Sequence record: ON286973
Source of the DNA: Escherichia phage A51.2
Length of the DNA stretch: 64,000 nucleotides
Reading direction: 5' to 3' (one strand)
Of the stretch, positions 1-64,000 are shown one piece after another. How positions within the stretch are numbered: the first letter of the stretch is position 1; the number at the start of each line of letters is the position of its first letter. Made by a program: the position numbers and the translations under genes. The notes under the pieces are model-generated. The model ran no database searches, was not told the origin of the DNA, and saw only the letters and a program-made list of their open reading frames with translations.

Positions 1-139
1 TGCCCATAGTAAGTAATAAATTTAAAACATGGTACTTAGGATCTAGTATATTCTACATAAGTTAAGTATATGTACTTAGTACCATAAGTACTAGATCTTT
101 TATTTTTTATTATTTAGTTATTTTAGTTATATTCTTTAT

Positions 140-248
140 GTGTCCGTATCACGGACAGTTAGTGTCCGTATTACGGACAGATGTGTCCGCGTGACGGACA
201 GTAGTGTCCGTATCACGGACAGTTAATAGTATCCGTTCCATGGCGAAC
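140..248. repeat. Four tandem copies of a 19-bp palindromic unit GTGTCCGTATCACGGACAG (140-158, 162-180, 183-201, 204-222; period 21-22 bp) plus a degenerate fifth half-site; putative operator/iteron array
   Basis: Read directly; each unit carries the inverted repeat GTCCGT/ACGGAC; copies are separated by only 2-3 bp. Confidence 0.8.
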
Positions 249-296
249 ATAAAACATACGAATCCTTATAGTACAGATATTTAAGTTTTTACTGGT

Positions 297-647
297 CTAA
301 CCAGTTGTTGACATCCGAATAACTTCTTCTGGTGGCAAAACTTTGGAAAATGTGCATCTTTTACCTCTCCCTTGTGTGGATGTTTCAACCACCCCTGCAC
401 ACTCTAAAGTTTTAACGCACGCTGCTGCTTTTGTTTTCTTTATCCCAACATCTGCTGCAATTTTCCTTGTGCTGGGTGTGAAGCGTGAATTTCCTCCAAG
501 CTTATACCAGTTGTGCAGGTAGCAGTATACGATCTTGTCATACAAGTCAAGAACAACAACCTCTCCAGTTGTGTCATTCAAAACTTTTGACATAGACAGT
601 ATTTCAAGGGGGACTTTAAGATATAGCAGCTTATCCCCATCTTTCAT
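297..647 (-). CDS. Hypothetical protein, possible winged-HTH DNA-binding protein
   Basis: 116-aa ORF; basic C-terminal half resembles an HTH; no recognisable catalytic motif. Confidence 0.4.
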   Translation of the reverse strand: MKDGDKLLYLKVPLEILSMSKVLNDTTGEVVVLDLYDKIVYCYLHNWYKLGGNSRFTPSTRKIAADVGIKKTKAAACVKTLECAGVVETSTQGRGKRCTFSKVLPPEEVIRMSTTG

Positions 648-694
648 ATCTCCTGATTCTCCTTGTGTGGCAATTTTCTTTAAAATAGCAGGGA

Positions 695-1249
695 TTACTC
701 CCCGCTGTCAATAGCAAAACTCATTGCAATACGGTATGCCTCTTCTAATGGTAAGAGTCTCCCCCACACATCCCAACCGACATCAAGCTGCCTGCCAAAC
801 AACTGTTGTGTGGTTCCGTGAGCATGACCGAACAGTTGGACTGATCCGTGAGGCTTTCTGTTCCACTTTGCAAATTGGTAATGGCTCATACAGATCAAAT
901 TCTTGTTGTGGCGAAGCTCGTAATAATCTACAACCTCATGACCGAACTCTTTCATAATTCTGACAGTCGTCCTTGTGTCATGGTTGCCACGAACAAGAAT
1001 AATATGTCCGTTCAACATATTTAGAATATCTGGAAGTAAGTTGTTGATATTCTTATCATTAGTGCACGCAATATCTCCCAAGTGGAACACAGTGTCTGCA
1101 GGTGACACAACAGAGTTCCACTCGGCGATGATTCCCGCATTCATACTGTCAAGATTGTGATCATACTGAGATCTGTGTTTTTGACATGAATCGAACTCCA
1201 TGACCCGCTGGTGGAGAAAGTGTGTGTCGCTTGTTACAAAGTATTTCAT
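695..1249 (-). CDS. Calcineurin-like metallophosphoesterase (Ser/Thr phosphatase / polynucleotide 3'-phosphatase-like)
   Basis: Motifs MKYFVTSDTHF (D-x-H), HLGDI (GDxxD-like), VRGNHD (GNH[DE]); start refined to ATG at 1249, 8 nt after the upstream gene's stop. Confidence 0.8.
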   Translation of the reverse strand: MKYFVTSDTHFLHQRVMEFDSCQKHRSQYDHNLDSMNAGIIAEWNSVVSPADTVFHLGDIACTNDKNINNLLPDILNMLNGHIILVRGNHDTRTTVRIMKEFGHEVVDYYELRHNKNLICMSHYQFAKWNRKPHGSVQLFGHAHGTTQQLFGRQLDVGWDVWGRLLPLEEAYRIAMSFAIDSGE

Positions 1250-1256
1250 ACATTCC

Positions 1257-1664
1257 TCATTTAAGTTTAATGCAGTTTTTAAGTTGGCGTTCCATACGAT
1301 CCACAACCTCGTCTGAAGCATGAATGCTTTTATTACCGTGGCGGTTTTCAACCACGATTACGGTATAACTATACCCATAACTGATTGCCATGTCAATATA
1401 TTTTTGCACATATTTTTCTTTTGTAAACGTATTACTTACCACGATACGGTCGTATCCCATACGCATCATATCTTCTACGTTATCTTTGCACCATTTTGCT
1501 GCAAGTGTGACTTTACTTGCATCCCAGTTGTAATTTCCATCATCGTCGTACCAGAACATGTCGTTCTCAAAATGTGGATACAGACCCTCTAAAGATAGCG
1601 CATTTGCCAGTGTTGATTTGCCAGACCCTGGTAGACCACGCACGATATATAGCATTTTAGACAT
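1257..1664 (-). CDS. P-loop polynucleotide 5'-kinase-like protein (T4 Pnk kinase-domain-like)
   Basis: Walker A GLPGSGKST near the N-terminus, then IVVSNTF resembling the T4 Pnk kinase core; start refined to ATG at 1664 preceded by GGAGGG. Confidence 0.6.
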   Translation of the reverse strand: MSKMLYIVRGLPGSGKSTLANALSLEGLYPHFENDMFWYDDDGNYNWDASKVTLAAKWCKDNVEDMMRMGYDRIVVSNTFTKEKYVQKYIDMAISYGYSYTVIVVENRHGNKSIHASDEVVDRMERQLKNCIKLK

Positions 1665-1724
1665 AGTGACCCTCCGTTTTAATTTCAACGATAGTATACC
1701 TAACTGTTTTGTTAATTTCAAGTG

Positions 1725-1730
1725 TTGACA
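1725..1730 (+). promoter_or_regulatory. TTGACA -35-like hexamer in the divergent intergenic region between the minus kinase gene and the plus ligase gene
   Basis: Read directly; the -10 element is weak, so the promoter call is tentative. Confidence 0.3.
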
Positions 1731-1764
1731 CTAGGTTATTTGTGTGGCAGGATAGACTGACAAA

Positions 1765-2700
1765 ATGACAAATGAGGAACGTATGATGAAGTATTTTAAT
1801 GCAGACGACCTAGTTGACAAAGGTCTTGTAACCAGTAGGTATTACCCAGATCTCGGGTTAAAGATCTATAAATATGCTAGAAAAGTATTTTACAACAATT
1901 TATGGCATTTGTCCCCTCGTTTACTGGAGTGCCGAGGCATTGTTGTAGGTAATGAAGGAAATGTTGTGGCATGGCCCTTCACAAAAGTGTTTAACTTGGG
2001 AGAAAACTCCACCAACCTGCCTGACAATAAGCTTGTGACTGCGGTAGAGAAAAAGAACGGATTCCTTGGTGTGGTATCATCTCATAAAGGTGACCTATTG
2101 TTCTCAACAACCGGGTCTCTTGATTCTCCATATTGTAACCTTGCAAAGGAAACCATCCAAGAGCAATGTGGTAATTTAGATCTTATCAAGAAGGTTATGG
2201 GCAATGAAAACATGACATTCATGTTTGAAATTTGTCACCCTTCAGATCCGCATATTGTTCAAGAAGACCATGGCGCATATTTGATAGGTTGCAGATATAA
2301 TGATTCTGGAATAATGCTACCAGAAGCAGCTTTAGATGGGATTGCCAAATACCTTGGTGCAAAACGTCCTCACACTGTGCGTGAAATCCCGTTCAGCTAT
2401 GCAAAAGAATTAGCCGCAGAAACAAGGGGCGAAGGGTATATGATCCGTAAGCCTTACTACCCTTATGACCTGCAGCTGAAGATCAAGTCTCCATACTACC
2501 TGGCACGGAAGGCCGTAATGAGGGGTAAAGCTTGGAAGATTTGGGATGATGATATCTTTAAACGTGTTGACGAAGAGTTTTACGGCATGGTAAACTTCAT
2601 TCGTAACAATTACACAGAAGATGTGTGGAACTGCCTCCTGGAGCAGGAACGCCGTGAGATACTTGATTACTATTTCCACAACGAGAACTATATGCAATGA
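1765..2700 (+). CDS. Putative RNA ligase / nucleotidyltransferase (K-x-[DN]-G motif I)
   Basis: 311-aa ORF with VEKKNGFLG resembling the covalent nucleotidyltransferase lysine motif; divergent from the kinase/phosphoesterase pair. Confidence 0.45.
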   Translation: MTNEERMMKYFNADDLVDKGLVTSRYYPDLGLKIYKYARKVFYNNLWHLSPRLLECRGIVVGNEGNVVAWPFTKVFNLGENSTNLPDNKLVTAVEKKNGFLGVVSSHKGDLLFSTTGSLDSPYCNLAKETIQEQCGNLDLIKKVMGNENMTFMFEICHPSDPHIVQEDHGAYLIGCRYNDSGIMLPEAALDGIAKYLGAKRPHTVREIPFSYAKELAAETRGEGYMIRKPYYPYDLQLKIKSPYYLARKAVMRGKAWKIWDDDIFKRVDEEFYGMVNFIRNNYTEDVWNCLLEQERREILDYYFHNENYMQ

Positions 2701-3047
2701 AGAAGTTGATTGTGTGGCTGGATGACTTGAGAGATCCGTCAAATTATGGGCTCCCAGACGCTATTTGGCTAAAGAATTCCTCCGAGTTTATAGATTTTAT
2801 TAACGATAGGGGAAAGCTCTACAGACGCGTTTCTGAGTGGCACATGGACAACGACCTTGGAGAGGTGTTCGAAGGGTACGATTGCCTATCTATGTTGGAG
2901 GAAAAATTTGTATTTGGTAAGCCCCCTGTAGTTGACAACGTGAAGATTTTCGTGCATACTTCTAACCCATCAGCGGCTCGTAAATTCATGCTTGCAGCTG
3001 ACTCGTTTAAAAAGTTTGGAATAGAGATTAAACAAAACATCTACTGA
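2697..3047 (+). CDS. Hypothetical protein
   Basis: 116-aa ORF overlapping the upstream stop (ATGA); sits immediately upstream of the Sir2-like gene. Confidence 0.45.
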   Translation: MKKLIVWLDDLRDPSNYGLPDAIWLKNSSEFIDFINDRGKLYRRVSEWHMDNDLGEVFEGYDCLSMLEEKFVFGKPPVVDNVKIFVHTSNPSAARKFMLAADSFKKFGIEIKQNIY

Positions 3048-3055
3048 GGACACTT

Positions 3056-3817
3056 ATGCGACGACTGATTATTATCTCCGGTGCTGGTTTGAGCGCTGAA
3101 TCTGGTATTCCCACTTTCCGATCTGGTAGCACTGCAATGTGGGAGAATTTCAGCATCGATGAGGTGTGCAACATCCACACCTTTGCCAAGAACTACTACA
3201 AGGTGCATGACTTTTACAATGCACGTCGTGTAGCTCTAGGCGGTGTTGAGCCTAACCTTGCACATCTTCGGATCGCTGAGTGGTATTCCCGCTGGTCTGG
3301 TCGTGTGATCAACCTTACCACCAATGTAGATGATTTGCTGGAGCGTGCGGGTGTAAAACATGAAGATATTTTACATGTTCACGGGTATTTGCCAGAAATA
3401 GTCTATGAGGACGATGAAGGAAGTGACGTCATTAAGGACATTGGATACTCTGAGGTAGATGCAGGAAAGTATACCTGGGTTAAACCTAATGTGGTGTTCT
3501 TCGGAGAAGTAGCTCCGAAGTATACAGACATGTATGACCTGTTGACTTCTCTTACAAGCAATGATATGGTTATCCTTGTAGGGTGTTCCAACACAGTTAT
3601 CAATTTTAACTGGGAGCTATTCCCTGCCTGCAATAAGGGAACCAAACTACTGATCGTTAATAAATACGACTCACAGCATCTAGAGGAGAATGGCATTTCA
3701 CGTAGTGATATTTACCAGTATGAGGATCGCGGCATCCCAGTTTGGTTTAACGGTGCGGTTGATGCCTTCTCTGATAAAACATTCATTGAGACCGTAGAAA
3801 ACTTTATGGAACTTTAA
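3056..3817 (+). CDS. Sir2-family (sirtuin-like) NAD-dependent protein
   Basis: N-terminal Rossmann motif GAGLSAESGIPTFR matches the canonical sirtuin GAG(I/V)SxxSGIPxFR; HG dipeptide at LHVHG; no Zn-ribbon cysteines. Confidence 0.8.
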   Translation: MRRLIIISGAGLSAESGIPTFRSGSTAMWENFSIDEVCNIHTFAKNYYKVHDFYNARRVALGGVEPNLAHLRIAEWYSRWSGRVINLTTNVDDLLERAGVKHEDILHVHGYLPEIVYEDDEGSDVIKDIGYSEVDAGKYTWVKPNVVFFGEVAPKYTDMYDLLTSLTSNDMVILVGCSNTVINFNWELFPACNKGTKLLIVNKYDSQHLEENGISRSDIYQYEDRGIPVWFNGAVDAFSDKTFIETVENFMEL

Positions 3818-3830
3818 AAGGAGACCTTTA

Positions 3831-4544
3831 ATGCTGAATACTAAATTAATTGACAACCTGGAAAAACTGTCCCAACCTGAAAACTACCTTTGGTCTGCCA
3901 ACTGGGTGGAAAACTGGAACCGTGTGGCAGCTAAAGTGAAAAAATCATACACACCGTTCGAATTACAGCTTAGCTTCATTGAGGAAGAGTTCAATGAAGT
4001 TTTGGAAGAGCTGGAAAAAGGGGATGGTGGAGATCACCTGCTAAAAGAGGCCTGCGATCTTCACGTTGTCACAAGTTATGCCGCTTATCTTGTTAATGAC
4101 AATCACGAAAAGTGGTCAAACCTGTTTGATAATCCACGAGGTCTTAAGTTCAAGATCGGTGAGTTCTATGATACACTGATCGCTGCGAAAAACACCTCTA
4201 AGCAAAGAGCATCCGCTTACCGCTTAGCAGAGTTGTCAACAGCTTTGCTGTTCCAGCTTCGCGGCGATGTGTGCGGGATGATGCGTAAGGTTATCAAATC
4301 GAATGACAGCAAGTTTGCACGGGTCAACCATCTACGGTATTCACACGGTGCCAGTGCAGATATGCCTGCTGAACAACTCATCGAGTTGGAGATTAAAGAT
4401 CTTGAGCGACGCTTTGATGGTCGATATGAAGGTTTTGTTGCTAAGGAAGAATTCTACAACGGTAATAAAGTTATCATATTCCTTGACAGTAAAGGTAAGA
4501 TCATGAAGCCTTCGAGCTTCAAGGATGTAACAGAGTATATTTAA
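3831..4544 (+). CDS. MazG-like nucleoside triphosphate pyrophosphohydrolase (putative)
   Basis: EEEFNEVLEELEKGD ... EACDL fits the MazG E-x-x-E ... E-x-x-D metal-binding pattern. Confidence 0.5.
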   Translation: MLNTKLIDNLEKLSQPENYLWSANWVENWNRVAAKVKKSYTPFELQLSFIEEEFNEVLEELEKGDGGDHLLKEACDLHVVTSYAAYLVNDNHEKWSNLFDNPRGLKFKIGEFYDTLIAAKNTSKQRASAYRLAELSTALLFQLRGDVCGMMRKVIKSNDSKFARVNHLRYSHGASADMPAEQLIELEIKDLERRFDGRYEGFVAKEEFYNGNKVIIFLDSKGKIMKPSSFKDVTEYI

Positions 4545-4550
4545 CAACAT

Positions 4551-4576
4551 AGCCGGGATTACCCGGCTTTACTTGT
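4551..4576 (+). terminator. Intrinsic terminator-like hairpin AGCCGGG-ATTA-CCCGGCT followed by TTTACTTGTTG
   Basis: Read directly, immediately after the stop at 4544. Confidence 0.5.
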
Positions 4577-4607
4577 TGTGGAAAGTATGCAAGTGAGGCA
4601 GATAGTT

Positions 4608-4916
4608 ATGTACAAGCACTCTAGAGATCTTGAAAACGATGCTGTGTTTGGGGATCAGATGAAAGAGTTGGTTAAACTCATAGGCAGGATAGAGGATAAG
4701 TTTGACACTAAGATCTACATCGACAGCAAAGTATTCAACCACAAAATATGGACAAATCTGTGTGTTGGACTACATGGAGATAAAGATGTGGTAAATTTAG
4801 TTGTAATTAAGTTCATAGTGTGGCAGAATAAAACTATAAATTATTACGATCCACATCTGCTTGTTTACCCGATAAAAGACCTATTAGATAAGGAGGACTG
4901 CAATGCCGTTATTTAA
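4608..4916 (+). CDS. Hypothetical protein
   Basis: ORF; start refined to ATG 4608 with GTGAGG upstream. Confidence 0.4.
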   Translation: MYKHSRDLENDAVFGDQMKELVKLIGRIEDKFDTKIYIDSKVFNHKIWTNLCVGLHGDKDVVNLVVIKFIVWQNKTINYYDPHLLVYPIKDLLDKEDCNAVI

Positions 4917-5172
4917 TCTTGCTAAACCTGTAGAAGCACACCAGTTTGACGGAAGCTCTTCATCAGTATCTGATCTGCAACGGTGGATTGATACAGGTGT
5001 GTTTACATCGTCACCTGTTCGGACCAGAGATCTTCGCCGTATGTGTGAGCTTGTAGAGCCGTTTGGTAACCTAGTCTTGCACCAGGGTGATTGGCTTGTT
5101 GATTTTATGGGGGACTGGTTGGTAATGAGTAAAGAAGAGATGTTTAAAATTTTTAAGGAAGAGGTAGAGTAA
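4903..5172 (+). CDS. Hypothetical protein
   Basis: 89-aa ORF, tightly packed with neighbours. Confidence 0.4.
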   Translation: MPLFNLAKPVEAHQFDGSSSSVSDLQRWIDTGVFTSSPVRTRDLRRMCELVEPFGNLVLHQGDWLVDFMGDWLVMSKEEMFKIFKEEVE

Positions 5173-6455
5173 TGCATCAAATCAAAACAACACTGTACGC
5201 ACTGAACAAAGATGGCAGCTACCAACAGTGGAAAGTATTCACGGATGGTGATAAGGTTATCGTAGAGTTTGGCAAGCTTGATGGTAAACTGCAATACAAA
5301 GAGACGATCTGCACACCTAAGAACGTGGGTCGCGCCAATGAGACTACAGCTGAGCAACAGGCCGAGCTGGAAGCGATCAGTAAGTGGGAAAAACAGGTCC
5401 GACTAGGGTACGTGGAGAGTATGGAAGATTGTGAGCAAGGTGTTGATCTTTTACCAATGTTAGTGCATGACTACCTGAAGCGTGGCAAGGCACTTAAATT
5501 ACCTTGCTGGATCTTGCGTAAGTTAGATGGCCTTCGTCTACTTGTTGTTTTCCAGAATGGTGAGCCTAAATTTATTTCCCGTGGTAATAAATCCTACCCT
5601 ATTCAAGGAAAGCTTCTGGAGCAACTTCGCTCTTTCCACCTAACCACCGGGATTAAACAGCTCGACGGAGAGCTCTATATTCATGGTCTGCCTCTGCAGA
5701 AAATAGTGTCTCTTGCTAAACGGTGGCGCACACAGGAAGAAATTCAGGCCGAGATCGATAAAGACTACGAGGCAGATAAAAAACGCCGTCAGGCTGCGAT
5801 TAAGGCAGGTTTAGCAACATACAAAAACTTCAACAAGATGGATATTCCTGTTGATGTTGATCCTGTTCGTGATGATTTGCGTTACGGAGGGTACTGCAGC
5901 TACGACCTAGAGTATCATATTTTCGATATCCCTAGCGATAAGGTGTGGTGGGATCCTGAAACAGAGTCTGGTCGCTGTAAGGATCTTATGGAGGCAAACG
6001 GTGCTATTACTTCTTTGATGCTTGATCATATTAAGGTTGTTGATGCAGAGCTTGCATATACGGTTGATCGGTGCGAAGAGTCTGTTGGTATATTTATGTC
6101 TGAAGGATATGAAGGTACCATTATGCGTAACTTCTGCGGTAAATATGAGTATGGTCAGCGAACATCTGAAGCATTGAAATGGAAAAAGTTCAACGACGCA
6201 GAGGTGAAAGTTATTGACGTTGAGAAAGATAAGAATGATGAAGGTGTTCTTATCTGTGTTGACAAGGAAGGTGTTGTTGTTAAAATGAAGATGAAAGGCA
6301 CGCACGAGGAGCGTAGCTATGACAGGATGCAGGAAATGATCGGCAAGTTTGTCACCTTCAAATATCAAGCAAGGACAGAAGACAACAACTACCAATTCCC
6401 TGTCGGTATCTGCGTCCGAAATGTTAACCCAGACACTTGGGAGGTTCTGGAATGA
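5172..6455 (+). CDS. ATP-dependent DNA ligase
   Basis: Motif I K-x-D-G-x-R present as RKLDGLR; size (427 aa) fits phage ATP-dependent ligases. Confidence 0.7.
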   Translation: MHQIKTTLYALNKDGSYQQWKVFTDGDKVIVEFGKLDGKLQYKETICTPKNVGRANETTAEQQAELEAISKWEKQVRLGYVESMEDCEQGVDLLPMLVHDYLKRGKALKLPCWILRKLDGLRLLVVFQNGEPKFISRGNKSYPIQGKLLEQLRSFHLTTGIKQLDGELYIHGLPLQKIVSLAKRWRTQEEIQAEIDKDYEADKKRRQAAIKAGLATYKNFNKMDIPVDVDPVRDDLRYGGYCSYDLEYHIFDIPSDKVWWDPETESGRCKDLMEANGAITSLMLDHIKVVDAELAYTVDRCEESVGIFMSEGYEGTIMRNFCGKYEYGQRTSEALKWKKFNDAEVKVIDVEKDKNDEGVLICVDKEGVVVKMKMKGTHEERSYDRMQEMIGKFVTFKYQARTEDNNYQFPVGICVRNVNPDTWEVLE

Positions 6456-6579
6456 TGTAGGATGGTTTAGTAGGTAACGGTAGCCAATTGAATGATGGTT
6501 TTTCAATTGGCACCTACATAACCACACTATGCAGTGTTGTTGATCGGGTTAGTTATGAGCAAACTGGAGAGTATGAAAA

Positions 6580-7050
6580 ATGAAACTTGATAAAAATGTT
6601 CAACGAAAAGCTTTCTTGGATATGATCGCATATTCGGAAGGAACAGATAATGGTAGACAACCTACCAAGGATCGGGGGTACGATGTCATAGTCGGCGGCA
6701 AGCTGTTCAGCGATTACAGCAAGCATCCAGGTGTTTACGTTAAGCTAAATGCTAAACTTACCTCCTCCGCTGCTGGTCGTTACCAGGTTTTGGAGAAGTT
6801 TGCTAAACACTACATGAAACAGTTAGGATTACCAGATTTTGGCCCTGCCAGTCAGGACAAGATTGCGTTGCAACTGATCCGTGAGTGCAAGGCTCTCGCC
6901 GACATTGACGAAGGGCGTATCCACGAAGCTATCCGCAAATGCCGTTCCCGCTGGGCTTCGTTACCCGGCGCTGGATATGGTCAGCATGAACAGAAGATCG
7001 AGAAGTTGATCGAGGTGTTTAAAAAGGCAGGCGGTGTTGCCCTGGATTGA
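6580..7050 (+). CDS. Endolysin, lambda R-like lytic transglycosylase
   Basis: NVQRKAFLDMIAYSEGTDNGRQPTKDRGYDVIVGG and ASLPGAGYGQHEQK closely parallel lambda R. Confidence 0.85.
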   Translation: MKLDKNVQRKAFLDMIAYSEGTDNGRQPTKDRGYDVIVGGKLFSDYSKHPGVYVKLNAKLTSSAAGRYQVLEKFAKHYMKQLGLPDFGPASQDKIALQLIRECKALADIDEGRIHEAIRKCRSRWASLPGAGYGQHEQKIEKLIEVFKKAGGVALD

Positions 7051-7113
7051 TCATTGACATAACCACACGGACGTGGTATTGTCACCTCATAAAATGTTTG
7101 AGAGGGTTTAACC

Positions 7114-7320
7114 ATGAAAGATTTTCTGTTGGCAATTTTGTTCATGGCGGCATGTCTGGCCTGTGGTGTAGTGTTTGCAGGTGAAACAGCGTATCTTGTC
7201 GATGTATATCGGGACAATGGTAAACGTATTTGCCTTTATGAGACAAGCCAAGGTGAGCTCTACGAACTTGTGAAACAAGGAGAGGCAGGTTCCTGCCCTC
7301 GCACCCATTTCTTTGAATGA
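7114..7320 (+). CDS. Small secreted protein with N-terminal signal peptide; possible lysis accessory protein
   Basis: Hydrophobic N-terminus MKDFLLAILFMAACLACGVVFAG; located directly after the endolysin; no canonical lipobox. Confidence 0.4.
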   Translation: MKDFLLAILFMAACLACGVVFAGETAYLVDVYRDNGKRICLYETSQGELYELVKQGEAGSCPRTHFFE

Positions 7321-7329
7321 GGAGGATAC

Positions 7330-7794
7330 GTGGAAGACGGACGTTTAATGAAGTCTGAACGCAGGCTTATTGTGCAACTGATCCCAGAAACAGCTTGGTA
7401 TAATAACCTCCGAAACGCTGTAAAGAAGAGTGAGTGGGATAAGATCCGCAAGAAGTGCTATAGAGAAGCCAACTACACCTGTGAGGTGTGCGGCGGTAAA
7501 GGCAGCAAACATCCAGTGGAGTGTCATGAACTTTACACTTTCGAAGAGGGAGTGATCCGGCTTGTCGGACTGATAGCGTTGTGCCCAGATTGTCACACAT
7601 CGGTGCATCCTGGGTTAGCAAATATTCGTGGAAAGTATGCTCAGGCAGTTAATCAGTTGGCTAAGGTGAATAAGATCACCAAAGGTATGGCAGAGGCGTA
7701 TTACCGAGACTGCTTTGCAGAGTGGCGTGAGCTTAGTAAAGTTCCAGAGTGGAAGACTGACTTTTCGTGGATAGAGGGTTACCTTGATGGCTAA
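7330..7794 (+). CDS. HNH endonuclease-like protein (putative)
   Basis: CEVCGG ... ECHELYTF ... CPDCHTSVH resembles an HNH / zinc-ribbon nuclease core. Confidence 0.45.
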   Translation: MEDGRLMKSERRLIVQLIPETAWYNNLRNAVKKSEWDKIRKKCYREANYTCEVCGGKGSKHPVECHELYTFEEGVIRLVGLIALCPDCHTSVHPGLANIRGKYAQAVNQLAKVNKITKGMAEAYYRDCFAEWRELSKVPEWKTDFSWIEGYLDG

Positions 7795-8077
7795 GAAACC
7801 TGTAAAAGAGAAATTCGATAAGACAGCTTTTGTATTCGATACACCTCTGGACGATATCATCAGAGGTATGCAAGCCTTGTATCGGAAGGCTGAATCTGAG
7901 CAGTTGTCTGAATCAGAACTTTACTGGCTTGGTTGGTGGGAGTTAAACCTGCCTAAAGCTGAAAGTTCTTGTCTGAGAACTGTTAAAACGTGCGCCCAAG
8001 AAAACGCTGCACTTGGAATCTACCACAAAAGGAAAAGATCAACAAAAAGCTCTCCAAGAAAGACTAAAAAGTCTTGA
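7784..8077 (+). CDS. Hypothetical protein with basic C-terminus
   Basis: ORF only. Confidence 0.35.
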   Translation: MMAKKPVKEKFDKTAFVFDTPLDDIIRGMQALYRKAESEQLSESELYWLGWWELNLPKAESSCLRTVKTCAQENAALGIYHKRKRSTKSSPRKTKKS

Positions 8078-8103
8078 CAAAAGTGTTATTAATCTGATAT
8101 TAT
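8075..8103 (+). promoter_or_regulatory. Sigma70-like promoter, TTGACA-17bp-TATTAT
   Basis: Read directly; preceded by the small palindrome AGACT-AAAA-AGTCT. Confidence 0.5.
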
Positions 8104-8136
8104 CGGTAAGATATCTATAAACTAGGAGAACTAGAT

Positions 8137-8445
8137 ATGCTTAAAATTTTTATTGTTGAAGATAAAGATATTGTCCAGTTGTATGCAAACGAGAATCATA
8201 AAGGTATGATTCTGAAGAAGGCAAGCAACCTTCATGAAAACACAATTCAACCTGGCGATGTAATTAAGATCTGTGGTTATATGATACCAGACTCCTTGAT
8301 GAAAATAACCCACCACTGGGGGTCTAATCCGTTCCTTTTTGAAAAGTATTGGGATGTTGAGTCACTTATTGCAGAGAGTGATGATGCCTTCCATTACAGC
8401 ATCCAACCATCTTGCAGAATAACTAACAGGAGGGTCTTTGAGTAG
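8137..8445 (+). CDS. Hypothetical protein
   Basis: ORF with AGGAGA upstream. Confidence 0.4.
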   Translation: MLKIFIVEDKDIVQLYANENHKGMILKKASNLHENTIQPGDVIKICGYMIPDSLMKITHHWGSNPFLFEKYWDVESLIAESDDAFHYSIQPSCRITNRRVFE

Positions 8446-9577
8446 AGAATATCCACTTATTGAGTCCATAGATTGTCTGGCTGATCTTCTTGAACCTGAC
8501 GCTATAGTTTATTATGACTTCGATCAGGTTGCATATCAAGCTGCAGCAAGTTGTGAAAAAAGGACAATTGAGGTAACACACAAAGCCTCCGGACGTAAGA
8601 AGATGTTTAAAACACGAACAGAGTTCTGGGGGCGGCAGAAGAACACCGTTGGTGGTTGGTTAAAAGCTGAGAATACCAACCGTGAAGCTGCATGTAAAAA
8701 GGCTGGCAAGGAGTTTATTCCGTGGACACGAGAAGATTTCGATGTCTTGGATATCCAAACCCCTGATCCTGTAGAGAACTGCTTGCACACAATTAAGTGT
8801 AAAGCTAATGCAGTCCTTAATTATCTCGGTATTCCGGAAGATCGGTGCGTGGGGGTACTTGGAGGCACAGGTAATTTCAGACTAGATCTTCCCATGCCGG
8901 AAAGATATAAAGCCAACCGTAACAATACTCTTCGACCACTGCTGCTTGGAGATGCAAGACAGTATCTCCAAAAGCAGTATAATGCTCAAGTGATCAACGG
9001 TATCGAGGCTGACGACTGGTTAGCTATCCAGCAATTTGAAGGTTGGAACCACTACCAAAAAACAGGTAAGTTCAACAAGTTTATTATCTCTATTGATAAG
9101 GACCAAAGAACACTACCGGGGCTTGTGTTCGATCCCATGCGAAACGATAAGGGAGATTTTGTAAGAGAAACCCCTATGCTGATCGATAACGGTATGGGGA
9201 ACATCTTCATGAAGCCTAATGGAGAGGTTGGTGGTTACGGAATGCTGTTCTTCGGATACCAAATGCTGTGTGGTGACTCTGCTGACAACATCAAGCCGTA
9301 TCAGGGACTTATCGGTAAGGGTAAGTTCGGAGATGCCTCAGCATTCTACCTACTGTCTCAGTGCAGCACTCCAAAGGAGATGTGGATGGCTATTATTGAT
9401 CAGTACAAGAAGTGGTTCCCGAAAGGTGTTGTTAAGTATACTGACTTCAATGATATTGATCGTAGAATTTCCGTAGGTCAATGGATGAGTATAATTTTTG
9501 ACTGTTTGTATATGAAGCGAACATTCAATGATCAAACAAAACTTGTTAACGTTCTTAGAAATGTTGGAGCAATTTGA
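8438..9577 (+). CDS. 5'-3' exonuclease / flap endonuclease (T4 RNase H-like)
   Basis: YKANRNN, INGIEADDWLA and ISIDKDQRTL/LCGDSADNIKP parallel the T4 RNase H motifs YKKNRG, YEADD, SSDGDF, KGDKKDN. Confidence 0.7.
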   Translation: MSREYPLIESIDCLADLLEPDAIVYYDFDQVAYQAAASCEKRTIEVTHKASGRKKMFKTRTEFWGRQKNTVGGWLKAENTNREAACKKAGKEFIPWTREDFDVLDIQTPDPVENCLHTIKCKANAVLNYLGIPEDRCVGVLGGTGNFRLDLPMPERYKANRNNTLRPLLLGDARQYLQKQYNAQVINGIEADDWLAIQQFEGWNHYQKTGKFNKFIISIDKDQRTLPGLVFDPMRNDKGDFVRETPMLIDNGMGNIFMKPNGEVGGYGMLFFGYQMLCGDSADNIKPYQGLIGKGKFGDASAFYLLSQCSTPKEMWMAIIDQYKKWFPKGVVKYTDFNDIDRRISVGQWMSIIFDCLYMKRTFNDQTKLVNVLRNVGAI

Positions 9578-9909
9578 TGACTAAAAATTCTGTAGATAAC
9601 GCAATTATGGAAGCTGTTTTTGAGGATGATCACACAACAGGGACACTTAAAACAAAAAATACATTCGTTGTTGCCACAGGTATGTGGCGGTTGTATGAAG
9701 ATGACACCATTTCATACATCCTGTACACGGATGATTACGCAGATGACCGTGTATGGTCTGCTGTTTTAAAAGAGGATTGTGAGCTGATTGAGGGCGAGCG
9801 GTTATGCATGTTCACCAGTGTGGAAACAGATGTTAAGCTTTGCTCTCTCGTATTGTTCAAAGATAAGGCTTATGCTCCTGATGAAGGAGAGGAGGATGAG
9901 GAAGCATGA
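9574..9909 (+). CDS. Hypothetical acidic protein
   Basis: ORF with acidic C-terminal tail. Confidence 0.4.
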   Translation: MMTKNSVDNAIMEAVFEDDHTTGTLKTKNTFVVATGMWRLYEDDTISYILYTDDYADDRVWSAVLKEDCELIEGERLCMFTSVETDVKLCSLVLFKDKAYAPDEGEEDEEA

Positions 9910-10535
9910 GAGAGCGTCTATTATCCATAGACCAGTCGTTGACACACACAGCTTGCGTTGTATGGGACGATGGAAAGCCTGTTCATAAGGTTGTGTTACG
10001 AACTCAAAGCTCATCTGCAAAAGAGAAGAAACCAGGGACGGTTTCTTTTGCAACAGCTGCTGAGCGTATTGACTGGATCTGCAAACAGGTCAGATATTAT
10101 ATCCACACGCACGGCGTTGACACCGTAGTTATGGAAGGGCTTTCCTTTGGATCACGCGGGGATGCCACACGTGAACTGGCTGGGTTGTTTTACGGTCTTG
10201 AAGTTATGCTTTGGGATGCCTTAGCTGATTGTGAAAATGACGGCCTGTTTAAGGTCCACACAGTGACACCAACAACTGTCAAAAAGTTTGCTCGTAGTCA
10301 TCTTCCTGAGGAACTTGCTTTCGAGGAGAAGAAAAAGCTTGACAAAAAGACAGGTAAAGAGCATACTGTGAAGAAACCTGTTACGATGGATAAAAAGTTG
10401 ATGGTTAAGGCCTGCGAAGTATCTGAACCTGGGTTCCTAGATGGGGTCAATTTGGTACAAGGTAAGGCCGATCTCGCAGATGCTTATTGGATAGGCAGGG
10501 CGCATCTGGAGGGATTATCGCAAAGCGTAAAATAA
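9906..10535 (+). CDS. Hypothetical protein, possibly RuvC-like nuclease fold
   Basis: Weak resemblance only (LSIDQSLTHTACVVWD ... MEGLSF); speculative. Confidence 0.3.
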   Translation: MRERLLSIDQSLTHTACVVWDDGKPVHKVVLRTQSSSAKEKKPGTVSFATAAERIDWICKQVRYYIHTHGVDTVVMEGLSFGSRGDATRELAGLFYGLEVMLWDALADCENDGLFKVHTVTPTTVKKFARSHLPEELAFEEKKKLDKKTGKEHTVKKPVTMDKKLMVKACEVSEPGFLDGVNLVQGKADLADAYWIGRAHLEGLSQSVK

Positions 10536-11092
10536 GAAAGAAAGCTGTCAAAGCCCCCGTTCATAACGGGTGGTTAAAAGATTCTAAGGACATAGCCAAC
10601 TTTCGAAAAGAATTGTCAGAGGAGCAGGATGGTCTTGATCCGATCTTGTGCGAGCCACTTCGTAAGCCTTGTTTGGATCATGACCATCTGACTGGTCGTT
10701 GCAGGGGTGTTTTGTCACAATGCACTAATACCTTTGAGGGGTATGTGCTTAAATACTGGATGAAATACTGTAACGAGTATACAGATTGCAGTTTATCAGA
10801 GGCGTTGCGCCGGATGGCTGACTATCTGGAGAAAGACTACAGCGACTTCCCGCTCCACAAAAACTACAGAGATGATATGACAAAGTTCTTGAGGAGATGC
10901 TCTAAAGCTACGGTTATTGCACGAGCAGAATCAGATCTCAATCTTGTCATTAATCCAGAGTGCACCAAGCATGAGGCTATTGAGTCCTACATGCAGGAGT
11001 TTATAAAGAAAACTGAGGAGAGAGACTTCTATGAGGATGAAAAAGGTATTCAATCCTTGCGACTCAGTCCTGATCAGGATGAAATACCGTAA
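10487..11092 (+). CDS. Endonuclease VII-like junction resolvase (T4 gp49-like)
   Basis: CEPLRKPCLDHDHLTGRCRGVLSQCTN matches the endo VII zinc/catalytic core; non-ATG start and 49-nt overlap with the upstream ORF leave the true start uncertain. Confidence 0.55.
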   Translation: MDRQGASGGIIAKRKIRKKAVKAPVHNGWLKDSKDIANFRKELSEEQDGLDPILCEPLRKPCLDHDHLTGRCRGVLSQCTNTFEGYVLKYWMKYCNEYTDCSLSEALRRMADYLEKDYSDFPLHKNYRDDMTKFLRRCSKATVIARAESDLNLVINPECTKHEAIESYMQEFIKKTEERDFYEDEKGIQSLRLSPDQDEIP

Positions 11093-11252
11093 CTGGAAAG
11101 GTGTTGTTGCAGATCGCTGCGTTACTGAGCCTAATTTATGGTTTGGATCTACAGAGTATCATAAAGAAGAGCAGTGGTTGATGCGTGCCTTCGATGTAGA
11201 CAAGGGCGAATATCGTGACTTCGCTTTAAAAGACATTCTTCAGTTTTACTAA
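11031..11252 (+). CDS. Hypothetical protein
   Basis: 73-aa ORF overlapping the endo VII-like 3' end in another frame; coding status uncertain. Confidence 0.25.
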   Translation: MRMKKVFNPCDSVLIRMKYRNWKGVVADRCVTEPNLWFGSTEYHKEEQWLMRAFDVDKGEYRDFALKDILQFY

Positions 11253-11264
11253 GGAATCTTGACG

Positions 11265-12248
11265 ATGATGACAAAGTTAACTCTTGAGCAAATTTTAACA
11301 CTAAAGCAGCAGGGATACACTAATAGACAAATTGCTCGTGAATTTTTAGGCCGTGAGTCACGTGAGAGCTGGATCCGACTACAGCTTAAACGTGCACAAG
11401 AGAATATGTCAGAGATTGTAGGAGAAGCAACGGAGCGCTTCCTTGAAGAACACAAAGGTGCTAAAGTTTGGGTGTATGATACAGAGACATCACCAACAAA
11501 CGGCTGGTTCTTTGGGCACTATAAGACCAACATTCAAACCTGCGGTATTGAAATTATGCCCTATATGCTAACTTTCGCAGGTAAGTGGTTAGACAGTCCT
11601 AGTGTGGTTGACTGCGCTCTTCCCGATTACAAAATGTGGGATGAGGATATTCACAATGACCTCGAATTGATTCAGGACTTGTGGTATTATCTGGATAAAT
11701 GTGATGTCGCAGTAGCCCACAATTCAGGTTTTGACTGTGGGTGGGCAAACCAACGATTTGCATTTCACGGGTTGCCGCCAACAAGCCCATACAAAGAGGT
11801 TGACACCCTTAAAATGATCAAGAAGGCATTCCGTTTGAATGCAAACACTTTGGAGTATGCATGCAAATACTTCCAACTTGCCCGACAGAAACTGATTGAC
11901 CACACATTTGAAATGTGGATCAAGTGTGTTCATGGTGATCTTGAGGCGTTTAAACAGATGCGGGAGTACAATGTTGGTGATATCCTATCTCTGGAAGGCC
12001 TGTATTTGCTGGCACGCCCGTTTGCTAAGCAGCACCCCAACATGTCATTGTACTACCAGGATGAGGAGCCAAAAGTTCGTTGCCCACGCTGTGGTGGAGA
12101 ACACCTTCACGAGGAAGAAGCTTTGGCGTATACTCAACTGAGTGCATTTAAAACATATCGCTGCGAAGGTTGTGGATCTGTTGTTCGTGACCGTAACAAC
12201 ATCCGTACCAGAGAAGAAATGAAAAACACCCTGATTCAGATAATCTAA
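11265..12248 (+). CDS. DnaQ-like 3'-5' exonuclease with N-terminal HTH and C-terminal zinc ribbon (putative)
   Basis: VWVYDTETSP (Exo I), HNSGFDCGW (Exo II), YNVGD (Exo III), CPRCGG ... CEGCG; start refined to ATG 11265 after AAGGAA. Confidence 0.5.
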   Translation: MMTKLTLEQILTLKQQGYTNRQIAREFLGRESRESWIRLQLKRAQENMSEIVGEATERFLEEHKGAKVWVYDTETSPTNGWFFGHYKTNIQTCGIEIMPYMLTFAGKWLDSPSVVDCALPDYKMWDEDIHNDLELIQDLWYYLDKCDVAVAHNSGFDCGWANQRFAFHGLPPTSPYKEVDTLKMIKKAFRLNANTLEYACKYFQLARQKLIDHTFEMWIKCVHGDLEAFKQMREYNVGDILSLEGLYLLARPFAKQHPNMSLYYQDEEPKVRCPRCGGEHLHEEEALAYTQLSAFKTYRCEGCGSVVRDRNNIRTREEMKNTLIQII

Positions 12249-12257
12249 TCAAGTATA

Positions 12258-12285
12258 GGGAGGCTTGCGCCTCCCTTTTCCTTTT
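12258..12285 (+). terminator. Intrinsic terminator GGGAGGC-TTGC-GCCTCCC followed by TTTTCCTTTT
   Basis: Read directly after the stop at 12248; overlaps the annotated ATG of the next ORF. Confidence 0.6.
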
Positions 12286-13113
12286 GGAGGCACTTTGAGC
12301 AAGAAAGAGTCCAACGACAAATATTACACAAACCCTGAGTATGCAGAATATCTTGTTGGTAAAGTAAAAGATAAGTATGGAAATTGTGCATACGTTGAGC
12401 CTTCTGCTGGAAGGGGTTCTTTTTCAAAACTATTTTCAGAGATACTGTCTTACGATCTGGTACCAGATCCTGAATTTGAAGGACCAACACCGTGCATTCA
12501 GGCAAACTTCTTGGAGGTGCATCCCAAGGCAGATGTCTTCATAGGTAACCCACCATTTGGCAAGAATTCATCTTTAGCTTGCAAATTCTTTAACCATTGT
12601 GCATCATTGCTAGAGCTTGGAGGGGCTATAGCCTTCATCTTGCCACGGACATTTGAAAAAATATTTTTTGCAAACAAACTGGACATGTCTATGCACCTTG
12701 TCTACAGTGAAAGGTGCCCTAAGAACTCGTTTCTACTTAATGGCAAACCTTATGACGTGCCATGTGTTTTCCAAATTTGGGAGAAAAAGGCGTGCAACAG
12801 GGATCCTGTAGAGATTGGAGAGAATAAGTTATTTTCTTTTAGCACACCAGATGACTACGACTTCTGTGTAAGACGTGTTGGGTATAATGCTGGAAAAGTA
12901 TTGGGGGATGATGACCCAAAATCTGAAGAATCAACATATTTCATAAAATCTTTAGTTGACGGTGTTGACAGAGTGTTTGCTGAATGCTATTCTTCTTTTC
13001 AAGAAGAAGCAGGTAAGACTGCTGGAATGAAGAGTATAGGTAAGAAAGAACTACAATACATTTTGGAGACCAGGTATGATCAAAAGCATAGACTTGACCA
13101 AAGAACTTACTGA
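12265..13113 (+). CDS. DNA N6-adenine methyltransferase (putative)
   Basis: IGNPPFG catalytic motif and EPSAGRGSF SAM-binding motif; the ATG at 12265 lies inside the terminator hairpin, so an in-frame TTG at 12295 after GGAGG is an alternative start. Confidence 0.65.
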   Translation: MRLPFPFGGTLSKKESNDKYYTNPEYAEYLVGKVKDKYGNCAYVEPSAGRGSFSKLFSEILSYDLVPDPEFEGPTPCIQANFLEVHPKADVFIGNPPFGKNSSLACKFFNHCASLLELGGAIAFILPRTFEKIFFANKLDMSMHLVYSERCPKNSFLLNGKPYDVPCVFQIWEKKACNRDPVEIGENKLFSFSTPDDYDFCVRRVGYNAGKVLGDDDPKSEESTYFIKSLVDGVDRVFAECYSSFQEEAGKTAGMKSIGKKELQYILETRYDQKHRLDQRTY

Positions 13114-13534
13114 TGCAAAAGCTTTTGGTGAGACAGCGGTACAAAGGGGGCAGGCGATGGGACTGGCACTACCTTTCGTATTAAAAGAGCACTTTACAGA
13201 TTTTCAACTTATCAAGGGTGATAAGGGAATGCTTATCCTGGAGCATAAGTTGAGTAAGAAACGCTATAAAGTTGTTTTTAATTCTAAAGCTCCAACAAAA
13301 CTGGGATTCAGAACTTACAATCTTAACCCATCCTACACTAAGGGTGTTGGAAGGGTAGAACAACAGCATTTCAGTGCCAGAGCTTCTTTAGCCCCTTTGA
13401 TGCTAAATTTCTCAGGGGTGGCTTTAGGATACCTTGATAAGAAAAGAGTTCTTCATGTCCGTTTCACAGACTTTGTAACGCTTCTAGCCAACAACGAGGT
13501 TGATGAAAAGGGACGTGTAAAAACAAACTTCTAA
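13076..13534 (+). CDS. Hypothetical protein
   Basis: 152-aa ORF. Confidence 0.4.
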   Translation: MIKSIDLTKELTDAKAFGETAVQRGQAMGLALPFVLKEHFTDFQLIKGDKGMLILEHKLSKKRYKVVFNSKAPTKLGFRTYNLNPSYTKGVGRVEQQHFSARASLAPLMLNFSGVALGYLDKKRVLHVRFTDFVTLLANNEVDEKGRVKTNF

Positions 13535-13561
13535 TAACGCATAGTATGATTGGAGAACGCA

Positions 13562-13753
13562 ATGACACTAAAGTTAACAATTCCAGACAGCTTTTCAGAA
13601 GACTTTATCCCAGAAATGATGGATAAGATGCGATCATTGCTTGATCAGATCGAGGAAGCTGTTTGGGAAGACGATGCTGTAGTGGCTAACGAGCTGGTAG
13701 ATAAGTGTAAAAGTATTATTGATGCAGTTGAAGAATACCACGGAGGTTTTTGA
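13562..13753 (+). CDS. Hypothetical small acidic protein
   Basis: ORF; start refined to ATG 13562 after GGAGAA. Confidence 0.4.
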   Translation: MTLKLTIPDSFSEDFIPEMMDKMRSLLDQIEEAVWEDDAVVANELVDKCKSIIDAVEEYHGGF

Positions 13754-14367
13754 TGGATATTATTGTTCTTAACGCCCCACCCAGCAGTGGTAAGGATCAC
13801 ATTGCAGATCTCTTGTTGGAAGCTATTCCTAACTCACACCACCGTGAGGTTAAGGAGATGCTCTTCAGTGTGGCAATTAAGGCAGCTGGTGTAACTCCTC
13901 AACTCTGGAATGCACTTTATGACCGCCACTACAAAGAAGAGCCTTGCCCTTTCTTAATGATAGACGGTAAGCATGTTTCTCCGCGAGAATGGATGATCCA
14001 TTGTAGTGAAAATCTGATTAAACCTATCTTTGGTGAAGATGCTTTCGGTAAAGCCGCAGTCGCATCTTTGAAGAAAGATTTCCCTAAAGGTAAAGGGGTT
14101 GTTGTTTACTCCGATGGTGGATTCAAAGAGGAGCTGGCATGCCTTAGCGAGTACGCGTACAGCACAGGTGGAGATCTGTTGTTGTTCCGTATTCACCGTG
14201 TCGGATATGACTGGGGAAATGATTCCAGAACCTATCTAAGTCTGGAAAAGAACGGAATAAAAGGAATTGAGTTCGATGTTGTAAACCCTGAAGGTGCACC
14301 TTGGGAATGTGCATCGGAGATTGTGTGCAAGTATATTGATGCTAAAGAGGCCCAAGAAGAATGTTAA
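13750..14367 (+). CDS. Deoxynucleoside monophosphate kinase-like protein (T4 gp1-like)
   Basis: P-loop variant PPSSGKD near the N-terminus as in T4 dNMP kinase (RSGKD). Confidence 0.5.
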   Translation: MMDIIVLNAPPSSGKDHIADLLLEAIPNSHHREVKEMLFSVAIKAAGVTPQLWNALYDRHYKEEPCPFLMIDGKHVSPREWMIHCSENLIKPIFGEDAFGKAAVASLKKDFPKGKGVVVYSDGGFKEELACLSEYAYSTGGDLLLFRIHRVGYDWGNDSRTYLSLEKNGIKGIEFDVVNPEGAPWECASEIVCKYIDAKEAQEEC

Positions 14368-14954
14368 TCGGTATTGATGTAGATTTGACACTGGTAGATT
14401 CAGGAACAGCATGGTGGGAGTGGTTGGAGCGTTTATATGGTCCAGCCAGTAAGACAGTCACTAAACCCTCTAATGGGTTAATGTATTACGATCTGTCAAA
14501 GTATTGGCCTGATCGCCCCAAAGAAAACATCATAGGGCCTTTTGATTTCTGGAGTGACCCGTTCCTCTACGACTTTCTTAAGCCTGAAGATGGGGCTATT
14601 GAGGTTATGAAAGATTTGGTGGCTCGTGGTCACAAGCTTGCATTTATCTCGGTATGCAAGAAAGGTCACCTTGCATCTAAATCAAGGTTCTTAAAGCGTT
14701 GGACTAGTGATTTTATGGATCTGGACGATCACACCCAGGGTCACGGCTTCTACGCCACGCATTTCAAGGGAAATGTGGCTGTAGATGTTATAATTGACGA
14801 CAGGCATGAATACCTGAACCAATTCGCTTCACGCCCTGAAGTTATTAAAATCCTAAAAGATACGCCTTATGAGCAATTTGAGGAGTTAAAGGTCAGTGTT
14901 GACTATACCGCTAATAGCTGGTATAAAATAGGAAAGTTTTTAGAAGGTATTTGA
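14361..14954 (+). CDS. HAD-superfamily hydrolase, putative 5'(3')-deoxyribonucleotidase
   Basis: N-terminal HAD motif I IGIDVDLTLVD (D-x-D-x-T). Confidence 0.5.
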   Translation: MLIGIDVDLTLVDSGTAWWEWLERLYGPASKTVTKPSNGLMYYDLSKYWPDRPKENIIGPFDFWSDPFLYDFLKPEDGAIEVMKDLVARGHKLAFISVCKKGHLASKSRFLKRWTSDFMDLDDHTQGHGFYATHFKGNVAVDVIIDDRHEYLNQFASRPEVIKILKDTPYEQFEELKVSVDYTANSWYKIGKFLEGI

Positions 14955-14955
14955 A

Positions 14956-15156
14956 ATGGGCAGATGTTCTAAAGGTGGCGATCCTGTAGTCAGATACGGT
15001 GACTGGCTAGAGGTGTATGATCTGGGAGGTAAGCTGGTGTATGCCTCCAGGATCACCCAAGACATGTGCTCCGATATGTTCAACAGATACCTTGCATTTA
15101 AGGCCAACATAAACCCAGACGAAATTTCCAAAATTAAAACAAGGAGAGCTAAATAA
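14956..15156 (+). CDS. Hypothetical protein
   Basis: 66-aa ORF. Confidence 0.35.
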   Translation: MGRCSKGGDPVVRYGDWLEVYDLGGKLVYASRITQDMCSDMFNRYLAFKANINPDEISKIKTRRAK

Positions 15157-16139
15157 TGCTAAAACTGTGCACTGCAAAGATCATTGCTGACAGCATTTCC
15201 GAGAAAGGTAAGCGCATCACCACTTTTGAGCTAGAGTATCCTCGAATTATTCACTCAGAGCTTATGACGCACCGAGTGTTCAGCCGAAACGCCATGTCTT
15301 CCCGTGCAGTGCCTGTCGGAAAGATGCTGCAACAGATTGTGGAGAATCCGGCAATGCCAGTTCGCTTCGGTGTAAATAAGCGAGGAATGGAAGATGGTGG
15401 GGAACACGATCAAAAGATCCGTGTAGAGTACACTGATATGGAGCTAACTCCGGAAGAGTTTTGGAAAGAAGCTGCAAAAAACGCCGCTTGGCATGCAGAG
15501 AAGTTTGCCCTTGCTGGTTACCATAAGCAAGTATGTAACCGCTTAGTGGAGCCTTTTCAGCGCATGAAAACAGTTGTAACAAGCACCGAGTGGAATAATT
15601 TTTTCCACCTCCGTTGCTGGCACGATGCGGATCCTACGATTCAGATGTTAGCTAATTGTATGTGGGAGGCTCTTGTGAATAGCACTCCTGAAATCCTTAA
15701 ACCGGGTCAATGGCACACTCCATATGTAGAGCACGTTTATTTGGACGGGGAGTTTAACTACGCTGTACGTGACACAGAAGGAAAGCTCTGCATTCTCGAT
15801 ACTAAAGAAGCTCTGTCTATCAGTGCTAGTTGCTGTGCACAAGTATCTTATCGAAATATTGACAGCACGTTTGAAAAGGCAGACAGTGTGGCTAAAAAAT
15901 TGATTGGTGGGGATCGTATTCATGCAAGCCCTTACGAGCACCAGGCAACACCTATGGATCACGATAACGCAATGGAACGTTTAAACTACTACCTGTCTTC
16001 ATGTGAAATCACACAAGACATCAGTACTTGGCAGGAAGGTGTAACCCATCAAGACCGTGATGGTAAATTCTGGTCTGCCAACTTTTGTGGGTGGGTTCAG
16101 CACAGACAACTGCTTAATAACCACTTCGTGAAAGGTTAA
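15156..16139 (+). CDS. thyX: Flavin-dependent thymidylate synthase ThyX-like
   Basis: HRVFSRNAMSSRA resembles the ThyX signature RHRxxxxxxxSxR. Confidence 0.6.
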   Translation: MLKLCTAKIIADSISEKGKRITTFELEYPRIIHSELMTHRVFSRNAMSSRAVPVGKMLQQIVENPAMPVRFGVNKRGMEDGGEHDQKIRVEYTDMELTPEEFWKEAAKNAAWHAEKFALAGYHKQVCNRLVEPFQRMKTVVTSTEWNNFFHLRCWHDADPTIQMLANCMWEALVNSTPEILKPGQWHTPYVEHVYLDGEFNYAVRDTEGKLCILDTKEALSISASCCAQVSYRNIDSTFEKADSVAKKLIGGDRIHASPYEHQATPMDHDNAMERLNYYLSSCEITQDISTWQEGVTHQDRDGKFWSANFCGWVQHRQLLNNHFVKG

Positions 16140-16168
16140 TCCTATCACAGCGATAGGTAACTTTTGTG

Positions 16169-16197
16169 TTGACTAATAGTATTAGATAATCTATAAT
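16169..16197 (+). promoter_or_regulatory. Strong sigma70-like promoter, TTGACT-17bp-TATAAT
   Basis: Read directly; followed by hairpin GGCTCAC-TTTGTTG-GTGAGCC at 16202-16222. Confidence 0.6.
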
Positions 16198-16237
16198 AAT
16201 GGCTCACTTTGTTGGTGAGCCAGAAATGGAGACAGAT

Positions 16238-16699
16238 ATGAGTAATGTTATGATTCCTAAAAAGACATTTATTTCAGTTACTTTGGATTTCCTATCTACC
16301 GTTCCCGGGTTTAACGTTCGCACACGAAACGGTCTCCGAGCTGCACTCTTTGCCGTAGGGTTTGATTTAAAAAGTATTGATGTTCTTCGTGGAAAAAACG
16401 TTCGATGCAAAAATAAGCCAACACATTATCGAAAGGCAGATGTATTTGCTGGTGTCATGCGTGCAGACTTTAGATACCCGCAAATGTATAACGGTGTAGA
16501 TATTTTAGATGTGGATAAAGCACCTGGTGAGGCAATGCTTGTTCAAGATCTTCCGTATGATATTCCTGTAGAGGATCGTGTTAATGTAAGAAAGTATACA
16601 AAACAATCTGAAAAGGCTGAAGATATTCATATTGTTGATGAACCTTTCAATTTTGAAGATCTGCATCGCCTGGAAAAATTATTCGGTATTGAAAGCTAA
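16238..16699 (+). CDS. Hypothetical protein
   Basis: ORF; start refined to ATG 16238 after GGAGA, because the ATG at 16199 abuts the -10 box. Confidence 0.45.
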   Translation: MSNVMIPKKTFISVTLDFLSTVPGFNVRTRNGLRAALFAVGFDLKSIDVLRGKNVRCKNKPTHYRKADVFAGVMRADFRYPQMYNGVDILDVDKAPGEAMLVQDLPYDIPVEDRVNVRKYTKQSEKAEDIHIVDEPFNFEDLHRLEKLFGIES

Positions 16700-16709
16700 G
16701 GTGGTGAAG

Positions 16710-16940
16710 ATGAGTCATAACTCCAAGTGGAAGGATCTTGGTTTTGCAAGTCGGTCAGAGTATGTTGGTTGGCTTTGGTTCAACGGCCTGACAAACGATA
16801 TTAAAATGTATGATGATGTTTATTATGACGAGTATACAGGCAAAATTATAAATATCTCTGTAGAAGAGGATACCTTTATCCAGCAAGATACTGATACCTG
16901 CCTTGATAAATACGTTGATGAAGTGGAGGAAGCAAATTGA
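16710..16940 (+). CDS. Hypothetical small acidic protein
   Basis: ORF; start refined to ATG 16710 after AAGGTGGTGA. Confidence 0.4.
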   Translation: MSHNSKWKDLGFASRSEYVGWLWFNGLTNDIKMYDDVYYDEYTGKIINISVEEDTFIQQDTDTCLDKYVDEVEEAN

Positions 16941-19252
16941 TCACCAAGGTAATTAAAAGCAACGGATGTGAAGTGGCATTCGATCCAGAACGTTTAAATA
17001 AGGCAGCTATTTTCGGTGACGACGGTAACGGCAATTGGTCACATATTGCACTGGATGCATACAAACGACTGTATGATGGATGTACAACCAAAGAAGTTAA
17101 CCAAGCTATCATAGACTCCTGTGTTAGCCGTAAAGACGAAGCACATTCCCGTATGGCTGGTCGTGTTCTTATTGGTCAGATTTATAAAGAGGCTTTTGGA
17201 GGGTTTACAAAGATCCCTTCCTTACCATCATTTTACAACGACATGGTTGAGAAAGGGTATTGGGAGGATATGGGATATAGCTTTACCGAGCTAAACACTT
17301 TAGACGCTGTTATTGACCACAGTAAAGATCTCGGTTATGGCTATGCAGTCCTTAAACAGTTTCGCGACAAATACGGGATCAAGGATACTCTTAAAGACAC
17401 CTTGTTTGAATCTCCCCAGATGATGTTTATGGGGATAGCAATGGCTGTCATGAAGAATATGCCGAAAGAACGTCGTATCAACGATGTTGTAAAATTATAC
17501 ACTTATCTGTCCGACTTAAAGATCAATGCCCCGACACCGTACTTAAACGGGCTGCGCACAGGTAAGACAGGGTATGCATCTTGTTGTGTAATAAAAGCTG
17601 ACGATACAGCAAAATCTATTGGTGTGGCACGTGAAGTTGCGTACACAATGACGGTTAACCAAGCAGGTATCGGCTACTATTTATCATCAAGATCTGCAGG
17701 TGATGGTGTTCGCGGTAACACTATTAAACACATGGGTAAGATTCCATATTATCGAGGTATTGATGCTGGTGTTAAGGAGAACAGACAACAATCACGTGGC
17801 GGTTCTGCAACAGTATCATTCCTTGCACTGGACCCGCAGATTGATGAGCTAATCCGTTTGAGAAACCCTATGACTGTTGCTTCAAAAAGAATCAACACCA
17901 TGGACTACTCCATCGGTATTAATAGGTCGTTTATCAACCGTGTGGCTAAGAATTTAGATTGGATGCTTGTTTCTTATAAGCACGCTCCTCAACTGCATGA
18001 GGGTATCTTCACCATGTCTATGGAGGAGTTCGATGCAGAGGTTGAGCGTATTGCTAAAGATGACAGTATTCCTAAGACATGGATCCGGGCTAGAGATCTT
18101 GCTGTTGAGCTGATCACGCAGCGTACTGAGGTGGGAAGGCTGTACGTATACTGGACAGATGAGATGAATAGACATACACCTTTTAAAGATGTGATCTATT
18201 CAAGCAACCTGTGTGCAGAAATAGCCCTCCCGACAAAAGGCTATTCAGATATGCGTAATATCTTCAAGTACGATGTTGATGATGGTGAGGTTGCATTGTG
18301 CTTCCTGTCATCTCTTGTAGCTGGAAGGGTTACCCCAGAGGAGTATGAGGATGTTGCATACTACACGGTACTTATGATTGACAATGTTATGGAAATCATG
18401 ACATATCCGTATGAAAACATGGAGAGTACTGTTAAAAAACGCAGATCCATCGGGGTTGGCCTTACCAATGTTGCACATTTTATTGCCAGCCACAAGGTTA
18501 CTTACGGATCTCCTGAAAGTAAACAGCTTGTTCACGATCTTGCAGAACTTCACAGCTACAGCTTGCATAAGGCAAGTTTACGGTTGGCAAAAGAGCGTGG
18601 TGTCTGCGAGTGGATGTATAAAACAAAATATCCAGAAGGTTGGTTACCAATCGACACTTATAACAAAGAGGTCGATAGTGTGGTGAAAGATCCTTCTCTT
18701 AAACAGGATTGGGAAGGGTTACGTAAAGAAATCATTGAAAATGGTGGGCTACGTAATAGCGTTCTTGAAGCATATATGCCTAATGAAAGCTCTTCGCTGG
18801 CAACAAACACCACTAACGGGGTTTATCCTGTCCGTGAGCACATTATCTTTAAAAAGTCGCCACAAGGGCAGGTGCTGTTTATCGTTCCTGAATACGATGA
18901 GTTGAAAGAGTATTACACTTCGGCTTGGGACGTTGATACTAACGACATGATCGATATGTATGCTGTGATTCAAAAATTCACAGGTCAGGCAATCAGCGCG
19001 GATTTATACATAGACTACACCAAGTTGAAAGATGGTAAAATTTCAATGAAGGAGCAGCTAGGGTACCTTATCCGTGCCACTAAATTCGGGATGAAGACAT
19101 GGTATTATTTAAACTCTAGGGTTGGTGCTGGTGACTCCTTGGCAGAGGAACTTCATGCCAAGAAACAGGCTGAAGATGAAACCAGAAAGAACTATCCTTT
19201 GATTGCAGATAGTTCAGTTGAAGATCCGTATTGCGAAAGCTGTGCACTATAA
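16937..19252 (+). CDS. nrdA: Ribonucleoside-diphosphate reductase large subunit (class Ia, NrdA)
   Basis: 771 aa; active-site motif NLCAEI; TTG start at 16937 after AGGAGG. Confidence 0.9.
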   Translation: MITKVIKSNGCEVAFDPERLNKAAIFGDDGNGNWSHIALDAYKRLYDGCTTKEVNQAIIDSCVSRKDEAHSRMAGRVLIGQIYKEAFGGFTKIPSLPSFYNDMVEKGYWEDMGYSFTELNTLDAVIDHSKDLGYGYAVLKQFRDKYGIKDTLKDTLFESPQMMFMGIAMAVMKNMPKERRINDVVKLYTYLSDLKINAPTPYLNGLRTGKTGYASCCVIKADDTAKSIGVAREVAYTMTVNQAGIGYYLSSRSAGDGVRGNTIKHMGKIPYYRGIDAGVKENRQQSRGGSATVSFLALDPQIDELIRLRNPMTVASKRINTMDYSIGINRSFINRVAKNLDWMLVSYKHAPQLHEGIFTMSMEEFDAEVERIAKDDSIPKTWIRARDLAVELITQRTEVGRLYVYWTDEMNRHTPFKDVIYSSNLCAEIALPTKGYSDMRNIFKYDVDDGEVALCFLSSLVAGRVTPEEYEDVAYYTVLMIDNVMEIMTYPYENMESTVKKRRSIGVGLTNVAHFIASHKVTYGSPESKQLVHDLAELHSYSLHKASLRLAKERGVCEWMYKTKYPEGWLPIDTYNKEVDSVVKDPSLKQDWEGLRKEIIENGGLRNSVLEAYMPNESSSLATNTTNGVYPVREHIIFKKSPQGQVLFIVPEYDELKEYYTSAWDVDTNDMIDMYAVIQKFTGQAISADLYIDYTKLKDGKISMKEQLGYLIRATKFGMKTWYYLNSRVGAGDSLAEELHAKKQAEDETRKNYPLIADSSVEDPYCESCAL

Positions 19253-19259
19253 TTTTAAA

Positions 19260-19279
19260 GGGGCTTCGGCCCCATTTTA
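19260..19279 (+). other. Intergenic stem-loop GGGGC-TTCG-GCCCC between nrdA and nrdB
   Basis: Read directly; followed only by ATTTTA, so more likely a stabiliser or attenuator than a full terminator. Confidence 0.5.
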
Positions 19280-19290
19280 GAGGTAGAATA

Positions 19291-20379
19291 ATGGCTGTAT
19301 TTAATGCTGAGAACACCGCTCATAAAACTGGTGACTATCCGCTGTTTCTGGGACAGCAAATGGGTATGTACGACTCTATCAACAAAAAATATCCACAACT
19401 GTTTGAACTATACAAAAAACAAAAAGAGCAAGATTGGGCAGAGGATGAAGTGGATTTGTCGCAATCTATTTCAGATTTTGTAACATGCTCAAAGTCAACT
19501 TATGACGTGATGGTGCAGACCTTGATGTGGCAATGGGAGGCTGATAGCGTTGCGGCAAGATCGATCATCTGCCTCTTTTCACCATTCATCACTAATAGTG
19601 AGCTTTTCACTCTATTGATGAAACAGTCAGAGATTGAAGTTCTTCACGCACTAACTTACTCAGAGATTGTTAGACAATGCCTCCCCAATGCCCGTGAGAT
19701 TATAGAAGAGATTCAGGAAAACCAAAACGTTCTGAGCAGATCCGGCGTTATTGTCAAATACATGCAAGAGCTTGAGGTTATTGGTGCAAAATACCGCCTG
19801 GATCCTTCTAGTGTTGAAGAAGATATTGTGCGGAAATGCATTCTTAGAGCGCTTTTTGCGCTTTTAGCTCTGGAAAGTATTGAGTTTATTGCAAGTTTTG
19901 CATGCACTTTCGCAGTAGCTGAACAGGGTATCTTTGTTCAGGTGGCGCAGCTTGTTCAAAAAATCATGCTTGACGAAATGCTACATTCGAAAGGTGATTT
20001 TGCCATCATTGATATCTTGCTTAATGATCCCGCATGGGAGAAAAGCTTCCTTGAGATAAAGGGGGAGTTAAAAGAGATTCTTGATGAAGTACGAACCAAA
20101 GAGTACGGTTGGAGTGACTATATTTTCAGCGAAGGAAGAGCGATTATAGGTCTTAACTCACCGTTGCTTAAAGAGTGGGTTGACTATAACTGCTCACCGA
20201 TTTATGATTACTACGACATCGACAAAGACTTTGTGCCGCCAACAAAGGACCCGCTACCGTTTATGCAGGTGTGGATGAAACCTTCATTACAACAGACGGC
20301 GAACCAAGAAATGTCGAACACTGACTACCGCGTCAACACAACTGTTAACGACGCTGAAGAAGAAATTTGGGAGTTTTAA
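19291..20379 (+). CDS. nrdB: Ribonucleoside-diphosphate reductase small subunit (NrdB)
   Basis: Position after nrdA, size about 360 aa, ferritin-like small-subunit character; start refined to ATG 19291. Confidence 0.85.
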   Translation: MAVFNAENTAHKTGDYPLFLGQQMGMYDSINKKYPQLFELYKKQKEQDWAEDEVDLSQSISDFVTCSKSTYDVMVQTLMWQWEADSVAARSIICLFSPFITNSELFTLLMKQSEIEVLHALTYSEIVRQCLPNAREIIEEIQENQNVLSRSGVIVKYMQELEVIGAKYRLDPSSVEEDIVRKCILRALFALLALESIEFIASFACTFAVAEQGIFVQVAQLVQKIMLDEMLHSKGDFAIIDILLNDPAWEKSFLEIKGELKEILDEVRTKEYGWSDYIFSEGRAIIGLNSPLLKEWVDYNCSPIYDYYDIDKDFVPPTKDPLPFMQVWMKPSLQQTANQEMSNTDYRVNTTVNDAEEEIWEF

Positions 20380-20382
20380 TAT

Positions 20383-20661
20383 ATGAGCTGCGAAAAATCT
20401 TTTTTCATCATCATTTACGGTAAGGATAACTGCCCACATTGTGTCAGAGCAAAAGAATTTGCAATCAGCAAAGGTCTGCCTTTTGTATATAAGACACTTG
20501 GCGAGGGCTACACAAAAGAAGAGCTTATTGAGAAGTGCAGTCCAATTGTCCCCAGAACGTTGCCGCAGATCTTCTTAGAAAGCGATCTTGACAGTGTCCA
20601 TATAGGCGGTGCCGACGATTTCATCTCTTTTGTTAAGAATGGTTTTGGAGAGAAAAAGTGA
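20383..20661 (+). CDS. Glutaredoxin/NrdH-like thiol-disulfide redoxin
   Basis: CPHC redox motif in IIIYGKDNCPHCVRAKEF. Confidence 0.8.
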   Translation: MSCEKSFFIIIYGKDNCPHCVRAKEFAISKGLPFVYKTLGEGYTKEELIEKCSPIVPRTLPQIFLESDLDSVHIGGADDFISFVKNGFGEKK

Positions 20662-22796
20662 AAGTTGTAAAACGGGACGGTAGAGAAGAGTTCTATAACG
20701 GAATTAAGGTGATCAAGGCGGCAGAGTCCGCCTTACTTGAGTCTGGACATACTGAAGAAGAAGCTTACCGGATCGCCTGCGCGGTTAATGAAGTTGTTGC
20801 TAACAATCTACCAACCGACCAGTGCACGATCTCTGTAAAAAATATCCATATCCTTGTTGAAGATGCTCTTATGGATATGGGTTTAAAATGTGCAGCCAGA
20901 GAATACATCCAGTATAGACAGACAAGAGATAATAACAGAGAGGCAGGTGGAAAACTGCTTGCAGATATTAGTGGCTTCTTGGATCGAACTTGTGATGAAT
21001 TTACAAAAGAAAACGCAAATAAGCCTACTAATCATGTACACACTCATCGCGACCTGCTTGCAGGTATTCTTAGCAAACACCTTGCATCAACACAGATCCT
21101 GCCAGACCGTGTCTCCGAAGAGCACAATAAAGGATTCATCCATGTGCATGATCTTGACTACTTGATCAGTCCGTTAACAAACTGTTGTTTGGTAAATTAT
21201 CCAGATATGTTGGAAAACGGATTCAACATTGGTAACGCCCATGTCAGTAAGCCGAAGTCAATAGGGGTTGCAACAACAATCCTTAGCCAAATCTCTAGTG
21301 CGGTAGCTAGTGCTCAATATGGTGGTCAGACTATGAGCCATATTGATCATTATCTGGCACAGTATGCTGAAGCAACCTATGAGAAGAACCTTAAATTTTG
21401 CCAGGAACATTGGTTGCCGGATGCTGAAACTGTTGCAATGCAAATGACAGATAAAGACGTATTTGACAGCATGCAGACTTTGCTCTATCAAATCAACACG
21501 TTAACTTCTGTCAACGGGCAAACTCCATTCATCACATTGAGTTTAGGACTGGATACCTCGGTCTTTGGTAGAATGATTACCAAAAACTACCTGAAAGTCC
21601 ACAAAATGGGTCTTGGTGAAGAACGTATCACACCTGTGTTCCCTAAAGTGCTGTTCTTCCTGGAAGAGGGTGTCAACATGAACCCTGGGGATCCTAACTA
21701 TGATTTGAAACGATTAGCTCTGGAATGCTGTGCAGAACGTATCTATCCTGACTTCGTATCTGTACCACTAAATAGAAAAGTGACAGGCTCGACAGATGGC
21801 AAAGTAACTAGCATGGGTTGCAGGAGTTTTCTTAGCAAATACAATGACTTGGAAACAGGCGAGGAGAAATACCTTGGCAGATTTAACTTAGGCGTTGTTA
21901 GCCTTAACCTGCCAATGATTGCGGCAAAAGCTAAGACGGAAGGTGTTGATTTCTTTGCAGTTCTTGACGAATACTTGGATCTTGCATACGAGGCTCACCT
22001 TGTAAGGGTTAACCGTCTAAAAGGAACAAAGGCAGGGCAGAACCCCATCATGTGGTGTGAAGGCGCTCTTGCTCGCCTGGATCCTGAAGAAAGTATTGAT
22101 AAACTCTTCTATGACGGGTACGCTTCCATCAGCATTGGGTACATTGGTGTGTATGAAACCTGTCAGATTTTGGGCAGAGAAGGTGACAAGGCTTTAGCTC
22201 TTGGAATCCTTCAGCACATGAGAGATGCTTGTGAGCGATACAAGAAGGAAAGTAGACTAGCATTTAGCTTGTACGGCACTCCTTCTGAGAGTCTATGCTA
22301 TAAAGCTGCAACCTGTCTGGATCGTGAATATCCAGAAGTGTTAAAGCACGAGCATGAATATCTCACCAACAGTTTCCATCAGCCAGTATGGATCAATAGC
22401 TCTCCTTTTGATAAGTGGGAGTATGAGGAAGGTTTTGCTATGATCTCCTCCGGTGGCAACATCGGATACGTAGAGACACCTAACCTGAAAAACAACCTTG
22501 ATGCTTTAGAGGCTCTTGTTGACTTCGGGTATAAACACATTATGTATTTTGGTATTAACCAACCTGTGGATAAATGTCTCAAGTGTGGTTTCTCTGGTGA
22601 GTTCAGTGCAACAGCTAAAGGGTTCTGCTGCCCTGCGTGCGGATGCCACGATGAACAATATATCTCAGTGATCCGAAGAGTGTCTGGCTATCTCTCCAGC
22701 CCGAACAGTAGGCCGTATAACACAGGTAAACAAGCAGAGGTTATCGAACGTGTTAAACATGTTGGGAATGTAGACTGTTGTCCGTTGAGTAAATAA
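20658..22796 (+). CDS. nrdD: Anaerobic ribonucleoside-triphosphate reductase (class III, NrdD)
   Basis: C-terminal glycyl-radical motif RRVSGYL and Zn ribbon CLKCGF ... CPACGC. Confidence 0.9.
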   Translation: MKVVKRDGREEFYNGIKVIKAAESALLESGHTEEEAYRIACAVNEVVANNLPTDQCTISVKNIHILVEDALMDMGLKCAAREYIQYRQTRDNNREAGGKLLADISGFLDRTCDEFTKENANKPTNHVHTHRDLLAGILSKHLASTQILPDRVSEEHNKGFIHVHDLDYLISPLTNCCLVNYPDMLENGFNIGNAHVSKPKSIGVATTILSQISSAVASAQYGGQTMSHIDHYLAQYAEATYEKNLKFCQEHWLPDAETVAMQMTDKDVFDSMQTLLYQINTLTSVNGQTPFITLSLGLDTSVFGRMITKNYLKVHKMGLGEERITPVFPKVLFFLEEGVNMNPGDPNYDLKRLALECCAERIYPDFVSVPLNRKVTGSTDGKVTSMGCRSFLSKYNDLETGEEKYLGRFNLGVVSLNLPMIAAKAKTEGVDFFAVLDEYLDLAYEAHLVRVNRLKGTKAGQNPIMWCEGALARLDPEESIDKLFYDGYASISIGYIGVYETCQILGREGDKALALGILQHMRDACERYKKESRLAFSLYGTPSESLCYKAATCLDREYPEVLKHEHEYLTNSFHQPVWINSSPFDKWEYEEGFAMISSGGNIGYVETPNLKNNLDALEALVDFGYKHIMYFGINQPVDKCLKCGFSGEFSATAKGFCCPACGCHDEQYISVIRRVSGYLSSPNSRPYNTGKQAEVIERVKHVGNVDCCPLSK

Positions 22797-22806
22797 GGAA
22801 AGAGGT

Positions 22807-22843
22807 GGAGAGCAAGGATGCTCTCATTTTTTTTTTTGTTTTT
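22807..22843 (+). terminator. Rho-independent terminator GGAGAGCA-AGGA-TGCTCTC plus an 11-T tract
   Basis: Read directly after the nrdD stop. Confidence 0.8.
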
Positions 22844-22844
22844 A

Positions 22845-22873
22845 TTGACTTCTATTCCTCTTTTCTATAGTAT
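22845..22873 (+). promoter_or_regulatory. Sigma70-like promoter, TTGACT-17bp-TAGTAT
   Basis: Read directly, immediately downstream of the terminator. Confidence 0.5.
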
Positions 22874-22911
22874 GCAATATAAAGTGAATAGCGGAAGGGT
22901 CTGGTCTGGTA

Positions 22912-23844
22912 ATGAGAAGACTAACAACCGAAGAGTTTATAGAAAAAGCTCAGACTATACATGGTGACAAATATGATTACTTCAAAGTGGAGTATAAAAA
23001 CAACAAGACACCTGTGTGTATAATTTGTCCTGAGCACGGTGAGTTCTGGCAAACCCCTGTGGCACATGCTTTCAAGAATCATGGTTGTCCAAGGTGTGGT
23101 GGGTCAGCGAAAAAGAACACTGAAGAGTTCATAAAAGAGGCTATGGCTGTTCATGGGGACAAGTACGATTACTCATTAGTCAAATATGCGAACATGAGAA
23201 CGCCTGTAAAAATTGTTTGCCCTGAACACGGTGTGTTTGAACAATACCCTGAAAACCACTTATACCAAAGAAACGGCTGCCCAGAGTGCTATGACTTAAG
23301 ACGTGGGCAAAGTCAAGCGTTAACCCATAAGGAGCACGCTGCAATTATCCACAAAGCCAACCCAGACATAGAAATATTAGAGAAAATTGCCAATGATAAC
23401 ACAAAAGTGCAATGTAGGTGCAAAATTTGTGGGTATAAGTGGTCTGCTAAACCTAATAACCTAAAAAGTGGTCGTGGCTGCTGTAAATGCGCACAAAATG
23501 GATTCTTATCTCATGAGTACGGTAAACTCTACATTATGGTTGATGACTTAGAAGTGCCAACACTTATGAAAATCGGTGTATGCGTTAAAATGCACAGGAG
23601 GAAAAATGAGGTGCTTAACAGTGCTCGTAAATCTGGCGCAGGTGTCCACACTCTTCACGTAGTAAAAACATGGAGCGGATCAACTCAAAACATGGTAGAT
23701 TTAGAAAAATCTGTGCATAAGGCCTTGAGCAAGTATAAAATAAACTTTCCTGTAAAATTTGACGGTAGCACTGAGTTTTTCTACTACAGGCCTGAAGTGT
23801 TTGACACGGTAGAAGAGGTATACAAGAAGATTTGTGGTAAATGA
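22912..23844 (+). CDS. Putative free-standing homing-endonuclease-like protein
   Basis: Two N-terminal repeats HGDKYDY ... CPEHG ... GCP.C, and a C-terminal GKLYIMVDD ... KIGV segment resembling GIY-YIG-like (T5orf172-type) modules; inserted between nrdD and nrdG. Confidence 0.4.
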   Translation: MRRLTTEEFIEKAQTIHGDKYDYFKVEYKNNKTPVCIICPEHGEFWQTPVAHAFKNHGCPRCGGSAKKNTEEFIKEAMAVHGDKYDYSLVKYANMRTPVKIVCPEHGVFEQYPENHLYQRNGCPECYDLRRGQSQALTHKEHAAIIHKANPDIEILEKIANDNTKVQCRCKICGYKWSAKPNNLKSGRGCCKCAQNGFLSHEYGKLYIMVDDLEVPTLMKIGVCVKMHRRKNEVLNSARKSGAGVHTLHVVKTWSGSTQNMVDLEKSVHKALSKYKINFPVKFDGSTEFFYYRPEVFDTVEEVYKKICGK

Positions 23845-23896
23845 TTGTAGAAAGATATGCATATCTTAAACATGCTATTAACTAAGGAGGTGCAGT

Positions 23897-24013
23897 ATGT
23901 CATCAGGTATTTATAAAATTTGCAAGTGTGGTTGTCGTTGCAATCTTCGTTGGTGCAAGGCACTGGACGATTTTATTTGGCATTGCCCTGAATGCGATGC
24001 GGAGTACTTATAA
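23897..24013 (+). CDS. Small Cys-rich (zinc-ribbon-like) protein, 38 aa
   Basis: Strong RBS AAGGAGG then ATG; 9 Cys including CKCGC and CPEC; below the ORF-track length cutoff. Confidence 0.4.
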   Translation: MSSGIYKICKCGCRCNLRWCKALDDFIWHCPECDAEYL

Positions 24014-24164
24014 GCATAAGGGGTCGAAATGCGGAAATCTATCAAGAAAATCAAGATAAAATTGTTAGCACTGAAGCGTAAGTATAAAAAGTTATACGGC
24101 TTCATCAAATGGACTTTTATAGGTTTATCTTGAATAGAAGCACATCACAGAAGAGAGGTTCCTT

Positions 24165-24401
24165 ATGATAGGTGTCTGTGTAAAAGCTAACAGATGGTTT
24201 ACATTCGGTAAGGATTACGAAATTATCTTTCATTCGGACAGAGCCACAACAGTAGAAAGCGATGATGGGTGCCACTGGTTCGTTAGTTACCATGGTGATG
24301 GGTATTATAGATCTACTGATTCCAGAGGGGAAGAAGCTGTTTTCTTGGATAGAGCTTATTGTGGGCCTGAATATCCTTACCTAAAAGAGGATAAGGAATG
24401 A
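24165..24401 (+). CDS. Hypothetical protein
   Basis: 78-aa ORF, ATGA overlap with nrdG. Confidence 0.4.
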   Translation: MIGVCVKANRWFTFGKDYEIIFHSDRATTVESDDGCHWFVSYHGDGYYRSTDSRGEEAVFLDRAYCGPEYPYLKEDKE

Positions 24402-24871
24402 ATGTTGTTAATATTATAGAGTGTAGCATGGTTGACGGCCCAGGCATTAGGACAACGGTGTTCTGTTCTGGTTGCCCACATCACTGCGTCGGTTGCCAAA
24501 ACAAAAGTGTTTGGTCACCAGCTAAAGGGGAACCGTTAACAAATGACACTATTGAGAGTATACTTCACTCTATAGAGCCGAAACACATTACTGGCGTTAC
24601 ATTATGCGGTGGCGAACCTTTAGCGCCTTACAATATTGATGGTATGTACTCGATCATTCGCGCTATCCGTGAACACTTCGGCAACACAAAAACTATCTGG
24701 GTGTACACAGGGTATTTGTTTGAAGAAGTCCCCGATTACATTAAAGATAGTGTTGATTACATTATGGACGGTAAGTACGAAAAAGATAACCCCACCAAAA
24801 AACCCTTTAGAGGCAGTGATAACCAAAGAATGTTTAAAAAGGTAGCAGATGGTTGGGTTCAGGTTGACTAA
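24398..24871 (+). CDS. nrdG: Anaerobic ribonucleotide reductase activating protein (radical SAM, NrdG)
   Basis: VDGPGIRTTVFCSGCPHHCVGCQN, the radical-SAM cysteine cluster typical of NrdG. Confidence 0.9.
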   Translation: MNVVNIIECSMVDGPGIRTTVFCSGCPHHCVGCQNKSVWSPAKGEPLTNDTIESILHSIEPKHITGVTLCGGEPLAPYNIDGMYSIIRAIREHFGNTKTIWVYTGYLFEEVPDYIKDSVDYIMDGKYEKDNPTKKPFRGSDNQRMFKKVADGWVQVD

Positions 24872-24874
24872 TCG

Positions 24875-24904
24875 TTGACAAAGCTTTGTTAAGTCGGTTA
24901 TAAT
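24875..24904 (+). promoter_or_regulatory. Sigma70-like promoter, TTGACA-18bp-TATAAT
   Basis: Read directly after the nrdG stop. Confidence 0.5.
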
Positions 24905-24933
24905 TGTCGTAATGAAAGCAGAGGAGGTGCCAA

Positions 24934-25047
24934 ATGGCTAAAAAAGCCTTGAAGAAGGCGTACAAGAAAGAGATTGCGCTTGAGCTTAAGAAAAAACACA
25001 AGCGTGAAAAGAAACATCATGAAGATGAAGAGGGGGTGCAACAGTGA
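24934..25047 (+). CDS. Small lysine-rich basic protein, 37 aa
   Basis: GAGGAGG RBS then ATG; sequence MAKKALKKAYKKEIALELKKKHKREKKHHEDEEGVQQ; stop overlaps the GTG start of the next ORF. Confidence 0.35.
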   Translation: MAKKALKKAYKKEIALELKKKHKREKKHHEDEEGVQQ

Positions 25048-25394
25048 CACAAGAACGTATCGATTTGGCTAATAAGTTTGTAGATCTCATTTTGCCACGG
25101 TTAGTTACTCAACATGCAGATGCTATTTCTACTAATCTTGATGGCTTACGCCTAATGCTGAATCGCACAGATGACCCTCGTATTCGGGCTGATTTAGAAG
25201 CCTCTGCCAACAAACTGGAAAAGTTCTTGCAAGTAGACACGCAAGAAGCCTTGCACAAGATTATGGTGGAAGGTTTCTCTAAAGAATTTACCATTAAAGA
25301 GCTTAAGGAGCTGATCCACCAAGAAGAGATGAATATCCGAGTTCAGGCTGTTGCAAGCAGCATGGAAGCGGTTATTGAAAAACTGTTGCAGTAA
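25044..25394 (+). CDS. Hypothetical protein
   Basis: 116-aa ORF with GTG start after GAGGGGG. Confidence 0.4.
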   Translation: MTQERIDLANKFVDLILPRLVTQHADAISTNLDGLRLMLNRTDDPRIRADLEASANKLEKFLQVDTQEALHKIMVEGFSKEFTIKELKELIHQEEMNIRVQAVASSMEAVIEKLLQ

Positions 25395-25432
25395 AAGTAC
25401 TTGGCACATCTCAATCTGAAAGGAGTCCCAAC

Positions 25433-26221
25433 ATGGGTCGAGCTAAAGAAACAAAACGCATGCGTGATGAAGCTAGAGAGGCTCGCAAATCTGATCGCCT
25501 GCGTAAGGCTGCTGAGAAATTTGCTGACGAAAGAGAGCACACCGCTCCAGCTCTCCGACCAATGAATAAGAAGCAGCAAAAGTATCTTGATTATCTAGGG
25601 TCACGTAAGATTATTATTGTAAACGGTGTGTTTGGATCCGGTAAGACATTTATGGCATCTGCATATGCAGGTGATCTTCTGCGTAAGAACGAGATTGATA
25701 AGATCATTGTTGCACGTCCTTACGTCCAGACAGGAAAGACTTCAGGATTTAAACCCGGAAATGCAATGCAGAAACTGTGGCCCTATCTTCGAAGCATGAT
25801 GGACACGATTTGTCGTCGTGTTGGCAAAGGTGCTTTTACCGCAATGCTGGGAGACGGTCAGAACAGTCGTATCGAGATTTGTGAAGTTGAAAGCATTCGT
25901 GGTCGTAGTTTCGATGAGCGATGCTTTGTCCTGATTGACGAGGCACAGCAAACTAACCCTGAAGAAATGTTGTCAATTATCACAAGGATCTCTGATCAAG
26001 CCACCCTTGTAATTATGGGTGATAATAGCCAACGTGACATCCCTGGTAAATCTGGCCTCGCATGGGTGACGGATTTCTTTACTCGTCATCCAGATCCTGA
26101 GGTTGGAATGATTAGCTTTGATAGTCCAGACGATGTCGTTCGTTCCGGGTTGGGTCGTCAGATTGCACTCAATCTTATTGAAGATCGTGCAAATCATATT
26201 TGGACCCCTGTTTCCGAGTAA
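25433..26221 (+). CDS. phoH: PhoH-like ATPase
   Basis: Walker A GVFGSGKT and PhoH-like core. Confidence 0.8.
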   Translation: MGRAKETKRMRDEAREARKSDRLRKAAEKFADEREHTAPALRPMNKKQQKYLDYLGSRKIIIVNGVFGSGKTFMASAYAGDLLRKNEIDKIIVARPYVQTGKTSGFKPGNAMQKLWPYLRSMMDTICRRVGKGAFTAMLGDGQNSRIEICEVESIRGRSFDERCFVLIDEAQQTNPEEMLSIITRISDQATLVIMGDNSQRDIPGKSGLAWVTDFFTRHPDPEVGMISFDSPDDVVRSGLGRQIALNLIEDRANHIWTPVSE

Positions 26222-26226
26222 TACAG

Positions 26227-26247
26227 AAGGGTGGTTATTCCACCCTT
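26227..26247. other. Stem-loop AAGGGTGG-TTATT-CCACCCTT after phoH
   Basis: Read directly; no clear U-tract. Confidence 0.4.
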
Positions 26248-26266
26248 AAAATATCTAAAACAGTTG

Positions 26267-26295
26267 TTGACAAACAGGTAAGCTTTAGATATTAT
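26267..26295 (+). promoter_or_regulatory. Sigma70-like promoter, TTGACA-17bp-TATTAT
   Basis: Read directly. Confidence 0.55.
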
Positions 26296-26325
26296 CATCG
26301 GACAAAACAAGGAGAAGGAGATAGT

Positions 26326-26637
26326 ATGGCTACAATACAAGAGAGACTGAATAAAATATACTGCCTGTTCGTCTACAACGGTGAGACAATTTTGGCAAAT
26401 AAAGGATCCAAGAATGTGTGGATCAAGGACAGTGGTGGTAATATAATCAACTTAGCGTTGCTACGTGAGCGCCGACACAGATTCTTTATCGAGTCTCGAA
26501 TTATTGAAAGCAGCACCTGCTACAGAACAGGCGATAAAGTAATTGTTGACAATGATACGTGGTATGTGGTAGACTGGCAATCATTGAGTTGTGATGCTTC
26601 TGACAATCGTAAGTATTCCATAGTGATTGCTAAATAA
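26326..26637 (+). CDS. Hypothetical protein
   Basis: ORF; start refined to ATG 26326 after GGAGAAGGAG. Confidence 0.45.
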   Translation: MATIQERLNKIYCLFVYNGETILANKGSKNVWIKDSGGNIINLALLRERRHRFFIESRIIESSTCYRTGDKVIVDNDTWYVVDWQSLSCDASDNRKYSIVIAK

Positions 26638-26697
26638 AGGTAAATGTGAATCAGGTTTAAATAAATAGCTTTCAACTTCCAATATTAAGGATTTCTC

Positions 26698-27744
26698 ATG
26701 AATTTAACACCTCGCAGCACCATGGTACACGGCATGAAAGAAAAACAGAACGGTTTCGAACCTATGAGTAATAAAATGTTTGGTATGCCGGGCGGTATCA
26801 TGGAAACATACAGCTACCCAACACCTGTTGTTGACCACGTTCTTTATATCGACGATTTGGAAGACCTGCAGGATCATATGTCTCGTCTGCAGACGATCCG
26901 TATGGCTCAGCCGGAAGAAAGCATTCGGGTGATCATCAATAGCCCTGGTGGTTGCGTGCACATTGCAATGGCTTATCTACAGGCATTCCGCGAGTCTCAG
27001 GCAAGCGTTGTTGCACATGCTGAAGGGATGTGCTGCTCTGCGGGAACAATCTTATGGCTGGGTTGTAAAGAACGCACTGTGGCTCCGGACACAGAATTTA
27101 TGTTCCACTACTATCAAGGTGGCACTTATGGTAACGGTGTGAACATGAATACTCAGGTCAGCTACTGGAAAAAACGTTTTGAACGCCTGATCGAAAAATA
27201 CTACGGTGGGGTGCTGACAGAAGATGAGATCGCATCCATCACAGCTGGTGGTGAAGTGTGGTTGGACGGAGAGGAGCTGGCAGCTCGAACTGGAGCCATC
27301 ATTCTGGATGAAGGTAACATACAGCGCATCCAGAACGGACAAAAACCTAAAAAGCTTCTGGCAAAAGGTGATGAAGGCGTGTTAGGTGAAGCAGGTCTTC
27401 CTGAGATTCACCAGTGCACCTCTTTAGATGAGCTAGTTCATGCTGTTGAATCTGCGAAAGCGGTTGGTTCGAAAGGTGATGTTCACACTGTGTTCCTAAA
27501 TCTGCAGATGGAAAGTGGTGAGACCATTAAGATTGCCTTAGGTGAGATTACCTCAGAAGATCTGCAGCGATTCTCTGTCGTTGAACTTCAAGACATTCTG
27601 TCCCAATTGAAGACAACCCTGAACGGCGGTGAAGAGGTTAAGGTAAAAGATAAGACTCGCAAGCGTCTGGTGGACAATATTATTAAAACAGCAAAAGAGC
27701 TCAATGAAAAAATCCTGGGTGCAGGAATTGTCGAAGAAGCTTAA
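26698..27744 (+). CDS. ClpP-like serine protease (putative)
   Basis: INSPGG, MCCSAGT (Ser) and HYYQGG (His) parallel the ClpP triad region; long C-terminal extension. Confidence 0.6.
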   Translation: MNLTPRSTMVHGMKEKQNGFEPMSNKMFGMPGGIMETYSYPTPVVDHVLYIDDLEDLQDHMSRLQTIRMAQPEESIRVIINSPGGCVHIAMAYLQAFRESQASVVAHAEGMCCSAGTILWLGCKERTVAPDTEFMFHYYQGGTYGNGVNMNTQVSYWKKRFERLIEKYYGGVLTEDEIASITAGGEVWLDGEELAARTGAIILDEGNIQRIQNGQKPKKLLAKGDEGVLGEAGLPEIHQCTSLDELVHAVESAKAVGSKGDVHTVFLNLQMESGETIKIALGEITSEDLQRFSVVELQDILSQLKTTLNGGEEVKVKDKTRKRLVDNIIKTAKELNEKILGAGIVEEA

Positions 27745-27756
27745 ACATTAATTCTA

Positions 27757-27782
27757 AAGCCCTCTTCGGAGGGCTTTTATGA
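27757..27782 (+). terminator. Intrinsic terminator AAGCCCTC-TTCG-GAGGGCTT followed by TTTATGATC
   Basis: Read directly. Confidence 0.6.
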
Positions 27783-27795
27783 TCTGGAGATTTGC

Positions 27796-28329
27796 ATGAC
27801 TTGTGCTAGAAAACCTGATGAACAACGTAACGCTTACGATGAGTATGTGACACCGGAGTGGTGTGCAGAAGGGCTGTATGACCTTATTCCGTTCCCAGAA
27901 GACTGGACCTATTTAGAGCCTTGCAGGAATAGTGCCTCAGGTGTGTTCTACTCACGTATGCCGTTAGGATCTGCATGGGGAGAAATCCAAGAAGGTGTTG
28001 ACTATCTGAATACAGAATACAACCATGTTGACTGTATTATCACCAACCCACCATACAGTTTGGCTCGTGAGTTTGTAGACAAGGCGTTGAAAGATGCTGA
28101 CGTAGTTATTATGCTTTTGCGTCTTAATTTTCTGGAAAGCAAAGCCAGATTTGAATGGTGGCTTGATAATGCACCTACCACTGTGATCACAATATCTAAG
28201 CGTCCATCTTTTCAATCAAATGGCAGAACTGACGGGCAAGCATATGCATATTTTGTCTGGGATAAGAAAAACCGTTTAGACTTGCCGCCATTTATGTGGT
28301 TGGCACCTCCAGAGGTAGACCTGAAATGA
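27796..28329 (+). CDS. DNA methyltransferase (N6-adenine or N4-cytosine, NPPY type)
   Basis: IITNPPYS catalytic motif; small (177 aa). Confidence 0.6.
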   Translation: MTCARKPDEQRNAYDEYVTPEWCAEGLYDLIPFPEDWTYLEPCRNSASGVFYSRMPLGSAWGEIQEGVDYLNTEYNHVDCIITNPPYSLAREFVDKALKDADVVIMLLRLNFLESKARFEWWLDNAPTTVITISKRPSFQSNGRTDGQAYAYFVWDKKNRLDLPPFMWLAPPEVDLK

Positions 28330-28610
28330 AAATGAGTGCTAAGGACAAATTACACCAGTTAGCGCTAAAACGTCCTGTAACGCTTCCTGACGAGCTTAAC
28401 TCTATTTATGATGCGATTGTAGGGGAGATACAAAATAAAGCGTTAGCAGGCTTTCTGGGGTGCGGATTTTCGATAAATCTACCATCGCATCTCTCAGATT
28501 ACTTCCCGCACATTGTTGGAGATTTAAGGGCAGGAGGTCTGCAGGTAGATGTTGTTGGCATCTCCCCAGAGAAAAATAATACGGTTGCCTACTTGACAGT
28601 AACCTGGTAG
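28326..28610 (+). CDS. Hypothetical protein
   Basis: ORF; ATGA overlap with the methyltransferase stop. Confidence 0.4.
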   Translation: MKMSAKDKLHQLALKRPVTLPDELNSIYDAIVGEIQNKALAGFLGCGFSINLPSHLSDYFPHIVGDLRAGGLQVDVVGISPEKNNTVAYLTVTW

Positions 28611-28646
28611 TTGTGTATTGTTGTTTTCAACAAGAGGGGGTCATTT

Positions 28647-28886
28647 ATGTACAAGTCATTTTCAATCTACTCAAGACAGTCGAAACACTACACAGAGATC
28701 CTGATCACTCAGAAAAAATCTGTGGAAGGTGAGTGGGAATATCACCATAAAATGTTGCGTCCAGACTGGGTTTTTGATAGACTTATTGCTATGATCCCTC
28801 TCGGAGAAGTATACCCTCTGACAGCCCATCGCGATGCTTGGGATTTAATTGATTACATAGATTCATTTAAGGAGCCTAGATTATGA
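28647..28886 (+). CDS. Hypothetical protein
   Basis: ORF; start refined after AGAGGGGG. Confidence 0.4.
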   Translation: MYKSFSIYSRQSKHYTEILITQKKSVEGEWEYHHKMLRPDWVFDRLIAMIPLGEVYPLTAHRDAWDLIDYIDSFKEPRL

Positions 28887-29281
28887 AGATTGAGATTACT
28901 AAAGAAGGTAAGAAAGTGTCCGGCAACTATGCAACAGTAATTCGGGATTTAATGTTTGAAGCCACCAAGATCGGTACATCTAAAGTTGGTCAAACTGTTA
29001 GTGTGCAAAGTAATATCTCCACAGGAGAGAAGGTATTCATTGTGGTCAAAGGGCAGGATCCCGTGGAAGGAACAGTGGGCCGAGGTGGCTACCTGTGCAT
29101 TTCTGAAGAGCCGCGTATGTTAGTGGCTGACGCTACTATGGGTGGGAAACGTGTGTGCGAGGCGGATGAGGTAATGATTATCCAACCTGTTGATCCAGAT
29201 GACCCAGCAACTTGGGTGGTAGGAAATGAAATCTTCTCTTTAGAAGAGTTATCCTTCCCAGCACCGCGCTCTGTTCAGTAA
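28883..29281 (+). CDS. Small acidic protein, paralog family A (MKIEIT N-terminus)
   Basis: Shares N-terminal and acidic C-terminal features with other family A members. Confidence 0.45.
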   Translation: MKIEITKEGKKVSGNYATVIRDLMFEATKIGTSKVGQTVSVQSNISTGEKVFIVVKGQDPVEGTVGRGGYLCISEEPRMLVADATMGGKRVCEADEVMIIQPVDPDDPATWVVGNEIFSLEELSFPAPRSVQ

Positions 29282-29318
29282 TAATTTATCTTACCAGGGA
29301 CGGTAGGTAGGAGGTAGC

Positions 29319-29552
29319 ATGAAAGTTAAATTTCTTACAGATTTAGGGTACCCTTCCTTGGTTGACTGTGTTGGTAAAATTGTGGAAGCAAAACGGCTAT
29401 CTGCAAACGAGAATGTTGTCCTGGTTAAAGGGAAGGATTTACTAGCTGCAGGTGCAGAGTCTGGCAGGATCTCTCCTGATTATATGTATTACCTATCTTT
29501 AAGTAATCTGCCAGAGCGAGGCGGTAAAGGCCTTGAAGTTGTGGAGGAGTGA
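29319..29552 (+). CDS. Small acidic protein, paralog family A (MKVKFL ... LEVVEE)
   Basis: Family A N- and C-terminal signatures. Confidence 0.45.
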   Translation: MKVKFLTDLGYPSLVDCVGKIVEAKRLSANENVVLVKGKDLLAAGAESGRISPDYMYYLSLSNLPERGGKGLEVVEE

Positions 29553-30082
29553 CAGGTATGCTTCTGATTAACTGGGAAGACCTCTATGGGGACAAAGACC
29601 CTGTTGCGTTTGTTGATCGTAGGTGGAGATACACTGAAGAACAACTGGCGGCAAAAAATTTAACTGCAAAACGCAGAAAGATCATCCAGTGCAAGTACAA
29701 ATACGCACAGTTTGCTGCAAAAGTGTCTCCACAAATCGAGAGCTTTGTGCTTAAATTGTATGACGAGTACCTCAAATTCAAATTGGATTTTGTGCAGGTG
29801 TACCGTGCACAGGTACGACCAGATACCAACATATGTAGATGGAAGGTTGTTTGTGAAGGTAAAGATTTGCCGCTCAGCTTGACAATTGAGTGGCGTTATG
29901 GGTATCATGAGTGTGGTCTGTATGATATTTGGGATGTCATTGTAGATCCTGCTAAGCATCTGAACACAGAGGAGCTGGAATATATCAATAAGGTTATTCT
30001 CGATATGTTTTTCAGCTACACACATGAAAACTCTGAGAAAGAACGGGATAATTTTCTTGACACCCTCAGCGACCATTTGTAG
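29549..30082 (+). CDS. Hypothetical protein
   Basis: 177-aa ORF. Confidence 0.4.
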   Translation: MTGMLLINWEDLYGDKDPVAFVDRRWRYTEEQLAAKNLTAKRRKIIQCKYKYAQFAAKVSPQIESFVLKLYDEYLKFKLDFVQVYRAQVRPDTNICRWKVVCEGKDLPLSLTIEWRYGYHECGLYDIWDVIVDPAKHLNTEELEYINKVILDMFFSYTHENSEKERDNFLDTLSDHL

Positions 30083-30112
30083 TATACAATTTAACCTACA
30101 AAGGGAGGACCA

Positions 30113-30340
30113 ATGAGTATAAATGTTGTGCTAATAGGTTACCTGGTAATGTCCGTTATAACAGCGGTATTCTTGACAGGTGTATGCATCGTGTCCAGAC
30201 GAAGGGTGAAGTTTGATGATTTTATCACCATCATCACTGCTGCACCTTTTTGGCCTGTTGTTATCTTCATCGTAATAATGTGCCTAGTTGATTACTACAA
30301 GAATATCAGGAAGGAGAGTAGGGATGGAGACTGCACCTAA
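30113..30340 (+). CDS. Small membrane protein
   Basis: Two hydrophobic segments. Confidence 0.4.
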   Translation: MSINVVLIGYLVMSVITAVFLTGVCIVSRRRVKFDDFITIITAAPFWPVVIFIVIMCLVDYYKNIRKESRDGDCT

Positions 30341-30476
30341 AACTATCTATACTGTTCTTAAAGAGATTGCGTTCTACGCAGATCTTAGCCAGGCACCTTT
30401 ATGGGAAAAGAGCATGTATTTAAAATGGTGCGTTAATTTAGGGAGACCTTCCAGTGTTTCAAGCCATGTTTATTGA
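30324..30476 (+). CDS. Hypothetical small protein
   Basis: ORF; start refined after GGAAGGAGAG. Confidence 0.3.
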   Translation: METAPKTIYTVLKEIAFYADLSQAPLWEKSMYLKWCVNLGRPSSVSSHVY

Positions 30477-30576
30477 GATGCTATCTGGGATATTGTTACT
30501 GGTAGCCATCTTAGGTGGTGCAGTTCTGATGTATAACTATCTTGAAAAAGGAGACAGCAATGGTAAAAAATAAATC
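30469..30576 (+). CDS. Small membrane peptide, 35 aa (MFIEMLSGILLLVAILGGAVLMY...)
   Basis: Micro-ORF with one transmembrane segment; below track cutoff. Confidence 0.3.
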
Positions 30577-30745
30577 TTTAGAGCAGGCTGAAAACCTTCT
30601 CCACGAGCTGGTAAAGGAGTGGAAAGTTGAATACTCAGATTTTAATGCACGAGAGGGTGAAGAATATTGGCCTACGGAGCGCTCAGAGGGCGAATGGTAT
30701 CAAGATTTTATAGAGTGGTTATATCAGACGTGCGATGAGGGGTGA
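30560..30745 (+). CDS. Hypothetical protein
   Basis: ORF; start refined after AAGGAGACA. Confidence 0.4.
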   Translation: MVKNKSLEQAENLLHELVKEWKVEYSDFNAREGEEYWPTERSEGEWYQDFIEWLYQTCDEG

Positions 30746-31212
30746 CGATGTTTGTTAAATATGTAAAAACGTGCCTCAACAGTCTTGGCAGAGAGCATTG
30801 GTACACCTTGCTTGAAAAAGGGGAAATTTTAACAAAATCTGGAAAGATAACTTTGATACCTCTTGATAGTAAAGGTAAAGACCCGTCACGACTTGTTATA
30901 GATGATTACGTTACAGGTGTGACGTTCGAGGTCTCTGTGGAGAGGTTAATACGCAGAGCTGGCGGCCCTTATGACCGAAGAGAGTATGTTTTCGATTCCG
31001 TTACAGAGATGGGGGAGCATCCGTCTTTAATGTTCAGGATGGTAATCAGAGATATGAGGTCATCTATAGATAGGATCGTAAAGGACATTAAGGAACCTTT
31101 TAGAGTAAAAGTTAAGAAGTTTTTCGATTCTAAGATTAACATACTCGCCGTTGCACTAGGTGTAGTTCAACTTCTGTTAATTTTGCACTATTTTGAACTA
31201 CTATTTAAGTAG
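30742..31212 (+). CDS. Hypothetical protein with C-terminal hydrophobic segment
   Basis: ORF. Confidence 0.4.
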   Translation: MTMFVKYVKTCLNSLGREHWYTLLEKGEILTKSGKITLIPLDSKGKDPSRLVIDDYVTGVTFEVSVERLIRRAGGPYDRREYVFDSVTEMGEHPSLMFRMVIRDMRSSIDRIVKDIKEPFRVKVKKFFDSKINILAVALGVVQLLLILHYFELLFK

Positions 31213-31274
31213 TAGTTGAGATATGGCACAAAGGATGTGCCATAGTGAAATAAACTAAGAAAGAGGTAGAGAGA

Positions 31275-31622
31275 ATGCCAAAGATTAAAACGTTATTACT
31301 GTGGGTAGCTGTTTTAGCTTTTATAGGGTACTGGACTTGGGAAACTGAATTAAAAGATATCGGATATACCAGTCTTGAGAGCAAGGCGTGCATTGGCATA
31401 ACCGATGCGTTCAGGCAAAATGCTATGGATCACGAATGTGTTGATGCAGATATAGATGAGAAACTGTCTAAGGACAAAGATTTTTACCATGGGCATGCTT
31501 TACTTGATAGTGGTGACACTGTAGAGTTCTGGTCGTGGTTTCGTGAAGATGGAACAATAAAAACAGCAGTAAAGATCTCTAACAAAGAGTTAATGCTGTT
31601 GCAGCAAAAGGAGGCTCAATGA
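31275..31622 (+). CDS. Hypothetical protein with N-terminal transmembrane anchor
   Basis: ORF; LLLWVAVLAFIGYWTW. Confidence 0.4.
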   Translation: MPKIKTLLLWVAVLAFIGYWTWETELKDIGYTSLESKACIGITDAFRQNAMDHECVDADIDEKLSKDKDFYHGHALLDSGDTVEFWSWFREDGTIKTAVKISNKELMLLQQKEAQ

Positions 31623-31906
31623 TCTGGATATCCTATGCTGATGGCACCATGCTGTATACTGCAGGTACCAGATATGAAGTTCAGGAGAACGATAAAAAAT
31701 TTATCGTAAAAACATTTGACAAGGACGACAACCTTTTGCTAGAATTGACTTACAAAGTTGGAGAGGTATCCAATATCCAGTTGGATTGTGGTCATAAAGA
31801 TAATCCACTCAAAAAACCTGGAGTAGGTAAGGCTTCAGAAGAACGTCTGTCTCGTATTGCAGAAAGCGTTTCTCCCCAAAAATCTAAGAAGAGGACTAGA
31901 AAATGA
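31619..31906 (+). CDS. Hypothetical protein
   Basis: ORF. Confidence 0.4.
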   Translation: MIWISYADGTMLYTAGTRYEVQENDKKFIVKTFDKDDNLLLELTYKVGEVSNIQLDCGHKDNPLKKPGVGKASEERLSRIAESVSPQKSKKRTRK

Positions 31907-32097
31907 AAAACTTACGTTTTAACACTTATTACTACAACACATTGAATGATTTGTATTATATTGTTCGAAGTAAAAGTCCTGAAACAGTCCTATTCTGCCG
32001 CGAACCTTTCAAAGGGGAGGAAGTAGAGTCTGAGATGAATGTTAGCCAGATCACCTCTTTGTTGCTCTCAGGCGCAATGGAAGAAGCAATATTCTAA
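31903..32097 (+). CDS. Hypothetical protein
   Basis: ORF. Confidence 0.35.
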   Translation: MKNLRFNTYYYNTLNDLYYIVRSKSPETVLFCREPFKGEEVESEMNVSQITSLLLSGAMEEAIF

Positions 32098-32115
32098 ACC
32101 AGGCAGGAGGGTTTT

Positions 32116-32301
32116 ATGAAGCACTATTGCCTGTCTGGTAGAATGGGTGCAGATTGTGATTGGGTTTTCTTAAAACTTGTCAGCATTCGAGAGTTCATCC
32201 CAGAGGAAGAGCAAGAAAGCGAGCTGATGTCATGGATCAACCATTACGGTAACACTTTTCGGCATGTTAAGGTAGAAGAGTTGCCAAGCGAGGCTGATTG
32301 A
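32116..32301 (+). CDS. Hypothetical protein
   Basis: ORF. Confidence 0.35.
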   Translation: MKHYCLSGRMGADCDWVFLKLVSIREFIPEEEQESELMSWINHYGNTFRHVKVEELPSEAD

Positions 32302-32303
32302 CT

Positions 32304-32393
32304 ATGATTGCATCAATATTAACGTTTATGGGTGGCGTGGCATTCGGATTCATTGTTTGCCTGTTTATAGTGATTATGTCTATGCGAGGCTGA
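32304..32393 (+). CDS. Small membrane peptide, 29 aa (MIASILTFMGGVAFGFIVCLFIVIMSMRG)
   Basis: Micro-ORF, single transmembrane segment. Confidence 0.3.
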   Translation: MIASILTFMGGVAFGFIVCLFIVIMSMRG

Positions 32394-32396
32394 ATT

Positions 32397-32693
32397 ATGA
32401 AACTTTTTGAGTGGTTTAAAAAGTTTAAATATAAAGCTGTAGCCATCGTGCCGTGGTCCATTCAGTGGGTTGATGAAGGTGGTCTACCGATACCTGGTGA
32501 CAAAGATACTGGGTACTGGATTATGATGGAGAACGGGTTTGGAAAGCGAAAGTATACGTGCACAAACTCTACTCGATCTGCACTTAATAGAGTGCCTGGT
32601 TACAAACTTATGGTTGTGTGGAAAATGTCAGGCGTGCCTCCAGCCAATGCTCAATTTCTTACTGACAATCCGACCACGGTAGAGGGAGATTGA
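32397..32693 (+). CDS. Hypothetical protein
   Basis: ORF. Confidence 0.4.
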   Translation: MKLFEWFKKFKYKAVAIVPWSIQWVDEGGLPIPGDKDTGYWIMMENGFGKRKYTCTNSTRSALNRVPGYKLMVVWKMSGVPPANAQFLTDNPTTVEGD

Positions 32694-32977
32694 TAATGAA
32701 AAAGATTAACAGTAGTGAAGTAGAGTTTAAACTTGTCGGAAAAGGCACTTACTGGGAAGTTCGTCAAAAGGTATATTTGTTCGGTCTTATTCCCTACTGG
32801 TCTAAATTCTACTGGGGAGCTAACGAGTTGGGAAGATACGCCACCAAATCAATGGCACTTATTGGTATAGCAGAGTACATTGCAGCCCGAGACAGGGTTG
32901 GAACCACTTATTACTACACTGCTGACGATATTCGTAACAGTGTTTACGTCCCACAACCACCTGATGGAGACCGTTGA
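32690..32977 (+). CDS. Hypothetical protein
   Basis: ORF. Confidence 0.4.
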   Translation: MIMKKINSSEVEFKLVGKGTYWEVRQKVYLFGLIPYWSKFYWGANELGRYATKSMALIGIAEYIAARDRVGTTYYYTADDIRNSVYVPQPPDGDR

Positions 32978-33201
32978 TGAAAGTTAAAGTTTTAGATTCA
33001 AGCTTCTATATTGGTCAGGAGCCTTTAGTAGGAAAAGTGTTTACTGCTGTCCCTAACGAAGATTACCCTGACCTTTTAAAAATAAAAGGAGCAGATCTTA
33101 TTGCCGCTGGTGCATCTCAGGAATGCTTTGACAGTCAGTGGACCTATAACTTTGCCCTAGGTGAGGATGTAGAGGTAGTGGAGGACGATCATGAAGGTTA
33201 A
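32974..33201 (+). CDS. Small acidic protein, paralog family A (MMKVKVLDSSFYIGQ ... VEVVEDD)
   Basis: Clear paralog of 33191..33445. Confidence 0.5.
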   Translation: MMKVKVLDSSFYIGQEPLVGKVFTAVPNEDYPDLLKIKGADLIAAGASQECFDSQWTYNFALGEDVEVVEDDHEG

Positions 33202-33445
33202 AATTCTTGATTCTAACGTCTACTTGGGACAATCCTTCCTGAATGGAAAGGTCGTTCCTGCGGTATACTTTGAAGGGTTGCCGTGGGATGATCCTGTGCG
33301 GCAACATCACAGTTATGTAGGCCACAACGTGGTGTTTATCTTGGGATCAGACCTGATCACCGCTGGTGCACCTGAATATTATTTCGGGGAAGAGTCCTAC
33401 TATGCCTTTGGGGTAGGGTCAGATGCAGATATTGTAGAGCTGTGA
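33191..33445 (+). CDS. Small acidic protein, paralog family A (MKVKILDSNVYLGQ ... DIVEL)
   Basis: Clear paralog of 32974..33201. Confidence 0.5.
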   Translation: MKVKILDSNVYLGQSFLNGKVVPAVYFEGLPWDDPVRQHHSYVGHNVVFILGSDLITAGAPEYYFGEESYYAFGVGSDADIVEL

Positions 33446-33457
33446 TGGGTAACCGTT

Positions 33458-33856
33458 GTGAAAAATAAACTGTTTAAAGTTACAATGAAAATTCGCGGGG
33501 CTTGGAGCGTAAAGCAAGGGCGTATTCCAGAATTTGAGAAAGACTTCTACGTAGTCTCCACCTCGGAGGAGGCTGCATGCTGGCAGGCTGGCTATGCCTA
33601 TGCAAGAACCTGGTACGAAGGATACCAGACTGGGGGCTATGACGGAGAAATTATCAGCAAGGGTGTAGAAGAAATTAATGTGTTGACAAGTGAAAAAGTT
33701 TTTGTTATAGTGCATCCAGATTCCAGAGTGAAGCATTACTGGAATGCCAGAACAAAAACTTGGACACCGTTTGCAGATTCTGCTACGCCACTTTTAAACC
33801 AGAAAGCTCTTGACTCTGCCCCAAGTTATGGGGTTGTTGAAGAAAAGCTAAACTGA
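33458..33856 (+). CDS. Hypothetical protein, paralog family B (HPDS ... HYWN ... WTP)
   Basis: Paralog of 35668..36063. Confidence 0.45.
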   Translation: MKNKLFKVTMKIRGAWSVKQGRIPEFEKDFYVVSTSEEAACWQAGYAYARTWYEGYQTGGYDGEIISKGVEEINVLTSEKVFVIVHPDSRVKHYWNARTKTWTPFADSATPLLNQKALDSAPSYGVVEEKLN

Positions 33857-33873
33857 AACAGTGAGGTGTCACC

Positions 33874-34164
33874 ATGATGGATTTAATTCTAAATATTGAT
33901 AACGCAGGAGAGTTTAAAGACGATGGTGTAACAAGCATGGACAAACCCTGCTCTGCTAAGGTTGACTCAAAATGGACCTACAAGTTTGACGGAGAGATCT
34001 TCGCAAATGATGAGAAGGTTGTAGATGCTGCAGCCATTTTAAACGCTCTAGGGTACGACCCTGTGAATTCTTTGATCAAGGATCCTGTTGAGTTTGCAGA
34101 GTATGTTCGAAAAATGGCAGATCTTGCTGTGGATATTTTAAAAACTATCGACAACAAGCTGTAA
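33874..34164 (+). CDS. Hypothetical protein
   Basis: ORF. Confidence 0.4.
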   Translation: MMDLILNIDNAGEFKDDGVTSMDKPCSAKVDSKWTYKFDGEIFANDEKVVDAAAILNALGYDPVNSLIKDPVEFAEYVRKMADLAVDILKTIDNKL

Positions 34165-34170
34165 AAACTG

Positions 34171-34199
34171 TTGACACAACGCTTCAGATTTAGTATCAT
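34171..34199 (+). promoter_or_regulatory. Sigma70-like promoter, TTGACA-17bp-TATCAT, upstream of the HPF-like gene
   Basis: Read directly. Confidence 0.55.
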
Positions 34200-34248
34200 T
34201 GTTTTCAAAGAGAGATAGTTATTCCCTCTTCCTTAAAAGGAACACGTT

Positions 34249-34569
34249 ATGCAAATTGAAATCACTGGCAACAATGTAGAAATCACAGAAGGTATGGTAT
34301 CTTTTATTTCCCGCAAAATGTCCAAGCTGGAGCGTTTACATCCCTCTGTTAACTATGCACGTGTGAGTGTAAAAGTTGAAAATGATCACCAGGAAGTTAT
34401 GGCGTTCATTTTTGACAATTCTGGAAAAGAAGTTATTGCCAAGGCTAAAGGCAGTGATGCTTACGAGGCAACTGACCGTATGGTAGATGTTGCAGCACGT
34501 CAGCTGGCTAAATGCGGTGGAAAGAAAGGTAAGGGGAAAGGCAAAGTAAAGATTGACTTTGGAGAATGA
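34249..34569 (+). CDS. hpf: Ribosome hibernation promoting factor / RaiA (YfiA) family protein
   Basis: N-terminus MQIEITGNNVEITEGMVSFISRKMSKLE is near-identical in pattern to E. coli HPF MQLNITGNNVEITEALREFVTAKFAKLE; basic Lys/Gly-rich tail. Confidence 0.85.
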   Translation: MQIEITGNNVEITEGMVSFISRKMSKLERLHPSVNYARVSVKVENDHQEVMAFIFDNSGKEVIAKAKGSDAYEATDRMVDVAARQLAKCGGKKGKGKGKVKIDFGE

Positions 34570-34706
34570 GGTGCTACAATGGGTGTGATTAAGAAATTAG
34601 TCCCAAATGTAGAGATTGCATGCTTTGAAATTATGTTTGCAATCGCAGTTGTAGTTAATGTGTTAGGTTACGGCTATTAATATCAAATAATTGAGGAGAC
34701 CTCTAA

Positions 34707-34976
34707 ATGAAAATTAAATTATTCCAAACTGAGCTGGCAGACAAAAATTGTGGACTGGTTGAAGGCATGATTGTTGAAGCACAACCAGTGGACTATATGA
34801 AGGTGGTTCGTGATGCCCTAGGTGAAGGTTTTGATCTGATGGAGCCAGCTCTGCGAGAAGATGTTATCGAGATGGCTAAAAAGCACACACCTGAAGGTTT
34901 GGTGGTGTTTGTTGCACCGGGTAACGGAGAAGAGTTGATTGTAACTCCTGATGTGTATGAGATTGTAGAGGAATAA
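34707..34976 (+). CDS. Small acidic protein, paralog family A (MKIKLF ... EIVEE)
   Basis: Family A signatures. Confidence 0.45.
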   Translation: MKIKLFQTELADKNCGLVEGMIVEAQPVDYMKVVRDALGEGFDLMEPALREDVIEMAKKHTPEGLVVFVAPGNGEELIVTPDVYEIVEE

Positions 34977-35067
34977 TCCTGCTTGGATTAGCATACTTCC
35001 TCGCTAAGGAAGATTTGTAATTATTTGTGGGAAAGGAGTCCCAATCTCTTACCAGAGGTGATACTAT

Positions 35068-35331
35068 ATGATTGTTTATTTTAAAACTTCAGGTGGATAC
35101 CCTGATTCTCAAAGCTTGATCGGAAAAACGTGCACAGCATACTCACCTCTTGATGAGGAGGTAAGCGATATTTTACGAAATATGTATCGGATTGACCCCC
35201 AAGAAGCCTTTGATCAAAACCTTGTATTTGTCAAGGGCTCAGATATGAAGTCTTTGGGAGCATTCCCTGAAGCAGATGATGATGCCGTTTATTCGTTCAT
35301 GACTCCTTTTGAAGCTATGGTTGTTGGGTGA
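35068..35331 (+). CDS. Small acidic protein, paralog family A-like
   Basis: Similar size and composition; ends AMVVG. Confidence 0.4.
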   Translation: MIVYFKTSGGYPDSQSLIGKTCTAYSPLDEEVSDILRNMYRIDPQEAFDQNLVFVKGSDMKSLGAFPEADDDAVYSFMTPFEAMVVG

Positions 35332-35335
35332 TAAT

Positions 35336-35668
35336 ATGAAAGTACGCTTTATTGGTGAAACAATTCCTGTGCATCTCCGGTCGCCTGAGGATTCTGCAGA
35401 TCTTGCATCTCAAAAGGCGAGAGGTTATGATAAGAAAGTAACCTCAACCGATGTAGTGCTTGAGGCTACTAGTCTACCTGACCCTGCTGCATTCTTTAAT
35501 CATTATGGGTACTATTTCAGCAATCTGATGAATATCGGTGAGCTTGTGTTTATTAGTGGTGGAGAAATTGTTAGCAAGCTTGGCGGCGATCCGGATGTCT
35601 TTCATGAAACCTGTCCTTTTGCATTTGTGGTGGGTTCAGATGTGGAAGTTATTGAGGAGGTGCGGTAA
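35336..35668 (+). CDS. Small acidic protein, paralog family A (MKVRFIG ... VEVIEEVR)
   Basis: Family A signatures; start refined to internal ATG 35336. Confidence 0.4.
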   Translation: MKVRFIGETIPVHLRSPEDSADLASQKARGYDKKVTSTDVVLEATSLPDPAAFFNHYGYYFSNLMNIGELVFISGGEIVSKLGGDPDVFHETCPFAFVVGSDVEVIEEVR

Positions 35669-36063
35669 TGGTAAGCCTATACCGTGTTGAGTATAGCTCA
35701 GATACTGTATACAACGTAAGAAGCAAAGATCGCAGCGACAGAGTGCAAGAAATGTATGTTCTTGCCGACAGTCCGTTATCTGCAGCGTTCAAGGCAGGGG
35801 CTCTTGCATCTCGTTGGAAATTTGAAGGCGGATCTTTCTATGAAGAAACCCTTGAAGATTCTGTTGTTATTTCTTCTGTAGAGGTTTCAGATGACTACGA
35901 AGGGAAAAAGTTCGTAATGCGGCACCCACACAGCAACATTGCGTACTACTGGGATGTTCTGAACAACGAGTGGACCCCAGATCTTCAGAAGGCTACTGTG
36001 CTAACACCGTTTTTGGCAGATAAGTTCCCACCAGAAGGTAATTTATCCGCACTGTTTCAGTAA
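35668..36063 (+). CDS. Hypothetical protein, paralog family B (HPHS ... YYWD ... WTP)
   Basis: Paralog of 33458..33856. Confidence 0.45.
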   Translation: MVSLYRVEYSSDTVYNVRSKDRSDRVQEMYVLADSPLSAAFKAGALASRWKFEGGSFYEETLEDSVVISSVEVSDDYEGKKFVMRHPHSNIAYYWDVLNNEWTPDLQKATVLTPFLADKFPPEGNLSALFQ

Positions 36064-36072
36064 TTTTCTTGC

Positions 36073-36110
36073 ACACAGGTGTTGACAACACCAACCCTGT
36101 GTGAAATAAT
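36073..36110 (+). promoter_or_regulatory. Promoter-like TTGACA-17bp-AATAAT with its -35 box inside an inverted repeat CACACAGG / CCTGTGTG
   Basis: Read directly. Confidence 0.45.
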
Positions 36111-36139
36111 ACCTTCATCTTAACAAGACGGGAGACTGA

Positions 36140-36400
36140 TTGATGAAGATTAAACTGAAAAACCTTGAAATGGCAGAGATTCAGGATGGTGTTGATTTCC
36201 GCTCTAAAGATGGTGACATCTTGGAGGTAAATCTTCCAACCTACGAGCTGATTAAAGGTTTTGGCAACGTTCAGGAAGAGGATATTCCAGAAACTCTTAT
36301 GATGTTGATTCTTGACGGAACTGTGTTTGTAGGTGAAGGTGAGAACGCTATTGCAATCCCCGGCCATTTTTATGAAGTAGTTGACGAAGAGGTGCTGTAA
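36140..36400 (+). CDS. Small acidic protein, paralog family A (MMKIKLKNL ... VVDEEVL)
   Basis: Family A signatures. Confidence 0.45.
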   Translation: MMKIKLKNLEMAEIQDGVDFRSKDGDILEVNLPTYELIKGFGNVQEEDIPETLMMLILDGTVFVGEGENAIAIPGHFYEVVDEEVL

Positions 36401-36751
36401 ATGAAAGTAGAAATTACTGGTTTTGATGTTAGTGTGGTTCCGGAAGATATTTTAGCTAACTTACCGGAAGGTTTTGGTAACGGTGTTGTGGTGGATGCTG
36501 TTCCTCCTACCAAAGACATTCTGCTGCAGTATGGTGTAGCAGAGGAAGATGTCGATAAAGTTCTTACAATGATGGCAATCGATCGTGTTGTCGTTGTTAA
36601 AGGTCTCGATAATTTTGAGAGTGATCCTCTGATTATTCGCGGAGATGACTACAAAATCATCGATAATGAAGGCCAAGAGTTCTATGAGCCTTGTGCAGAA
36701 GATATTCTTAACTTATTACTGGAAGCAGGCACCGAAGAGGAGGACGAATAA
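36401..36751 (+). CDS. Small acidic protein, paralog family A (MKVEITGF ... acidic tail)
   Basis: Family A signatures. Confidence 0.45.
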   Translation: MKVEITGFDVSVVPEDILANLPEGFGNGVVVDAVPPTKDILLQYGVAEEDVDKVLTMMAIDRVVVVKGLDNFESDPLIIRGDDYKIIDNEGQEFYEPCAEDILNLLLEAGTEEEDE

Positions 36752-37080
36752 TGAAGATTGACCCGTTACTGAAGGCTCGTGCAGAAAAAGCGTACACCAT
36801 TAAGCTGACCAACCTGGTTCCTACTTGTCATCCAGATGTAGGTTGGCCCGAAGGTTTGGTGGAGGGAACTGTAACAGCTGCATACCTTCCTAACATCAAA
36901 TACCTTATGGAAATCTTGGAGCTGGATGAGGAAACGGCAGAAGAGTTACAGTTGGACATGAAACAAAGTGGGACTCTGGTTATTCACGGGTGGTATAATA
37001 CTAAAGATGCAGAAGACCCTCTGGTAACTTCTAATCTGGCATATGAAATCTTAGGACCTTTGAACCTGGAGGAAGACTAA
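36751..37080 (+). CDS. Small acidic protein (family A-like)
   Basis: ORF, acidic. Confidence 0.4.
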   Translation: MKIDPLLKARAEKAYTIKLTNLVPTCHPDVGWPEGLVEGTVTAAYLPNIKYLMEILELDEETAEELQLDMKQSGTLVIHGWYNTKDAEDPLVTSNLAYEILGPLNLEED

Positions 37081-37367
37081 TGAAAGATTTGGTTAAGATT
37101 AAGATTAAAGATACCAATGGAGAACTCAGCCATTTTGGAATTAAGGATGGTGACGAGCTGATCGCACACTTGCCTACTAAGGAGGTTGTAAGCAAAGCAG
37201 TTGCCGGAGAAGAAGCTGCAATGCAGGCTGCAGGTGTGGATGAAAACTATGTAGCTATGTGCATGTGCCGAGATCAGGTTGTTCTGTATAAAGCGTATCG
37301 ACCAAACGGAGCCACGGAGTGGCTTGTATTCCGACCCGAAGGATATGAAATCTTAGAGGCACTATGA
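37080..37367 (+). CDS. Small acidic protein (family A-like; MKDLVKIKIKD ... EILEAL)
   Basis: ORF. Confidence 0.4.
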   Translation: MKDLVKIKIKDTNGELSHFGIKDGDELIAHLPTKEVVSKAVAGEEAAMQAAGVDENYVAMCMCRDQVVLYKAYRPNGATEWLVFRPEGYEILEAL

Positions 37368-37456
37368 TAAATCTTGCCAAGGTTGCAACGGCACTGTTAA
37401 TTATTTGCTGGTCTGTAACCTTAACACTGTGTCTTGTATTTCAGTGAGGTGCTTGT

Positions 37457-37720
37457 ATGAACATCCTGATGTGGGTTATAGCAGTGGCGTTTGTTGCATG
37501 TTTTTGCTGCTGGGTTGCGGTGAGGATTTCTGTAGCTACCCTTCGGAAGTTGGGGTTCTCAGAATGGGATATTAATATCCTTTCTTTTCGCAATGAAACA
37601 ATCTCAGCCGCCCTGCTTTGTAAGAAATTCAAGTGGGAACCTTGTGAGGTCATGAGCTATCTAAGAACAGGCGATATCCCTGAAAGATTTAAAAAAGTTC
37701 TTGACGGCAAGGATAAATGA
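37457..37720 (+). CDS. Small membrane protein
   Basis: N-terminal transmembrane segment ILMWVIAVAFVACFCCWVAV. Confidence 0.4.
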   Translation: MNILMWVIAVAFVACFCCWVAVRISVATLRKLGFSEWDINILSFRNETISAALLCKKFKWEPCEVMSYLRTGDIPERFKKVLDGKDK

Positions 37721-37875
37721 CAGTATAGTGACTAACAAGAGGTGAGGAGTGACTGATTTTACTGAAGCTTTAATGATGGCCTTGTCTGTTTTAGCGCTAT
37801 CGGTGTGTTTTGGGGCGTTATTCACATCTCTGGTTAAAGTTTTACATACAGTATTATTACCCAAGGAGCGCAGTA

Positions 37876-38127
37876 ATGACGAAGATTGACTTGAATGCTG
37901 GTGATCATGTTGTTGTCAAATGCATTGGAGATTATCTTGGATTCACAATCGGCAATACTTACGAGGCGGTAGTGGCGAAGGTTTATCATGATAAAGTCCT
38001 CAGTCTTGTATTTGACTGCGATGATGATGGGGATGACCGATACGTCTGTGAGGTGCTGGCACGAGACGATAGTGAAGACCAGAAATTCCTGGTTATTGAA
38101 CTGAACGGTATTTTTGTAGAACGTTAA
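37876..38127 (+). CDS. Hypothetical protein
   Basis: ORF; start refined to ATG 37876 after AAGGAG. Confidence 0.4.
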   Translation: MTKIDLNAGDHVVVKCIGDYLGFTIGNTYEAVVAKVYHDKVLSLVFDCDDDGDDRYVCEVLARDDSEDQKFLVIELNGIFVER

Positions 38128-38155
38128 TTTAAAACAACATAAGGAGACTCTTACT

Positions 38156-38461
38156 ATGGCTAAATCTAAAGTTGAACTGTTCACCTCTCTTCCTTCTGAC
38201 ACTGCAGAACGTGATCGCCTTCGCAAAACAATTGAAGAACTGGTGGAACTCCAGCTTCAGATTAAAGATTTGAAAGATGCCATCAAGGATATCATTCTTG
38301 TTGAGAAGCAGGATCATCTGTATTCTCCTAAATTCATCAAATCTCTGGTGGCTACCGAGTTCGATATTCGATATGAGGCTGAAAAACGTCGAGCTAAAAT
38401 CGAAGAAGAGGTTGAGCACATGTCTGAGGCAGACATTCTGTTCAAACGCTCTGTAGAATAA
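38156..38461 (+). CDS. Hypothetical coiled-coil protein
   Basis: ORF. Confidence 0.4.
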   Translation: MAKSKVELFTSLPSDTAERDRLRKTIEELVELQLQIKDLKDAIKDIILVEKQDHLYSPKFIKSLVATEFDIRYEAEKRRAKIEEEVEHMSEADILFKRSVE

Positions 38462-38467
38462 TGACAA

Positions 38468-38495
38468 AGAGGGGGGCTTAGGCCCCTCTTTTTAC
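38468..38495 (+). terminator. Rho-independent terminator AGAGGGGGGC-TTA-GGCCCCTCT plus TTTTT
   Basis: Read directly. Confidence 0.7.
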
Positions 38496-38516
38496 TATCC
38501 ATGAAGGAGACTTGAG

Positions 38517-38849
38517 ATGGGTATACCGATCACTGTAAAAGAATTGAATGAACGTGATGCAGGTGGTCTATGGCCTGCACGAAAAATACACTGCATCCGT
38601 ATGAAAGAGAACCTTCAGCATCTTGAGCAACAGAAACGGATTGAGGTTGGTGATATTTTCGAAGTATTTTATTCTGATCGCCGTAACTGGGAAACCATTC
38701 AACCTTCCGGTTTTGTTCTTGCTAAGCTTGACACTGGAGAAGTGATTGTTCCTGGGTTGGATATTGTCTTCGAAATTATACAGGAGTGGGATCCGGACAA
38801 GATTAGATACGAAGAGCTATTCGGTGAAGGTATTATCAAACCTGTGTGA
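38517..38849 (+). CDS. Hypothetical protein
   Basis: ORF after AAGGAGA. Confidence 0.4.
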   Translation: MGIPITVKELNERDAGGLWPARKIHCIRMKENLQHLEQQKRIEVGDIFEVFYSDRRNWETIQPSGFVLAKLDTGEVIVPGLDIVFEIIQEWDPDKIRYEELFGEGIIKPV

Positions 38850-39157
38850 GGTGGATTATGTCTACAAAGGCGGCTAAATACTCCTATATGCCATCAACCT
38901 CTGCAGAGGTAGACTTTAGTTTCGATGTGTTTCCACTGTTTGAGGTGGTTCTGGCATACCCAACAATACTATCTACTCCTGAATCACTTGTGCCTGTTAA
39001 GTTGCAGAACGCTATGCATTCCATGCACTACAACAACAAATGTAGGCACAGATGGTGTCAGGACGAGGAAAAAGATTTGGATAGTTTGAGAGATTTTGAC
39101 AGTCACCTTTTGACACCTTTCAGCTACTCCAACCTTGATAAGCCCTCGTGGGTATAG
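38846..39157 (+). CDS. Hypothetical protein
   Basis: ORF. Confidence 0.4.
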   Translation: MRWIMSTKAAKYSYMPSTSAEVDFSFDVFPLFEVVLAYPTILSTPESLVPVKLQNAMHSMHYNNKCRHRWCQDEEKDLDSLRDFDSHLLTPFSYSNLDKPSWV

Positions 39158-39370
39158 CAAAATATCAAATTTAAGACACCTAGAACGCTCTGTGGCGTCC
39201 TTTTCTTTATCTGGTGCACGATTGCATACCTTGGGTAGTTAATTTCATTACAGAGCGTTTAAGAGCTCCCTACAAACAACCCCATATTTCGAGCGTAGCG
39301 AGAACGCACGTCCGTTTTGACCCAAATCACCATACGCTCGGATTTTAACCAAACCCTCGCGGCGTTTCTG

Positions 39371-39399
39371 TTGACACATTACCGATCCAGTGATAGTAT
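39371..39399 (+). promoter_or_regulatory. Sigma70-like promoter, TTGACA-17bp-TAGTAT
   Basis: Read directly. Confidence 0.45.
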
Positions 39400-39419
39400 C
39401 CACACATCGTTTGGAGAAT

Positions 39420-39521
39420 ATGGGATACACAATGAAAACATTGTCAGAGGTTTTGGTGGTGATCCTGATGATCATTACGTCCATAGTGGCTGTTGCCGGA
39501 ATACTCACGGGTGGAACATGA
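39420..39521 (+). CDS. Small membrane peptide, 33 aa (MGYTMKTLSEVLVVILMIITSIVAVAGILTGGT)
   Basis: Promoter and GGAGA RBS upstream; the long track ORFs 39317..39730 (+) and 39248..39589 (-) overlap it in other frames. Confidence 0.3.
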   Translation: MGYTMKTLSEVLVVILMIITSIVAVAGILTGGT

Positions 39522-39851
39522 TAAACACACATGCATCTGAAGAGACATCCAAAGGAGTGACTATATGTCCCTTGACTGAGCCAGTGCAAGAGGAAAACTT
39601 CGATTCTGAAGATTCTTCATCTTCGCTCCAGGTAGATCCTGAGGCTGATGACCTGACGTGGGAAGACATCGTAGATATCTGGTTCTCTATTATGCCTGAG
39701 CACGAAGAGTTCAGGGGTGGTAGACTATGAAGCACCGAGCCCACACAGGTTCCTCATGCTGAAGCATGGCCTGAAGAGGCAAACGTGCATAATTCCTGTG
39801 CATCGGAACGTATAAAACCCTGTTCACACTCTCATTTCCAGAGGAGATTTC

Positions 39852-40067
39852 ATGAAGATAGAAATATTTGGTGGAGCTGACAACACTCGTGGCCTGATTT
39901 ACCTTGAATTCGATGAATCATACCTGCCAGAGGTGTTAAATATAGACTCTGTTGCTGATGCTTTGGGAGTAAGTCCTAAAGATCTCTACTCTGGTGCTGA
40001 GATTGATGGTTGGGAGGAGACCATGAACATTGATTTCAGTGAAGTAGAGGATGAACCGCTGGACTGA
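39852..40067 (+). CDS. Small acidic protein, paralog family A (MKIEIFGG ... VEDEPLD)
   Basis: AGAGGAG RBS; family A N-terminus. Confidence 0.45.
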   Translation: MKIEIFGGADNTRGLIYLEFDESYLPEVLNIDSVADALGVSPKDLYSGAEIDGWEETMNIDFSEVEDEPLD

Positions 40068-40194
40068 CGCACAATTAGCTGCCCGGCCAAAGTGCTGGAA
40101 GCACCTATAACACATCTTTCAACTAAATTTCCCACCACCACAATCACTTACCTTCCACACATGACTGTTTGCTTGTTTAGTGAGCAGTCATGCC

Positions 40195-40222
40195 TTGACA
40201 TTCTTGCCTATCCTGATAAAAT
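40195..40222 (+). promoter_or_regulatory. Sigma70-like promoter, TTGACA-16bp-TAAAAT, inside the ORF-free region
   Basis: Read directly; preceded by inverted repeat CATGACTG ... CAGTCATG. Confidence 0.4.
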
Positions 40223-41588
40223 TAAGTTCTTCTCTTTTCTTTTACCGAGTAATTCGGGTTTTCTGTTCTCTTCGGTTTGAAGGGGTATAGAGATACACCT
40301 GAGTGAACAGGGTGAACAACCGAACCATTAGCTATGGCATTAGCATGGCGAAGCGGACGGGTGACGAAAGAGGGGCCGGAGGACACCAGTCACTGCCATA
40401 TGATATATGGGTGATAACCTGAAGAGTCTGAATAAGTGTTTAAGTACCAGTCAGAGGAAAAGGTGAATGGTAGCCGAAGGGGGGAGGGGGGTTTCTTGTA
40501 TCTTTAATTTGTATATTATGTATACACTTGTAAACCAATCTAATCTGAATCTGTTTACCACACAAAGCGGATAGAGACAAATATTGCCTATTAAACTTGA
40601 ATTATTTATAGAAAATACCACAACACCCCTTAAGTCTTTGATTTTACACACAAATCCTACAGATATTCAACCTCCATATTTAACATACTTGTAACATATT
40701 CCATACTCTACCTGCCTGATCAATTTCCCCAACTACATTCTCATATTTCCCCTGTCTGTACTACCCTGCCCCACCGGGAGTCCCGTCATATCTGGCTTTC
40801 CAGCAAATATCACACCCACAAATATCATGCCTGAAGAGGGTTTCATCCCATAATACCTGCCTTGCCTGAAGAGCGCTTCATACACCACGTAAATTTTTTA
40901 ATTGACCTCCCCTGCCCCGCCGGAGAGGTTGGCTTTTCCCACACAGACCTGGAGAGTCAGCCAGAAATATCTGAATAGGCCCAGTTCTACCACGATTTTG
41001 ACCTGACCTACAGGAGCGCTGCCAGGCGGACGAAATGGGAATACTTCTCATTCTTATAACAATTCTCAAATATCGAGGCAGTGAGGCAAATTAATAGGCC
41101 AGGCCGTTCACACAGTGGCACAACATTTGCAACCTATCTTGTGGGGTGAATGAGAATACCTATCATTGTGAGAACCATTATCATTACGGGCAATTTAACA
41201 TAATACCCATTATGCGCACCACTGGCGATCCATACAGGGATTGATAACACGAGTTACAGTTTACGCATATAACAATCATATTTCTTACTATTTGTGTGGG
41301 ATATAGTTAGCAGCCGATAGATTAGATATTGACCTGTGGACTTCCAACCGTCTAGACGTCTAAGCGCCCACACAACAAGGCTTATACATACATTACTGAA
41401 TGTAAACAGGGCCGCAAAAATGCTACCATACCAGTTTGTAAATTTTTCATGCAGCACTTGACAAAGAGGAGGAAAACTTGTCTGACACAATGTCACACAA
41501 TATGACACAATAACGGCTGTTACCATTCCATATCTCACTGTTTACGCATAGACTGTTTACGCCTGGATAGTTTACACAGATATGATAA

Positions 41589-41885
41589 GCCATGCCATTC
41601 GTTTGCATGAAAACAATTAACAAGATAACAATCGACAAGTTAATAATCTTTCGCTGGCTATGCCAGGTGACTAGGTCACCCCTTCGGGCGTTCCTATGAC
41701 ATAATATAAAAGCAGGGCAACTATTAGCAGATCTATAGTTGCCTTGCTTGTTATGTCATGATTAACTAAATACAAGGCAACTATGATCTGATTAATAGTT
41801 TGCAGACAAACTATCACGGGGGTGATGGTTACTGCTTTTATATTATGTCGCGACTCCGTCGCGCCATGCCATTCGTTTGCATAGT
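41589..41885. repeat. Composite repeat: 20-bp direct repeats GCCATGCCATTCGTTTGCAT (41589 and 41865) flanking nested inverted repeats (CATAATATAAAAGCAG/CTGCTTTTATATTATG; GGCAACTAT/ATAGTTGCC; GGTGAC-TAG-GTCACC; CGCGAC/GTCGCG)
   Basis: Read directly. Confidence 0.7.
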
Positions 41886-42494
41886 TGCCTTATTGTTATG
41901 AATAAAACAATTGCATTGTTAATGATTTCTTATCTTTCTATTAGTCATCTAATGATTTCAGTCAGGATAGTAATGTACAGTAAACATTAGACGACTAAAG
42001 ATTTCTCTGTTTATGATAACCTATCGTGACAATTTCGGACTGTTTACGAAAAATGTTGACACCTGAGCTGATTTATGTTATGCAGTTTACACGAATAATT
42101 ATTTTATACAGGTATTGACTATTCTGTTATTCTATGGTTGGAATAAATACTTAGCAGACTATAGAATGGTGAGCGTACGTAAATTCTGAGATCTGGCGGC
42201 TATAGTTATACTCGATTTTTCACGTAGAACGCGCTTTTGTGGTTATGTAAGTGTATGACTTATAAGAATTTTTATTTGTTGACAAGATATTGAAGATGTG
42301 CATCAGGTTAAAATTTGTGCAATAGCGGCATTACGTGCAATTTTGAGGGAGAAAACGGGTAAAAATGGCCCTGCTACCACACAATGAAAAATTATGCAAT
42401 AGTTATTTTATATGTATGTTTGTACAGTGTGTGGGATTGATGGCTAGTCAATTATTCCACTTGCCAGGCTGGGCCGTTTGTGGTAGGGGGAAGA

Positions 42495-42523
42495 GCAGAC
42501 AAAAAGAAAGGGGCCTAAGCCCC
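42495..42523 (-). terminator. Rho-independent terminator for the minus-strand block: GGGGC-TTAG-GCCCC followed by UUUCUUUUUG (minus-strand sense)
   Basis: Read directly, just downstream of the minus gene ending at 42544. Confidence 0.7.
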
Positions 42524-42543
42524 TTGATAATTCAGTTAAAAAA

Positions 42544-42963
42544 TTATAATGATTCGTATATTTCATAGATTCGATTTGCCAGGTCGTTACGATAACGAAA
42601 TTTTTCATCACGTTTGATCATCAGATCCTTAAATCCATATTCTTTAAGCACTTCATTAACTTTATAGCGGCATACCTTCATATTATCCTGAGCGTCACCG
42701 ATAAACTTGTTGCTATGATGCATGGCTTTGATCTCTTCCTCCAGGACCAGGGCAACTATGCGGACCGGATCAAGCTGATAGGCGGTAACATCCATGCGGC
42801 ATTGCAAACGGCTTTTTACGTCTGCCACCGGATATACTGCAACCTCTTCCCCGTCAACATTGACAATAATTAGTTTACCATCAATTTCAAAACCTTTCGC
42901 CGCCGGACCGTGACAAAAAGCGTTATCAAAGCTATATGCCGGATTATTAGATTTAATGTTCAT
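42544..42963 (-). CDS. Hypothetical protein
   Basis: 139-aa ORF. Confidence 0.45.
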   Translation of the reverse strand: MNIKSNNPAYSFDNAFCHGPAAKGFEIDGKLIIVNVDGEEVAVYPVADVKSRLQCRMDVTAYQLDPVRIVALVLEEEIKAMHHSNKFIGDAQDNMKVCRYKVNEVLKEYGFKDLMIKRDEKFRYRNDLANRIYEIYESL

Positions 42964-43109
42964 GGTGTTTTTACCTCTTAGTTAATTTTCTTACAACTTC
43001 CCTTCAAAAAAGAATATAGCAAAACTGCCGATCCTTGTCAACCAAGGATAGCATAATTTTTTATGTGATCAAGGGGCTTTATTGCCCCCCTGATCGTGCA
43101 ACTTGTTTA

Positions 43110-43373
43110 TTATTTGTTGCTCATCCAGTTTTCCCAGGCTGCCTGATAATCTGCCTCACTGCGGCGGATCTCTTCTTGTTCTTCAAGGCGGATCTCTTCT
43201 TCCAGGTACCCCAGTATATCGGCTTTTTTGGTCTGGCGTAGCATCCAGTCATCTTTTTTGCGGGTAAAGATCTTATAAGCTTTCTCGCAAACCTCTTTTT
43301 TGCTACCTTTCTGGACTTCAAGAACACGATAAGCCATATATTGAACTAGTTTGAGCTGGTCAAGACGTTTCAT
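43110..43373 (-). CDS. Hypothetical protein
   Basis: ORF; start refined to ATG 43373 after AGAGG. Confidence 0.4.
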   Translation of the reverse strand: MKRLDQLKLVQYMAYRVLEVQKGSKKEVCEKAYKIFTRKKDDWMLRQTKKADILGYLEEEIRLEEQEEIRRSEADYQAAWENWMSNK

Positions 43374-43434
43374 GATGTTTACCTCTTTATGCGGTTCTGG
43401 TTTGGTGGGCCTTTTGGCCCGTGTCATTATCTTA

Positions 43435-43707
43435 TTACTTATGGCGGCAGAATTCAAGCGTTTTTAATTGATAATCTTCCTCAGCCTGGAGTACTACCGC
43501 CTCGATCATTTCGTTGGCATTGTTAAAGCCATAACCTTTAGCGAACTCATCCGCGCCACCTTCGTGATCATGTTCTGCGTTCATCGCTTCCACAAAATGG
43601 AATTCCAAATTGTTGAGGTAGGGGCTTGATGTTCCGTCCTCTTTTTCGATGAGATCCCAAATAGCATTAAAACGTGATTCGACTTCTTGATTAATCCAGC
43701 TTGACAT
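43435..43707 (-). CDS. Hypothetical acidic protein
   Basis: ORF. Confidence 0.4.
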   Translation of the reverse strand: MSSWINQEVESRFNAIWDLIEKEDGTSSPYLNNLEFHFVEAMNAEHDHEGGADEFAKGYGFNNANEMIEAVVLQAEEDYQLKTLEFCRHK

Positions 43708-43928
43708 AGTGTTTTCCTCTCTCCTGGTTGTTGTGTGGGCACCTTTGCCCCTTCAAGATAAATGTTACCTCACCCCCATGGCAGATGTCAACGGTTTTTA
43801 TAGTTCTTATATGACAGGCAGGCCCGGTGATTGTCTCCCCCCTGTTCCCAAGTGCCGCCCGTTTAATAAGAATAACAAAAGGGGCCGAACAAGTCAACCC
43901 CAAAATCAGTACCAAAAACACTTTTTAT

Positions 43929-44240
43929 TTATACGGTCCGATCATTGGCCTTTGTCCAGGACCTGGCGATCCGTTTCCCGGTCACCTGGAACGGAGACTG
44001 CATTGTGTGTAATGAGTCCAGCGTAAGGGAGGACCGTTTACGGCGTATCTTCAGGATCGCTAACGTATTGTCCATCTCACGGCCAGGCCCTGGGCGGTAT
44101 GGTGTGCCTCCAGCGTTAAGGTTGATGATCTCATGTATTGAGATCCGGCGTTGTTTTGCTTCCGCATCTTTGAAGATAGCCAGCGGAGGCGCTATGCGTT
44201 GCCGATACCAATCTAAAACGGTTGGCGTAATAGCGATCAT
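43929..44240 (-). CDS. Hypothetical protein
   Basis: ORF; ATGA overlap with the upstream minus gene supports co-translation. Confidence 0.3.
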   Translation of the reverse strand: MIAITPTVLDWYRQRIAPPLAIFKDAEAKQRRISIHEIINLNAGGTPYRPGPGREMDNTLAILKIRRKRSSLTLDSLHTMQSPFQVTGKRIARSWTKANDRTV

Positions 44241-44428
44241 ATTTTACCCCCTATGTAGTCCGGTCGGTTTTTCTCTGTCATGCGCTTTAGCAATTCTTGC
44301 ATGTTACTTATGGCTTGTAGTGTATCCCCTTCCAGGCTTGAATCAACATAATCAGGATCGTCTATGACCTTTCTATGATTATGATAACGCAGTACTGCTA
44401 ATACCTTTCTAACTTGTTCGATATTCAT
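44237..44428 (-). CDS. Hypothetical protein
   Basis: ORF. Confidence 0.35.
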   Translation of the reverse strand: MNIEQVRKVLAVLRYHNHRKVIDDPDYVDSSLEGDTLQAISNMQELLKRMTEKNRPDYIGGKI

Positions 44429-44577
44429 TTTTACCGCTCTTTAAAACAAGGTGCCAACCGTTTCCAATAGATCACTGACCATCAGGACAATACTGATCAG
44501 CACATGCCTAACCATAAGGGGAAAGAGCGCCAGCGATCCCGCCACAATCCCCAAGGTGATGATTATCTTTCTCATGG

Positions 44578-44862
44578 TTAACGGTTTACGTAAGCTTTAC
44601 CGTTTACGGTGATGGGCAGATCTTCCAGGTCTGGATCTTCCTTAAGGTCGCGAGCAAGCTCACCGCACCGGATACCCTCGAATCCGTAGTACTCTGTTGT
44701 GCCGTCATTAAAAGTTTTAGCGGCAAGGCATAAGCGATAAGTAACCCCGATTTGATTGACGGCATGAATATCCGTTAGATTAACCTCTTTTGCCAGCTCT
44801 TTAGCCATTACAGGCGCATTAAGTCCAACAACCAGGGCAACCACTGCGATCATCTTTTTCAT
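44578..44862 (-). CDS. Secreted/periplasmic small protein with signal peptide
   Basis: MKKMIAVVALVVGLNAPVMA signal-peptide-like N-terminus. Confidence 0.45.
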   Translation of the reverse strand: MKKMIAVVALVVGLNAPVMAKELAKEVNLTDIHAVNQIGVTYRLCLAAKTFNDGTTEYYGFEGIRCGELARDLKEDPDLEDLPITVNGKAYVNR

Positions 44863-44953
44863 TGTGTCTATCCTCTTTCTGCTACGTTTAAGGCGGCGGT
44901 AACCGCCTGTTTATGCTTTGTTGGTTAATTTTCGGGTATCGGTATAAATTAAA

Positions 44954-45178
44954 CTATGCTGTACGCTCAACTATAACAACGGTTTGAGGGATCTCACCTT
45001 CCACCACTATCAAGGCCTTTTTCTGCGTGATGGATATCTTTACCCGTTGCAGCGTGGCGGTGAAGTCTTTCATTTCGTCACGTGGTGTTTTAGTGCAATA
45101 CCAGATCTCAGGCTTGCCGACCTGCAAGCCGCGCAAGAATTCCGTTTTACCTGTTTTATTCGTGATCATTTGATTCAC
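44954..45178 (-). CDS. Hypothetical protein
   Basis: ORF. Confidence 0.35.
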   Translation of the reverse strand: MNQMITNKTGKTEFLRGLQVGKPEIWYCTKTPRDEMKDFTATLQRVKISITQKKALIVVEGEIPQTVVIVERTA

Positions 45179-45182
45179 CTTA

Positions 45183-45286
45183 ACCGATACCGTGGGAAGA
45201 TAGGATCATGTTAGCCATAGTTGCAACCCATCCAACCGATAATGCCAGGCCAACTACTACAACCGTGAAAATTTTCTCTAACATGA
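45183..45286 (-). CDS. Small membrane peptide, about 34 aa (MLEKIFTVVVVGLALSVGWVATMANMILSSHGIG)
   Basis: Micro-ORF with one transmembrane segment; coordinates approximate. Confidence 0.25.
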
Positions 45287-45361
45287 TTCTACCCTCATTA
45301 ATGGCGGGAAGTATTCCCGCGCTATGTAGTACACTTTACCAGATTGTTGACTGTTGTCAAA

Positions 45362-45589
45362 CTAATTTTTACAAGGGATCAGTAAACTTCTTGCTACTGC
45401 TTCGCGTAGTCCTTGACTTTTTATCAGATCTATTGTTGCAGGATGGCAAGTAAAAGCCTTTGACCATTTTTGATCCCCTGGTTTACGGGCAAAAATGTAA
45501 ACTTCCCCGTCGATTTCATCCCAACGAGTATTGCTTGTTAGTTTTTTAAGCGCCATGATGATCTCTCTTTTAGTTGTGAGCGGCATCAT
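45362..45589 (-). CDS. Hypothetical protein
   Basis: ORF. Confidence 0.4.
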   Translation of the reverse strand: MMPLTTKREIIMALKKLTSNTRWDEIDGEVYIFARKPGDQKWSKAFTCHPATIDLIKSQGLREAVARSLLIPCKN

Positions 45590-45641
45590 TGCCGCCCTAC
45601 GAAATACATTCTACCCGATTTACAATTGTTGTCAAACTATT

Positions 45642-45821
45642 TTAACGATAATCATCATATGCTTTATTGACCTGGCGAATATAACATTCAAAAGCTAGAT
45701 CAATAGATTTATATTCACGGATATATTCACCATAGGAAACCACATACATTTCTATAGCTTCCTCATATGCGAGGAGAATAGAATCTAAGCCTACGATCTC
45801 AGTCTTTGCAATAATAGCCAT
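45642..45821 (-). CDS. Hypothetical protein, 59 aa
   Basis: ORF below track cutoff; RBS AAAGAGGA. Confidence 0.3.
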   Translation of the reverse strand: MAIIAKTEIVGLDSILLAYEEAIEMYVVSYGEYIREYKSIDLAFECYIRQVNKAYDDYR

Positions 45822-45895
45822 GATTTTTATCCTCTTTGTGGTTGGTGGGGCTTGTTGCCCCTTTGATTTATATTCTACAGTCTTATAAGGTCATG

Positions 45896-46129
45896 TCAAC
45901 TATTTTCAAAAAATTTTTCTGCTGTAATATTTTTCCCGGTAGGGTTCGCTACTTTCAAAATTTTATCATGCACTGGACGCCCAAAAGAATAAGCGCCGTA
46001 CACAGTGCACCAATAATCGCCGTCAGGCTGTACTATTACAGCCGCATAGGGTACGCCTTTTTCGTTTTTGCTGACAAAATAGATCACGTTGCCATTAATA
46101 GCCTCGGCGCGTTTAATTTGTTCCATCAT
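45896..46129 (-). CDS. Hypothetical protein
   Basis: ORF; AAGAGAGG RBS. Confidence 0.4.
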   Translation of the reverse strand: MMEQIKRAEAINGNVIYFVSKNEKGVPYAAVIVQPDGDYWCTVYGAYSFGRPVHDKILKVANPTGKNITAEKFFENS

Positions 46130-46185
46130 GATGATTTGCCTCTCTTTATTTTCATAATTGGGGGGCCTTTTCGGCCCCGCCAGGT

Positions 46186-46470
46186 TTATTTATTGATAGC
46201 GTGCAGCGGGAAAGGTACGCCAGGTTGATAGATAACTTTTACAACCTCATCAGAGCAAAAGAAATTACAGAATTCGCCCTGATAAGCCTCATCCTCTTTT
46301 AATTCTTCATCAACATACTCAAAAAAGTAGTCAACACTTGGATAATCTTGCCCTGGGTTATAGTCAACCATTGTCAGGACCAGTTCAAGATCGTTGCGTA
46401 GGATATGCATACCCGCTTTTAAGTATTTTGCTTCCATTTCTACTACATCGCCAGCGGTAACAATAGCCAT
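46186..46470 (-). CDS. Hypothetical acidic protein
   Basis: ORF; AGGAG RBS. Confidence 0.4.
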   Translation of the reverse strand: MAIVTAGDVVEMEAKYLKAGMHILRNDLELVLTMVDYNPGQDYPSVDYFFEYVDEELKEDEAYQGEFCNFFCSDEVVKVIYQPGVPFPLHAINK

Positions 46471-46526
46471 GGTTTTAACTCCTATCTATCCGGTTAATGA
46501 TTGGGGGCCGCCCCCCGACACGTCCT

Positions 46527-46554
46527 ATTATCCATATTGTAGGGCTTGATGCAA
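46527..46554 (-). promoter_or_regulatory. Sigma70-like promoter on minus strand, TTGCAT-16bp-GATAAT, within the conserved element TATTATCCATATTG
   Basis: Read directly; second copy at 47694-47721. Confidence 0.5.
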
Positions 46555-46672
46555 GTACTTCTTTAAAAAATTTTTTAAGCGCCTTGGGGGTAGCTGTAAC
46601 GCTAAAATAATAAAGGCCATGCAACCGCATAGCCTTTATGTGATTATATCGCTGCAGGCCCTGCTAGGGGCC

Positions 46673-47023
46673 TTATTTTGCATTCTTGCTTGTATTGCCG
46701 CCACGGTACCAACGTTTGCGGTGAAAATGGTAATAATCACCCTCGGCATTGAACATCAGATGATTTTCAATAACCAGCTTACGAAGGTGGGCCGGATCTT
46801 GTTCCATTCTTGCCAGATTCCGGCTGTTGTTACGTAAGCGGATAAATTCCATATTCAGGCCGTTGATTGCAGCATGGATGTCAAAGTAACCACCTTTGAG
46901 ACGTTCACGCATGGCGTTAAGCTCAACACAATATACAGATTTCTCACAAATCAAGGTATTAGCCAGGGCGCGGACCTGGGCAAGGGGGTTAAGCTCATTA
47001 AGGTAATATAGTTTTACTTTCAT
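46673..47023 (-). CDS. Hypothetical protein
   Basis: ORF. Confidence 0.4.
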   Translation of the reverse strand: MKVKLYYLNELNPLAQVRALANTLICEKSVYCVELNAMRERLKGGYFDIHAAINGLNMEFIRLRNNSRNLARMEQDPAHLRKLVIENHLMFNAEGDYYHFHRKRWYRGGNTSKNAK

Positions 47024-47040
47024 AAAATCACCTGCTGAAA

Positions 47041-47349
47041 TTAGTTTGAGAAAACATCGTTCACAATAGCGATCACAATGCCGCCCACCTTGTCACGGTC
47101 AACAATGCACAAATCACCATAGATCATGTGGTAGTCTGGATGATCTTTCACAGAATAGTCAATAAGTGTTTTCTTGTCGTCCAGCTTCGTAACTTCCATT
47201 CTCATAACGATATGAGAATCATCAAAGGCATTATTCCGGAAAGTCATAGCCTGACCACCAGGGCACCCGGTGATCTCCACTTCCACACCATCTACGATCT
47301 GACCATCAAAGAAATAAAGATTATTAGCCTGGATAAACATGTCTATCAC
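47041..47349 (-). CDS. Hypothetical protein
   Basis: ORF. Confidence 0.4.
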   Translation of the reverse strand: MIDMFIQANNLYFFDGQIVDGVEVEITGCPGGQAMTFRNNAFDDSHIVMRMEVTKLDDKKTLIDYSVKDHPDYHMIYGDLCIVDRDKVGGIVIAIVNDVFSN

Positions 47350-47384
47350 TCCTTGTTAACTGCGTGGTATTTTAACAGGGTTTA

Positions 47385-47432
47385 AATTTACTTTATCGAT
47401 GGCCCTGAAGTCAAGGCCATCTAAAAATAAAT
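47385..47432 (-). promoter_or_regulatory. Conserved roughly 44-bp intergenic element TTTACTTTATCGATGGCCCTGAAGTCAAGGCCATCTAAAAATAA (copy 1 of 3); hairpin GATGGCC/GGCCATC; promoter-like on the minus strand
   Basis: Read directly; near-identical copies at 51125-51169 and 51746-51792. Confidence 0.55.
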
Positions 47433-47433
47433 T

Positions 47434-47634
47434 TTACAGGCCTACAATCTCTTTGATTCGTTTAACTGCTGCCTCAGCGCCTTGGGGGTAGAAATTATGA
47501 TAACCAATCACGCGAGTGATACTAATCGCCGTTTGATGATCTTCATAGTCGCCCTTGAAGATTTCTTGACCGTCAATCAGCACGGCAATTTTTTCTTCTT
47601 TTTTGAAGTTAATAACGCGGATATTGTTGCTCAT
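47434..47634 (-). CDS. Hypothetical protein
   Basis: ORF. Confidence 0.4.
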   Translation of the reverse strand: MSNNIRVINFKKEEKIAVLIDGQEIFKGDYEDHQTAISITRVIGYHNFYPQGAEAAVKRIKEIVGL

Positions 47635-47693
47635 CTTCTTTCTCCTCTTCGGGCTTTTGTTTGTGTGGTGGGGATGTTTCCCCGTTGATTGTT

Positions 47694-47721
47694 ATTATCC
47701 ATATTGCGGACCGGATTGCAA
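47694..47721 (-). promoter_or_regulatory. Sigma70-like promoter on minus strand, TTGCAA-16bp-GATAAT (second copy of the TATTATCCATATTG element)
   Basis: Read directly. Confidence 0.5.
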
Positions 47722-47778
47722 CACCCTGAAAGGGAAATTTTTTAAAAAGATAGGCCCCCATGATCGGGGGCCGTTCTT

Positions 47779-47892
47779 AGTTACTTACAGCGATAAAGTA
47801 CATCCCTACGCCTAGCAATATTTCAAGGGCGATGATCTCAAGCCATACCATAACCCGGCGCGCCTTATCGGTACGGGGCTTATCCTTGGTTG
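47779..47892 (-). CDS. Small membrane peptide, about 37 aa
   Basis: Micro-ORF with hydrophobic C-terminal half. Confidence 0.25.
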
Positions 47893-48138
47893 TCATCGTC
47901 TCCCCCTTTCTTCCTGGTAGTAGTGACGTGGTTTACAATGGCCCCCAGGAGTACCATCACCACGCACATCCCAAGAAAAATTATCTCCGCTGTTGTTCGG
48001 TCCATTGTTATAAAATTCCTCAAGATCAGGCTTGAAAATAAAGCGTTCGTTATTGAATCCATCACGCCAGGCGGCTGGATTCAAATCTTCACTAAAGGGA
48101 TTAATTAACGTGGCATTATTTAAACGGTTGGCCCACAT
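47893..48138 (-). CDS. Hypothetical protein
   Basis: ORF; start refined to ATG 48138 after GAGAGGAA; alternative overlapping frame 47880..48065 not excluded. Confidence 0.3.
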   Translation of the reverse strand: MWANRLNNATLINPFSEDLNPAAWRDGFNNERFIFKPDLEEFYNNGPNNSGDNFSWDVRGDGTPGGHCKPRHYYQEERGRR

Positions 48139-48487
48139 ATTTTCTATTCCTCTCAAATAGGCGATCCGCCTCAGTTAAACATATCTCATGGGCTTGATCT
48201 CTGGTTTTAGCCTCATCGAAAACTTGTTGTGCCAGGCTGCAGCGTAGGGAGACTGGAAGATCACTATAATAGGCGTTGACAAACGTTTGAGCGTCGTACA
48301 GGTCTGAAAATACTTTACCCTTTCTATTATTCCCCTTGTCAACAATTGCAAGGATAACCAATACAATAGTTGCAACCACTCCCAGGAAAATAGATATAAC
48401 AAACCATAGAAAAGCGGATCTACCCATCTTGCCAGCGATCCAGGCGTTGAACAAGGCAACTACTACAGCCAAAATAATAAATTCCAT
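48116..48487 (-). CDS. Membrane protein (two transmembrane segments)
   Basis: MEFIILAVVVALFNAWIAG ... FLWFVISIFLGVVATIVLVILAIV; start refined to ATG 48487. Confidence 0.45.
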   Translation of the reverse strand: MEFIILAVVVALFNAWIAGKMGRSAFLWFVISIFLGVVATIVLVILAIVDKGNNRKGKVFSDLYDAQTFVNAYYSDLPVSLRCSLAQQVFDEAKTRDQAHEICLTEADRLFERNRKYVGQPFK

Positions 48488-48551
48488 TCTATGTACCTCT
48501 TTTGCAGTTCTGTTTAACAATAAGGCGGCAAATATGCCGCCTGTTACCTGA

Positions 48552-48932
48552 TTAAAAATTATCGCCGTAAATCTTTCCGCTTTCTGCCCACACCACCACG
48601 CGGGGCATGTTATCCCATACGTCTTGTTTTAGATTTAACGCGTGCAATTCTTCTGTGGTGCTCATACCAGGCACGGGCTGATTGTATACTGCAAAACGAC
48701 CACCTGCATAATCATAAGCTAAAGTCAAATCGCACTGAATCATTTTCTTGATCATGGCGTTGAGCATAGCATTAGCCGCATATTGATCACGTTTTAAAGG
48801 CAACTCTTTGATTAGTTTGCGATAGTTTTCAATGTGATCGCACACTGTTTCACGTGGAAGATCTTTCATATCCTCGCGAAAGGTAACCAGGTTAAACATA
48901 ACGGTGTCAATAGCTTTAGTAGTGTTTTTCAT
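48552..48932 (-). CDS. Hypothetical protein
   Basis: ORF; start refined to ATG 48932. Confidence 0.4.
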   Translation of the reverse strand: MKNTTKAIDTVMFNLVTFREDMKDLPRETVCDHIENYRKLIKELPLKRDQYAANAMLNAMIKKMIQCDLTLAYDYAGGRFAVYNQPVPGMSTTEELHALNLKQDVWDNMPRVVVWAESGKIYGDNF

Positions 48933-49021
48933 GATGTTTTCCTCTTTGTTTTGTGTGGGGCAAGTCATCTCGCCCCTTGAGTTTTAATATAGCAGGTTTT
49001 TAAATTATTGCAACACTTTAT

Positions 49022-49645
49022 TTATGAAAAACTCATCTCACCATATTCATCTACATCAAACCGCCAATCATTGGCTTCAATAAGGCCGATCAGGTTTTCG
49101 GTAGTAAACTGTTCAAGATAGGCCTCCTCAAGGTCTACATAAACCTTGCGGGATAGCTCCCGTACCGTCTCGGTGATCAGCTCTTCCAGATCTTCCACTT
49201 TATTTTCTTGTTTTGCGGTCAGATCTAGCCAGGTAGTATCAATATATCCGCTTACAGTGTTTTCATGGCTGTAATGGCTGTACTTGTCGCGTTCAACACT
49301 GGCTGATAGTTCGCCATCGTGCATTGTGCCGAACAAGTGACGAATTGATCGGAACTTGGTCAGGGCCTTGACTTTACGCAAGAATTTCTCTAAGTCTACA
49401 TTTTCAGCACTAATTGACGCGCCATCGCCTTGACACCAAAAGCCGGACCAATGTACATCGGTATCTTCAAGGCCGTACTCTGGAAAAACCTGTTCTTTAT
49501 AGTATTCAATTACACTTTCTGCAAAAAAGTTATCCCCGCTGTGTTCTTCTCTTTCGCGGACCATTTCAATAGCTTTTTCTTTTTGTTCGTCGGTCAGCAC
49601 GTCGAAAGATAAATTGTAACCTGTGGTAATGTTAACGGTGGTCAT
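49022..49645 (-). CDS. Hypothetical acidic protein
   Basis: 207-aa ORF. Confidence 0.45.
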   Translation of the reverse strand: MTTVNITTGYNLSFDVLTDEQKEKAIEMVREREEHSGDNFFAESVIEYYKEQVFPEYGLEDTDVHWSGFWCQGDGASISAENVDLEKFLRKVKALTKFRSIRHLFGTMHDGELSASVERDKYSHYSHENTVSGYIDTTWLDLTAKQENKVEDLEELITETVRELSRKVYVDLEEAYLEQFTTENLIGLIEANDWRFDVDEYGEMSFS

Positions 49646-49719
49646 GATATTTTCTCCTATTTTCTTTGTTAGTGGCGGGAAAACTTCCCGCCTGTGTGTT
49701 TAAGTATACTTATTGAGAT

Positions 49720-49980
49720 TTACTTGTCAACACTATTTTTTAAATTATTGTGGCGTAAAATGTTCAAGATCTCTTCAACGTCATCAACACGGCGGCAATT
49801 TTTAAACGCTACCAGTTGCCCCAGTATTTTAATCACTGGACGGCCTTGCCAGTGCCCTTGGAGAAAGCGAGCTTTAACTTTATCGGTGGAACTATCACGC
49901 CACCAAATGGCCTTGTTGTTGCAGTAGTAAAAATTATTCAGGACAACATCAACTTTATCAAAATTTTTTAATTTACGCAT
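49720..49980 (-). CDS. Hypothetical protein
   Basis: ORF. Confidence 0.4.
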   Translation of the reverse strand: MRKLKNFDKVDVVLNNFYYCNNKAIWWRDSSTDKVKARFLQGHWQGRPVIKILGQLVAFKNCRRVDDVEEILNILRHNNLKNSVDK

Positions 49981-50179
49981 GGCGTTTACTCCTTTCTCTC
50001 TTTGATGTGGTTAGTATAGCTAACCTGTTTAAGATGTCAAGCTTTAAATAAAATCACTATCAATGATATTTTTAACGCCATAAAACGGCCCTAAGCGATG
50101 TTTTCAGGTTAAAGGGGGCGATTGCATAGGTGGGGCCTTTTTGGCGCTTACAGGGCCAACCGGGGGCGCTATTCGTAGG

Positions 50180-50212
50180 ATAGAAATAAAAAGCCCCGCA
50201 CAATGGCGGGGC
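50180..50212 (-). terminator. Rho-independent terminator (minus-strand sense GCCCCGC-CAUUGU-GCGGGGC followed by UUUUUUAUUUC)
   Basis: Read directly, just downstream of the minus gene ending at 50221. Confidence 0.75.
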
Positions 50213-50220
50213 GTTGGTTG

Positions 50221-50418
50221 TTATTTGCCTTTGTGGCGGTATCGTTCCGCCTGTCGTTCACGTTCCAAAAGCAGGCCCGGTAATTTGCGATCATAATGAT
50301 TCCGCCAGATCTTCCCAAATCTTTTTGGCTTATTCAGTTTATTGTTGCGCTGGCGGCGTTCCGGCAGCTCTTCGGAAGCATGAGATCGCTTTACAATCTT
50401 CTCAAAATTAATCTTCAT
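50221..50418 (-). CDS. Small highly basic protein (Arg/Lys-rich)
   Basis: ORF; start refined to ATG 50418; nucleic-acid-binding character is inferred from composition only. Confidence 0.4.
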   Translation of the reverse strand: MKINFEKIVKRSHASEELPERRQRNNKLNKPKRFGKIWRNHYDRKLPGLLLERERQAERYRHKGK

Positions 50419-50761
50419 ATATTCCCCCCTTGCTAACTTCAATATTGGCCTGAATAGCCCGGATACGGCGCTTTATAACTTCCTGATCTGTGTGATCGTA
50501 TCCCCAAAAGTCTACGATTTTTGCGCCTCCAGCCTTTAGGCGGTATAGTGTTTCTTGCATCTTGTAAGCCGGGATCGGTCGCGGTGTTACCTGGTCGCCC
50601 TTCTCATTCTTGTACTTGATAATATAGTCTTCATTGTCGTTGAATACCCAAAACGGGTATTCTGTAAGGGCGTTGCTATCTTTTTCGTTTTTAGATTGGA
50701 TCTTGTTTACAATTAAAGCCGTAGCAATAGCGCCAATAATAAAACTTGCCCCGCTGATCAT
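50408..50761 (-). CDS. Membrane-anchored protein
   Basis: N-terminal transmembrane segment ISGASFIIGAIATALIV; start refined to ATG 50761 after AGGAG. Confidence 0.4.
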   Translation of the reverse strand: MISGASFIIGAIATALIVNKIQSKNEKDSNALTEYPFWVFNDNEDYIIKYKNEKGDQVTPRPIPAYKMQETLYRLKAGGAKIVDFWGYDHTDQEVIKRRIRAIQANIEVSKGGIYED

Positions 50762-50836
50762 GTACTTTCTCCTTTCATTGTATTGATAAACTATCTTTAT
50801 AGATGGCCCTGCTACCAGGACCACCGAAAAAACAGC

Positions 50837-51082
50837 TTATTTGACGATACCGACAAAACAGATCCCGCCTTCCCCTATATAGGCAATATCGGTAATTTTA
50901 TAATTTGTCAAGATCCGCGTGTTCAGATCATTAATAAAATCGGTCATCGCGTTGGTGTAGTTGTCTTCCGTGTCTAAGGCATAATCCCAGGTGTAAACCT
51001 TTTTACGTCCGAAGCCTTTTACCATGATACGGGCGCTTTTGGTGTTGGTAGGGGCATAATATTTGGTGATTAGTGCTGCCAT
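50837..51082 (-). CDS. Hypothetical protein
   Basis: ORF. Confidence 0.4.
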   Translation of the reverse strand: MAALITKYYAPTNTKSARIMVKGFGRKKVYTWDYALDTEDNYTNAMTDFINDLNTRILTNYKITDIAYIGEGGICFVGIVK

Positions 51083-51124
51083 GGTTTTAACTCCTCTGAA
51101 TTAGTTCAGTGTTAACAGTATAAA

Positions 51125-51169
51125 GTTTACTTTATTGATGGCCCTGGAGTCAAGGCCATCTAAAAATAA
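51125..51169 (-). promoter_or_regulatory. Conserved roughly 44-bp intergenic element (copy 2 of 3)
   Basis: Read directly. Confidence 0.55.
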
Positions 51170-51171
51170 TC

Positions 51172-51513
51172 TTACTCGTTTTCTTCCAGCTCCGCAAGCT
51201 CTTCTTTTGCTTCTTCTAACTCTGTCTGTAGTTCCTGGTATTCTTCATCTTCCTCAATATCCAGGCTGTCGATGTAGTCGCTAAATCCGCAGCGGTAAGC
51301 GATAGGATCTAGCTCCTTGAGGATACGCGACGGAAGAAAAGAAATGTTTCCGATCATAATTTCGCCGTAGATCTCGTCTAACCATTCATCATAGTTTTCG
51401 TCGTACTTGTCCTCGTCGATTTCAAAGTTATCGATCTTGTTCTCAAGGTCTGCGATCTGTTTTTTCAGCGCGGCGATCTGCATAGCTTTTTCTGCGGCGG
51501 TCATAGTAGTCAT
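51172..51513 (-). CDS. Acidic coiled-coil protein
   Basis: ORF. Confidence 0.4.
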   Translation of the reverse strand: MTTMTAAEKAMQIAALKKQIADLENKIDNFEIDEDKYDENYDEWLDEIYGEIMIGNISFLPSRILKELDPIAYRCGFSDYIDSLDIEEDEEYQELQTELEEAKEELAELEENE

Positions 51514-51745
51514 GGTGTTTTCTCCTTTTGTGTGCTCTGGGAAGTTTTCCCGTTTACGTGTTTAAGTATATCGATCTAAGTTAGTTTGTCAATTAAAAAT
51601 TTAAGAAAAATTTTGCAAAACTGTTAGCGCTACTCATTAACATTTGCGCCAGGATGTAACCGACAACGCAAACGATAATAGTTACCTTTGTGTATTGGCG
51701 TGTAGTGCTCATCTTAAAGCCCCCTTTTTTCGCTTAGTTGAGATT

Positions 51746-51792
51746 AGTTTACTTTATTGATGGCCCTGAAGTCAAGGCCATCTAAAAATAAA
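51746..51792 (-). promoter_or_regulatory. Conserved roughly 44-bp intergenic element (copy 3 of 3)
   Basis: Read directly. Confidence 0.55.
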
Positions 51793-51793
51793 C

Positions 51794-52198
51794 TTAGTAA
51801 GTTTTCAGTACTTTACCGTCCAACCTGTCAAGCTGGATCTCGATAGCTGCAGAAAACCTATTGTAAACCACATCGCCCATAGAATCCAACCAGTCTATGA
51901 TATTATACACTTGCTCTTTGTTCTTGCAGGTCCGGATCCGTTTCATGATGTAAGCCGGATCAATATTGGTACTCTCGTTGGTGTTCCCCTGTACCTGGTT
52001 TGCCGTATTAGTTACATCTTTAATGGCCTTTACCACCACCTGGAATGGCTTTAAGGTGCCTTTTGCGTTCATCTCACGCGCTTTTGCGGCGCGGTTGTTA
52101 TATGTTACACAACGGCGGCAAATGTTGATCAAATGCATGTCAATAATTTTTTCATCGTTTGCCAACTCGTTCATGATGCGGCGTACGTTCTTATTCAT
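51794..52198 (-). CDS. Hypothetical protein
   Basis: ORF. Confidence 0.4.
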   Translation of the reverse strand: MNKNVRRIMNELANDEKIIDMHLINICRRCVTYNNRAAKAREMNAKGTLKPFQVVVKAIKDVTNTANQVQGNTNESTNIDPAYIMKRIRTCKNKEQVYNIIDWLDSMGDVVYNRFSAAIEIQLDRLDGKVLKTY

Positions 52199-52286
52199 GA
52201 TCTTTTTCCTTTGTGCTGGCGGGAAACATTCCCGCCTTTTGTGTCTAGTTTACTTGAATTTTGCAGCGTGTCAATAATTTTTTTTT

Positions 52287-52685
52287 TTATTCGTGGGCAC
52301 ATGTTACAATGTGCTTTTTATAGCCTAGGTGGTCAGCAAGTGCTGACAAAAACTCTTCTTCGTAGATCCAGCCGTTGGCAGTGATCCCCATAGCATTTAA
52401 TGCGCTCTCAAGTGCTGCGTTAGCTTTATCATAACCGTGACCGCTCGCCTTGCCGCCAGTATAGCCGTACTTATTGTTCTTGTTGTCGTGTATCCAAAAA
52501 ACGCAGTAGTAAGTGTTCCCGCTGTCGGCGGCATAATACCGGATCTCAGCTACTTCGTGCAAATTATTGTCATCGTCCAGGCCCACCAGATTATAAGCCT
52601 TGTAAAATCCACGATCACGGCGGCAGTTCTTGACATCAGAAAAAGAAAAGTCTGCATTATCAAAATTAAAGGTAGTGGTTTTCAT
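52287..52685 (-). CDS. Hypothetical protein
   Basis: ORF. Confidence 0.4.
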   Translation of the reverse strand: MKTTTFNFDNADFSFSDVKNCRRDRGFYKAYNLVGLDDDNNLHEVAEIRYYAADSGNTYYCVFWIHDNKNNKYGYTGGKASGHGYDKANAALESALNAMGITANGWIYEEEFLSALADHLGYKKHIVTCAHE

Positions 52686-52749
52686 GATTTTATCCTCTTA
52701 GTGTCTTTTGTGCTTTTAGTGTATTTGGTGTCGGACTATATGTCAATAC

Positions 52750-52947
52750 TTATTTTTTATTAAACCAGTGGTTGATCTGACCTTTTGTCAGGGCGCAACG
52801 ATTAAGCTGTTGCAGGGTATAGCTATGACCGCGACGAAATTTATAAAGGCCTTGCCCGTTGTTGATGGTTACATCCACCCGGCAAATCACTTGATTGGTG
52901 ACCACCTGGCGAGTGTTGCGACGTACTTTGATCCCGTATGCGTTCAT
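52750..52947 (-). CDS. Small basic protein
   Basis: ORF; start refined to ATG 52947 after AGAGGA. Confidence 0.35.
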   Translation of the reverse strand: MNAYGIKVRRNTRQVVTNQVICRVDVTINNGQGLYKFRRGHSYTLQQLNRCALTKGQINHWFNKK

Positions 52948-53623
52948 AAATTTATCCTCTTTACTGGTTAGTGCGGTGTTGTTCACCTTGTAGGGTAATA
53001 ATACCATGATTAACCTTGTTGTCAACGACTATTTTAAATTATTTTTATGATAGAATCCACCTGCCGCCGCCCTGCCAGGTTAACCATCATTTTTTCGTAC
53101 TCTTCTTTATGTTCCAACGCTCCCGCCATGGCCTTTTCAACCAGGGCGATAGCCTCAGCGTCATTAATAGCTACATTTTCCAGGCTGGCCCCGCCAGGTT
53201 GCAGCGGTTAGCGCATCAGGTTAGAAAAATTTTTTGAAAAGTGTTGACAGCGGCCCCGCCAGGTGGCACAATATACCTATCGAAAGGACGGCAGGCACCG
53301 GTGACGGGGGAGACAACCACCGGGGATGGGCGCTGCATAAAATGAGAACGGTTATCATTATCATTTAAAAATTTATGCAAAAAATCCTTGCTTTCTTTGT
53401 CCTGTGTGATACTATAATAACAAGCCGGGGCAACAGGGGCCGGGAGACAATCACCGGGCCTGCCCGTTATTCTGCAAACGAGAATGATTATCATTCAAAA
53501 TTCTAAATGAGAACTCCTCGCATTTAATAAATTTAATTAGCACGCTAATTACCCTCCGTAACAATTTCCTATAAAACAGTATCCCATAAAATATTCCCGT
53601 ATAGAAATTTTAAAAATCCATTT

Positions 53624-53793
53624 CTGAAAACGAAAAATCGATTTCGTCCCCAAAAATTTTAGGCCAAGAGCCGGAGCGATTTCCAGAAAATCCGATTCAG
53701 AAAACGAAAAACAGATCGAGTACTGAGAAATTTATCGAGAAAAATTTTCAGAAAATTCAATCTTTGAAACGAAAAACAGATCGAGTACCTGGA
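53624..53793. repeat. Three tandem repeat units of about 70 bp, each containing GAAAACGAAAAA(C/T)(A/C)GAT ... (starts near 53624, 53696, 53764)
   Basis: Read directly; lies in an ORF-free island. Confidence 0.65.
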
Positions 53794-54099
53794 AAGCTGC
53801 ACCGCAACTTCAAGATAGTGGTTGGATTATTGCTATAAAAGGTCAAGGGTAAGTGGAGGAAGTTCTAGTAGCGAGATGTAAGCATGTGCGGGAAATCTAT
53901 AATGGTGGTCTGGAATATGGTGCAAACGGTAGGATGAGTGATTCAGCTTGTCGCGCCTACTCTGAAAAATCCATTTTAGTTTTCGATCCATTTTCTGATT
54001 TTCTAAGGATTTTAAAATATCCTGGCAGGTAAAATATCAAAAGGAGGAAATCCATTTTAGAAATCCTCCTGATCTCTGGCAACCTGATAACTTAAAATA

Positions 54100-54432
54100 T
54101 CAGGCTCCCAGTGTGTTCTTTCCTTTGTACAACCTTAAGGGTATAGTTTTTGTAACAGTCCATCTCCCCAGCCCTTCCCAGTTCCAGTTGTAGGCATGGT
54201 ACCCGGTTACGCATGCACTGCTAGAGTGGTCATAGGCATAAGAGAACGCTATACGCACCAAATGGAACCAGTCTTTCCACGGTTGTGGTCCGTAAGCTTT
54301 TCTCCAACACCGACACAAACTAAATGTCTCAAGAATAGGCAGGATAACAAATCCATACACCGCCACCAGAATAGCCAGCGCAATGATTGTCAGGAATACA
54401 TACCCTGCAGTTGAAACGATGATCTCTGTCAT
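54100..54432 (-). CDS. Membrane protein
   Basis: N-terminal transmembrane segment IVSTAGYVFLTIIALAILVAVYGFVILPIL. Confidence 0.4.
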   Translation of the reverse strand: MTEIIVSTAGYVFLTIIALAILVAVYGFVILPILETFSLCRCWRKAYGPQPWKDWFHLVRIAFSYAYDHSSSACVTGYHAYNWNWEGLGRWTVTKTIPLRLYKGKNTLGA

Positions 54433-54632
54433 TTGTCGTCCCCTTTCTTACGGATATAGATGTGAGAACCTGCCTGTATATAAATTTCTCGACCATCTTC
54501 TGCGAAGATGTGGAATACACGGTCACCTTCGTACTCAATACGAGATATCTTCATAATGGTCTTTCCACCTGGGATACGGATCTCGTCCCCCACAGCGATG
54601 TTCCATGCAGATTTAAGCTTAAACATCTGCAC
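54429..54632 (-). CDS. Hypothetical protein
   Basis: ORF. Confidence 0.4.
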   Translation of the reverse strand: MQMFKLKSAWNIAVGDEIRIPGGKTIMKISRIEYEGDRVFHIFAEDGREIYIQAGSHIYIRKKGDDK

Positions 54633-54864
54633 CCTCCTTTGGGAACTTGAACTCTGGCATAGCCATATACGCTACAACAGGGTTGTGATCAAAGTAGAAC
54701 TGACCGTTAATTATCCCGGTTTTGTCCACATAGTTACCAGATCCTGCAAGAACAACCTCGCAAGCTCCGAAATCTACATTGCCATCCTCATCAGCCATGG
54801 CTACGATATACTTTCCAAGAGGCATGTTTTTAACGCCGTCTACAAATGTCCACCCTTTGCTCAT
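54619..54864 (-). CDS. Hypothetical protein
   Basis: ORF. Confidence 0.4.
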   Translation of the reverse strand: MSKGWTFVDGVKNMPLGKYIVAMADEDGNVDFGACEVVLAGSGNYVDKTGIINGQFYFDHNPVVAYMAMPEFKFPKEGADV

Positions 54865-54884
54865 ACTTTATCTCCTGCGCTTTC

Positions 54885-55217
54885 TTAAGGTAACCAGTAA
54901 ACAATCTCGCCTTTCAGCTTCATGTCGTTTCCAACATAAATTTCCCAGCCATCCATCTTAGCAACTGTAGGCCCAAAGTCATCCGCACCCCTTACCTCTT
55001 TCCAGGCTCCGTAGTCAGGTTGCCAGATATAGAATCCACCTTCTTTGTCCCATGCTCCGTACACTACGTTTAACAGGTTTCCCATTGCAACAATGGTGGG
55101 CCGTGGGAATAATACATCTACAGATGCGCCACAATTTCGAGTATCTTTTAAGTTGCAATCCCAAAAGATGTCTGCCAGTGTGGCGGCGATAGCTTTACGT
55201 CTTTCCAATGTTACCAT
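54885..55217 (-). CDS. Hypothetical protein
   Basis: ORF. Confidence 0.4.
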   Translation of the reverse strand: MVTLERRKAIAATLADIFWDCNLKDTRNCGASVDVLFPRPTIVAMGNLLNVVYGAWDKEGGFYIWQPDYGAWKEVRGADDFGPTVAKMDGWEIYVGNDMKLKGEIVYWLP

Positions 55218-55227
55218 GGCACGATAC

Positions 55228-55419
55228 TCACTTGTTGTTAATAAGTTCTAAAACTTTCTGTCTTACTTTGTCAAGGTCTGTTGATTCAAAAACTGTGCGA
55301 TATCCCCAACTTTGCCCATAAGAGTGACTGCAATCCCCGTAGCACCATTGCTCAATTTGATAGTATTCAAGGAACGGGTGCTGTCTAACTATGATACCAT
55401 CCCGGTTAAAAATTACCAT
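55228..55419 (-). CDS. Hypothetical protein
   Basis: ORF. Confidence 0.35.
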   Translation of the reverse strand: MVIFNRDGIIVRQHPFLEYYQIEQWCYGDCSHSYGQSWGYRTVFESTDLDKVRQKVLELINNK

Positions 55420-55482
55420 AATACATCACTCTCTGTTAGTTTATGCATATATTATACACTGCAGTTTTCAGATGTCAATCTT

Positions 55483-55734
55483 TTACAGGTTACTCCAGTA
55501 TAATCGGCATTTACATTTTGGGCAATGAGGTTCTTTTATGTAATAACCATCAGTCTTTGGAACACTTTTTGGTGCAGTTTTAAGATTGTACCTGGTAAAA
55601 CATCGGAAGCAGGTTACCTCTCCAACCTGTTGATCGTTGATCCACTCACCAGAGTAAAGCTCTTTCTTGTTTCTCATAATTCTCTCCCAAATCCTCTGCA
55701 ATCTTATACCAAAATCTCCAGCCAGAAAGCACAC
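55483..55734 (-). CDS. Small zinc-ribbon protein
   Basis: CFRCF ... CPKCKC cysteine pairs. Confidence 0.4.
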   Translation of the reverse strand: MCFLAGDFGIRLQRIWERIMRNKKELYSGEWINDQQVGEVTCFRCFTRYNLKTAPKSVPKTDGYYIKEPHCPKCKCRLYWSNL

Positions 55735-55928
55735 GGGAACACTTTGAGGATTGAATCTTTACTTGGCTCGGAAGTTCTTTTTCCGTATGGTAGGTAGAAA
55801 TACCCTCCTGCAGATTCGAATATAGCTCCTTCGGTTGTATCTACCACAGCAAGAATTAAGATTTTAGTCTCCACAGTGCTCTCCTCTCTTAGTTGTTGTG
55901 GAGACTATATCACCTCAGAAGATGGTCG

Positions 55929-56468
55929 TCAACACTTTTTGTACTCTACTACAACCACATCAATATCTGTGGTTGCAAGATTAATTACATCTTCTACATG
56001 TTCCCACTTTAGACCGCCAATACCGCATCCAATTTTAGGAATGTAGAACGGCAATGACACACCTTTGAATACCTCGTTGACTCGCTCAAAACCTTTCATG
56101 ATTGAGAAGTATTCAGCATTGGGCCCTGGGTAGAACTGGGTATACAGGTTGATTCCATATACGACCCTGTTCTTGGCAAAATGCTCCCAACAAGAAAACA
56201 TACCCAGCTTGTCTAGATTACCATAAGCAGTTTCTTTGTCGGCTGCCAGTGCTTGAGGGAACTCACGGGCAATATCTTTCGCTATACCTGCACCCATTGT
56301 GTGAAAGCAGTTACAACCGTGGATCATGTGGCCTGACCCTTTCTTGAAAATGGAGATTAGATCTCCACCTACAGTATCAATAATCACGGTATGCCAGCTC
56401 CTCTTCCGCAATTTCAAAAAACTCAGTCCAGCACTGTGGCATATTGGAGTTGCCGAAGTGGCTTTCAT
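55929..56468 (-). CDS. Macro-domain protein (DarG-like ADP-ribosyl hydrolase fold, putative)
   Basis: GDLISIF ... HMIHGCNCFHTMGAGIAKDIAREFP fits the macro-domain GD ... H-x-C-N ... G-x-G-(I/V)-A pattern; start uncertain (ATG 56468 or GTG 56486) and overlaps the upstream ORF by over 90 nt. Confidence 0.55.
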   Translation of the reverse strand: MKATSATPICHSAGLSFLKLRKRSWHTVIIDTVGGDLISIFKKGSGHMIHGCNCFHTMGAGIAKDIAREFPQALAADKETAYGNLDKLGMFSCWEHFAKNRVVYGINLYTQFYPGPNAEYFSIMKGFERVNEVFKGVSLPFYIPKIGCGIGGLKWEHVEDVINLATTDIDVVVVEYKKC

Positions 56469-56802
56469 AGTAAAGGTTCTCACCACTTGGAAGATAGAAA
56501 TCTGTTACCTCATAGAATCCACAATCGTCGCACTCACCTTCTTCAAACTTGGCCTCAACCTTAATACCGAGGAAGGTGAAAAGTTTATGGATATCTTCAG
56601 TTTCGAACTCCCAGTGAATGTTGTTTTCCGCATCGGTGTAGAACTGGATCAGCAGACCCTTGTCCAGTTTACCAAAATACTCTGTGAAGTAACTTCCTTC
56701 CCAGAAATCTTTATGACAAATAATATCCATGCGTTTGCCCATAATAATGGTGTGAGCGTTTTGGGCATCGTCACGAATCAGTTTTGGCATTTCATAGATC
56801 AT
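56377..56802 (-). CDS. Hypothetical acidic protein
   Basis: 141-aa ORF; 3' end overlaps the macro-domain ORF in another frame. Confidence 0.4.
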   Translation of the reverse strand: MIYEMPKLIRDDAQNAHTIIMGKRMDIICHKDFWEGSYFTEYFGKLDKGLLIQFYTDAENNIHWEFETEDIHKLFTFLGIKVEAKFEEGECDDCGFYEVTDFYLPSGENLYYESHFGNSNMPQCWTEFFEIAEEELAYRDY

Positions 56803-56870
56803 CTTAGTTCTCCTGGTTCAACAGGTGGTGGCGCTACAGGAAGATCATAAAACATAGCTATCACAGTCTC

Positions 56871-57068
56871 TTACACAGGAATTGCTTCAAACAGGCCGTT
56901 ATCTATACCGTCCTTCAGATAGAGATTATATTCTATGTCGGTATCTGTGTAAAGGGCAGCATCCAGCATTCTATCTGTGAGTCCATCCATTGGGTGGATA
57001 AACCACCACCCACGCCAGTCAAAGTAACAGCCTGGTGCATCTTCTCTTACACGGATTCGATAAATCAT
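56871..57068 (-). CDS. Hypothetical protein
   Basis: ORF. Confidence 0.35.
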   Translation of the reverse strand: MIYRIRVREDAPGCYFDWRGWWFIHPMDGLTDRMLDAALYTDTDIEYNLYLKDGIDNGLFEAIPV

Positions 57069-57164
57069 GGGCAGTGGCCTCCTGTTAGTTATACATCCCA
57101 GTTTTCTTCGTTCATCACGTCCTCCCGTTCTATGAAGTTATAATTGCACACCTTTCAATCTGTG

Positions 57165-57581
57165 TCAACAGAAAACTTCAACAAATTCTTCCACAGTTTT
57201 AATGTCGTGGGAAAAAGGTTTACGGCTATAACGGGCAATAGCACTATCAACCACCGCCCGGTACTCCAAATCTTCAGAATATTTCATGAAGCATTGTAGC
57301 GTCTCTGGACAGATAGCTAAATAGCTCCACCACCCCTCTTCAGATTGGTAGTCGAATCCCATACTATCCAACCATGAAGCATATACGCCTGCACCCTCAA
57401 GCCAGTGAGTATTTTCATCCAGAAACTTGTTAATAGACATGTGAGCTTCTAAGCATTTATCCAGCTCTTTTCCGTTAACCAGCCACGCACTGACCGTGGC
57501 GCATCCAAGGTCTACAGATTGAGTTGACAGGTTGTATTGGTCATAGTTCTCAGGCTTAACAATGATATCTTCTAATGTCAT
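57165..57581 (-). CDS. Hypothetical protein
   Basis: ORF. Confidence 0.4.
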   Translation of the reverse strand: MTLEDIIVKPENYDQYNLSTQSVDLGCATVSAWLVNGKELDKCLEAHMSINKFLDENTHWLEGAGVYASWLDSMGFDYQSEEGWWSYLAICPETLQCFMKYSEDLEYRAVVDSAIARYSRKPFSHDIKTVEEFVEVFC

Positions 57582-57643
57582 TTTTCAGATCTCCTTATAC
57601 AAAAATGCCCCACCCTTTCGGGCAGGGCTATGTTAACTAGATG

Positions 57644-58870
57644 TTAAAAAGGGATGTCATCATCAAAGGTATACTGTGCTGGATTCTGATCCATTGGGTC
57701 ATCTTCCTCATCATTTACAGGAGGAGCGTCTACAGTGTTTTGCTGTGGAGCTGCTTCCTGTTTGGCAGCCTGGGGTTCTTGATAGTCAGTTGACCCAGCA
57801 CCGTTCTTGATCCAATCGTACAACGGTTCAGCCAGATTAGTCAAGACATCTTTTGCTTCTGCAGTAATTGCCGCTGCAAAATCATCAACTTTCGTTTTCT
57901 TGTCAATACGGCGACAAGCGTTCAACACCGCATTACCGACACTGGCACCTACTTCATCTTCAGTTCGGTTGGTGGCTTGAGCATACTCTTTCTTAAGCTC
58001 AATGGTGACTACGTGCAGTGTTTTAGCCACGCCCAGTGGGTCGTCTACCTTAAACCCGCGATCCAGGATGATCTGCAACGCATTGATGCTATGCCCCGTT
58101 TCCACACCGATAGGGTCGTAAGAGGATTTACGCTTGCCACCGGAGCCTTGAGTGCCGTTCTCTGCCTTAGGGGGATAGGCTTTGAAACCGCTGATAATGT
58201 TTCCGGTGTCTTTGTCAACAATGGCTGCAACACGACCACCTACCACCAGGTCTTTAAGCTGCTCATCAGTTACAACCATAGCACCTTCGCCAATCTTGTG
58301 GTCATTAACAGTAACCACGTTGCCAACAATCTGAGTCACATCGCCATAGATGCGTAAAACGTCCTGATTGGCATTCTGCTGAGGTTTCTGCTTCTGGCCT
58401 TGTGATTGTGCACCTTGTTGCTGTTTTTGCTGCTGAGTCGCTGCTGGAGCCTCTCCTGCACCCAGCTTGACCATCTTAGCCAGTGAGCCTTTGTAATAGG
58501 TCTTACCGTTATGCTCGTTTGCCTTCAAAGGGATATTTACGATCCATCCCGGCGTTACGGTTTCCCACTTGTCATCAATTTTAACAGAGACAGAGTCTTG
58601 ATGACCAGGTTTAAGCAGCTTATCACCCATGCTGATCCAAACTTCTTCACCACCTTGAAGCAGGTTATCAGAGGAATCCAGTTCAGAAATCAGTAAAGAG
58701 ATGGTGTGGCTGGATTCAATTTTCTTACCTTGCCACACAGTGGTTTTAATACCTGTTGTAGGATCAGCACCTTTGATAGGCTTGATGCTGACACGTTTAA
58801 TCATGCCGTGAGCCAGTAAAACAGTTTCACGCGGATTCATCGGGTTAGCGAATTGTTGAATAACGCTCAT
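57644..58870 (-). CDS. SSB-like protein with canonical C-terminal acidic tip DDDIPF (putative ssDNA-binding protein)
   Basis: C-terminus ends ...AQYTFDDDIPF, matching the bacterial SSB tail; Gln-rich low-complexity linker mid-protein; AAGGAGA RBS. Confidence 0.5.
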   Translation of the reverse strand: MSVIQQFANPMNPRETVLLAHGMIKRVSIKPIKGADPTTGIKTTVWQGKKIESSHTISLLISELDSSDNLLQGGEEVWISMGDKLLKPGHQDSVSVKIDDKWETVTPGWIVNIPLKANEHNGKTYYKGSLAKMVKLGAGEAPAATQQQKQQQGAQSQGQKQKPQQNANQDVLRIYGDVTQIVGNVVTVNDHKIGEGAMVVTDEQLKDLVVGGRVAAIVDKDTGNIISGFKAYPPKAENGTQGSGGKRKSSYDPIGVETGHSINALQIILDRGFKVDDPLGVAKTLHVVTIELKKEYAQATNRTEDEVGASVGNAVLNACRRIDKKTKVDDFAAAITAEAKDVLTNLAEPLYDWIKNGAGSTDYQEPQAAKQEAAPQQNTVDAPPVNDEEDDPMDQNPAQYTFDDDIPF

Positions 58871-59235
58871 TATTTGTCTCCTTGTTCTTCGTTAGTGTTT
58901 GCCGTGTGTGCAAACCCTGCTTGAATTAATTTGTCCTGAACTTGAGCCAACAGCCCCATTGCAAAACTTGTGGTCCCAGAGAGGGCCATCAGCATATCTC
59001 GTTGTTGAGCTACCCAACCTAAGGCATAGTCCAAACGACGATATTTTTCTTCTTCACGCAGAGCTTGAAATAATTGTTCAGCCTCTGGTTGTTGTGTGAG
59101 CTCCTGAAGTCTTCCCATGAAAGAAGAAAGCACTAGCAGAAGAGACACTTGATCTTTACTTAACCCTAAGAAAAATTCTTGAGGTTGTTCTTGCTCGTTC
59201 ATCGCAACCGACGCTTGATCGTTCATTTGTTCCAT
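58870..59235 (-). CDS. Hypothetical protein
   Basis: ORF; stop overlaps the downstream start. Confidence 0.4.
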   Translation of the reverse strand: MEQMNDQASVAMNEQEQPQEFFLGLSKDQVSLLLVLSSFMGRLQELTQQPEAEQLFQALREEEKYRRLDYALGWVAQQRDMLMALSGTTSFAMGLLAQVQDKLIQAGFAHTANTNEEQGDK

Positions 59236-59318
59236 TATGGAATCTCCGATTTTATTTGAACAACATAGAAGGAGACACTATTTTAGCATCCCCTTCTGCA
59301 AATTACAATAGGTATTTG

Positions 59319-59564
59319 TTAGCCAATCACTTCGAAAGTTCCCCAATTCCCGTCCAGCAGGCAGGTGATCGGATCCCCATCGTCGTCAAAGATTTCAAAG
59401 TTTTCAGCATCCAGGATGTGGCCCTCAAACACAATACTTTCGTCGCCACCACCAGAAATAACAGCGTATTCCTTACCTTGAGTCAAGTTTTGACACCCTT
59501 TGCCACCAAAACCTACTTCAACACAACGTACTTTCTGTCCTGCGCGAGCAACTACTTCAGTCAT
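59319..59564 (-). CDS. Hypothetical protein
   Basis: ORF. Confidence 0.4.
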   Translation of the reverse strand: MTEVVARAGQKVRCVEVGFGGKGCQNLTQGKEYAVISGGGDESIVFEGHILDAENFEIFDDDGDPITCLLDGNWGTFEVIG

Positions 59565-59581
59565 CTTAAGGTCTCCTGATA

Positions 59582-59902
59582 TTAATCGTCAAGTTCAAAA
59601 TAGATTTTAACAGCTTCATCAAAGATTGGAATCCCGATGTTGTTAATAAGCTGCCAAACTACCATATCTTTACCTGGGTCGGGGAGAATGTCAACCTTTC
59701 TCCATGCGCTGTATATCCAGTTCGGACCACCTTCTGCACTAACTGGCAGATTTTCACCAGCCTCCTGCAGATACTTATACAGCAAAAGATATTCTGGATA
59801 CTCTAGAACACTGTCCTCTGTAGTATATAGCAGTTCACGGTATACTTTTAAGAACCCTGCGGGGGTGATGTTTTCAGTCTTCATTTGCTGCTTCTCCTGC
59901 AT
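59582..59902 (-). CDS. Hypothetical protein
   Basis: ORF; alternative start ATG 59884 has the better RBS (GGAGAAG). Confidence 0.4.
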   Translation of the reverse strand: MQEKQQMKTENITPAGFLKVYRELLYTTEDSVLEYPEYLLLYKYLQEAGENLPVSAEGGPNWIYSAWRKVDILPDPGKDMVVWQLINNIGIPIFDEAVKIYFELDD

Positions 59903-60263
59903 TCATCAGATCTGCCATAGCGTCACCCACGAAGAGAACAACCACATCGTTGACAGCGTCAGCATCATCTTTGTTGACGTTGCTGAATTTAGGACACACA
60001 GCAATGATCATATAGACACCGTTACCAACTTGAACTGTCCGTGTGGTGCACATCATGGCGGTATTTGTGCCTTCTTTGAAGGCGAAGCCTTGAAGACGCT
60101 CCTCTAAAGTGTTACCGGTAGATTTCAGAAGCGCCAGCTCGTCCAAGGCATAGATGATATCTCCGGAAGTTAGTGTTGCCTTGCCATCAGACACCATAAT
60201 CACTCCATCAGCACCATCAAGCTTAGAGGCTTCAAAGATATCGATATCCCAAATATTTTTCAT
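59874..60263 (-). CDS. Hypothetical protein
   Basis: ORF; ATGA overlap with the upstream gene. Confidence 0.4.
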   Translation of the reverse strand: MKNIWDIDIFEASKLDGADGVIMVSDGKATLTSGDIIYALDELALLKSTGNTLEERLQGFAFKEGTNTAMMCTTRTVQVGNGVYMIIAVCPKFSNVNKDDADAVNDVVVLFVGDAMADLMNAGEAANED

Positions 60264-60535
60264 CACGCTTCCTCATCATCTAAGTAATCATCAAGAGAGG
60301 TGAAGATTTCACCGAAGTATTCTAAGATTTCTAGCTCACGTGTGGTGCAGCAAACATAATCGCCTTGGTCGTCCTTAATAGTGGCCTCTTTACCCAGAAT
60401 ATCTACTTCAAGTTCATCGTTCAACAGGACGGCCCCTGTGTAAACTTTGTCAGCTGTGCAGTCCCGAAAAGCAGAGTCCTTCTCCAGATAGTCTGGCTTA
60501 ACCTTGGCTTTAATTCGTTGATATTGTTTGGTCAT
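60263..60535 (-). CDS. Small Cys-containing acidic protein, paralog of 60599..60853
   Basis: KPDYLEKDSAFRDCT ... IKDDQGDYVCCT versus KPECVENDRAFKDCT ... FKDDEGDSVWCT; start refined to ATG 60535. Confidence 0.45.
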   Translation of the reverse strand: MTKQYQRIKAKVKPDYLEKDSAFRDCTADKVYTGAVLLNDELEVDILGKEATIKDDQGDYVCCTTRELEILEYFGEIFTSLDDYLDDEEA

Positions 60536-60598
60536 TGCTGTGGTCCCCTTTCGTTTTGATAGGGCCATTATAGTAGGCCCTATGACTGTTGTCAAGCA

Positions 60599-60853
60599 TT
60601 AATGTTCAGGTTTTACAAAAACTACTTCATTAACAGTGCACCAGACAGAGTCTCCTTCATCATCTTTAAAGGTAAGGCACTGTGCTGAGTTTTCCAACTC
60701 ATCAAGCTCTTCCTGTGATAGAGGAGCTCCTTCTTCCAGAAGGGCTTTTACCAAAGGGTTCTCACAAAACTCTGCTTCATAAATTGCACCGATTGTGCAA
60801 TCTTTAAAAGCTCGGTCATTTTCAACGCATTCTGGCTTCAGAGTAATTTTCAT
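60599..60853 (-). CDS. Small Cys-containing acidic protein, paralog of 60263..60535
   Basis: See paralog; AAGGAGA RBS. Confidence 0.45.
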   Translation of the reverse strand: MKITLKPECVENDRAFKDCTIGAIYEAEFCENPLVKALLEEGAPLSQEELDELENSAQCLTFKDDEGDSVWCTVNEVVFVKPEH

Positions 60854-60929
60854 CTTAGCGGTCTCCTTAAGTGTTAAACAATCAACGCTCTGTTTGTGTG
60901 AAGCATCTTATATCTAATCTTACTTCCTG

Positions 60930-61301
60930 TCAACGACTATTTTCGATCATCCACCAAGGATCAAGATAAGTTTGTTGACTTTTTGCCCACTGACAAACTT
61001 CATTGTACATCTGAACCTCGTTGTCCGTCAATTCACGAATAGGTTCATCTATACCCTCATTTTTATGGTAATCCCATTCTGCGTCTATCTCCCACAGCCA
61101 TGACTTGTTGTCACCACGCTTACGCACACAAAAATCACCAGGGCGGCCTGCCAGTGCATTTAAGAACTCGTTCTCCGCTCGCTCCTGGAGAATACTAAGG
61201 AGCAAAACGTTGGAGCATGACCGTAAAATATGCTTCAGCTCACAATCATCAATCTCAACTTCAATACGTTGTTTGACTGTGTGGGTACCTTTTACTAACA
61301 T
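60930..61301 (-). CDS. Hypothetical protein
   Basis: ORF; start refined to ATG 61301 after GAGGAGG. Confidence 0.4.
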   Translation of the reverse strand: MLVKGTHTVKQRIEVEIDDCELKHILRSCSNVLLLSILQERAENEFLNALAGRPGDFCVRKRGDNKSWLWEIDAEWDYHKNEGIDEPIRELTDNEVQMYNEVCQWAKSQQTYLDPWWMIENSR

Positions 61302-61311
61302 CCTGCCTCCT

Positions 61312-61506
61312 CTAAACGAACTCTGCAAGAGTTGTGTTGTTCACTGCACCGCAGTAAATGGAGTATCCCAGCCCATTAGAGTGCAGAAACCACGGCGTGC
61401 CGAAATTATCTTTCACGTAGACATCACCGTTGTTTGTAAAGGGCCAATATTCTTCACCAAGGGTAAAATACCTATTCATACCTTCAGCAAGATACTTTAC
61501 TTTCAT
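61312..61506 (-). CDS. Hypothetical protein
   Basis: ORF. Confidence 0.4.
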   Translation of the reverse strand: MKVKYLAEGMNRYFTLGEEYWPFTNNGDVYVKDNFGTPWFLHSNGLGYSIYCGAVNNTTLAEFV

Positions 61507-61730
61507 AGGTCCTCTTCAACAACTACAAACTTGGCAAGCAAAGTGGTTCCGTAGATATGATACTCACCGTTTGCCAGGTGAGAGATATACCAGGCAACCC
61601 CTTCCTCGTCTTTAATCATTTTGTTTGCACGAGCTTTATCGTAATAAACCTCGTAGGTCTTTCCTTCTTTAAAGAATGACAGGTCTGTCATCTTTTCTTC
61701 TACAAAGGTAGCTTTAACCAAAGTCGTCAT
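61503..61730 (-). CDS. Hypothetical protein
   Basis: ORF; AAGGAGA RBS. Confidence 0.4.
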   Translation of the reverse strand: MTTLVKATFVEEKMTDLSFFKEGKTYEVYYDKARANKMIKDEEGVAWYISHLANGEYHIYGTTLLAKFVVVEEDL

Positions 61731-62011
61731 TGATCGGTCTCCTTCTTGTTAAGTCTGAATACTGCAATAATAGCATTCCCAAGGTGCAGTGTCAAGTCAT
61801 TTCCAAGATACCACAGCATCCCACGGTCATCTTTAATGAAAGGGTAACAATCTGGTGCCTTCCAGACATTGTACACTTTCCCAACCTGAAAGAAATCAGG
61901 CCCTGTTGGGATTTTGGTGCCAGGCCACACTTGAGATACCTGAACACACTCCACCTGCATAATAACAGGAATGGTCATGGATGTAAATGTTTTTGTTGGC
62001 TCTACTACCAT
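61727..62011 (-). CDS. Hypothetical protein
   Basis: ORF; start refined to ATG 62011 after AAAGAGGAGA. Confidence 0.4.
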   Translation of the reverse strand: MVVEPTKTFTSMTIPVIMQVECVQVSQVWPGTKIPTGPDFFQVGKVYNVWKAPDCYPFIKDDRGMLWYLGNDLTLHLGNAIIAVFRLNKKETDQ

Positions 62012-62060
62012 AAAAGTCTCCTCTTTGCTCAACAGCACCTCCCTGTGCTGATAGTTTACA

Positions 62061-64000
62061 TTAGTGACAATCACCCCAGTTACGACCGCACAAGTATTCA
62101 CCTGTGATCTGGAATGGAACGCCCATCATTTTAGAAGCTTGCCAGAAGCAATGCACCACCATTTCACCCACAGGGCTCCAGATAAGTTCAAGCTTTCCGT
62201 CATCGTTCAGGATAGGATCGTACACCGTGTTTCCGTCTCTGTCAACCACTTCGTTTCCGTTTTCATCCTTGCGTGCCTTTTTGTACTTATGACCGTCGAA
62301 CACATGAAGTTTGGCTTCCTGCTCTGCCTTAAATGCTTCCAATTCTTCAATTGTGTCGAAGGTGTACACAGTCTTATACTTAGGTGTGTCAGGGACCTGA
62401 AGTTGGTACTCATCATGGTAATAAATAATACGACGGACACCTTCATCGTACCACCCACGCTTCACCATTTGGTGGTGCATGAGTATCCCAACTAAGTCAC
62501 ACAGCGATGCACCACCATTTTGTTGGTATGCATTAAGTAAAGAGTGTTTAGATCGGGTCCAGATAGCATGACCATCAAAAGAGTAGATAAACTTCTTACC
62601 TGTTGCTTCCCAGAATTTCTCCAGATCCTCTTTGCGCCCCTTAAGACCGGGGTTGGCATCCCAAAGTGCATCGATCACCCTTTGCCCCAACTCTGGGGAG
62701 ATATCCAGCATATCTGCGACTTTATCTTTTTGTGCCCCGTACATAACCCCATACGTGATAGGTTTACCGTCGTTACGAGACACCTCTCTGCCTGCTACTT
62801 TTGTATATGCCTCAGCATTGTTTTGGTGTGCGTCTCCGTTACTTACAACATCATAGTACAAGCCGTTGTCGAACTCAAAGGCACCCCAAGCCCCGATAAG
62901 CTGCTCTAAGTTGGACCCGTCAATACCGATCTCAAAATATCCAGGAGGAACACCCCACAAGCTACGCATCTCTTTACCCATAACCACTTTAGGAGATGGT
63001 TTAGGCATGTTTGCACAAATACTGTGTTTCTGTCGGGAAGTGTTTGTTAATCCAGAGCTTTTAGCAGGAAGCTTATGGTCAATCTTCAAACGTGGGTGAT
63101 TAAGAAGACCAGTATCAACCTTATCCTCCTTGATTGGATCAAGGACCGATCTGCGGTTTCGCAATGATAACCACAAGACGATATCTTTAGCCATCTCTCC
63201 GTTCAATTTTTCAAGATTCGGACATAGGTGTCCAAACGTATCTTTCAGTTGCGGAGAAGTAATAAGTGCCCTGGCTTTTCTGCGTATTTTCCCGAACACT
63301 TCCTTTTTAATCCTTTCGGAGTTAGGAAAGCTTCGGAACTTGTGCACTGTTGTCTGAAACTTAGCATCAGTTTTGTTCCAGAAGTTGATAATTAGGTCAC
63401 AATACTCTGACTCTAAAAGCTCGTCCATGTATGCATATACTCGTGCATCAACATCTGCATCAGGTAGAGCTTTCTTCTTGCTGTCCTTAGTTACATCCTT
63501 AGTTCTCCACATTGTCGGAAGCCAACCAGCACTGATCAGGTATCGCTTAATGTCGTCCTGATTGCTGATTTTCATAGGTATCTTGCAGTCAGGCATTCGC
63601 TTCTGCTGCAGATCACTTATTGCCTGATCCATCAGCTCTTTAGGTAAAGGTTGTGGTGTGGAGGTGCCCTTAATATAACCTCTCAAGAAATCAGCCATCT
63701 TGTCGGGGTCTTTGCAGCCCATCTCTTCGCACCATTTTATCCCCATCTTGCTGACATCTCCTGTGGAGGTAAATGCTCGCTTAGGCGGGGCTTTGAATTC
63801 TAAGGCGCTCATGTCTACAGGATAGCCAAGCTTATCTTTTAACCATTTCCAACCATTATTGGAGATTGTCCCATCTTGGTTAAACGGCTTTTCAGGGAAC
63901 TTGGGCCGCTGAGACATTGACAACTCTTTTAAAGGAAGTTGAGGTTCAACACGATCAGCGATCTCTTTCATCCACGCATCGCAACGGTCACGTAAAGCAA
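62061..64000 (-). CDS. DNA polymerase, family A (Pol I-like), C-terminal polymerase domain; 5' end lies beyond the window
   Basis: Motif B-like KPITYGVMYG and motif C-like YYHDEYQ; the ORF stays open to the window edge. Confidence 0.75.
   Translation of the reverse strand, partial: ALRDRCDAWMKEIADRVEPQLPLKELSMSQRPKFPEKPFNQDGTISNNGWKWLKDKLGYPVDMSALEFKAPPKRAFTSTGDVSKMGIKWCEEMGCKDPDKMADFLRGYIKGTSTPQPLPKELMDQAISDLQQKRMPDCKIPMKISNQDDIKRYLISAGWLPTMWRTKDVTKDSKKKALPDADVDARVYAYMDELLESEYCDLIINFWNKTDAKFQTTVHKFRSFPNSERIKKEVFGKIRRKARALITSPQLKDTFGHLCPNLEKLNGEMAKDIVLWLSLRNRRSVLDPIKEDKVDTGLLNHPRLKIDHKLPAKSSGLTNTSRQKHSICANMPKPSPKVVMGKEMRSLWGVPPGYFEIGIDGSNLEQLIGAWGAFEFDNGLYYDVVSNGDAHQNNAEAYTKVAGREVSRNDGKPITYGVMYGAQKDKVADMLDISPELGQRVIDALWDANPGLKGRKEDLEKFWEATGKKFIYSFDGHAIWTRSKHSLLNAYQQNGGASLCDLVGILMHHQMVKRGWYDEGVRRIIYYHDEYQLQVPDTPKYKTVYTFDTIEELEAFKAEQEAKLHVFDGHKYKKARKDENGNEVVDRDGNTVYDPILNDDGKLELIWSPVGEMVVHCFWQASKMMGVPFQITGEYLCGRNWGDCH

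What the first reader, a model, noticed from the sequence alone, without database searches (positions are those of the whole stretch)
53250..54100. Second non-coding island with about 70-bp tandem repeats and conserved GAGACAA(C/T)CACCGGG elements
An ORF-free island inside the minus-strand block carries three tandem units of about 70 bp (GAAAACGAAAAACAGATCGAGTAC cores at about 53640, 53710 and 53778), duplicated (A)AATCCATTTTAG motifs and a palindrome AGGAGGA ... TCCTCCT at 54040-54075. Upstream, two related units at 53266-53370 and 53420-53510 contain GGGAGACAA(C/T)CACCGGG and GAGAA(C/T)G(G/A)TTATCATT. The pattern is iteron-like, so this is a candidate origin or regulatory region.
Basis: seen in the sequence. 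Interest (0 to 1): 0.6.

Follow-up and report, generated by a model that had tools for sequence, protein, structure and literature searches.

The report
Phage non-coding island with Fur boxes
This gene-free stretch of an rV5-like coliphage is a strongly conserved control region whose "GAGAAYGRTTATCATT" elements look like binding sites for the host iron sensor Fur, and the same boxes form the unexplained repeats of phage T5's "injection stop" region, so large virulent phages may read or exploit the host's iron state.

Summary
The window is an rV5-like coliphage (Vequintavirus). The island (about 53212-54099) is non-coding and is conserved across at least eight phage groups in two subfamilies.

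- **Upstream units.** The two units are paralogous modules. Each has a rightward sigma-70-type promoter, a GC-rich leader of about 60 nt (the GGGAGACAAYCACCGGG element) and 19-bp palindromes (the GAGAAYGRTTATCATT element).
- **The palindromes look like Fur operators.** They match the Fur consensus at 14-16 of 19 positions. The consensus palindrome sits upstream of iron-uptake genes in many bacteria. A matrix built only from phage boxes picks out the Fur-regulated ent-fep intergenic regions of E. coli.
- **The 70-bp repeats.** They are three old, ordered units, present in eight phage groups.
- **The AGGAGGA...TCCTCCT palindrome.** It is the terminator of the upstream leftward operon.
- **Link to T5.** The same boxes form phage T5's "direct repeat C / palindromes E-I" array, and other repeat classes follow in the same order.

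I found no specific evidence for a replication origin. My best reading is a Fur-gated non-coding transcription and control region. Fur binding, transcription and function are all untested.

The parts
53034..53179 (-). Context, left border: 5'-truncated remnant of a small early gene.
   Evidence: The 31-aa ORF matches phrog_21957 positions 26-48 of 56. Relatives carry about 100 more nt with a ribosome-binding site and ATG at window 53179/53180.
53225..53272 (+). Promoter P1: an A5T6 tract resembling an UP element (53225-53240), then TTGACA (53244), 17 nt, CACAAT (53267).
   Evidence: Promoter scan scores 10 of 12. The stretch is almost invariant in nine Vequintavirus genomes.
53279..53340 (+). 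Leader 1, GC-rich, containing GGGAGACAACCACCGGG (53308-53324).
   Evidence: Paralogue of leader 2. 98.5% mean identity among relatives.
53341..53365 (.). Fur-like box 1: two overlapping 19-mers at 53341 and 53347. GAGAACGGTTATCATTATC matches the Fur consensus at 16 of 19.
   Evidence: 23.7 bits with a matrix built from other genera. By reading, its centre lies about 72 nt upstream of the predicted P2 start.
53388..53415 (+). Promoter P2: TTGCTT, 16 nt, TG-A-TACTAT (extended -10).
   Evidence: Read from the sequence. The same promoter, mostly with an extended -10, sits at the same place in ten other phage groups.
53422..53473 (+). Leader 2, containing GGGAGACAATCACCGGG (53442-53458). This is the segment conserved in other genera.
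   Evidence: blastn hits to Phapecoctavirus, Mydovirus, Seunavirus, Certrevirus and others. Invariant ACAA-CACC and TGC columns. Support for an RNA helix is weak.
53474..53498 (.). Fur-like box 2: palindrome 53477-53495. The 19-mers at 53474 and 53480 match the Fur consensus at 14 and 15 of 19, and the core AATGATTATCATT is exact.
   Evidence: 25.0 bits.
53506..53524 (.). Fur-like box 3, weaker, 29 bp after box 2.
   Evidence: 15.8 bits. The 29-bp spacing of boxes recurs in other genera.
53605..53656 (.). Repeat unit 1, degenerate: ...AAATCCATTTCTGAAAACGAAAAATCGATTTCGTCC.
53679..53730 (.). Repeat unit 2: ...AAATCCGATTCAGAAAACGAAAAACAGATCGAGTAC.
   Evidence: Three ordered units with the same 3' core occur in eight phage groups.
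53744..53795 (.). Repeat unit 3: ...TTTGAAACGAAAAACAGATCGAGTACC.
53796..53965 (.). Fast-evolving spacer. ORFs annotated here in some records are not conserved.
   Evidence: 72% mean identity, 119 of 170 columns variable, indels of 1-2 nt.
53966..54035 (.). Conserved block of short repeats: AAATCCATTTT-type repeats, and two of the three AAAATATC copies (54014, 54031). The third copy is at 54094, inside the hairpin at 54076-54111.
   Evidence: 91.6% identity. Counterparts occur at the same end of the island in other genera.
54032..54071 (-). Intrinsic terminator of the upstream leftward operon: stem AGGAGGA/TCCTCCT followed by UUUUGAUAUUUU.
   Evidence: Fold of -15.1 kcal/mol, z-score -2.5. Two relatives change one position in each arm, read here as compensatory and not checked pair by pair. 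A terminator is annotated at the matching place in phAPEC8.
54076..54111 (.). Second hairpin, spanning the stop codon of the 110-aa gene. On the + strand it may end rightward transcripts.
   Evidence: -21.1 kcal/mol, z-score -4.2 on the minus strand; -13.4 kcal/mol on the plus strand, followed by a T-rich run.
41034..41185 (.). Linked feature outside the finding: three more Fur-like boxes in the first non-coding island (41034, 41149, 41167).
   Evidence: 21.2, 19.0 and 16.2 bits. No other site in the 64-kb window scores above 12.3 bits.

Best explanation
The island is a conserved, non-coding control region that recruits the host iron regulator Fur.

**Layout.**
- Two paralogous host-type promoters, P1 and P2, fire rightwards, against the leftward early genes.
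- Each is followed by a GC-rich leader of about 60 nt and then by 19-bp palindromes that look like Fur operators.
- Downstream lie three old, ordered units of about 70 bp, a fast-evolving spacer, and a block of short repeats.
- The region ends at the terminator that closes the upstream leftward operon. A leftward promoter at 53025-52998 restarts early transcription, so the island is insulated from its neighbours.

**Proposed mechanism (inferred).** Iron-loaded Fur binds the box arrays. These lie about 65 nt downstream of one rightward start. They lie about 62-72 nt upstream of the next start, measured directly in other genera and read from the sequence for P2 here. Binding would set how much non-coding rightward transcription runs through the repeat array, tying this locus to the host's iron state.

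**Link to T5.** The same box array, followed by the same order of repeat classes, makes up repeat region 3 of the phage T5 terminal repeat (the "injection stop" region). I therefore treat the two as one class of cis-element.

**Shown versus inferred.**
- Shown here: the sequence motifs, their conservation, their identity with bacterial Fur operators, and the shared layout with T5.
- Not shown: Fur binding to the phage DNA, rightward transcription, the direction of any Fur effect, and what the repeat array does.
For: **Match to the Fur consensus.**
- Boxes match GATAATGATWATCATTATC at 14-16 of 19. Overlapping matches are 6 bp apart, the spacing reported for E. coli Fur site clusters (PMC2189734).

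**The motif is specific to the two islands.**
- A matrix built from boxes of other genera gives six sites of 15.8-25 bits in the window, all in the two non-coding islands.
- Random sequence gives a mean maximum of 11.3 bits per 64 kb.

**The motif behaves as a Fur operator in bacteria.**
- The consensus palindrome AATGAGAATNATTCTCATT occurs at least 120 times in bacterial genomes, about 100 of 121 matches outside long ORFs.
- 17 of 30 adjacent genes tested encode metal-transport proteins.
- These are five TonB-dependent receptors, five Fe(III)-type binding proteins, three ZnuA-type proteins, FTR1, an Fe2+ transport protein, a siderophore-type binding protein and an ABC ATPase.
- The top four or five matrix hits in the 22-kb E. 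coli ent-fep cluster all fall in the fepA-fes, fepD-entS and fepB-entC intergenic regions.

**The boxes look like protein sites, not RNA hairpins.**
- 28 of 36 departures from the palindrome break its symmetry.

**No phage-encoded candidate binder was found.**
- No Fur homologue in these phages.
- The T5 A2 DNA-binding protein has homologues only in T5-like phages.

**Promoters and box position.**
- Promoters are conserved across genera.
- In four genera the promoter-proximal box is centred at about -62 or -63 of an extended -10 promoter.

**Constraint and non-coding status.** 98% identity in the units against 65-86% in the flanks; non-coding status.

**T5.** AY587007 9473-9636 scores 24-31 bits with the same matrix, and the order of motif classes is shared.
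Against: - No experiment shows Fur binding, or any transcript, from this locus.
- The boxes do not overlap the -35 or -10 of the strong promoters, which is where classical Fur repression acts.
- In the window itself no clear promoter follows boxes 2 and 3 (reading). The -62 arrangement is seen in other genera, not here.
- Some genera have only one box, others five, so dosage is not fixed.
- The phage consensus half-site (TGAGAAT) differs at one position from the enterobacterial consensus (TGATAAT).
- The exact palindrome was not seen in an enterobacterial genome among the listed hits.
- Three of the 30 neighbouring genes are ZnuA-type, so another regulator of the Fur family cannot be excluded.
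Confidence: 0.45

Rival explanations
1. It is a transcription-activated or iteron-type replication origin. Rightward transcripts from the tandem promoters open or prime an AT-rich region, and the three 70-bp units and short phased repeats bind an initiator. Fur would then be an accessory host factor.
For: - Tandem promoters face an AT-richer segment. 53480-53620 is among the ten least stable 100-bp windows.
- Several classes of direct repeats are conserved across genera.
- The region is insulated by a terminator and a restart promoter.
- The origin of rV5 is unknown, and skew analysis only tracked transcription (PMC3606486).
- From general knowledge, the primary origin of T7 and oriF/oriG of T4 pair promoters with an unwinding region.
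Against: - Unit spacing is 63-78 bp and variable, so the units are not in helical register.
- There is no DnaA box.
- No identifiable initiator gene lies next to the island.
- The island is not the least stable site. The first island and the window start are less stable and also full of repeats.
- The T5 counterpart lies in the terminal repeat, whereas T5 origins were mapped near the genome centre (10.1101/866236).
Confidence: 0.2
2. The island encodes functional non-coding RNA. This could be one or two small RNAs from P1 and P2 with a 5' stem-loop, or a long repeat-bearing RNA acting as a regulator or an anti-defence decoy. The boxes would then act as RNA hairpins.
For: - Promoters are conserved.
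- A 6-8-bp helix between the 5' end of the leader and CCCGYYAT shows A-U to G-C changes. At columns 8/54 the counts are 7 A-U, 5 G-C and 2 G-U.
- Minimum-energy folds of most of the seventeen sequences place an outer helix around the GAGACAAWCACC segment.
- A relative, phiTE, makes a repeat RNA that blocks ToxN (PMC3475682).
Against: - Covariation is weak: 42 of 500 shuffles reach the observed score, and the inner helix is only 56% paired.
- There is no Rfam match at E-value up to 10.
- Box variation breaks the hairpins in 28 of 36 cases.
- The inverted repeats inside the 70-bp units differ from unit to unit and between genera (reading).
- No intrinsic terminator follows the leaders.
- The phiTE pseudo-ToxI locus lies elsewhere, next to tRNA genes and the terminase gene, and is unrelated in sequence.
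Confidence: 0.15
3. The boxes are operators for a phage-encoded protein or another host regulator, and the likeness to Fur boxes is coincidence or mimicry.
For: - The phage consensus is a palindrome with outer half-sites AATGAGAA. Its centre is shifted 3 bp from each of the two overlapping best matches to the 19-bp Fur consensus.
- Many small early proteins of unknown function are encoded nearby.
- Three ZnuA-type genes among the bacterial neighbours hint at other Fur-family regulators.
Against: - The same 19-mer sits upstream of iron-uptake genes in many bacterial phyla.
- The phage-derived matrix finds the E. coli Fur-regulated regions.
- The boxes are shared by phage groups that share no identified DNA-binding protein. 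A2 homologues occur only in T5-like phages, and none of these phages encodes a Fur homologue.
Confidence: 0.12
4. The boxes are a Fur sponge. Replicating phage DNA titrates Fur and de-represses host iron uptake and Fur-repressed genes to the phage's benefit.
For: - There are six boxes per genome here and up to five in one array elsewhere.
- From general knowledge, Fur boxes on multicopy plasmids de-repress Fur-controlled reporters, which is the basis of the Fur titration assay.
Against: - Several genera keep a single box.
- The box position relative to a promoter is fixed at -62 or -63 in four genera, which points to local control.
- From general knowledge, T5 degrades host DNA soon after first-step transfer, so de-repressing host genes would achieve little there.
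Confidence: 0.06
5. It is only a cluster of promoters and terminators plus decayed gene remnants, with no function that depends on the repeats.
For: - A terminator and promoters are present.
- One neighbouring gene is truncated.
- The middle of the island evolves fast.
Against: - The units are 98% identical where the flanks are 65-86%.
- Motif content and order are kept across at least eight phage groups in two subfamilies and in T5-like phages.
Confidence: 0.02

Closest known systems
Repeat region 3 of the phage T5 left terminal repeat (AY587007 9194-10409): the "injection stop signal" region with direct repeats C, D and A and palindromes E-I.
   Same: - T5 direct repeat C copies 1-4 and palindromes E-I (9473-9636) are the same boxes, scoring 24.6, 14.6, 31.3 and 28.5 bits with the matrix built from Vequintavirinae and Stephanstirmvirinae.
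- The order of motif classes is shared: box array, then AAATCCGA-type repeats with an A5T4 tract (A5T5 in T5), then TTGAGATA repeats. The TTGAGATA class is seen in other genera of the group, not in this window.
- Both regions are untranslated and better conserved than the neighbouring genes (10.1101/866236).
   Different: - The T5 region lies at the inner end of a fixed terminal repeat next to a nick, and carries paired DnaA boxes in large inverted repeats. The island here has no DnaA box.
- The island lies inside an early gene block. Its relatives PVP-SE1 and phiTE are circularly permuted (PMC3475682), so a role in stopping DNA entry is not obvious.
- The GATCGAG core of the 70-bp units is absent from T5.
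- The T5 repeats have not been linked to Fur in the papers I could search.
Fur operators of enterobacteria: the 19-bp consensus GATAATGATAATCATTATC, for example in the fepA-fes, fepD-entS and fepB-entC regions.
   Same: - 14-16 of 19 matches to the consensus, with the exact core AATGATTATCATT in box 2.
- Overlapping sites 6 bp apart (PMC2189734).
- By my alignment of the sequences, the fepA-fes site GCAAATGCAAATAGTTATCAAT matches the phage GCAAATGAGAATGATTATCATT at 17 of 22.
   Different: - The boxes are not placed over the -35 or -10 of a promoter for an iron gene. They sit in a non-coding phage region, downstream of one promoter and about 62-72 nt upstream of the next.
- Arrays have a regular 29-bp period.
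Fur boxes on temperate phages, upstream of cargo genes such as sitABCD on lambdoid coliphages.
   Same: A phage-borne site that places a phage promoter under the host Fur regulon (PMC6969025).
   Different: There the box controls a host-type iron or manganese transporter carried by a prophage. Here the phages are virulent, no iron gene is nearby, and the boxes form arrays in a non-coding region.
Promoter-dependent and iteron-type phage origins: the T7 primary origin, T4 oriF/oriG, lambda ori (from general knowledge).
   Same: Tandem promoters facing an AT-richer, repeat-bearing segment.
   Different: No initiator gene, no repeats in helical register, no DnaA boxes, and not the least stable duplex in the window.
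The pseudo-ToxI repeat RNA of the related phage phiTE.
   Same: A repeat-bearing non-coding locus in a phage of the same subfamily (PMC3475682).
   Different: It lies at a different locus (JQ015307 106714-106772, beside tRNA genes and the terminase gene), has 36-nt repeats, and shows no sequence similarity to this island. There is no ToxI match in Rfam here.

Membership tests
Fur operator (Fur box) | Match to the 19-bp consensus GATAATGATWATCATTATC, or to the 7-1-7 form TGATAATnATTATCA. | tested here: met
   16 of 19 at 53344, 14 of 19 at 53474, 15 of 19 at 53480, and 12 of 14 for the 7-1-7 form at 53479. Shuffles give a mean of 2.6 sites at 14 or more of 19 against 10 observed.
Fur operator (Fur box) | Sites occur as overlapping clusters offset by 3 or 6 bp. 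| tested here: met
   Pairs at 53341/53347 and 53474/53480 are offset by 6 bp. The rule is from PMC2189734.
Fur operator (Fur box) | The same sequence lies upstream of iron-acquisition genes in bacteria. | tested here: met
   The consensus palindrome occurs at least 120 times, about 100 of 121 matches outside long ORFs. 17 of 30 adjacent genes encode metal-uptake proteins.
Fur operator (Fur box) | The motif model recognises experimentally known E. coli Fur-regulated regions. | tested here: met
   The top four or five hits of the phage-derived matrix in the 22-kb ent-fep locus all fall in the fepA-fes, fepD-entS and fepB-entC intergenic regions, which make up 3.3% of the locus.
Fur operator (Fur box) | The site overlaps the -35 or -10 of the promoter it represses. 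| tested here: not met
   Boxes lie about +65 from P1 and P2, and about -62 to -72 from the next rightward promoter (reading).
Fur operator (Fur box) | Metal-dependent binding by the Fur protein. | not testable with these tools
   Needs a gel shift, footprint, titration assay or ChIP.
T5-type terminal-repeat region 3 ("iss" region) | An array of direct repeat C / palindrome E-I boxes. | tested here: met
   The same matrix scores 24-31 bits on T5 9473, 9577 and 9612, and 16-25 bits on the window boxes.
T5-type terminal-repeat region 3 ("iss" region) | Downstream repeats of direct repeat D type (GTGCAAATCCGAC) and direct repeat A type (TTGAGATAA), in that order. | tested here: inconclusive
   AAATCCGA/AAATCCATT-type repeats follow the boxes in the window. 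TTGAGATA repeats follow them in six related groups but not in the window.
T5-type terminal-repeat region 3 ("iss" region) | Paired DnaA boxes in the IRD'/IRC' inverted repeats. | tested here: not met
   No TTWTNCACA between 40650 and 64000.
T5-type terminal-repeat region 3 ("iss" region) | Position at the inner end of a long terminal repeat, next to the first-step-transfer stop and a nick. | not testable with these tools
   The ends of this genome are unknown. Its relatives PVP-SE1 and phiTE are reported as circularly permuted (PMC3475682).
Iteron-type or promoter-dependent replication origin | Three or more direct repeats at a regular, helically phased spacing. | tested here: not met
   Spacings are 74/65 in the window and 63-78 elsewhere, varying between genera.
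Iteron-type or promoter-dependent replication origin | An adjacent DNA-unwinding element that is the local minimum of duplex stability. | tested here: inconclusive
   53522 ranks sixth among 100-bp windows. The first island and the window start are less stable.
Iteron-type or promoter-dependent replication origin | An initiator gene next to the origin, or the origin inside it. | tested here: not met
   All seven flanking genes match PHROG families of unknown function.
Iteron-type or promoter-dependent replication origin | Replication starts here. | not testable with these tools
   Needs marker-frequency analysis or 2D gels.
tRNA or tRNA remnant | A cloverleaf detectable by a tRNA finder. | tested here: not met
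   ARAGORN finds none in the window or in five related loci. The tRNA-Met annotated over the box in OY978796 is not reproduced.
Described structured RNA family, or type III antitoxin (ToxI-like) repeats | A match to an Rfam model, or conserved base pairs with covariation. | tested here: inconclusive
   No Rfam match. The outer helix is 79% paired with two covarying pairs, but 42 of 500 shuffles reach the score.

The most novel reading that the evidence does not exclude
Host Fur is an unrecognised host factor for several families of large virulent enterobacterial phages (rV5-like, phAPEC8-like and T5-like). They share an old cis-module of Fur-operator arrays followed by ordered repeats. In T5 this module is the core of the long-unexplained "injection stop" repeat region. 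Fur occupancy would then act as an iron-dependent checkpoint on an early step of infection, such as DNA entry or hold, non-coding transcription, or the start of replication.
Probability: 0.3. Interest if true: 0.85.

Novelty: new variant of a known kind. Interest (0 to 1): 0.66.

Why it matters
- **A testable identity for old T5 repeats.** Fur boxes are textbook elements and the T5 repeat region has been known for decades. Its repeats have been called impossible to interpret (10.1101/866236). Reading them as Fur operators gives a direct hypothesis: does Fur bind, and does a fur mutant or iron limitation change first-step transfer in T5 or early development in rV5-like phages?
- **Practical relevance.** rV5-like and phAPEC8-like phages have the broadest host ranges among gut coliphages in one survey (PMC6969025) and are candidates for therapy. 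They act in iron-poor environments, so an iron-sensing control region could affect how well they work there.
- **Annotation.** The hypothetical ORFs placed in this region in many GenBank records are probably spurious.

Tried and rejected
- **tRNA remnant.** One record annotates tRNA-Met over the box, but ARAGORN finds nothing in the window or in five loci. The annotation looks shifted.
- **Known RNA family.** No Rfam match at gathering score, or at E-value up to 10.
- **ToxI mimic as in phiTE.** That locus is elsewhere and unrelated in sequence.
- **Protein-coding ORFs** (92 aa on the minus strand at 53216-53494; 59 aa on the plus strand at 53853-54032).
  - Annotations are inconsistent between records.
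  - Indels are not multiples of three.
- **RNA structure of the leader.** Suggestive by eye and in single-sequence folds, but not significant in the pair count. A first RNAalifold attempt gave no consensus.
- **Host origin of the unit.** No blastn match in 5,426 E. coli genomes.
- **Phage-encoded Fur or A2-like binder.** None found.
- **Small plus-strand ORF upstream of the unit in other genera** (phrog_4653 and phrog_19316). Function is unknown and it is absent from the window.
- **DnaA boxes.** None in the island.
- **GATC clustering.** By my count there are four GATC in about 900 bp, close to expectation.
- **Units as sigma-70 promoters.** I saw no acceptable -35/-10 pair in them by reading.
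- **Unwinding element.** Not distinctive.
- **Literature.** No paper in the searchable library links Fur to rV5-like or T5-like phage non-coding regions.
Full report
**1. What the window is.** The 1.2 kb around the finding is 99.8% identical to Escherichia phage phiWec191 and 88-96% identical to more than 100 rV5-like phages of the genus Vequintavirus. The island lies inside a block of small leftward early genes. All flanking genes tested match PHROG families of unknown function.

**2.
- The repeat finder returns three copies of a 52-nt unit at 53605, 53679 and 53744, at 65%, 100% and 79% identity to the reference copy, spaced 74 and 65 nt apart.
- It also returns AAATCCATTTTAG at 53967 and 54048, the 17-nt GGGAGACAAYCACCGGG pair, and the 33-nt GAGAA... 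pair.
- Tandem Repeats Finder misses the 70-bp units because they are too divergent.
- The two upstream units align at 58% identity, with score 73 against 19.5 +/- 8.5 for shuffles.

**3. The island is non-coding and under strong constraint.**
- GenBank records disagree on which ORFs lie here, on which strand, and how long they are.
- In an alignment of nine Vequintavirus genomes the two units are 98% identical on average. The flanking coding sequence is 65-86% identical.
- The segment 53796-53965 is only 72% identical and carries 1-2-nt indels.
- Between genera the leader varies in length by 2, 3, 5 or 7 nt.
- Compared with its relatives the window lacks about 100 nt at 53179/53180. That stretch holds the ribosome-binding site and start codon of a small leftward gene, so 53034-53179 is a truncated remnant.

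**4. The island is conserved far beyond the genus.**
- blastn finds unit 2 in Phapecoctavirus (Stephanstirmvirinae) and in Mydovirus, Seunavirus, Certrevirus, Henunavirus and a Serratia phage (Vequintavirinae), nearly always where nothing is annotated.
- In each case a gene-poor island of 0.8-1.2 kb sits in a leftward gene block.
- Aligned on the box, all show the same module:
  - a rightward sigma-70-type promoter, mostly with an extended -10;
  - a leader of about 60 nt with the invariant ACAA-CACC;
  - the sequence YATTCTGCAAAT;
  - a 19-bp palindrome.

**5. The palindromes look like Fur operators.** The consensus across genera is AATGAGAATnATTCTCATT. It is present in one to five copies, often exactly 29 bp apart.
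- *Consensus match.* In the window the boxes match the E. coli Fur consensus GATAATGATWATCATTATC at 16, 14 and 15 of 19. Matches overlap at a 6-bp offset, as described for E. coli Fur site clusters (PMC2189734).
- *Specificity in the window.*
  - A matrix built only from other genera scores six sites in the window at 15.8-25 bits.
  - Three are here (53341, 53477, 53506) and three in the first non-coding island (41034, 41149, 41167).
  - The next-best site scores 12.3 bits. Random sequence gives a mean maximum of 11.3 bits.
- *Bacterial copies.*
  - About 100 of 121 matches lie outside long ORFs, mostly within 150 bp of a gene start.
  - Of the 30 adjacent genes I annotated, 17 encode metal-uptake proteins.
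  - These are five TonB-dependent receptors, five Fe(III)-type binding proteins and three ZnuA-type proteins.
  - The rest are FTR1, an Fe2+ transport protein, a siderophore-type binding protein and an ABC ATPase.
- *Known E. coli sites.* In the 22-kb E. coli ent-fep cluster the top hits of the phage-derived matrix all fall in the three Fur-regulated divergent promoter regions, which are 3.3% of the locus.
- *DNA site rather than RNA hairpin.* 28 of 36 departures from the palindrome break its symmetry. The one true two-sided change moves the site towards GATAAT.
- *No phage-encoded candidate.* None of these phages encodes a Fur homologue.
- *Not host-derived.* The unit has no counterpart in E. 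coli genomes.

**6. Where the boxes sit.**
- In the window, box 1 lies about +65 from P1 and about -72 from P2. Boxes 2 and 3 lie about +55 to +95 from P2 (reading).
- In Seunavirus (two species groups), Mydovirus and Henunavirus the last box is centred at -62 or -63 of a further extended -10 promoter that fires into the three 70-bp units.
- In an unrelated viral contig, three perfect boxes 30 bp apart precede a consensus promoter, with the last centred at about -66.
- This is not the classical position for Fur repression. It fits upstream modulation or a roadblock, which is my inference.

**7. The 70-bp units.**
- Anchored on their 3' core, 24 units from eight phage groups align without gaps over about 36 nt.
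- The consensus is ...AATACGWTYTYGAWWWYGAAAAAYCGATCGAGWACC, usually preceded by AAAAAATTTTTT.
- Unit-specific features are kept across genera, so the triplication predates the genera.
- Spacing varies from 63 to 78 bp.
- Their internal inverted repeats differ from unit to unit.
- I found no sigma-70 promoter in them and cannot say what binds them.

**8. The right end.**
- AGGAGGA...TCCTCCT followed by UUUUGAUAUUUU on the minus strand is an intrinsic terminator for the upstream leftward operon (-15.1 kcal/mol). A second hairpin spans the stop codon (-21.1 kcal/mol, z-score -4.2).
- A leftward promoter at 53025-52998 scores 11 of 12 and restarts transcription.
- The island is therefore insulated from leftward transcription.

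**9. The link to T5.**
- Scanning viral contigs for the consensus palindrome gave at least 120 stretches, several from contigs of 106-121 kb.
- These contigs are T5-like phages, and the site lies near 9 kb, in the left terminal repeat.
- In T5 itself (AY587007) the matrix scores 24.6, 14.6, 31.3 and 28.5 bits at 9473, 9508, 9577 and 9612. These are the annotated "direct repeat C" copies and palindromes E-I of repeat region 3.
- The motif order is shared:
  - T5: boxes, then AAATCCGAC repeats with an A5T5 tract, then TTGAGATAA repeats.
  - Islands of Vequintavirinae and Stephanstirmvirinae: boxes, then AAATCC/AAATAC-type repeats with A5T4, then TTGAGATA repeats.
- In T5 this region is the candidate injection stop signal, and its repeats are described as impossible to interpret. 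Fur is not mentioned (10.1101/866236).
- The paired DnaA boxes of T5 are absent here.
- T5 A2 homologues are confined to T5-like phages.

**10. Origin or not.**
- There are no DnaA boxes, no identifiable initiator gene, no repeats in helical register, and no outstanding unwinding element.
- The rV5 paper could not place an origin.
- The origin reading is not excluded, but nothing specific supports it.

**11. RNA or not.**
- No Rfam family matches and no tRNA is found.
- A helix between the 5' end of the leader and CCCGYYAT shows some A-U to G-C exchange, but the shuffle control is not convincing at 42 of 500.

**12. Verdict.**
- The finding is real.
- The "iteron-like regulatory region" reading is partly right.
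- The new content is that the conserved elements match host Fur operators and that the island is a counterpart of T5 repeat region 3.
- Fur binding, transcription and function remain to be tested.

Noticed in passing
window 53034-53179 (-): A small early gene is 5'-truncated. The 31-aa ORF matches phrog_21957 positions 26-48 of 56. Relatives carry about 100 more nt, with a ribosome-binding site and ATG, at window 53179/53180.
   Followed up: partly
window 40890-41190 (first non-coding island): Three more Fur-like boxes (41034, 41149, 41167; 16-21 bits). A P1-like element, AAATTTTTTAATTGACC...CCCCGCC, lies at about 40893. The two islands share building blocks.
   Followed up: partly
L003 2420-2573 (OY978796.1 10891-11044): tRNA-Ile and tRNA-Met are annotated over the leader and box region of a Klebsiella phage, and most CDS in that record are flagged as pseudogenes. 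ARAGORN finds no tRNA there, so the annotation looks shifted.
   Followed up: yes
GenBank MG0656xx records: Sixteen records named "Campylobacter phage" are 94-99.8% identical to this coliphage island. The host label looks doubtful.
   Followed up: no
L222 1810-1940 (IMGVR_UViG_3300042896_000600): Three perfect boxes exactly 30 bp apart lie just upstream of a consensus TTGACA-17-TATAAT promoter in an unidentified 14-kb viral contig. A second promoter there is preceded by TTGTAAAG, as in Vequintavirinae.
   Followed up: partly
L170 144-1470 (IMGVR_UViG_3300007965_000002, 89.9 kb): Two perfect boxes and one imperfect box in a contig with no close GenBank relative. This suggests further phage groups carry the element.
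   Followed up: no
L195 1570-1690 (Escherichia phage HdH2, T5-like): A GC-rich hairpin (GGGGCGC...GTGCCCC) followed by AATTCCCA and a perfect box. This mirrors the ...GTGCCCGTTATTCTGCA-box arrangement of the rV5-like leader. T5 itself has a terminator hairpin (palindrome C) at the matching place.
   Followed up: partly
L003 2073-2258, L012 1580-1762, L016 1598-1789, L011 1575-1841, L014 1525-1791: Other genera carry a small rightward gene (phrog_4653 or phrog_19316, function unknown) with its own promoter just upstream of the unit. The window has unit 1 at that place instead.
   Followed up: partly
window 53187-53203, 53252-53268, 53068-53084: The GC-rich motif GGCCCCGCCAGG recurs, once inside the spacer of promoter P1. 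CTGGCCCCGCCAG at 53185 can form a 5-bp hairpin with a 3-nt loop. Its meaning is unknown.
   Followed up: no
window 138-223: A tandem repeat of 21 bp x 4 (GTGTCCGTATCACGGACAGTA) in the least stable duplex region of the window.
   Followed up: no

What the first reader, a model, noticed from the sequence alone, without database searches (positions are those of the whole stretch)
55929..56802. DarG-like macro-domain protein overlapping its upstream ORF by over 90 nt
The macro-domain signature (GD ... HMIHGCNCFHTMGAGIA ... FP) predicts an ADP-ribose-binding or ADP-ribosyl hydrolase protein, a class used to reverse ADP-ribosylation of DNA or protein (DarT/DarG-type conflicts). Its N-terminal domain boundary requires a start (ATG 56468 or GTG 56486) that overlaps the 3' end of ORF 56377..56802 in another frame by about 92-110 nt. 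That is unusually long, and could mean translational coupling, a programmed frameshift fusion, or a sequencing frameshift.
Basis: partly seen in the sequence, partly recalled or inferred. Interest (0 to 1): 0.6.

Follow-up and report, generated by a model that had tools for sequence, protein, structure and literature searches.

The report
Phage anti-DarT macrodomain gene, start miscalled
This is the already annotated macrodomain gene of an rV5-like E. coli phage, a relative of the phage T4 protein that defeats the bacterial DarTG2 defence, and its supposed 90-110 nt overlap with the upstream gene comes from picking the wrong start codon; the real overlap is an ordinary 11 nt.

Summary
The window is an rV5-like Vequintavirus. 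The macro-domain ORF is real, but the long overlap is not. The gene starts at GTG 56387, not ATG 56468 or GTG 56486. It encodes 152 aa and overlaps the upstream ORF (56377..56802) by 11 nt (GTGATTATTGA), with a GAGGAG Shine-Dalgarno 10 nt upstream.

Evidence for the start:
- All ten annotated relatives I opened use this start.
- Two relatives carry an in-frame TGA three codons upstream of it, and the two long-form start codons are lost in others.
- T4 Tk.4 aligns residue 1 to residue 1 (39% identity, E 3e-43).
- The 152-aa product gives a complete macro fold (pLDDT 96.9).

The protein belongs to the Tk.4/AdfM family (phrog_335), and T4 Tk.4 was shown in 2025 to be required for resistance to DarTG2. 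The closest solved folds are TARG1, Poa1p, DarG and SCO6735.

It is not a DarG. It lacks the DarT-binding domain and has an invariant Gln where DarG has its catalytic Lys, as in SCO6735, which cleaves thymidine-linked ADP-ribose from DNA.

The orthologue in phage Bas54 is non-essential on E. coli K-12. Verdict: a known gene with an ordinary overlap, of low interest.

The parts
55929..56387 (-). Macrodomain gene (152 aa plus stop), an orthologue of rV5 ORF209 / T4 Tk.4 (AdfM family, phrog_335). It starts at GTG 56387.
   Evidence: All annotated relatives use this start. It aligns end to end with T4 Tk.4. AF2 gives pLDDT 96.9 with beta-1 at residues 2-8. It hits phrog_335 at E 5.5e-59.
56388..56486 (-). 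Stop-free 33-codon stretch in the macro frame. It is not part of the gene; it is the 3' part of the upstream ORF read in its +1 frame.
   Evidence: There is an in-frame TGA in Murica and JLBYU08. ATG 56468 is ACG in Phage 203, and GTG 56486 is GCG in FFH2 and typing phage 14. Distant homologues align only from residue 34. Stop-free runs of this length occur in 14.5% of +1-frame stretches.
56377..56802 (-). Upstream ORF of 141 aa. It is acidic (pI 4.37, net charge -19), belongs to phrog_8157, and its function is unknown.
   Evidence: There is no Pfam, PADLOC or NCBIfam hit. The AF2 model is weak (pLDDT 73) and has no significant PDB fold match.
56377..56387 (-). The real 11-nt overlap, GTGATTATTGA: the macro GTG start to the upstream ORF's TGA stop.
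   Evidence: Read directly from the sequence. It is invariant in the nine aligned genomes (the window and eight relatives).
56398..56403 (-). GAGGAG Shine-Dalgarno-like motif, 10 nt upstream of GTG 56387.
   Evidence: It is conserved in the nine aligned genomes. An RBS is annotated at the same place in phage Murica.
56347..56367 (-). 7-bp hairpin (TGGAGAT-cta-ATCTCCA) followed by TTTT, inside codons 7-14 of the macro gene. Phage Murica annotates it as a 'terminator'.
   Evidence: All cells are paired in all nine genomes, with one compensatory G-C to U-A change, but this is not significant (82 of 500 shuffles reach it). The terminator scan did not call it.

Best explanation
The feature is an ordinary, already annotated early accessory gene of an rV5-like Vequintavirus. 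Translation starts at GTG 56387 behind a GAGGAG ribosome-binding site. The gene overlaps the stop of the preceding 141-aa gene by 11 nt, so the two genes are probably translationally coupled.

The 152-aa product is a stand-alone macrodomain of the TARG1/DarG/SCO6735 (ALC1-like) class and a member of the phage Tk.4/AdfM family. By inference from T4 Tk.4, PhiKZ AdfM and SCO6735, it binds ADP-ribose attached by a host DarT2 toxin to thymidines in single-stranded phage DNA and hydrolyses it, restoring replication. It therefore acts as an orphan antitoxin.

Its active site carries the conserved Asn26 and an invariant Gln84 at the position of the DarG/TARG1 catalytic lysine. That is the SCO6735-type arrangement.

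Shown here: the start codon, the fold, the family membership and the active-site residues. Inferred: the substrate and the anti-DarTG2 role in this phage.
For: Start codon:
- Ten annotated relatives call a 459-nt gene with an 11-nt overlap.
- Murica and JLBYU08 have an in-frame TGA upstream of the GTG, and the alternative starts are lost in other relatives.
- JSE Tk.4 (66% identity) starts at the equivalent residue after its own intergenic spacer.
- T4 Tk.4 aligns 1:1 from residue 1, with 39% identity and E 3e-43.
- Most homologues in the 5.8-billion-protein search are 145-160 aa.

Fold:
- AF2 gives pLDDT 96.9 and pTM 0.91.
- Foldseek top hits are TARG1, Poa1p, T. aquaticus and M. tuberculosis DarG, and SCO6735.

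Family:
- The window protein, T4 Tk.4 and JSE Tk.4 all fall in phrog_335.
- The family profile's best PDB hit is the M. tuberculosis DarG macrodomain, E 1.1e-14.
- The PADLOC DarG model hits at 1.7e-12.

Active site:
- N26, Q84, G120 and G122 are invariant in 65-67 homologues.
- Q84 aligns with DarG K80, TARG1 K84 and SCO6735 Q85.
- Q85 and N27 are essential for SCO6735 hydrolysis of thymidine-linked ADP-ribosyl-DNA (PMC9411070).

Function in relatives:
- T4 tk.4 is conditionally essential on DarTG2, and a knockout is sensitised.
- PhiKZ AdfM removes DarT2 marks in vitro (PMC13309987).

Accessory nature:
- bas54_0092 is disrupted at 31 of 31 TA sites and classed non-essential on K-12.
- Natural truncated and deleted alleles exist.
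Against: No experiment has tested the Vequintavirus protein against DarT2. I found no report of DarTG2 sensitivity for rV5-like phages.

Identity to the tested T4 protein is only 39%. The biochemically tested phage AdfM (PhiKZ gp104) has a Lys, not a Gln, at the catalytic position.

Macrodomains of this class also act on protein-linked ADP-ribose, O-acetyl-ADP-ribose and ADP-ribose-1''-phosphate. The substrate cannot be read from the sequence.

The SD-to-start spacing of 10 nt is at the long end, and GTG is a weaker start codon.
Confidence: 0.72

Rival explanations
1. The macrodomain reverses a different ADP-ribosylation. Candidates are protein or RNA ADP-ribosylation by another host defence ART (CmdTAC-like or similar) or by phage or host enzymes. 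Alternatively it degrades an ADP-ribose-derived metabolite such as O-acetyl-ADP-ribose. DNA marked by DarT2 would then not be its target.
For: The top structural match is TARG1, a protein de-ADP-ribosylase. Several metagenomic homologues are named 'O-acetyl-ADP-ribose deacetylase' by their sources. SCO6735 also acts on protein substrates. There is no direct test in Vequintavirus.
Against: The only member of this family with genetic data, T4 Tk.4, was the single significant hit on DarTG2. The Gln/Asn active site matches the enzyme shown to cleave thymidine-linked ADP-ribosyl-DNA. The TARG1 Asp125 of the Lys/Asp dyad is Gly here.
Confidence: 0.15
2. It is an ADP-ribose-1''-phosphate phosphatase (Poa1p-like), as implied by the RefSeq label 'phosphatase'. 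It would process a by-product of RNA ligation or tRNA splicing.
For: RefSeq names it 'phosphatase', and the T4 note says 'contains A1pp phosphatase motif'. Poa1p is among the top sequence and fold hits.
Against: The label is an old motif-based transfer, not an assay. The Poa1p matches have lower TM-scores (0.70-0.71) than TARG1 and DarG (0.74-0.77). No source of Appr>p or Appr-1''-p is known in E. coli phage infection (my own knowledge). T4 genetics point to DarTG2.
Confidence: 0.06
3. The macro protein starts at ATG 56468 or GTG 56486, or is made as a +1 frameshift fusion with the upstream ORF. Alternatively the arrangement is a sequencing frameshift.
For: The macro frame is open for 33 codons upstream of GTG 56387 in the window and in six of the eight aligned relatives. 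The macro frame is +1 relative to the upstream ORF.
Against: There is a TGA in the extension in Murica and JLBYU08, and the start codons are not conserved. No SD precedes 56468 or 56486. The extension has no counterpart in the listed T4-like and other distant homologues, whose alignments begin around query residues 22-41, most often at 34. The same 11-nt junction occurs in independently sequenced genomes, and 114 records cover at least 80% of the region. The 152-aa product is a complete domain. Both genes occur separately elsewhere.
Confidence: 0.02

Closest known systems
T4 Tk.4 = AdfM (anti-DarT factor Macrodomain; bioRxiv 10.1101/2025.11.20.689424)
   Same: Both are stand-alone macrodomains of about 150 aa. 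They align from residue 1 to the end with 39% identity (E 3e-43). Both fall in PHROG phrog_335 and share the HGCNCFHTMG and NLYTQ.PGPN motifs, including the Gln at the catalytic position. Both are non-essential on K-12.
   Different: The phage family differs (Vequintavirinae against Straboviridae) and so do the neighbours: vs and tk.3 in T4, an acidic 141-aa ORF here. The anti-DarTG2 role has been tested only for T4.
Krischvirus (JSE/RB49) Tk.4
   Same: This is the closest relative outside Vequintavirus, at 66% identity and the same length. Krischviruses also carry a homologue of the upstream 141-aa ORF at about 35% identity.
   Different: In Krischvirus the two genes lie about 10 kb apart and tk.4 has its own intergenic spacer.
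PhiKZ gp104 AdfM (Morgan et al., Cell Rep 2026, PMC13309987)
   Same: It is a phage-encoded orphan DarG2-like macrodomain, shown to remove DarT2 ADP-ribose from DNA and to protect the phage.
   Different: PhiKZ AdfM keeps the DarG-type catalytic Lys (K78) and is imported into the phage nucleus. The window protein has Gln84 and comes from a phage with no nucleus. I did not compare the two sequences directly.
DarG antitoxin of DarTG2 (M. tuberculosis and T. aquaticus; PDB 5M3I, 5M31, 5M3E)
   Same: The macro fold matches (TM 0.74-0.76). It is the best profile-to-PDB sequence hit (E 1.1e-14). Asn and the Gly-rich loops are conserved.
   Different: There is no C-terminal DarT-binding domain: only profile positions 9-143 of 329 are matched. 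The NCBIfam equivalog score is 44 bits against a cutoff of 250. The catalytic Lys80 is replaced by Gln. No darT lies adjacent.
Streptomyces coelicolor SCO6735 (PDB 5E3B) and Bacteroides BT1257
   Same: The Gln (Q85) sits at the catalytic-Lys position with a supporting Asn (N27), and there is no Lys/Asp dyad. SCO6735 cleaves thymidine-linked ADP-ribosyl-DNA.
   Different: These are bacterial chromosomal genes. Their mobile loop after the Gln is longer; the alignments need a 5-6 residue insertion there. Identity is about 22%.
Human TARG1/OARD1 and yeast Poa1p
   Same: These are the top Foldseek matches (E 4e-10 and 3e-9) and belong to the same ALC1-like macro class.
   Different: The TARG1 catalytic K84/D125 dyad is absent here (Q84, G124). 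These enzymes act on protein Glu-ADP-ribose and on ADP-ribose-1''-phosphate.

Membership tests
Macro domain (Pfam PF01661) | Score above the Pfam gathering threshold | tested here: met
   25.2 bits against a cutoff of 22. Most homologues carry a precomputed PF01661 hit.
Macro domain (Pfam PF01661) | Three-layer alpha/beta/alpha macro fold | tested here: met
   The AF2 model has pLDDT 96.9. There are 165 PDB matches with E <= 0.001; those listed are macrodomains or designed enzymes built on a macro-like scaffold.
ALC1-like / TARG1-DarG-SCO6735 class of macrodomains | Closest solved relatives by sequence profile and by fold are members of this class | tested here: met
   Profile hits: DarG 1.1e-14, BT1257 3e-14, SCO6735 4e-13, TARG1 7e-13. 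Foldseek top ranks are TARG1, Poa1p, DarG and SCO6735, while viral nsP3 and MacroD-type domains score much worse.
Phage Tk.4 / AdfM family (phrog_335) | Full-length homology to T4 Tk.4 with the same domain limits | tested here: met
   BLASTP covers residues 1-150 against 1-152, with 39% identity and E 3e-43. All three proteins hit phrog_335 over the same profile positions, 54-205.
Phage Tk.4 / AdfM family (phrog_335) | Protects the phage against DarTG2 and removes thymidine-linked ADP-ribose from DNA | not testable with these tools
   Shown genetically for T4 only. This needs plaque assays and a de-ADP-ribosylation assay.
DarG antitoxin (NCBIfam NF048014 equivalog; PADLOC PDLC02990) | Score above the equivalog cutoff, with full-length macro plus DarT-binding C-terminal domain | tested here: not met
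   44.2 bits against a cutoff of 250. Only profile positions 8-144 of 338, and 9-143 of 329, are matched.
DarG antitoxin (NCBIfam NF048014 equivalog; PADLOC PDLC02990) | Catalytic lysine (K80) | tested here: not met
   An invariant Gln84 aligns with K80.
DarG antitoxin (NCBIfam NF048014 equivalog; PADLOC PDLC02990) | Encoded next to a darT toxin gene | tested here: not met
   The neighbouring ORFs have no Pfam hit apart from a phage zinc-binding domain. PADLOC and NCBIfam were run only on the upstream ORF and found nothing. No DarT appears in the annotated relatives.
Programmed frameshift fusion or long overlapping gene pair | The overlapping frame and its start codon are conserved open in relatives | tested here: not met
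   There is a TGA in two of eight relatives, ATG 56468 is lost in one and GTG 56486 is lost in two. The extension has no counterpart in distant homologues.

The most novel reading that the evidence does not exclude
Phages may have recruited two mechanistically different macrodomains as anti-DarT2 factors. One is the Lys-type, DarG-like enzyme of PhiKZ. The other is the Tk.4-type clade, to which this gene belongs, with an invariant Gln at the catalytic position. The second type would work by the SCO6735-style water- and backbone-mediated mechanism. A further, weaker possibility is that the conserved hairpin plus T-run in codons 7-14 attenuates expression of the gene after the upstream ORF.
Probability: 0.4. 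Interest if true: 0.3.

Novelty: already known. Interest (0 to 1): 0.15.

Why it matters
It matters little beyond annotation hygiene. The gene has been annotated since the rV5 genome (ORF 209, 'Tk.4 conserved hypothetical protein'), and the function of its family was assigned in 2025-2026.

There are two useful residues. First, Vequintaviruses can be predicted to be naturally resistant to DarTG2, which is relevant when choosing therapeutic phages against DarTG2-carrying E. coli. Second, the Tk.4-type AdfM clade carries Gln rather than the DarG lysine, which is worth noting for mechanistic work and inhibitor design.

Tried and rejected
- **Longest-ORF start (56486 or 56468).** Rejected by comparative data.
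- **+1 frameshift fusion.** Rejected. The macro frame is +1 relative to the upstream ORF, but the frame is closed by TGA in two relatives, and both proteins exist as stand-alone genes elsewhere.
- **Sequencing error.** Rejected because independently sequenced genomes show the same junction.
- **Upstream acidic ORF as a partner.** I asked whether it is a DarG C-terminal-like or DNA-mimic partner of the macrodomain. It has no family hit in Pfam, PADLOC or NCBIfam. The AF2 model is weak: pLDDT 73, and only one of five models is above 55. No PDB fold match has E < 0.04. An exhaustive HMMER search found only 11 relatives; one was a spurious hit to a eukaryotic VWD/TIL mucin-like protein. Adjacency to the macro gene is not conserved in a divergent relative (L011) or in Krischvirus. 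No evidence for a partnership was found.
- **Hairpin as a terminator.** My scan did not call it. The local fold z-score is -0.46 and covariation is not significant.
- **RNA genes.** tRNA and Rfam scans of the whole window found nothing.
- **Literature.** A search for DarTG2 tests on Vequintavirinae found none.

Full report
**What the window is.** Megablast of 55400-57700 against phage genomes gives 119 records, 114 of which cover at least 80% of the query at 80-99% identity. They are rV5-like Vequintavirus phages of E. coli, plus a set of records labelled 'Campylobacter phage'. The region is a run of small minus-strand genes downstream of a 408-aa gene. One relative annotates that gene as a putative single-stranded DNA-binding protein.

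**The observation.** The longest open frame for the macro protein is 55929..56486 (-), 185 codons starting at GTG. It contains GD...HMIHGCNCFHTMGAGIA and passes the Pfam Macro threshold at 25.2 bits against 22. The upstream ORF 56377..56802 (-), 141 aa, is in a different frame.

However, the macro frame holds another start, GTG 56387. It lies directly before MIIDTVGGDLISIF, with GAGGAG (56403-56398) 10 nt upstream. ATG 56468 and GTG 56486 have no comparable Shine-Dalgarno motif. With GTG 56387 the overlap is the 11-nt GTGATTATTGA.

**Which start is real.**
- Every annotated relative I opened calls a 459-nt gene that overlaps a 426-429-nt upstream gene by 11 nt. These are Murica, RudolfGeigy, JLBYU08, O157 typing phage 14, FFH2, Phage 203, JEP1, rV5 itself (ORF 209, 'Tk.4 conserved hypothetical protein') and MaxBurger.
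- In an alignment of the window with eight of these relatives, Murica and JLBYU08 have an in-frame TGA three codons upstream of the GTG. The equivalent of ATG 56468 is ACG in Phage 203. The equivalent of GTG 56486 is GCG in FFH2 and typing phage 14. The GTG, the GAGGAG and the 11-nt junction are invariant.
- tblastn of the 185-aa form against 50,697 phage records finds 2,732 records. Outside the close rV5-like relatives, the listed alignments begin between query residues 22 and 56, most often exactly at residue 34, which is the GTG. The one exception is a weak 30%-identity match in a Pseudomonas phage that extends to residue 2.
- JSE Tk.4 (66% identity) starts at the equivalent residue, 15 nt after the end of the vs gene.
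- T4 Tk.4 aligns from residue 1 to residue 1 with 39% identity and E 3e-43.
- Most homologues in the 5.8-billion-protein collection are 145-160 aa long.
- The 152-aa product is predicted as a complete domain with pLDDT 96.9 and pTM 0.91, and strand beta-1 spans residues 2-8.
- A 33-codon stop-free run in the +1 frame of a coding region is unremarkable. It occurs in 14.5% of such positions inside long ORFs of this window.

The 'over 90 nt' overlap is therefore an artefact of taking the longest ORF. A frameshift fusion and a sequencing error are both excluded by the same data.

**What the protein is.**
- Foldseek of the model against the PDB ranks TARG1 first (E 4e-10, TM 0.75). Poa1p, the T. 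aquaticus and M. tuberculosis DarG macrodomains (TM 0.74-0.76), the T. africanus DarTG complex, BT1257 and SCO6735 follow. Alphavirus and coronavirus macrodomains score far lower.
- A profile of 65 homologues finds the M. tuberculosis DarG macrodomain as the best solved relative, at E 1.1e-14.
- The PADLOC DarG model hits at 1.7e-12, but only over positions 9-143 of 329. The NCBIfam DarG equivalog scores 44 bits against a cutoff of 250.
- So this is a DarG-like macrodomain without the DarT-binding half. It is not a DarG.
- The window protein, T4 Tk.4 and JSE Tk.4 all belong to phrog_335.

**Active site.** Fourteen columns are invariant across 65-67 homologues: G24, N26, C27, M31, G34, A36, D50, N80, Y82, T83, Q84, P117, G120 and G122. 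In four independent profile alignments, Q84 falls on DarG K80 (NFPTK), TARG1 K84 (LITK) and the Gln of SCO6735 and BT1257 (NMIGQ).

For SCO6735, Q85A and Q85E abolish hydrolysis of thymidine-linked ADP-ribosyl-DNA and N27S nearly does so. The authors propose a water-mediated mechanism (PMC9411070). TARG1 Asp125 corresponds to Gly here. The Tk.4-type phage clade therefore has the SCO6735-type site. The biochemically characterised PhiKZ AdfM instead keeps the lysine, K78 (PMC13309987).

**Function.**
- A 2025 transposon-sequencing preprint found tk.4 to be the single significant T4 gene needed on a DarTG2-expressing host. It showed that a clean knockout is sensitised, and it named the gene adfM (10.1101/2025.11.20.689424).
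- Independently, PhiKZ gp104 was shown to remove DarT2 marks from DNA and to protect the phage.
- The same preprint's tables list the Vequintavirus orthologue bas54_0092 (78894-79352) as non-essential on E. coli K-12, with 31 of 31 TA sites hit. The upstream bas54_0091 has 21 of 23 sites hit. I confirmed that Bas54 is phage MaxBurger and that these are the orthologous genes.
- Natural truncated and deleted alleles exist.

All of this fits an accessory counter-defence gene. That the Vequintavirus protein acts on DarT2-modified DNA is an inference from homology and has not been shown. Rival substrates (protein or RNA ADP-ribose, O-acetyl-ADP-ribose, ADP-ribose-1''-phosphate) cannot be excluded from sequence alone.

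**The upstream ORF.** It is very acidic (pI 4.37, net charge -19) and belongs to phrog_8157, of unknown function. It has no Pfam, PADLOC or NCBIfam match. It gives a weak AF2 model with no significant fold match. An exhaustive search of 1.84 billion representatives finds only 11 relatives.

Homologues at about 35% identity occur in Krischvirus (RB49/JSE) phages, but not next to tk.4. In a more divergent Vequintavirus-like contig the homologue is followed by an unrelated Cys-rich gene, and no macro gene lies within 2 kb. I therefore see no evidence that it is a functional partner. The 11-nt overlap suggests only translational coupling.

**Verdict.** The macro-domain identification and the DarT/DarG-type reading are right and are now backed by literature on a direct homologue. 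The unusual overlap, which was the reason for flagging the finding, is not real. The gene is already annotated in public records. Interest is low.

Noticed in passing
window 56347-56367 (-): A 7-bp hairpin plus TTTT lies inside codons 7-14 of the macro gene, 10 nt after the upstream ORF's stop. Phage Murica annotates it as a terminator. It pairs in all nine aligned genomes. The window carries a compensatory G-C to U-A change that also alters two amino acids (E8G, L14I). The sample is too small for significance: 82 of 500 shuffles reach the observed value.
   Followed up: partly
window 56638-56647 and 56130-56139 (-); protein P0015: A 10-nt direct repeat, CCAGTTCTAC (encoding QFY), occurs in both the upstream ORF and the macro gene, 508 nt apart. 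A 121-aa protein on a 135.5-kb assembled contig matches the predicted deletion product exactly: upstream ORF residues 1-55 are fused in frame to the macro protein from Q84 on. This would be a natural knockout of both genes. Two other truncated macro alleles (P0017 of 92 aa, P0049 of 97 aa) were also seen.
   Followed up: partly
window 55929-56802; loci L006 and one search hits: Outside Vequintavirus, both the macro gene (66% identity) and the upstream acidic ORF (about 35% identity) have their closest relatives in Krischvirus (RB49/JSE) T4-like phages. There they are unlinked. This suggests gene exchange between these two E. coli phage groups.
   Followed up: partly
window 55400-57700 (one search hits H1, H2, H5, H13): The best database matches (98.8% identity) are unannotated records labelled 'Campylobacter phage' (C15, A12a and others, MG0656xx). 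Their sequences are rV5-like E. coli phage genomes, so the host label looks doubtful.
   Followed up: no
window about 57582-57643: Several relatives (MaxBurger/Bas54, C2, phiWec189, SophiaRose) match in two pieces with about 640 extra bases. They carry a homing endonuclease gene between the SSB-like gene and the 138-aa ORF. The window lacks this insertion and has a strong terminator-like hairpin at 57607-57628 (-) instead.
   Followed up: partly
window 55451-55478 (-): A perfect sigma-70 consensus promoter (TTGACA, 16 nt, TATAAT) lies about 30 nt upstream of the 63-aa ORF 55228..55419. It falls between that ORF and the zinc-binding-domain ORF 55483..55734.
   Followed up: no
window 56380-56802 residues 76-124; protein P0130: The Cys- and acid-rich stretch of the upstream ORF matches seven repeats in a 3189-aa VWD/C8/TIL mucin-like eukaryotic protein at E 2e-10. 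This is most likely a compositional or cysteine-pattern artefact.
   Followed up: partly

What the first reader, a model, noticed from the sequence alone, without database searches (positions are those of the whole stretch)
57644..58870. Large SSB-like protein ending in the bacterial SSB C-terminal tip DDDIPF
The last residues (...QYTFDDDIPF) match the conserved tip that bacterial SSB uses to recruit partner proteins. The protein is much larger than a canonical SSB (408 aa) and has a Gln-rich linker (QQQKQQQGAQSQGQKQKPQQ) between two larger regions. It may be a phage SSB that hijacks or competes for host SSB-interacting proteins.
Basis: partly seen in the sequence, partly recalled or inferred. 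Interest (0 to 1): 0.55.

Follow-up and report, generated by a model that had tools for sequence, protein, structure and literature searches.

The report
Phage SSB-like protein with host SSB tip
This rV5-like coliphage gene encodes a large, non-canonical single-stranded-DNA-binding-type protein whose last seven residues copy the docking tip of the host's SSB; a 2026 preprint already describes a 99%-identical protein in the same way, as the trigger of the DRT10 defence system.

Summary
A 408-aa ORF on the minus strand (57644-58870) ends in ...QYTFDDDIPF and has a Gln-rich disordered linker.

The window is a Vequintavirus (rV5-like) genome. The protein is 405/408 identical to Bas52_0087. A 2026 bioRxiv preprint found that protein to be the phage factor needed to trigger the DRT10 reverse-transcriptase defence. 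It described it, from AlphaFold, as SSB-like with two OB folds, a four-helix bundle and an SSB C-tip.

My independent modelling gives the same architecture:
- No sequence method links the protein to any SSB family.
- The four-helix bundle has no known relative.

The tip is the most conserved part of a family of about 250 clusters. Some members copy up to 13 terminal residues of E. coli SSB. The phage has no other SSB.

Points not in the preprint:
- The phage's T7-type primase-helicase carries a similar acidic ...PF tail.
- Type phage rV5 and about 30-50 relatives carry a 15-residue add-on after the tip, plus a homing endonuclease gene.
- The same add-on recurs on unrelated phage SSBs.

SSB function and host-partner hijacking remain plausible but untested.

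The parts
57644..58870 (-). Whole gene: 408-aa SSB-like protein (ortholog of rV5 gp209 and Bas52_0087), stop codon included
   Evidence: ORF list. Full-length match to PHROG 4477, E=8e-174. 405/408 identical to Bas52_0087.
58454..58870 (-). N-terminal beta domain (aa 1-139), predicted OB fold and the likely ssDNA-binding module
58361..58453 (-). Gln/Ala/Lys-rich disordered linker (aa 140-170)
   Evidence: 43% Gln. pLDDT 25-35. Length and sequence vary across homologs.
58163..58360 (-). Small second beta domain (aa 171-236) with strand-strand-strand-helix-strand-strand order (OB-like). It is an optional insert.
   Evidence: AF2 pLDDT 81-88. Present in 83 collected homologs with the long architecture and absent from 96 with the short one. 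The preprint calls it OB-fold-2. No profile similarity to the first domain.
57806..58117 (-). Four-helix bundle (aa 252-355), the most conserved folded part. It carries both DRT10 escape positions, D252 and Y351.
57668..57805 (-). Disordered acidic tail (aa 356-401)
   Evidence: pLDDT below 50 for aa 363-404. 13 acidic against 2 basic residues in aa 353-408.
57647..57667 (-). C-terminal tip FDDDIPF (aa 402-408), identical to the last 7 residues of E. coli SSB
57607..57628 (-). Intrinsic-terminator-like hairpin GCCCTGCCC-GAAA-GGGTGGGGC followed by a T-run, 16 nt after the stop codon
   Evidence: The same hairpin is kept in the endonuclease-carrying allele.
58870..59235 (-). Upstream 121-aa helical protein of unknown function. 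Its stop overlaps the start codon (TAATG).
   Evidence: PHROG 7310, unknown function. Homolog upstream of the gene in PVP-SE1 (E=4e-11) but not in CR3 or ESCO37.
62061..63971 (-). Context: C-terminal part of the phage family-A DNA polymerase, on the same strand about 3.2 kb upstream
   Evidence: Pfam DNA_pol_A, E=3e-8 (33.3 bits, just under the 34.3-bit curated cut-off). Annotated gene order in JLBYU08 and Bas52.

Best explanation
The gene encodes the phage's own single-stranded-DNA-binding protein, from a family unrelated in sequence to bacterial SSB or T7 gp2.5.

Inferred mechanism:
- One or two OB-fold domains coat the ssDNA exposed at forks made by the phage's T7-type replisome (family-A polymerase plus gp4-like primase-helicase).
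- The four-helix bundle mediates self-association or partner contact.
- A long disordered acidic tail presents a C-terminal FDDDIPF peptide as a docking handle.
- Because that peptide copies the host SSB tip, it can fit the SSB-Ct pockets of host enzymes. Exonuclease I (SbcB) is the prime candidate, given the DRT10 genetics.
- Because the phage primase-helicase carries a similar tail, it probably also docks on a phage replisome component, as in T7.
- The DRT10 defence system senses this protein's activity during infection.

Shown: sequence, family-wide conservation, predicted folds, gene context, and (from the preprint) the genetic requirement for DRT10 triggering.

Inferred: ssDNA binding, oligomerisation and every binding partner.
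For: **Predicted structure**
- Two confident beta domains, a four-helix bundle and a disordered tail.
- The preprint's AF2/Phold analysis independently reached the same architecture.

**Tip**
- Identical to the last 7 residues of E. coli SSB.
- It is the most conserved segment of the family.

**Genome context**
- A curated full genome of the 99%-identical phage Bas52 lists a polymerase, primase/helicase, helicase, ligase and exonucleases but no SSB.
- phmmer --max with E. coli SSB finds no canonical SSB in that genome or in the window.
- The gene lies downstream of primase-helicase and PolA on the same strand. The same layout is seen in PVP-SE1, CR3, a Phapecoctavirus and a Vibrio phage.
- In that Vibrio phage and in a metagenomic contig, the syntenic slot holds an unrelated ~400-aa protein (PHROG 2544) that still ends ETPMDFDDDIPF or NDFDDSIPF.

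**Genetics (preprint)**
- Only missense escape mutants, D252V and Y351C, were recovered in Bas52_0087. That fits an essential gene, though there were only two mutants.
- SbcB overexpression weakens DRT10 defence.

**Precedents**
- 112 of 120 primase-helicase homologs end in acidic-xPF.
- The T7 gp4 and gp2.5 acidic tails bind gp5/thioredoxin.
- The last six residues of the HK620 SSB recruit the phage protein Sak4.
Against: - No sequence method links any domain to an SSB family. Pfam gives nothing. PDB sequence and profile searches give nothing. hhalign of the N-terminal domain against E. coli SSB gives probability 0.2%.
- T7 gp2.5 is not among the top PDB hits. Phage SSB and DUF2815 hits in BFVD are weak (E about 1e-2).
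- No ssDNA-binding experiment exists.
- Expression of Bas52_0087 alone does not trigger DRT10.
- In rV5 and at least 32 other isolates, 15 residues follow the tip. Those viable phages lack the free terminal carboxylate that known SSB-Ct pockets use.
- Position -3 of the primase-helicase tail is E, T or S rather than I, L or V, so the two tails need not share a partner.
Confidence: 0.6

Rival explanations
1. T7-style internal wiring only. The protein is the replicative SSB, but its tip serves solely to dock on phage proteins (the family-A polymerase and/or the primase-helicase) and to self-regulate DNA binding. The resemblance to the host tip reflects shared ancestry or capture of an ssb 3' end, not hijacking of host partners.
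For: - The phage primase-helicase and 112 of 120 homologs end in an acidic xPF tail, for example PPADFDDDTPF.
- The replisome is PolA plus a gp4-like helicase, homologous to T7 gp4 at E=4e-16.
- In T7, the gp4 and gp2.5 tails compete for basic patches on gp5/thioredoxin.
- The HK620 SSB tail recruits phage Sak4.
- rV5-type alleles with an internal tip are viable.
Against: - Some family members copy 11-13 terminal residues of E. coli SSB exactly, including EPPMDF. That is far more than an 'acidic plus Phe' tail needs.
- Position -3 is I, L or V as in bacterial SSBs, but E, T or S in the primase-helicase.
- DRT10 activation is genetically tied to host ExoI, a known SSB-Ct client.
Confidence: 0.25
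2. Host-interactome decoy. The protein's main job is not to coat phage ssDNA. It displays many copies of the SSB tip to sequester or redirect host SSB-interacting enzymes such as ExoI, RecQ or PriA, as a takeover or anti-nuclease function.
For: - Exact host-like tip.
- The preprint proposes competition with or displacement of SbcB.
- The bundle may multimerise the protein, which would raise tip valency.
Against: - A phage with its own polymerase and helicase would then lack any SSB.
- The gene is fixed in the replication module across subfamilies.
- Conserved OB domains would have no explanation.
- Extended alleles bury the tip in many isolates.
Confidence: 0.1
3. Not a DNA-binding protein. 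The beta barrels are generic OB/SH3-like modules that bind protein or another ligand, and the protein is an adaptor that merely shares a tail motif with SSBs.
For: - No sequence homology to any SSB.
Against: - The hit list is dominated by ssDNA binders.
- Synteny with replication genes.
- Absence of any other SSB.
- The same tail sits on bona fide PF00436 phage SSBs.
Confidence: 0.08

Closest known systems
Bas52_0087 (QXV84166.1) of Escherichia phage RudolfGeigy, the trigger of the DRT10/UG17 defence (bioRxiv 10.64898/2026.04.29.721553)
   Same: 405/408 identical and the same length. D252 and Y351, the escape positions, are present, as is the same ...FDDDIPF end. The predicted architecture is the same.
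   Different: Three substitutions in the disordered tail (Y363H, A369T, T401S). Nothing functional is expected to differ. The preprint did no biochemistry and did not examine the family, the primase-helicase tail or the extended alleles.
Bacterial SSB (Pfam PF00436; E. coli SSB, PDB 1eqq/1kaw)
   Different: No detectable sequence homology. 408 aa against 178 aa. It has a second beta domain and a four-helix bundle. The Gln-rich linker sits between domains, not before the tip. The oligomerisation mode is unknown.
T7 gp2.5 with gp4 and gp5 (T7 replisome)
   Same: A phage-encoded SSB serving a family-A polymerase and a gp4-type primase-helicase. Both the SSB and the helicase carry acidic tails ending in Phe.
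   Different: No sequence relation, and gp2.5 is not among the top structural hits. The tail here ends IPF like the host's. From my own memory, not checked here, the T7 tails end in DF. There is no four-helix bundle in gp2.5.
Phage-encoded canonical SSBs with a host-like tip (for example Salmonella phage epsilon34 gp35; HK620 SSB with Sak4)
   Same: Phage SSBs that keep an SSB-Ct-like tail. In HK620 the last six residues recruit a phage partner. epsilon34 gp35 has EPPMDFDDDIPF.
   Different: Those are true PF00436 members. The window protein is not.
PHROG 2544 proteins (Vibrio phage 277E43-1 and a metagenomic relative)
   Same: They occupy the same slot at the end of the primase-helicase/PolA operon, have a similar size (392-402 aa) and carry the same tail, ETPMDFDDDIPF or NDFDDSIPF.
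   Different: The body is unrelated: only the tail matches the family profile. Function also unknown.

Membership tests
Bacterial SSB family (Pfam PF00436) | Sequence match to the SSB OB-domain profile | tested here: not met
   Pfam scan at E up to 1 finds no SSB model. hhalign of the N-terminal domain profile against E. coli SSB gives probability 0.2%. A PDB profile search gives nothing.
Bacterial SSB family (Pfam PF00436) | OB fold of the nucleic-acid-binding superfamily | tested here: met
Bacterial SSB family (Pfam PF00436) | Acidic tip D-D-D-I-P-F at the free C-terminus, preceded by a disordered linker | tested here: met
   Ends FDDDIPF*, identical to the end of 1eqq_A. aa 363-404 have pLDDT below 50.
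Bacterial SSB family (Pfam PF00436) | Binds ssDNA; homotetramer formed through the OB domains | not testable with these tools
   Needs purified protein (EMSA, SEC-MALS).
T7 gp2.5-type phage SSB | Sequence or fold match to gp2.5 / DUF2815 | tested here: inconclusive
T7 gp2.5-type phage SSB | Acidic C-terminal tail ending in Phe, paired with a primase-helicase that has a similar tail and a family-A polymerase | tested here: met
   112 of 120 primase-helicase homologs end in PF. PolA and DnaB_C matches. Homology to T7 gp4 at E=4e-16.
T7 gp2.5-type phage SSB | The tail binds the phage polymerase | not testable with these tools
   Needs pull-down or ITC, or a multimer structure prediction, which was not available here.
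PHROG 4477 / Bas52_0087 orthologs (DRT10 trigger) | Full-length homology | tested here: met
   PHROG 4477: E=8e-174 over residues 1-408. 99% identity to Bas52_0087.
PHROG 4477 / Bas52_0087 orthologs (DRT10 trigger) | Residues whose substitution lets the phage escape DRT10 (D252, Y351) | tested here: met
   Both are present at the same positions. D252 is conserved family-wide; Y351 is not.
PHROG 4477 / Bas52_0087 orthologs (DRT10 trigger) | Required for DRT10 activation during infection | not testable with these tools
   Shown genetically for Bas52 only.

The most novel reading that the evidence does not exclude
The family is a new, structurally distinct class of phage SSB: an OB fold plus a family-specific four-helix bundle. 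Together with the phage primase-helicase, it displays a copy of the host SSB tip. A T7-type replisome is thereby plugged into, or shields itself from, the host SSB interactome (ExoI first). A recurrent 15-residue cap (AP[IV]xL[QP][YF]..I[HY]x[LI]) is found after the tip on three unrelated protein bodies, sometimes moving with homing endonucleases. That cap would switch the docking off or redirect it.
Probability: 0.25. Interest if true: 0.65.

Novelty: already known. Interest (0 to 1): 0.4.

Why it matters
The finding itself repeats what a 2026 preprint says about a 99%-identical protein, so it adds little on its own.

It still matters for three reasons:
- It is the only candidate SSB of a large and therapeutically used group of coliphages (rV5-like, and phi92-like through homologs).
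- It is the sensed factor for a reverse-transcriptase defence system.
- Nobody has yet tested whether it binds ssDNA or what its host-like tip binds.

The side observations give cheap, sharp experiments:
- Natural alleles with a free tip and with a capped tip both exist in the BASEL collection.
- A second tip-like tail sits on the primase-helicase.
- The same cap occurs on canonical phage SSBs, and I found no literature on it.

If the tip does engage host ExoI, that would give a mechanistic link between phage replication and DRT10 activation.

Tried and rejected
1. **Sequence-level assignment of each domain.** Pfam, PDB phmmer, per-domain profiles against PDB sequences, and hhalign against E. 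coli SSB all gave nothing.
2. **Internal duplication of the two beta domains.** hhalign probability 1.4%, so rejected at the sequence level.
4. **phmmer of the 50-residue tail against the PDB.** It found nothing. I suspect HMMER's composition-bias correction but did not test this. I instead confirmed the E. coli SSB end from 1eqq_A.
5. **The upstream, overlapping 121-aa gene as an obligate partner.** It is homologous only as far as PVP-SE1 and is absent upstream in CR3 and ESCO37. Not supported.
6. **The APIGLQY... extension as a mere frame by-product of the rV5 homing endonuclease.** This was my first reading. I rejected it after finding the extension next to a different endonuclease family, with no endonuclease at all, and on a canonical SSB, with mostly synonymous codon differences.
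7. **The extension as read-through into a group I intron.** Rfam finds no intron.
8. **Per-phage DRT10 sensitivity of capped against uncapped BASEL phages.** It is not given in the preprint text or supplements.
9. **tRNA and Rfam scans of the window.** Nothing found.

Full report
**1.

The window has a single 408-aa ORF at 57644..58870, on the minus strand. It starts with ATG and ends ...NPAQYTFDDDIPF*. The plus strand of that interval is closed by stops. The start codon overlaps the TAA stop of an upstream 121-aa gene by one base, and an AAGGAG ribosome-binding site precedes it. A strong terminator-like hairpin follows 16 nt after the stop.

**2. Source of the window and prior knowledge**

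The gene is 99.9% identical in DNA to Escherichia phage APECc02 and is present in 115 phage records, so the window is a Vequintavirus (rV5-like) genome. Protein-level relatives occur throughout Vequintavirinae (PVP-SE1, CR3, Mydo, Hena1). A shorter form occurs in phi92-like and Phapecoctavirus phages. Annotations are mostly 'hypothetical protein', with a few records saying SSB.

Pfam has no model for it. PHROG 4477, 'unknown function', matches it end to end.

A literature search found a bioRxiv preprint of April 2026 (10.64898/2026.04.29.721553). It reports the following:
- Escape mutants of BASEL phage Bas52 from the DRT10/UG17 reverse-transcriptase defence carried D252V or Y351C in Bas52_0087.
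- Wild-type protein supplied in trans enhanced defence during infection, but expression alone did not trigger it.
- Overexpressing host exonuclease I (SbcB) weakened defence.
- AlphaFold2 and Phold described the protein as SSB-like, with two OB folds, a four-helix bundle, a disordered region and an FDDDIPF 'C-tip'.

The window protein is 405/408 identical to Bas52_0087 and has D252 and Y351. No ssDNA-binding or tip-binding experiment has been reported.

**3. Independent structural check**

An AlphaFold2 model built on 23 homologs gives:

| Segment | Residues | Confidence |
|---|---|---|
| Beta domain 1 | 1-139 | pLDDT 80-92 |
| Disordered Gln-rich linker | 140-169 | below 50 |
| Small beta domain (three strands, short helix, two strands) | 171-236 | 81-88 |
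| Short disordered linker | 237-250 | below 50 |
| Four-helix bundle | 253-355 | about 90 |
| Disordered acidic tail | from 363 | below 50 |

Sequence and profile searches of each domain against PDB sequences find nothing. hhalign gives no link between the first domain and E. coli SSB, or between the two beta domains.

In the viral structure library only family members match significantly, and all are uncharacterised. Hits to annotated phage SSBs and a DUF2815 protein are weak.

The protein is therefore SSB-like at the level of fold and architecture. It is not a member of PF00436 or of the gp2.5 family.

**4. The family and its tail**

An exhaustive profile search finds 246 cluster representatives. 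There are two architectures:
- a short form of about 260-300 aa, with OB domain, bundle and tail;
- a long form of about 350-420 aa, with the second beta domain inserted.

The bundle is the best-conserved folded part, and the tip is the best-conserved segment overall.

E. coli SSB ends SNEPPMDFDDDIPF (PDB 1eqq_A). Of the 203 collected sequences, 165 end in an acidic run plus PF, PW or [DE]F. Forty-seven share at least 6 terminal residues with E. coli SSB, and several share 11-13. The family tail logo is D-D-[F/D]-D-D-D-[I/L/V]-P-F. The tail is clearly selected.

**5. Is it the phage's SSB?**

- The curated Bas52 genome lists a family-A DNA polymerase, a primase/helicase, a PIF1-type helicase, a ligase and exonucleases, but no SSB, clamp or clamp loader.
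- phmmer with all filters off finds no canonical SSB in that genome or in the window.
- The gene lies on the same strand downstream of primase-helicase and polymerase.
- In PVP-SE1, CR3 and a Phapecoctavirus it closes that operon.
- In a Vibrio phage and a metagenomic contig with the same operon layout, the slot is filled by an unrelated ~400-aa protein (PHROG 2544) that nevertheless ends ETPMDFDDDIPF or NDFDDSIPF.

This pattern, with a conserved position and tail but an exchangeable body, is what one expects of the replisome's SSB. I put about 0.6 on SSB function with a docking tip.

**6. What does the tip dock to?**

*Host partners.* The evidence is:
- the exact copy of the host tip, beyond what an 'acidic plus Phe' tail needs;
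- I, L or V at position -3, as in bacterial SSBs;
- the genetic tie between DRT10 and ExoI, a known SSB-Ct client.

*Phage partners.* The genome scan showed that the only other long ORF ending in acidic-PF is the phage primase-helicase (...GFEDDETPF).
- 112 of 120 of its homologs end in xPF after an acidic run. Some are nearly identical to the SSB tip, for example PPADFDDDTPF.
- This enzyme is homologous to T7 gp4 and the polymerase is family A.
- In T7, the acidic tails of gp4 and gp2.5 compete for basic patches on the polymerase.
- In HK620, the last six residues of the SSB recruit the phage annealase Sak4.

The two readings are compatible and I cannot separate them computationally.

**7. 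Natural capped alleles**

Fifteen family members, including the representative of the largest cluster, continue 12 to 16 residues past the tip...DDIPF-APVGLQYGKSRIHAL.

In a metagenomic contig and in type phage rV5 (gp209, 423 aa), this extension comes with a 207-aa endonuclease gene (rv5_gp208; PHROG 1035, 'endonuclease VII'/HNH-like). Together they form one indel of about 640 bp placed directly after the last Phe codon. The window carries the empty allele. The insert is found in 52 phage records, 32 of them with near-full coverage. These include rV5 and the BASEL phages EmilHeitz, DrSchubert and MaxBurger.

I first took the extension for a by-product of the endonuclease insertion. That is wrong, for these reasons:
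- The same peptide follows the tail of some primase-helicases next to a different endonuclease family (HNH_3).
- It ends PVP-SE1 gp39 with no endonuclease nearby.
- It ends the canonical PF00436 SSB of Salmonella phage epsilon34...EPPMDFDDDIPF-APVTLPFPRHAIHAI.
- It is found in 231 phage records under genes annotated as SSB, OB-fold protein or primase/helicase.
- Codon differences between copies are mostly synonymous or conservative.
- Rfam finds no intron.
- No paper in the library contains the motif.

Its function is unexplained. It bears on this finding because known SSB-Ct pockets contact the carboxylate of the terminal Phe. Many viable relatives of this phage therefore lack a canonical free tip.

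**8. Verdict**

It is partly supported and already in the literature as a prediction. The hijack mechanism is unproven and has a credible T7-style alternative.

- Novelty of the finding as given: already known.
- Interest: moderate (0.4). This rests mainly on the untested biochemistry, the link to DRT10, and the side observations on paired tails and the recurrent cap.

Noticed in passing
Outside the window: L004:7613-9691 (Bas52 primase/helicase bas52_0075); homologs P0204-P0323: The phage's gp4-like primase-helicase ends in an acidic tail with terminal Pro-Phe (...GFEDDETPF). 112 of 120 homologs end in xPF, and some nearly copy the SSB tip (PPADFDDDTPF). The logo is [ED]-D-[EF]-D-[DN]-D-[ETS]-P-F.
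   Followed up: partly
L012:407-2273 (rV5 gp209 and gp208); L011:3001-4867; empty site in the window at 57644-57646: In type phage rV5 and at least 32 other isolates, an indel of about 640 bp sits directly after the last Phe codon. It adds 15 residues (APVGLQYGKSRIHAL) to the protein and a 207-aa endonuclease VII/HNH-like gene. The window has the empty allele with a free tip.
   Followed up: yes
L008:5183-5230 (PVP-SE1 gp39); L015:4517-4564 (a primase-helicase); L016:1528-1575 (epsilon34 SSB gp35): A conserved 15-residue add-on follows the ...IPF or ...TPF tip on three unrelated protein bodies: this family, primase-helicases and canonical PF00436 SSBs. Its consensus is A-P-[IV]-x-L-[QP]-[YF]-x-[RK]-x-x-I-[HY]-x-[LI]. 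It is found in 231 phage records, codon changes are mostly synonymous, there is no intron signal, and I found no literature on it. Function unknown.
   Followed up: partly
L013:17866-19074 (Vibrio phage 277E43-1) and L014:15851-17029: In distant phages with the same primase-helicase/PolA operon, the slot of this gene holds an unrelated ~400-aa PHROG 2544 protein of unknown function. It also ends ETPMDFDDDIPF or NDFDDSIPF. This looks like a second non-canonical tip-bearing family.
   Followed up: partly
window 58870-59235 (-): A 121-aa helical protein (PHROG 7310, unknown function) has its stop overlapping the SSB-like start. One record also annotates it 'putative SSB'. It is homologous to PVP-SE1 gp38 but is not found upstream of the gene in CR3 or ESCO37.
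   Followed up: partly
window 60567-60595 (-) and 59267-59308 (-): There is a perfect 12/12 sigma-70 consensus promoter (TTGACA-17-TATAAT) upstream of the small-gene cluster. A terminator-like hairpin overlapping a promoter-like site lies just upstream of the 121-aa gene. The 121-aa gene and the SSB-like gene may therefore form a two-gene unit bounded by terminators.
   Followed up: no
window 55929-56486 (-) and 59582-59902 (-): A Macro-domain protein (weak Pfam match) and a DUF7238 protein lie among the small early genes around the finding.
   Followed up: no
Phage database records MG0656xx: About 16-21 records labelled 'Campylobacter phage' with host C. jejuni are 98% or more identical to this E. 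coli Vequintavirus gene. Their host labels look doubtful.
   Followed up: no
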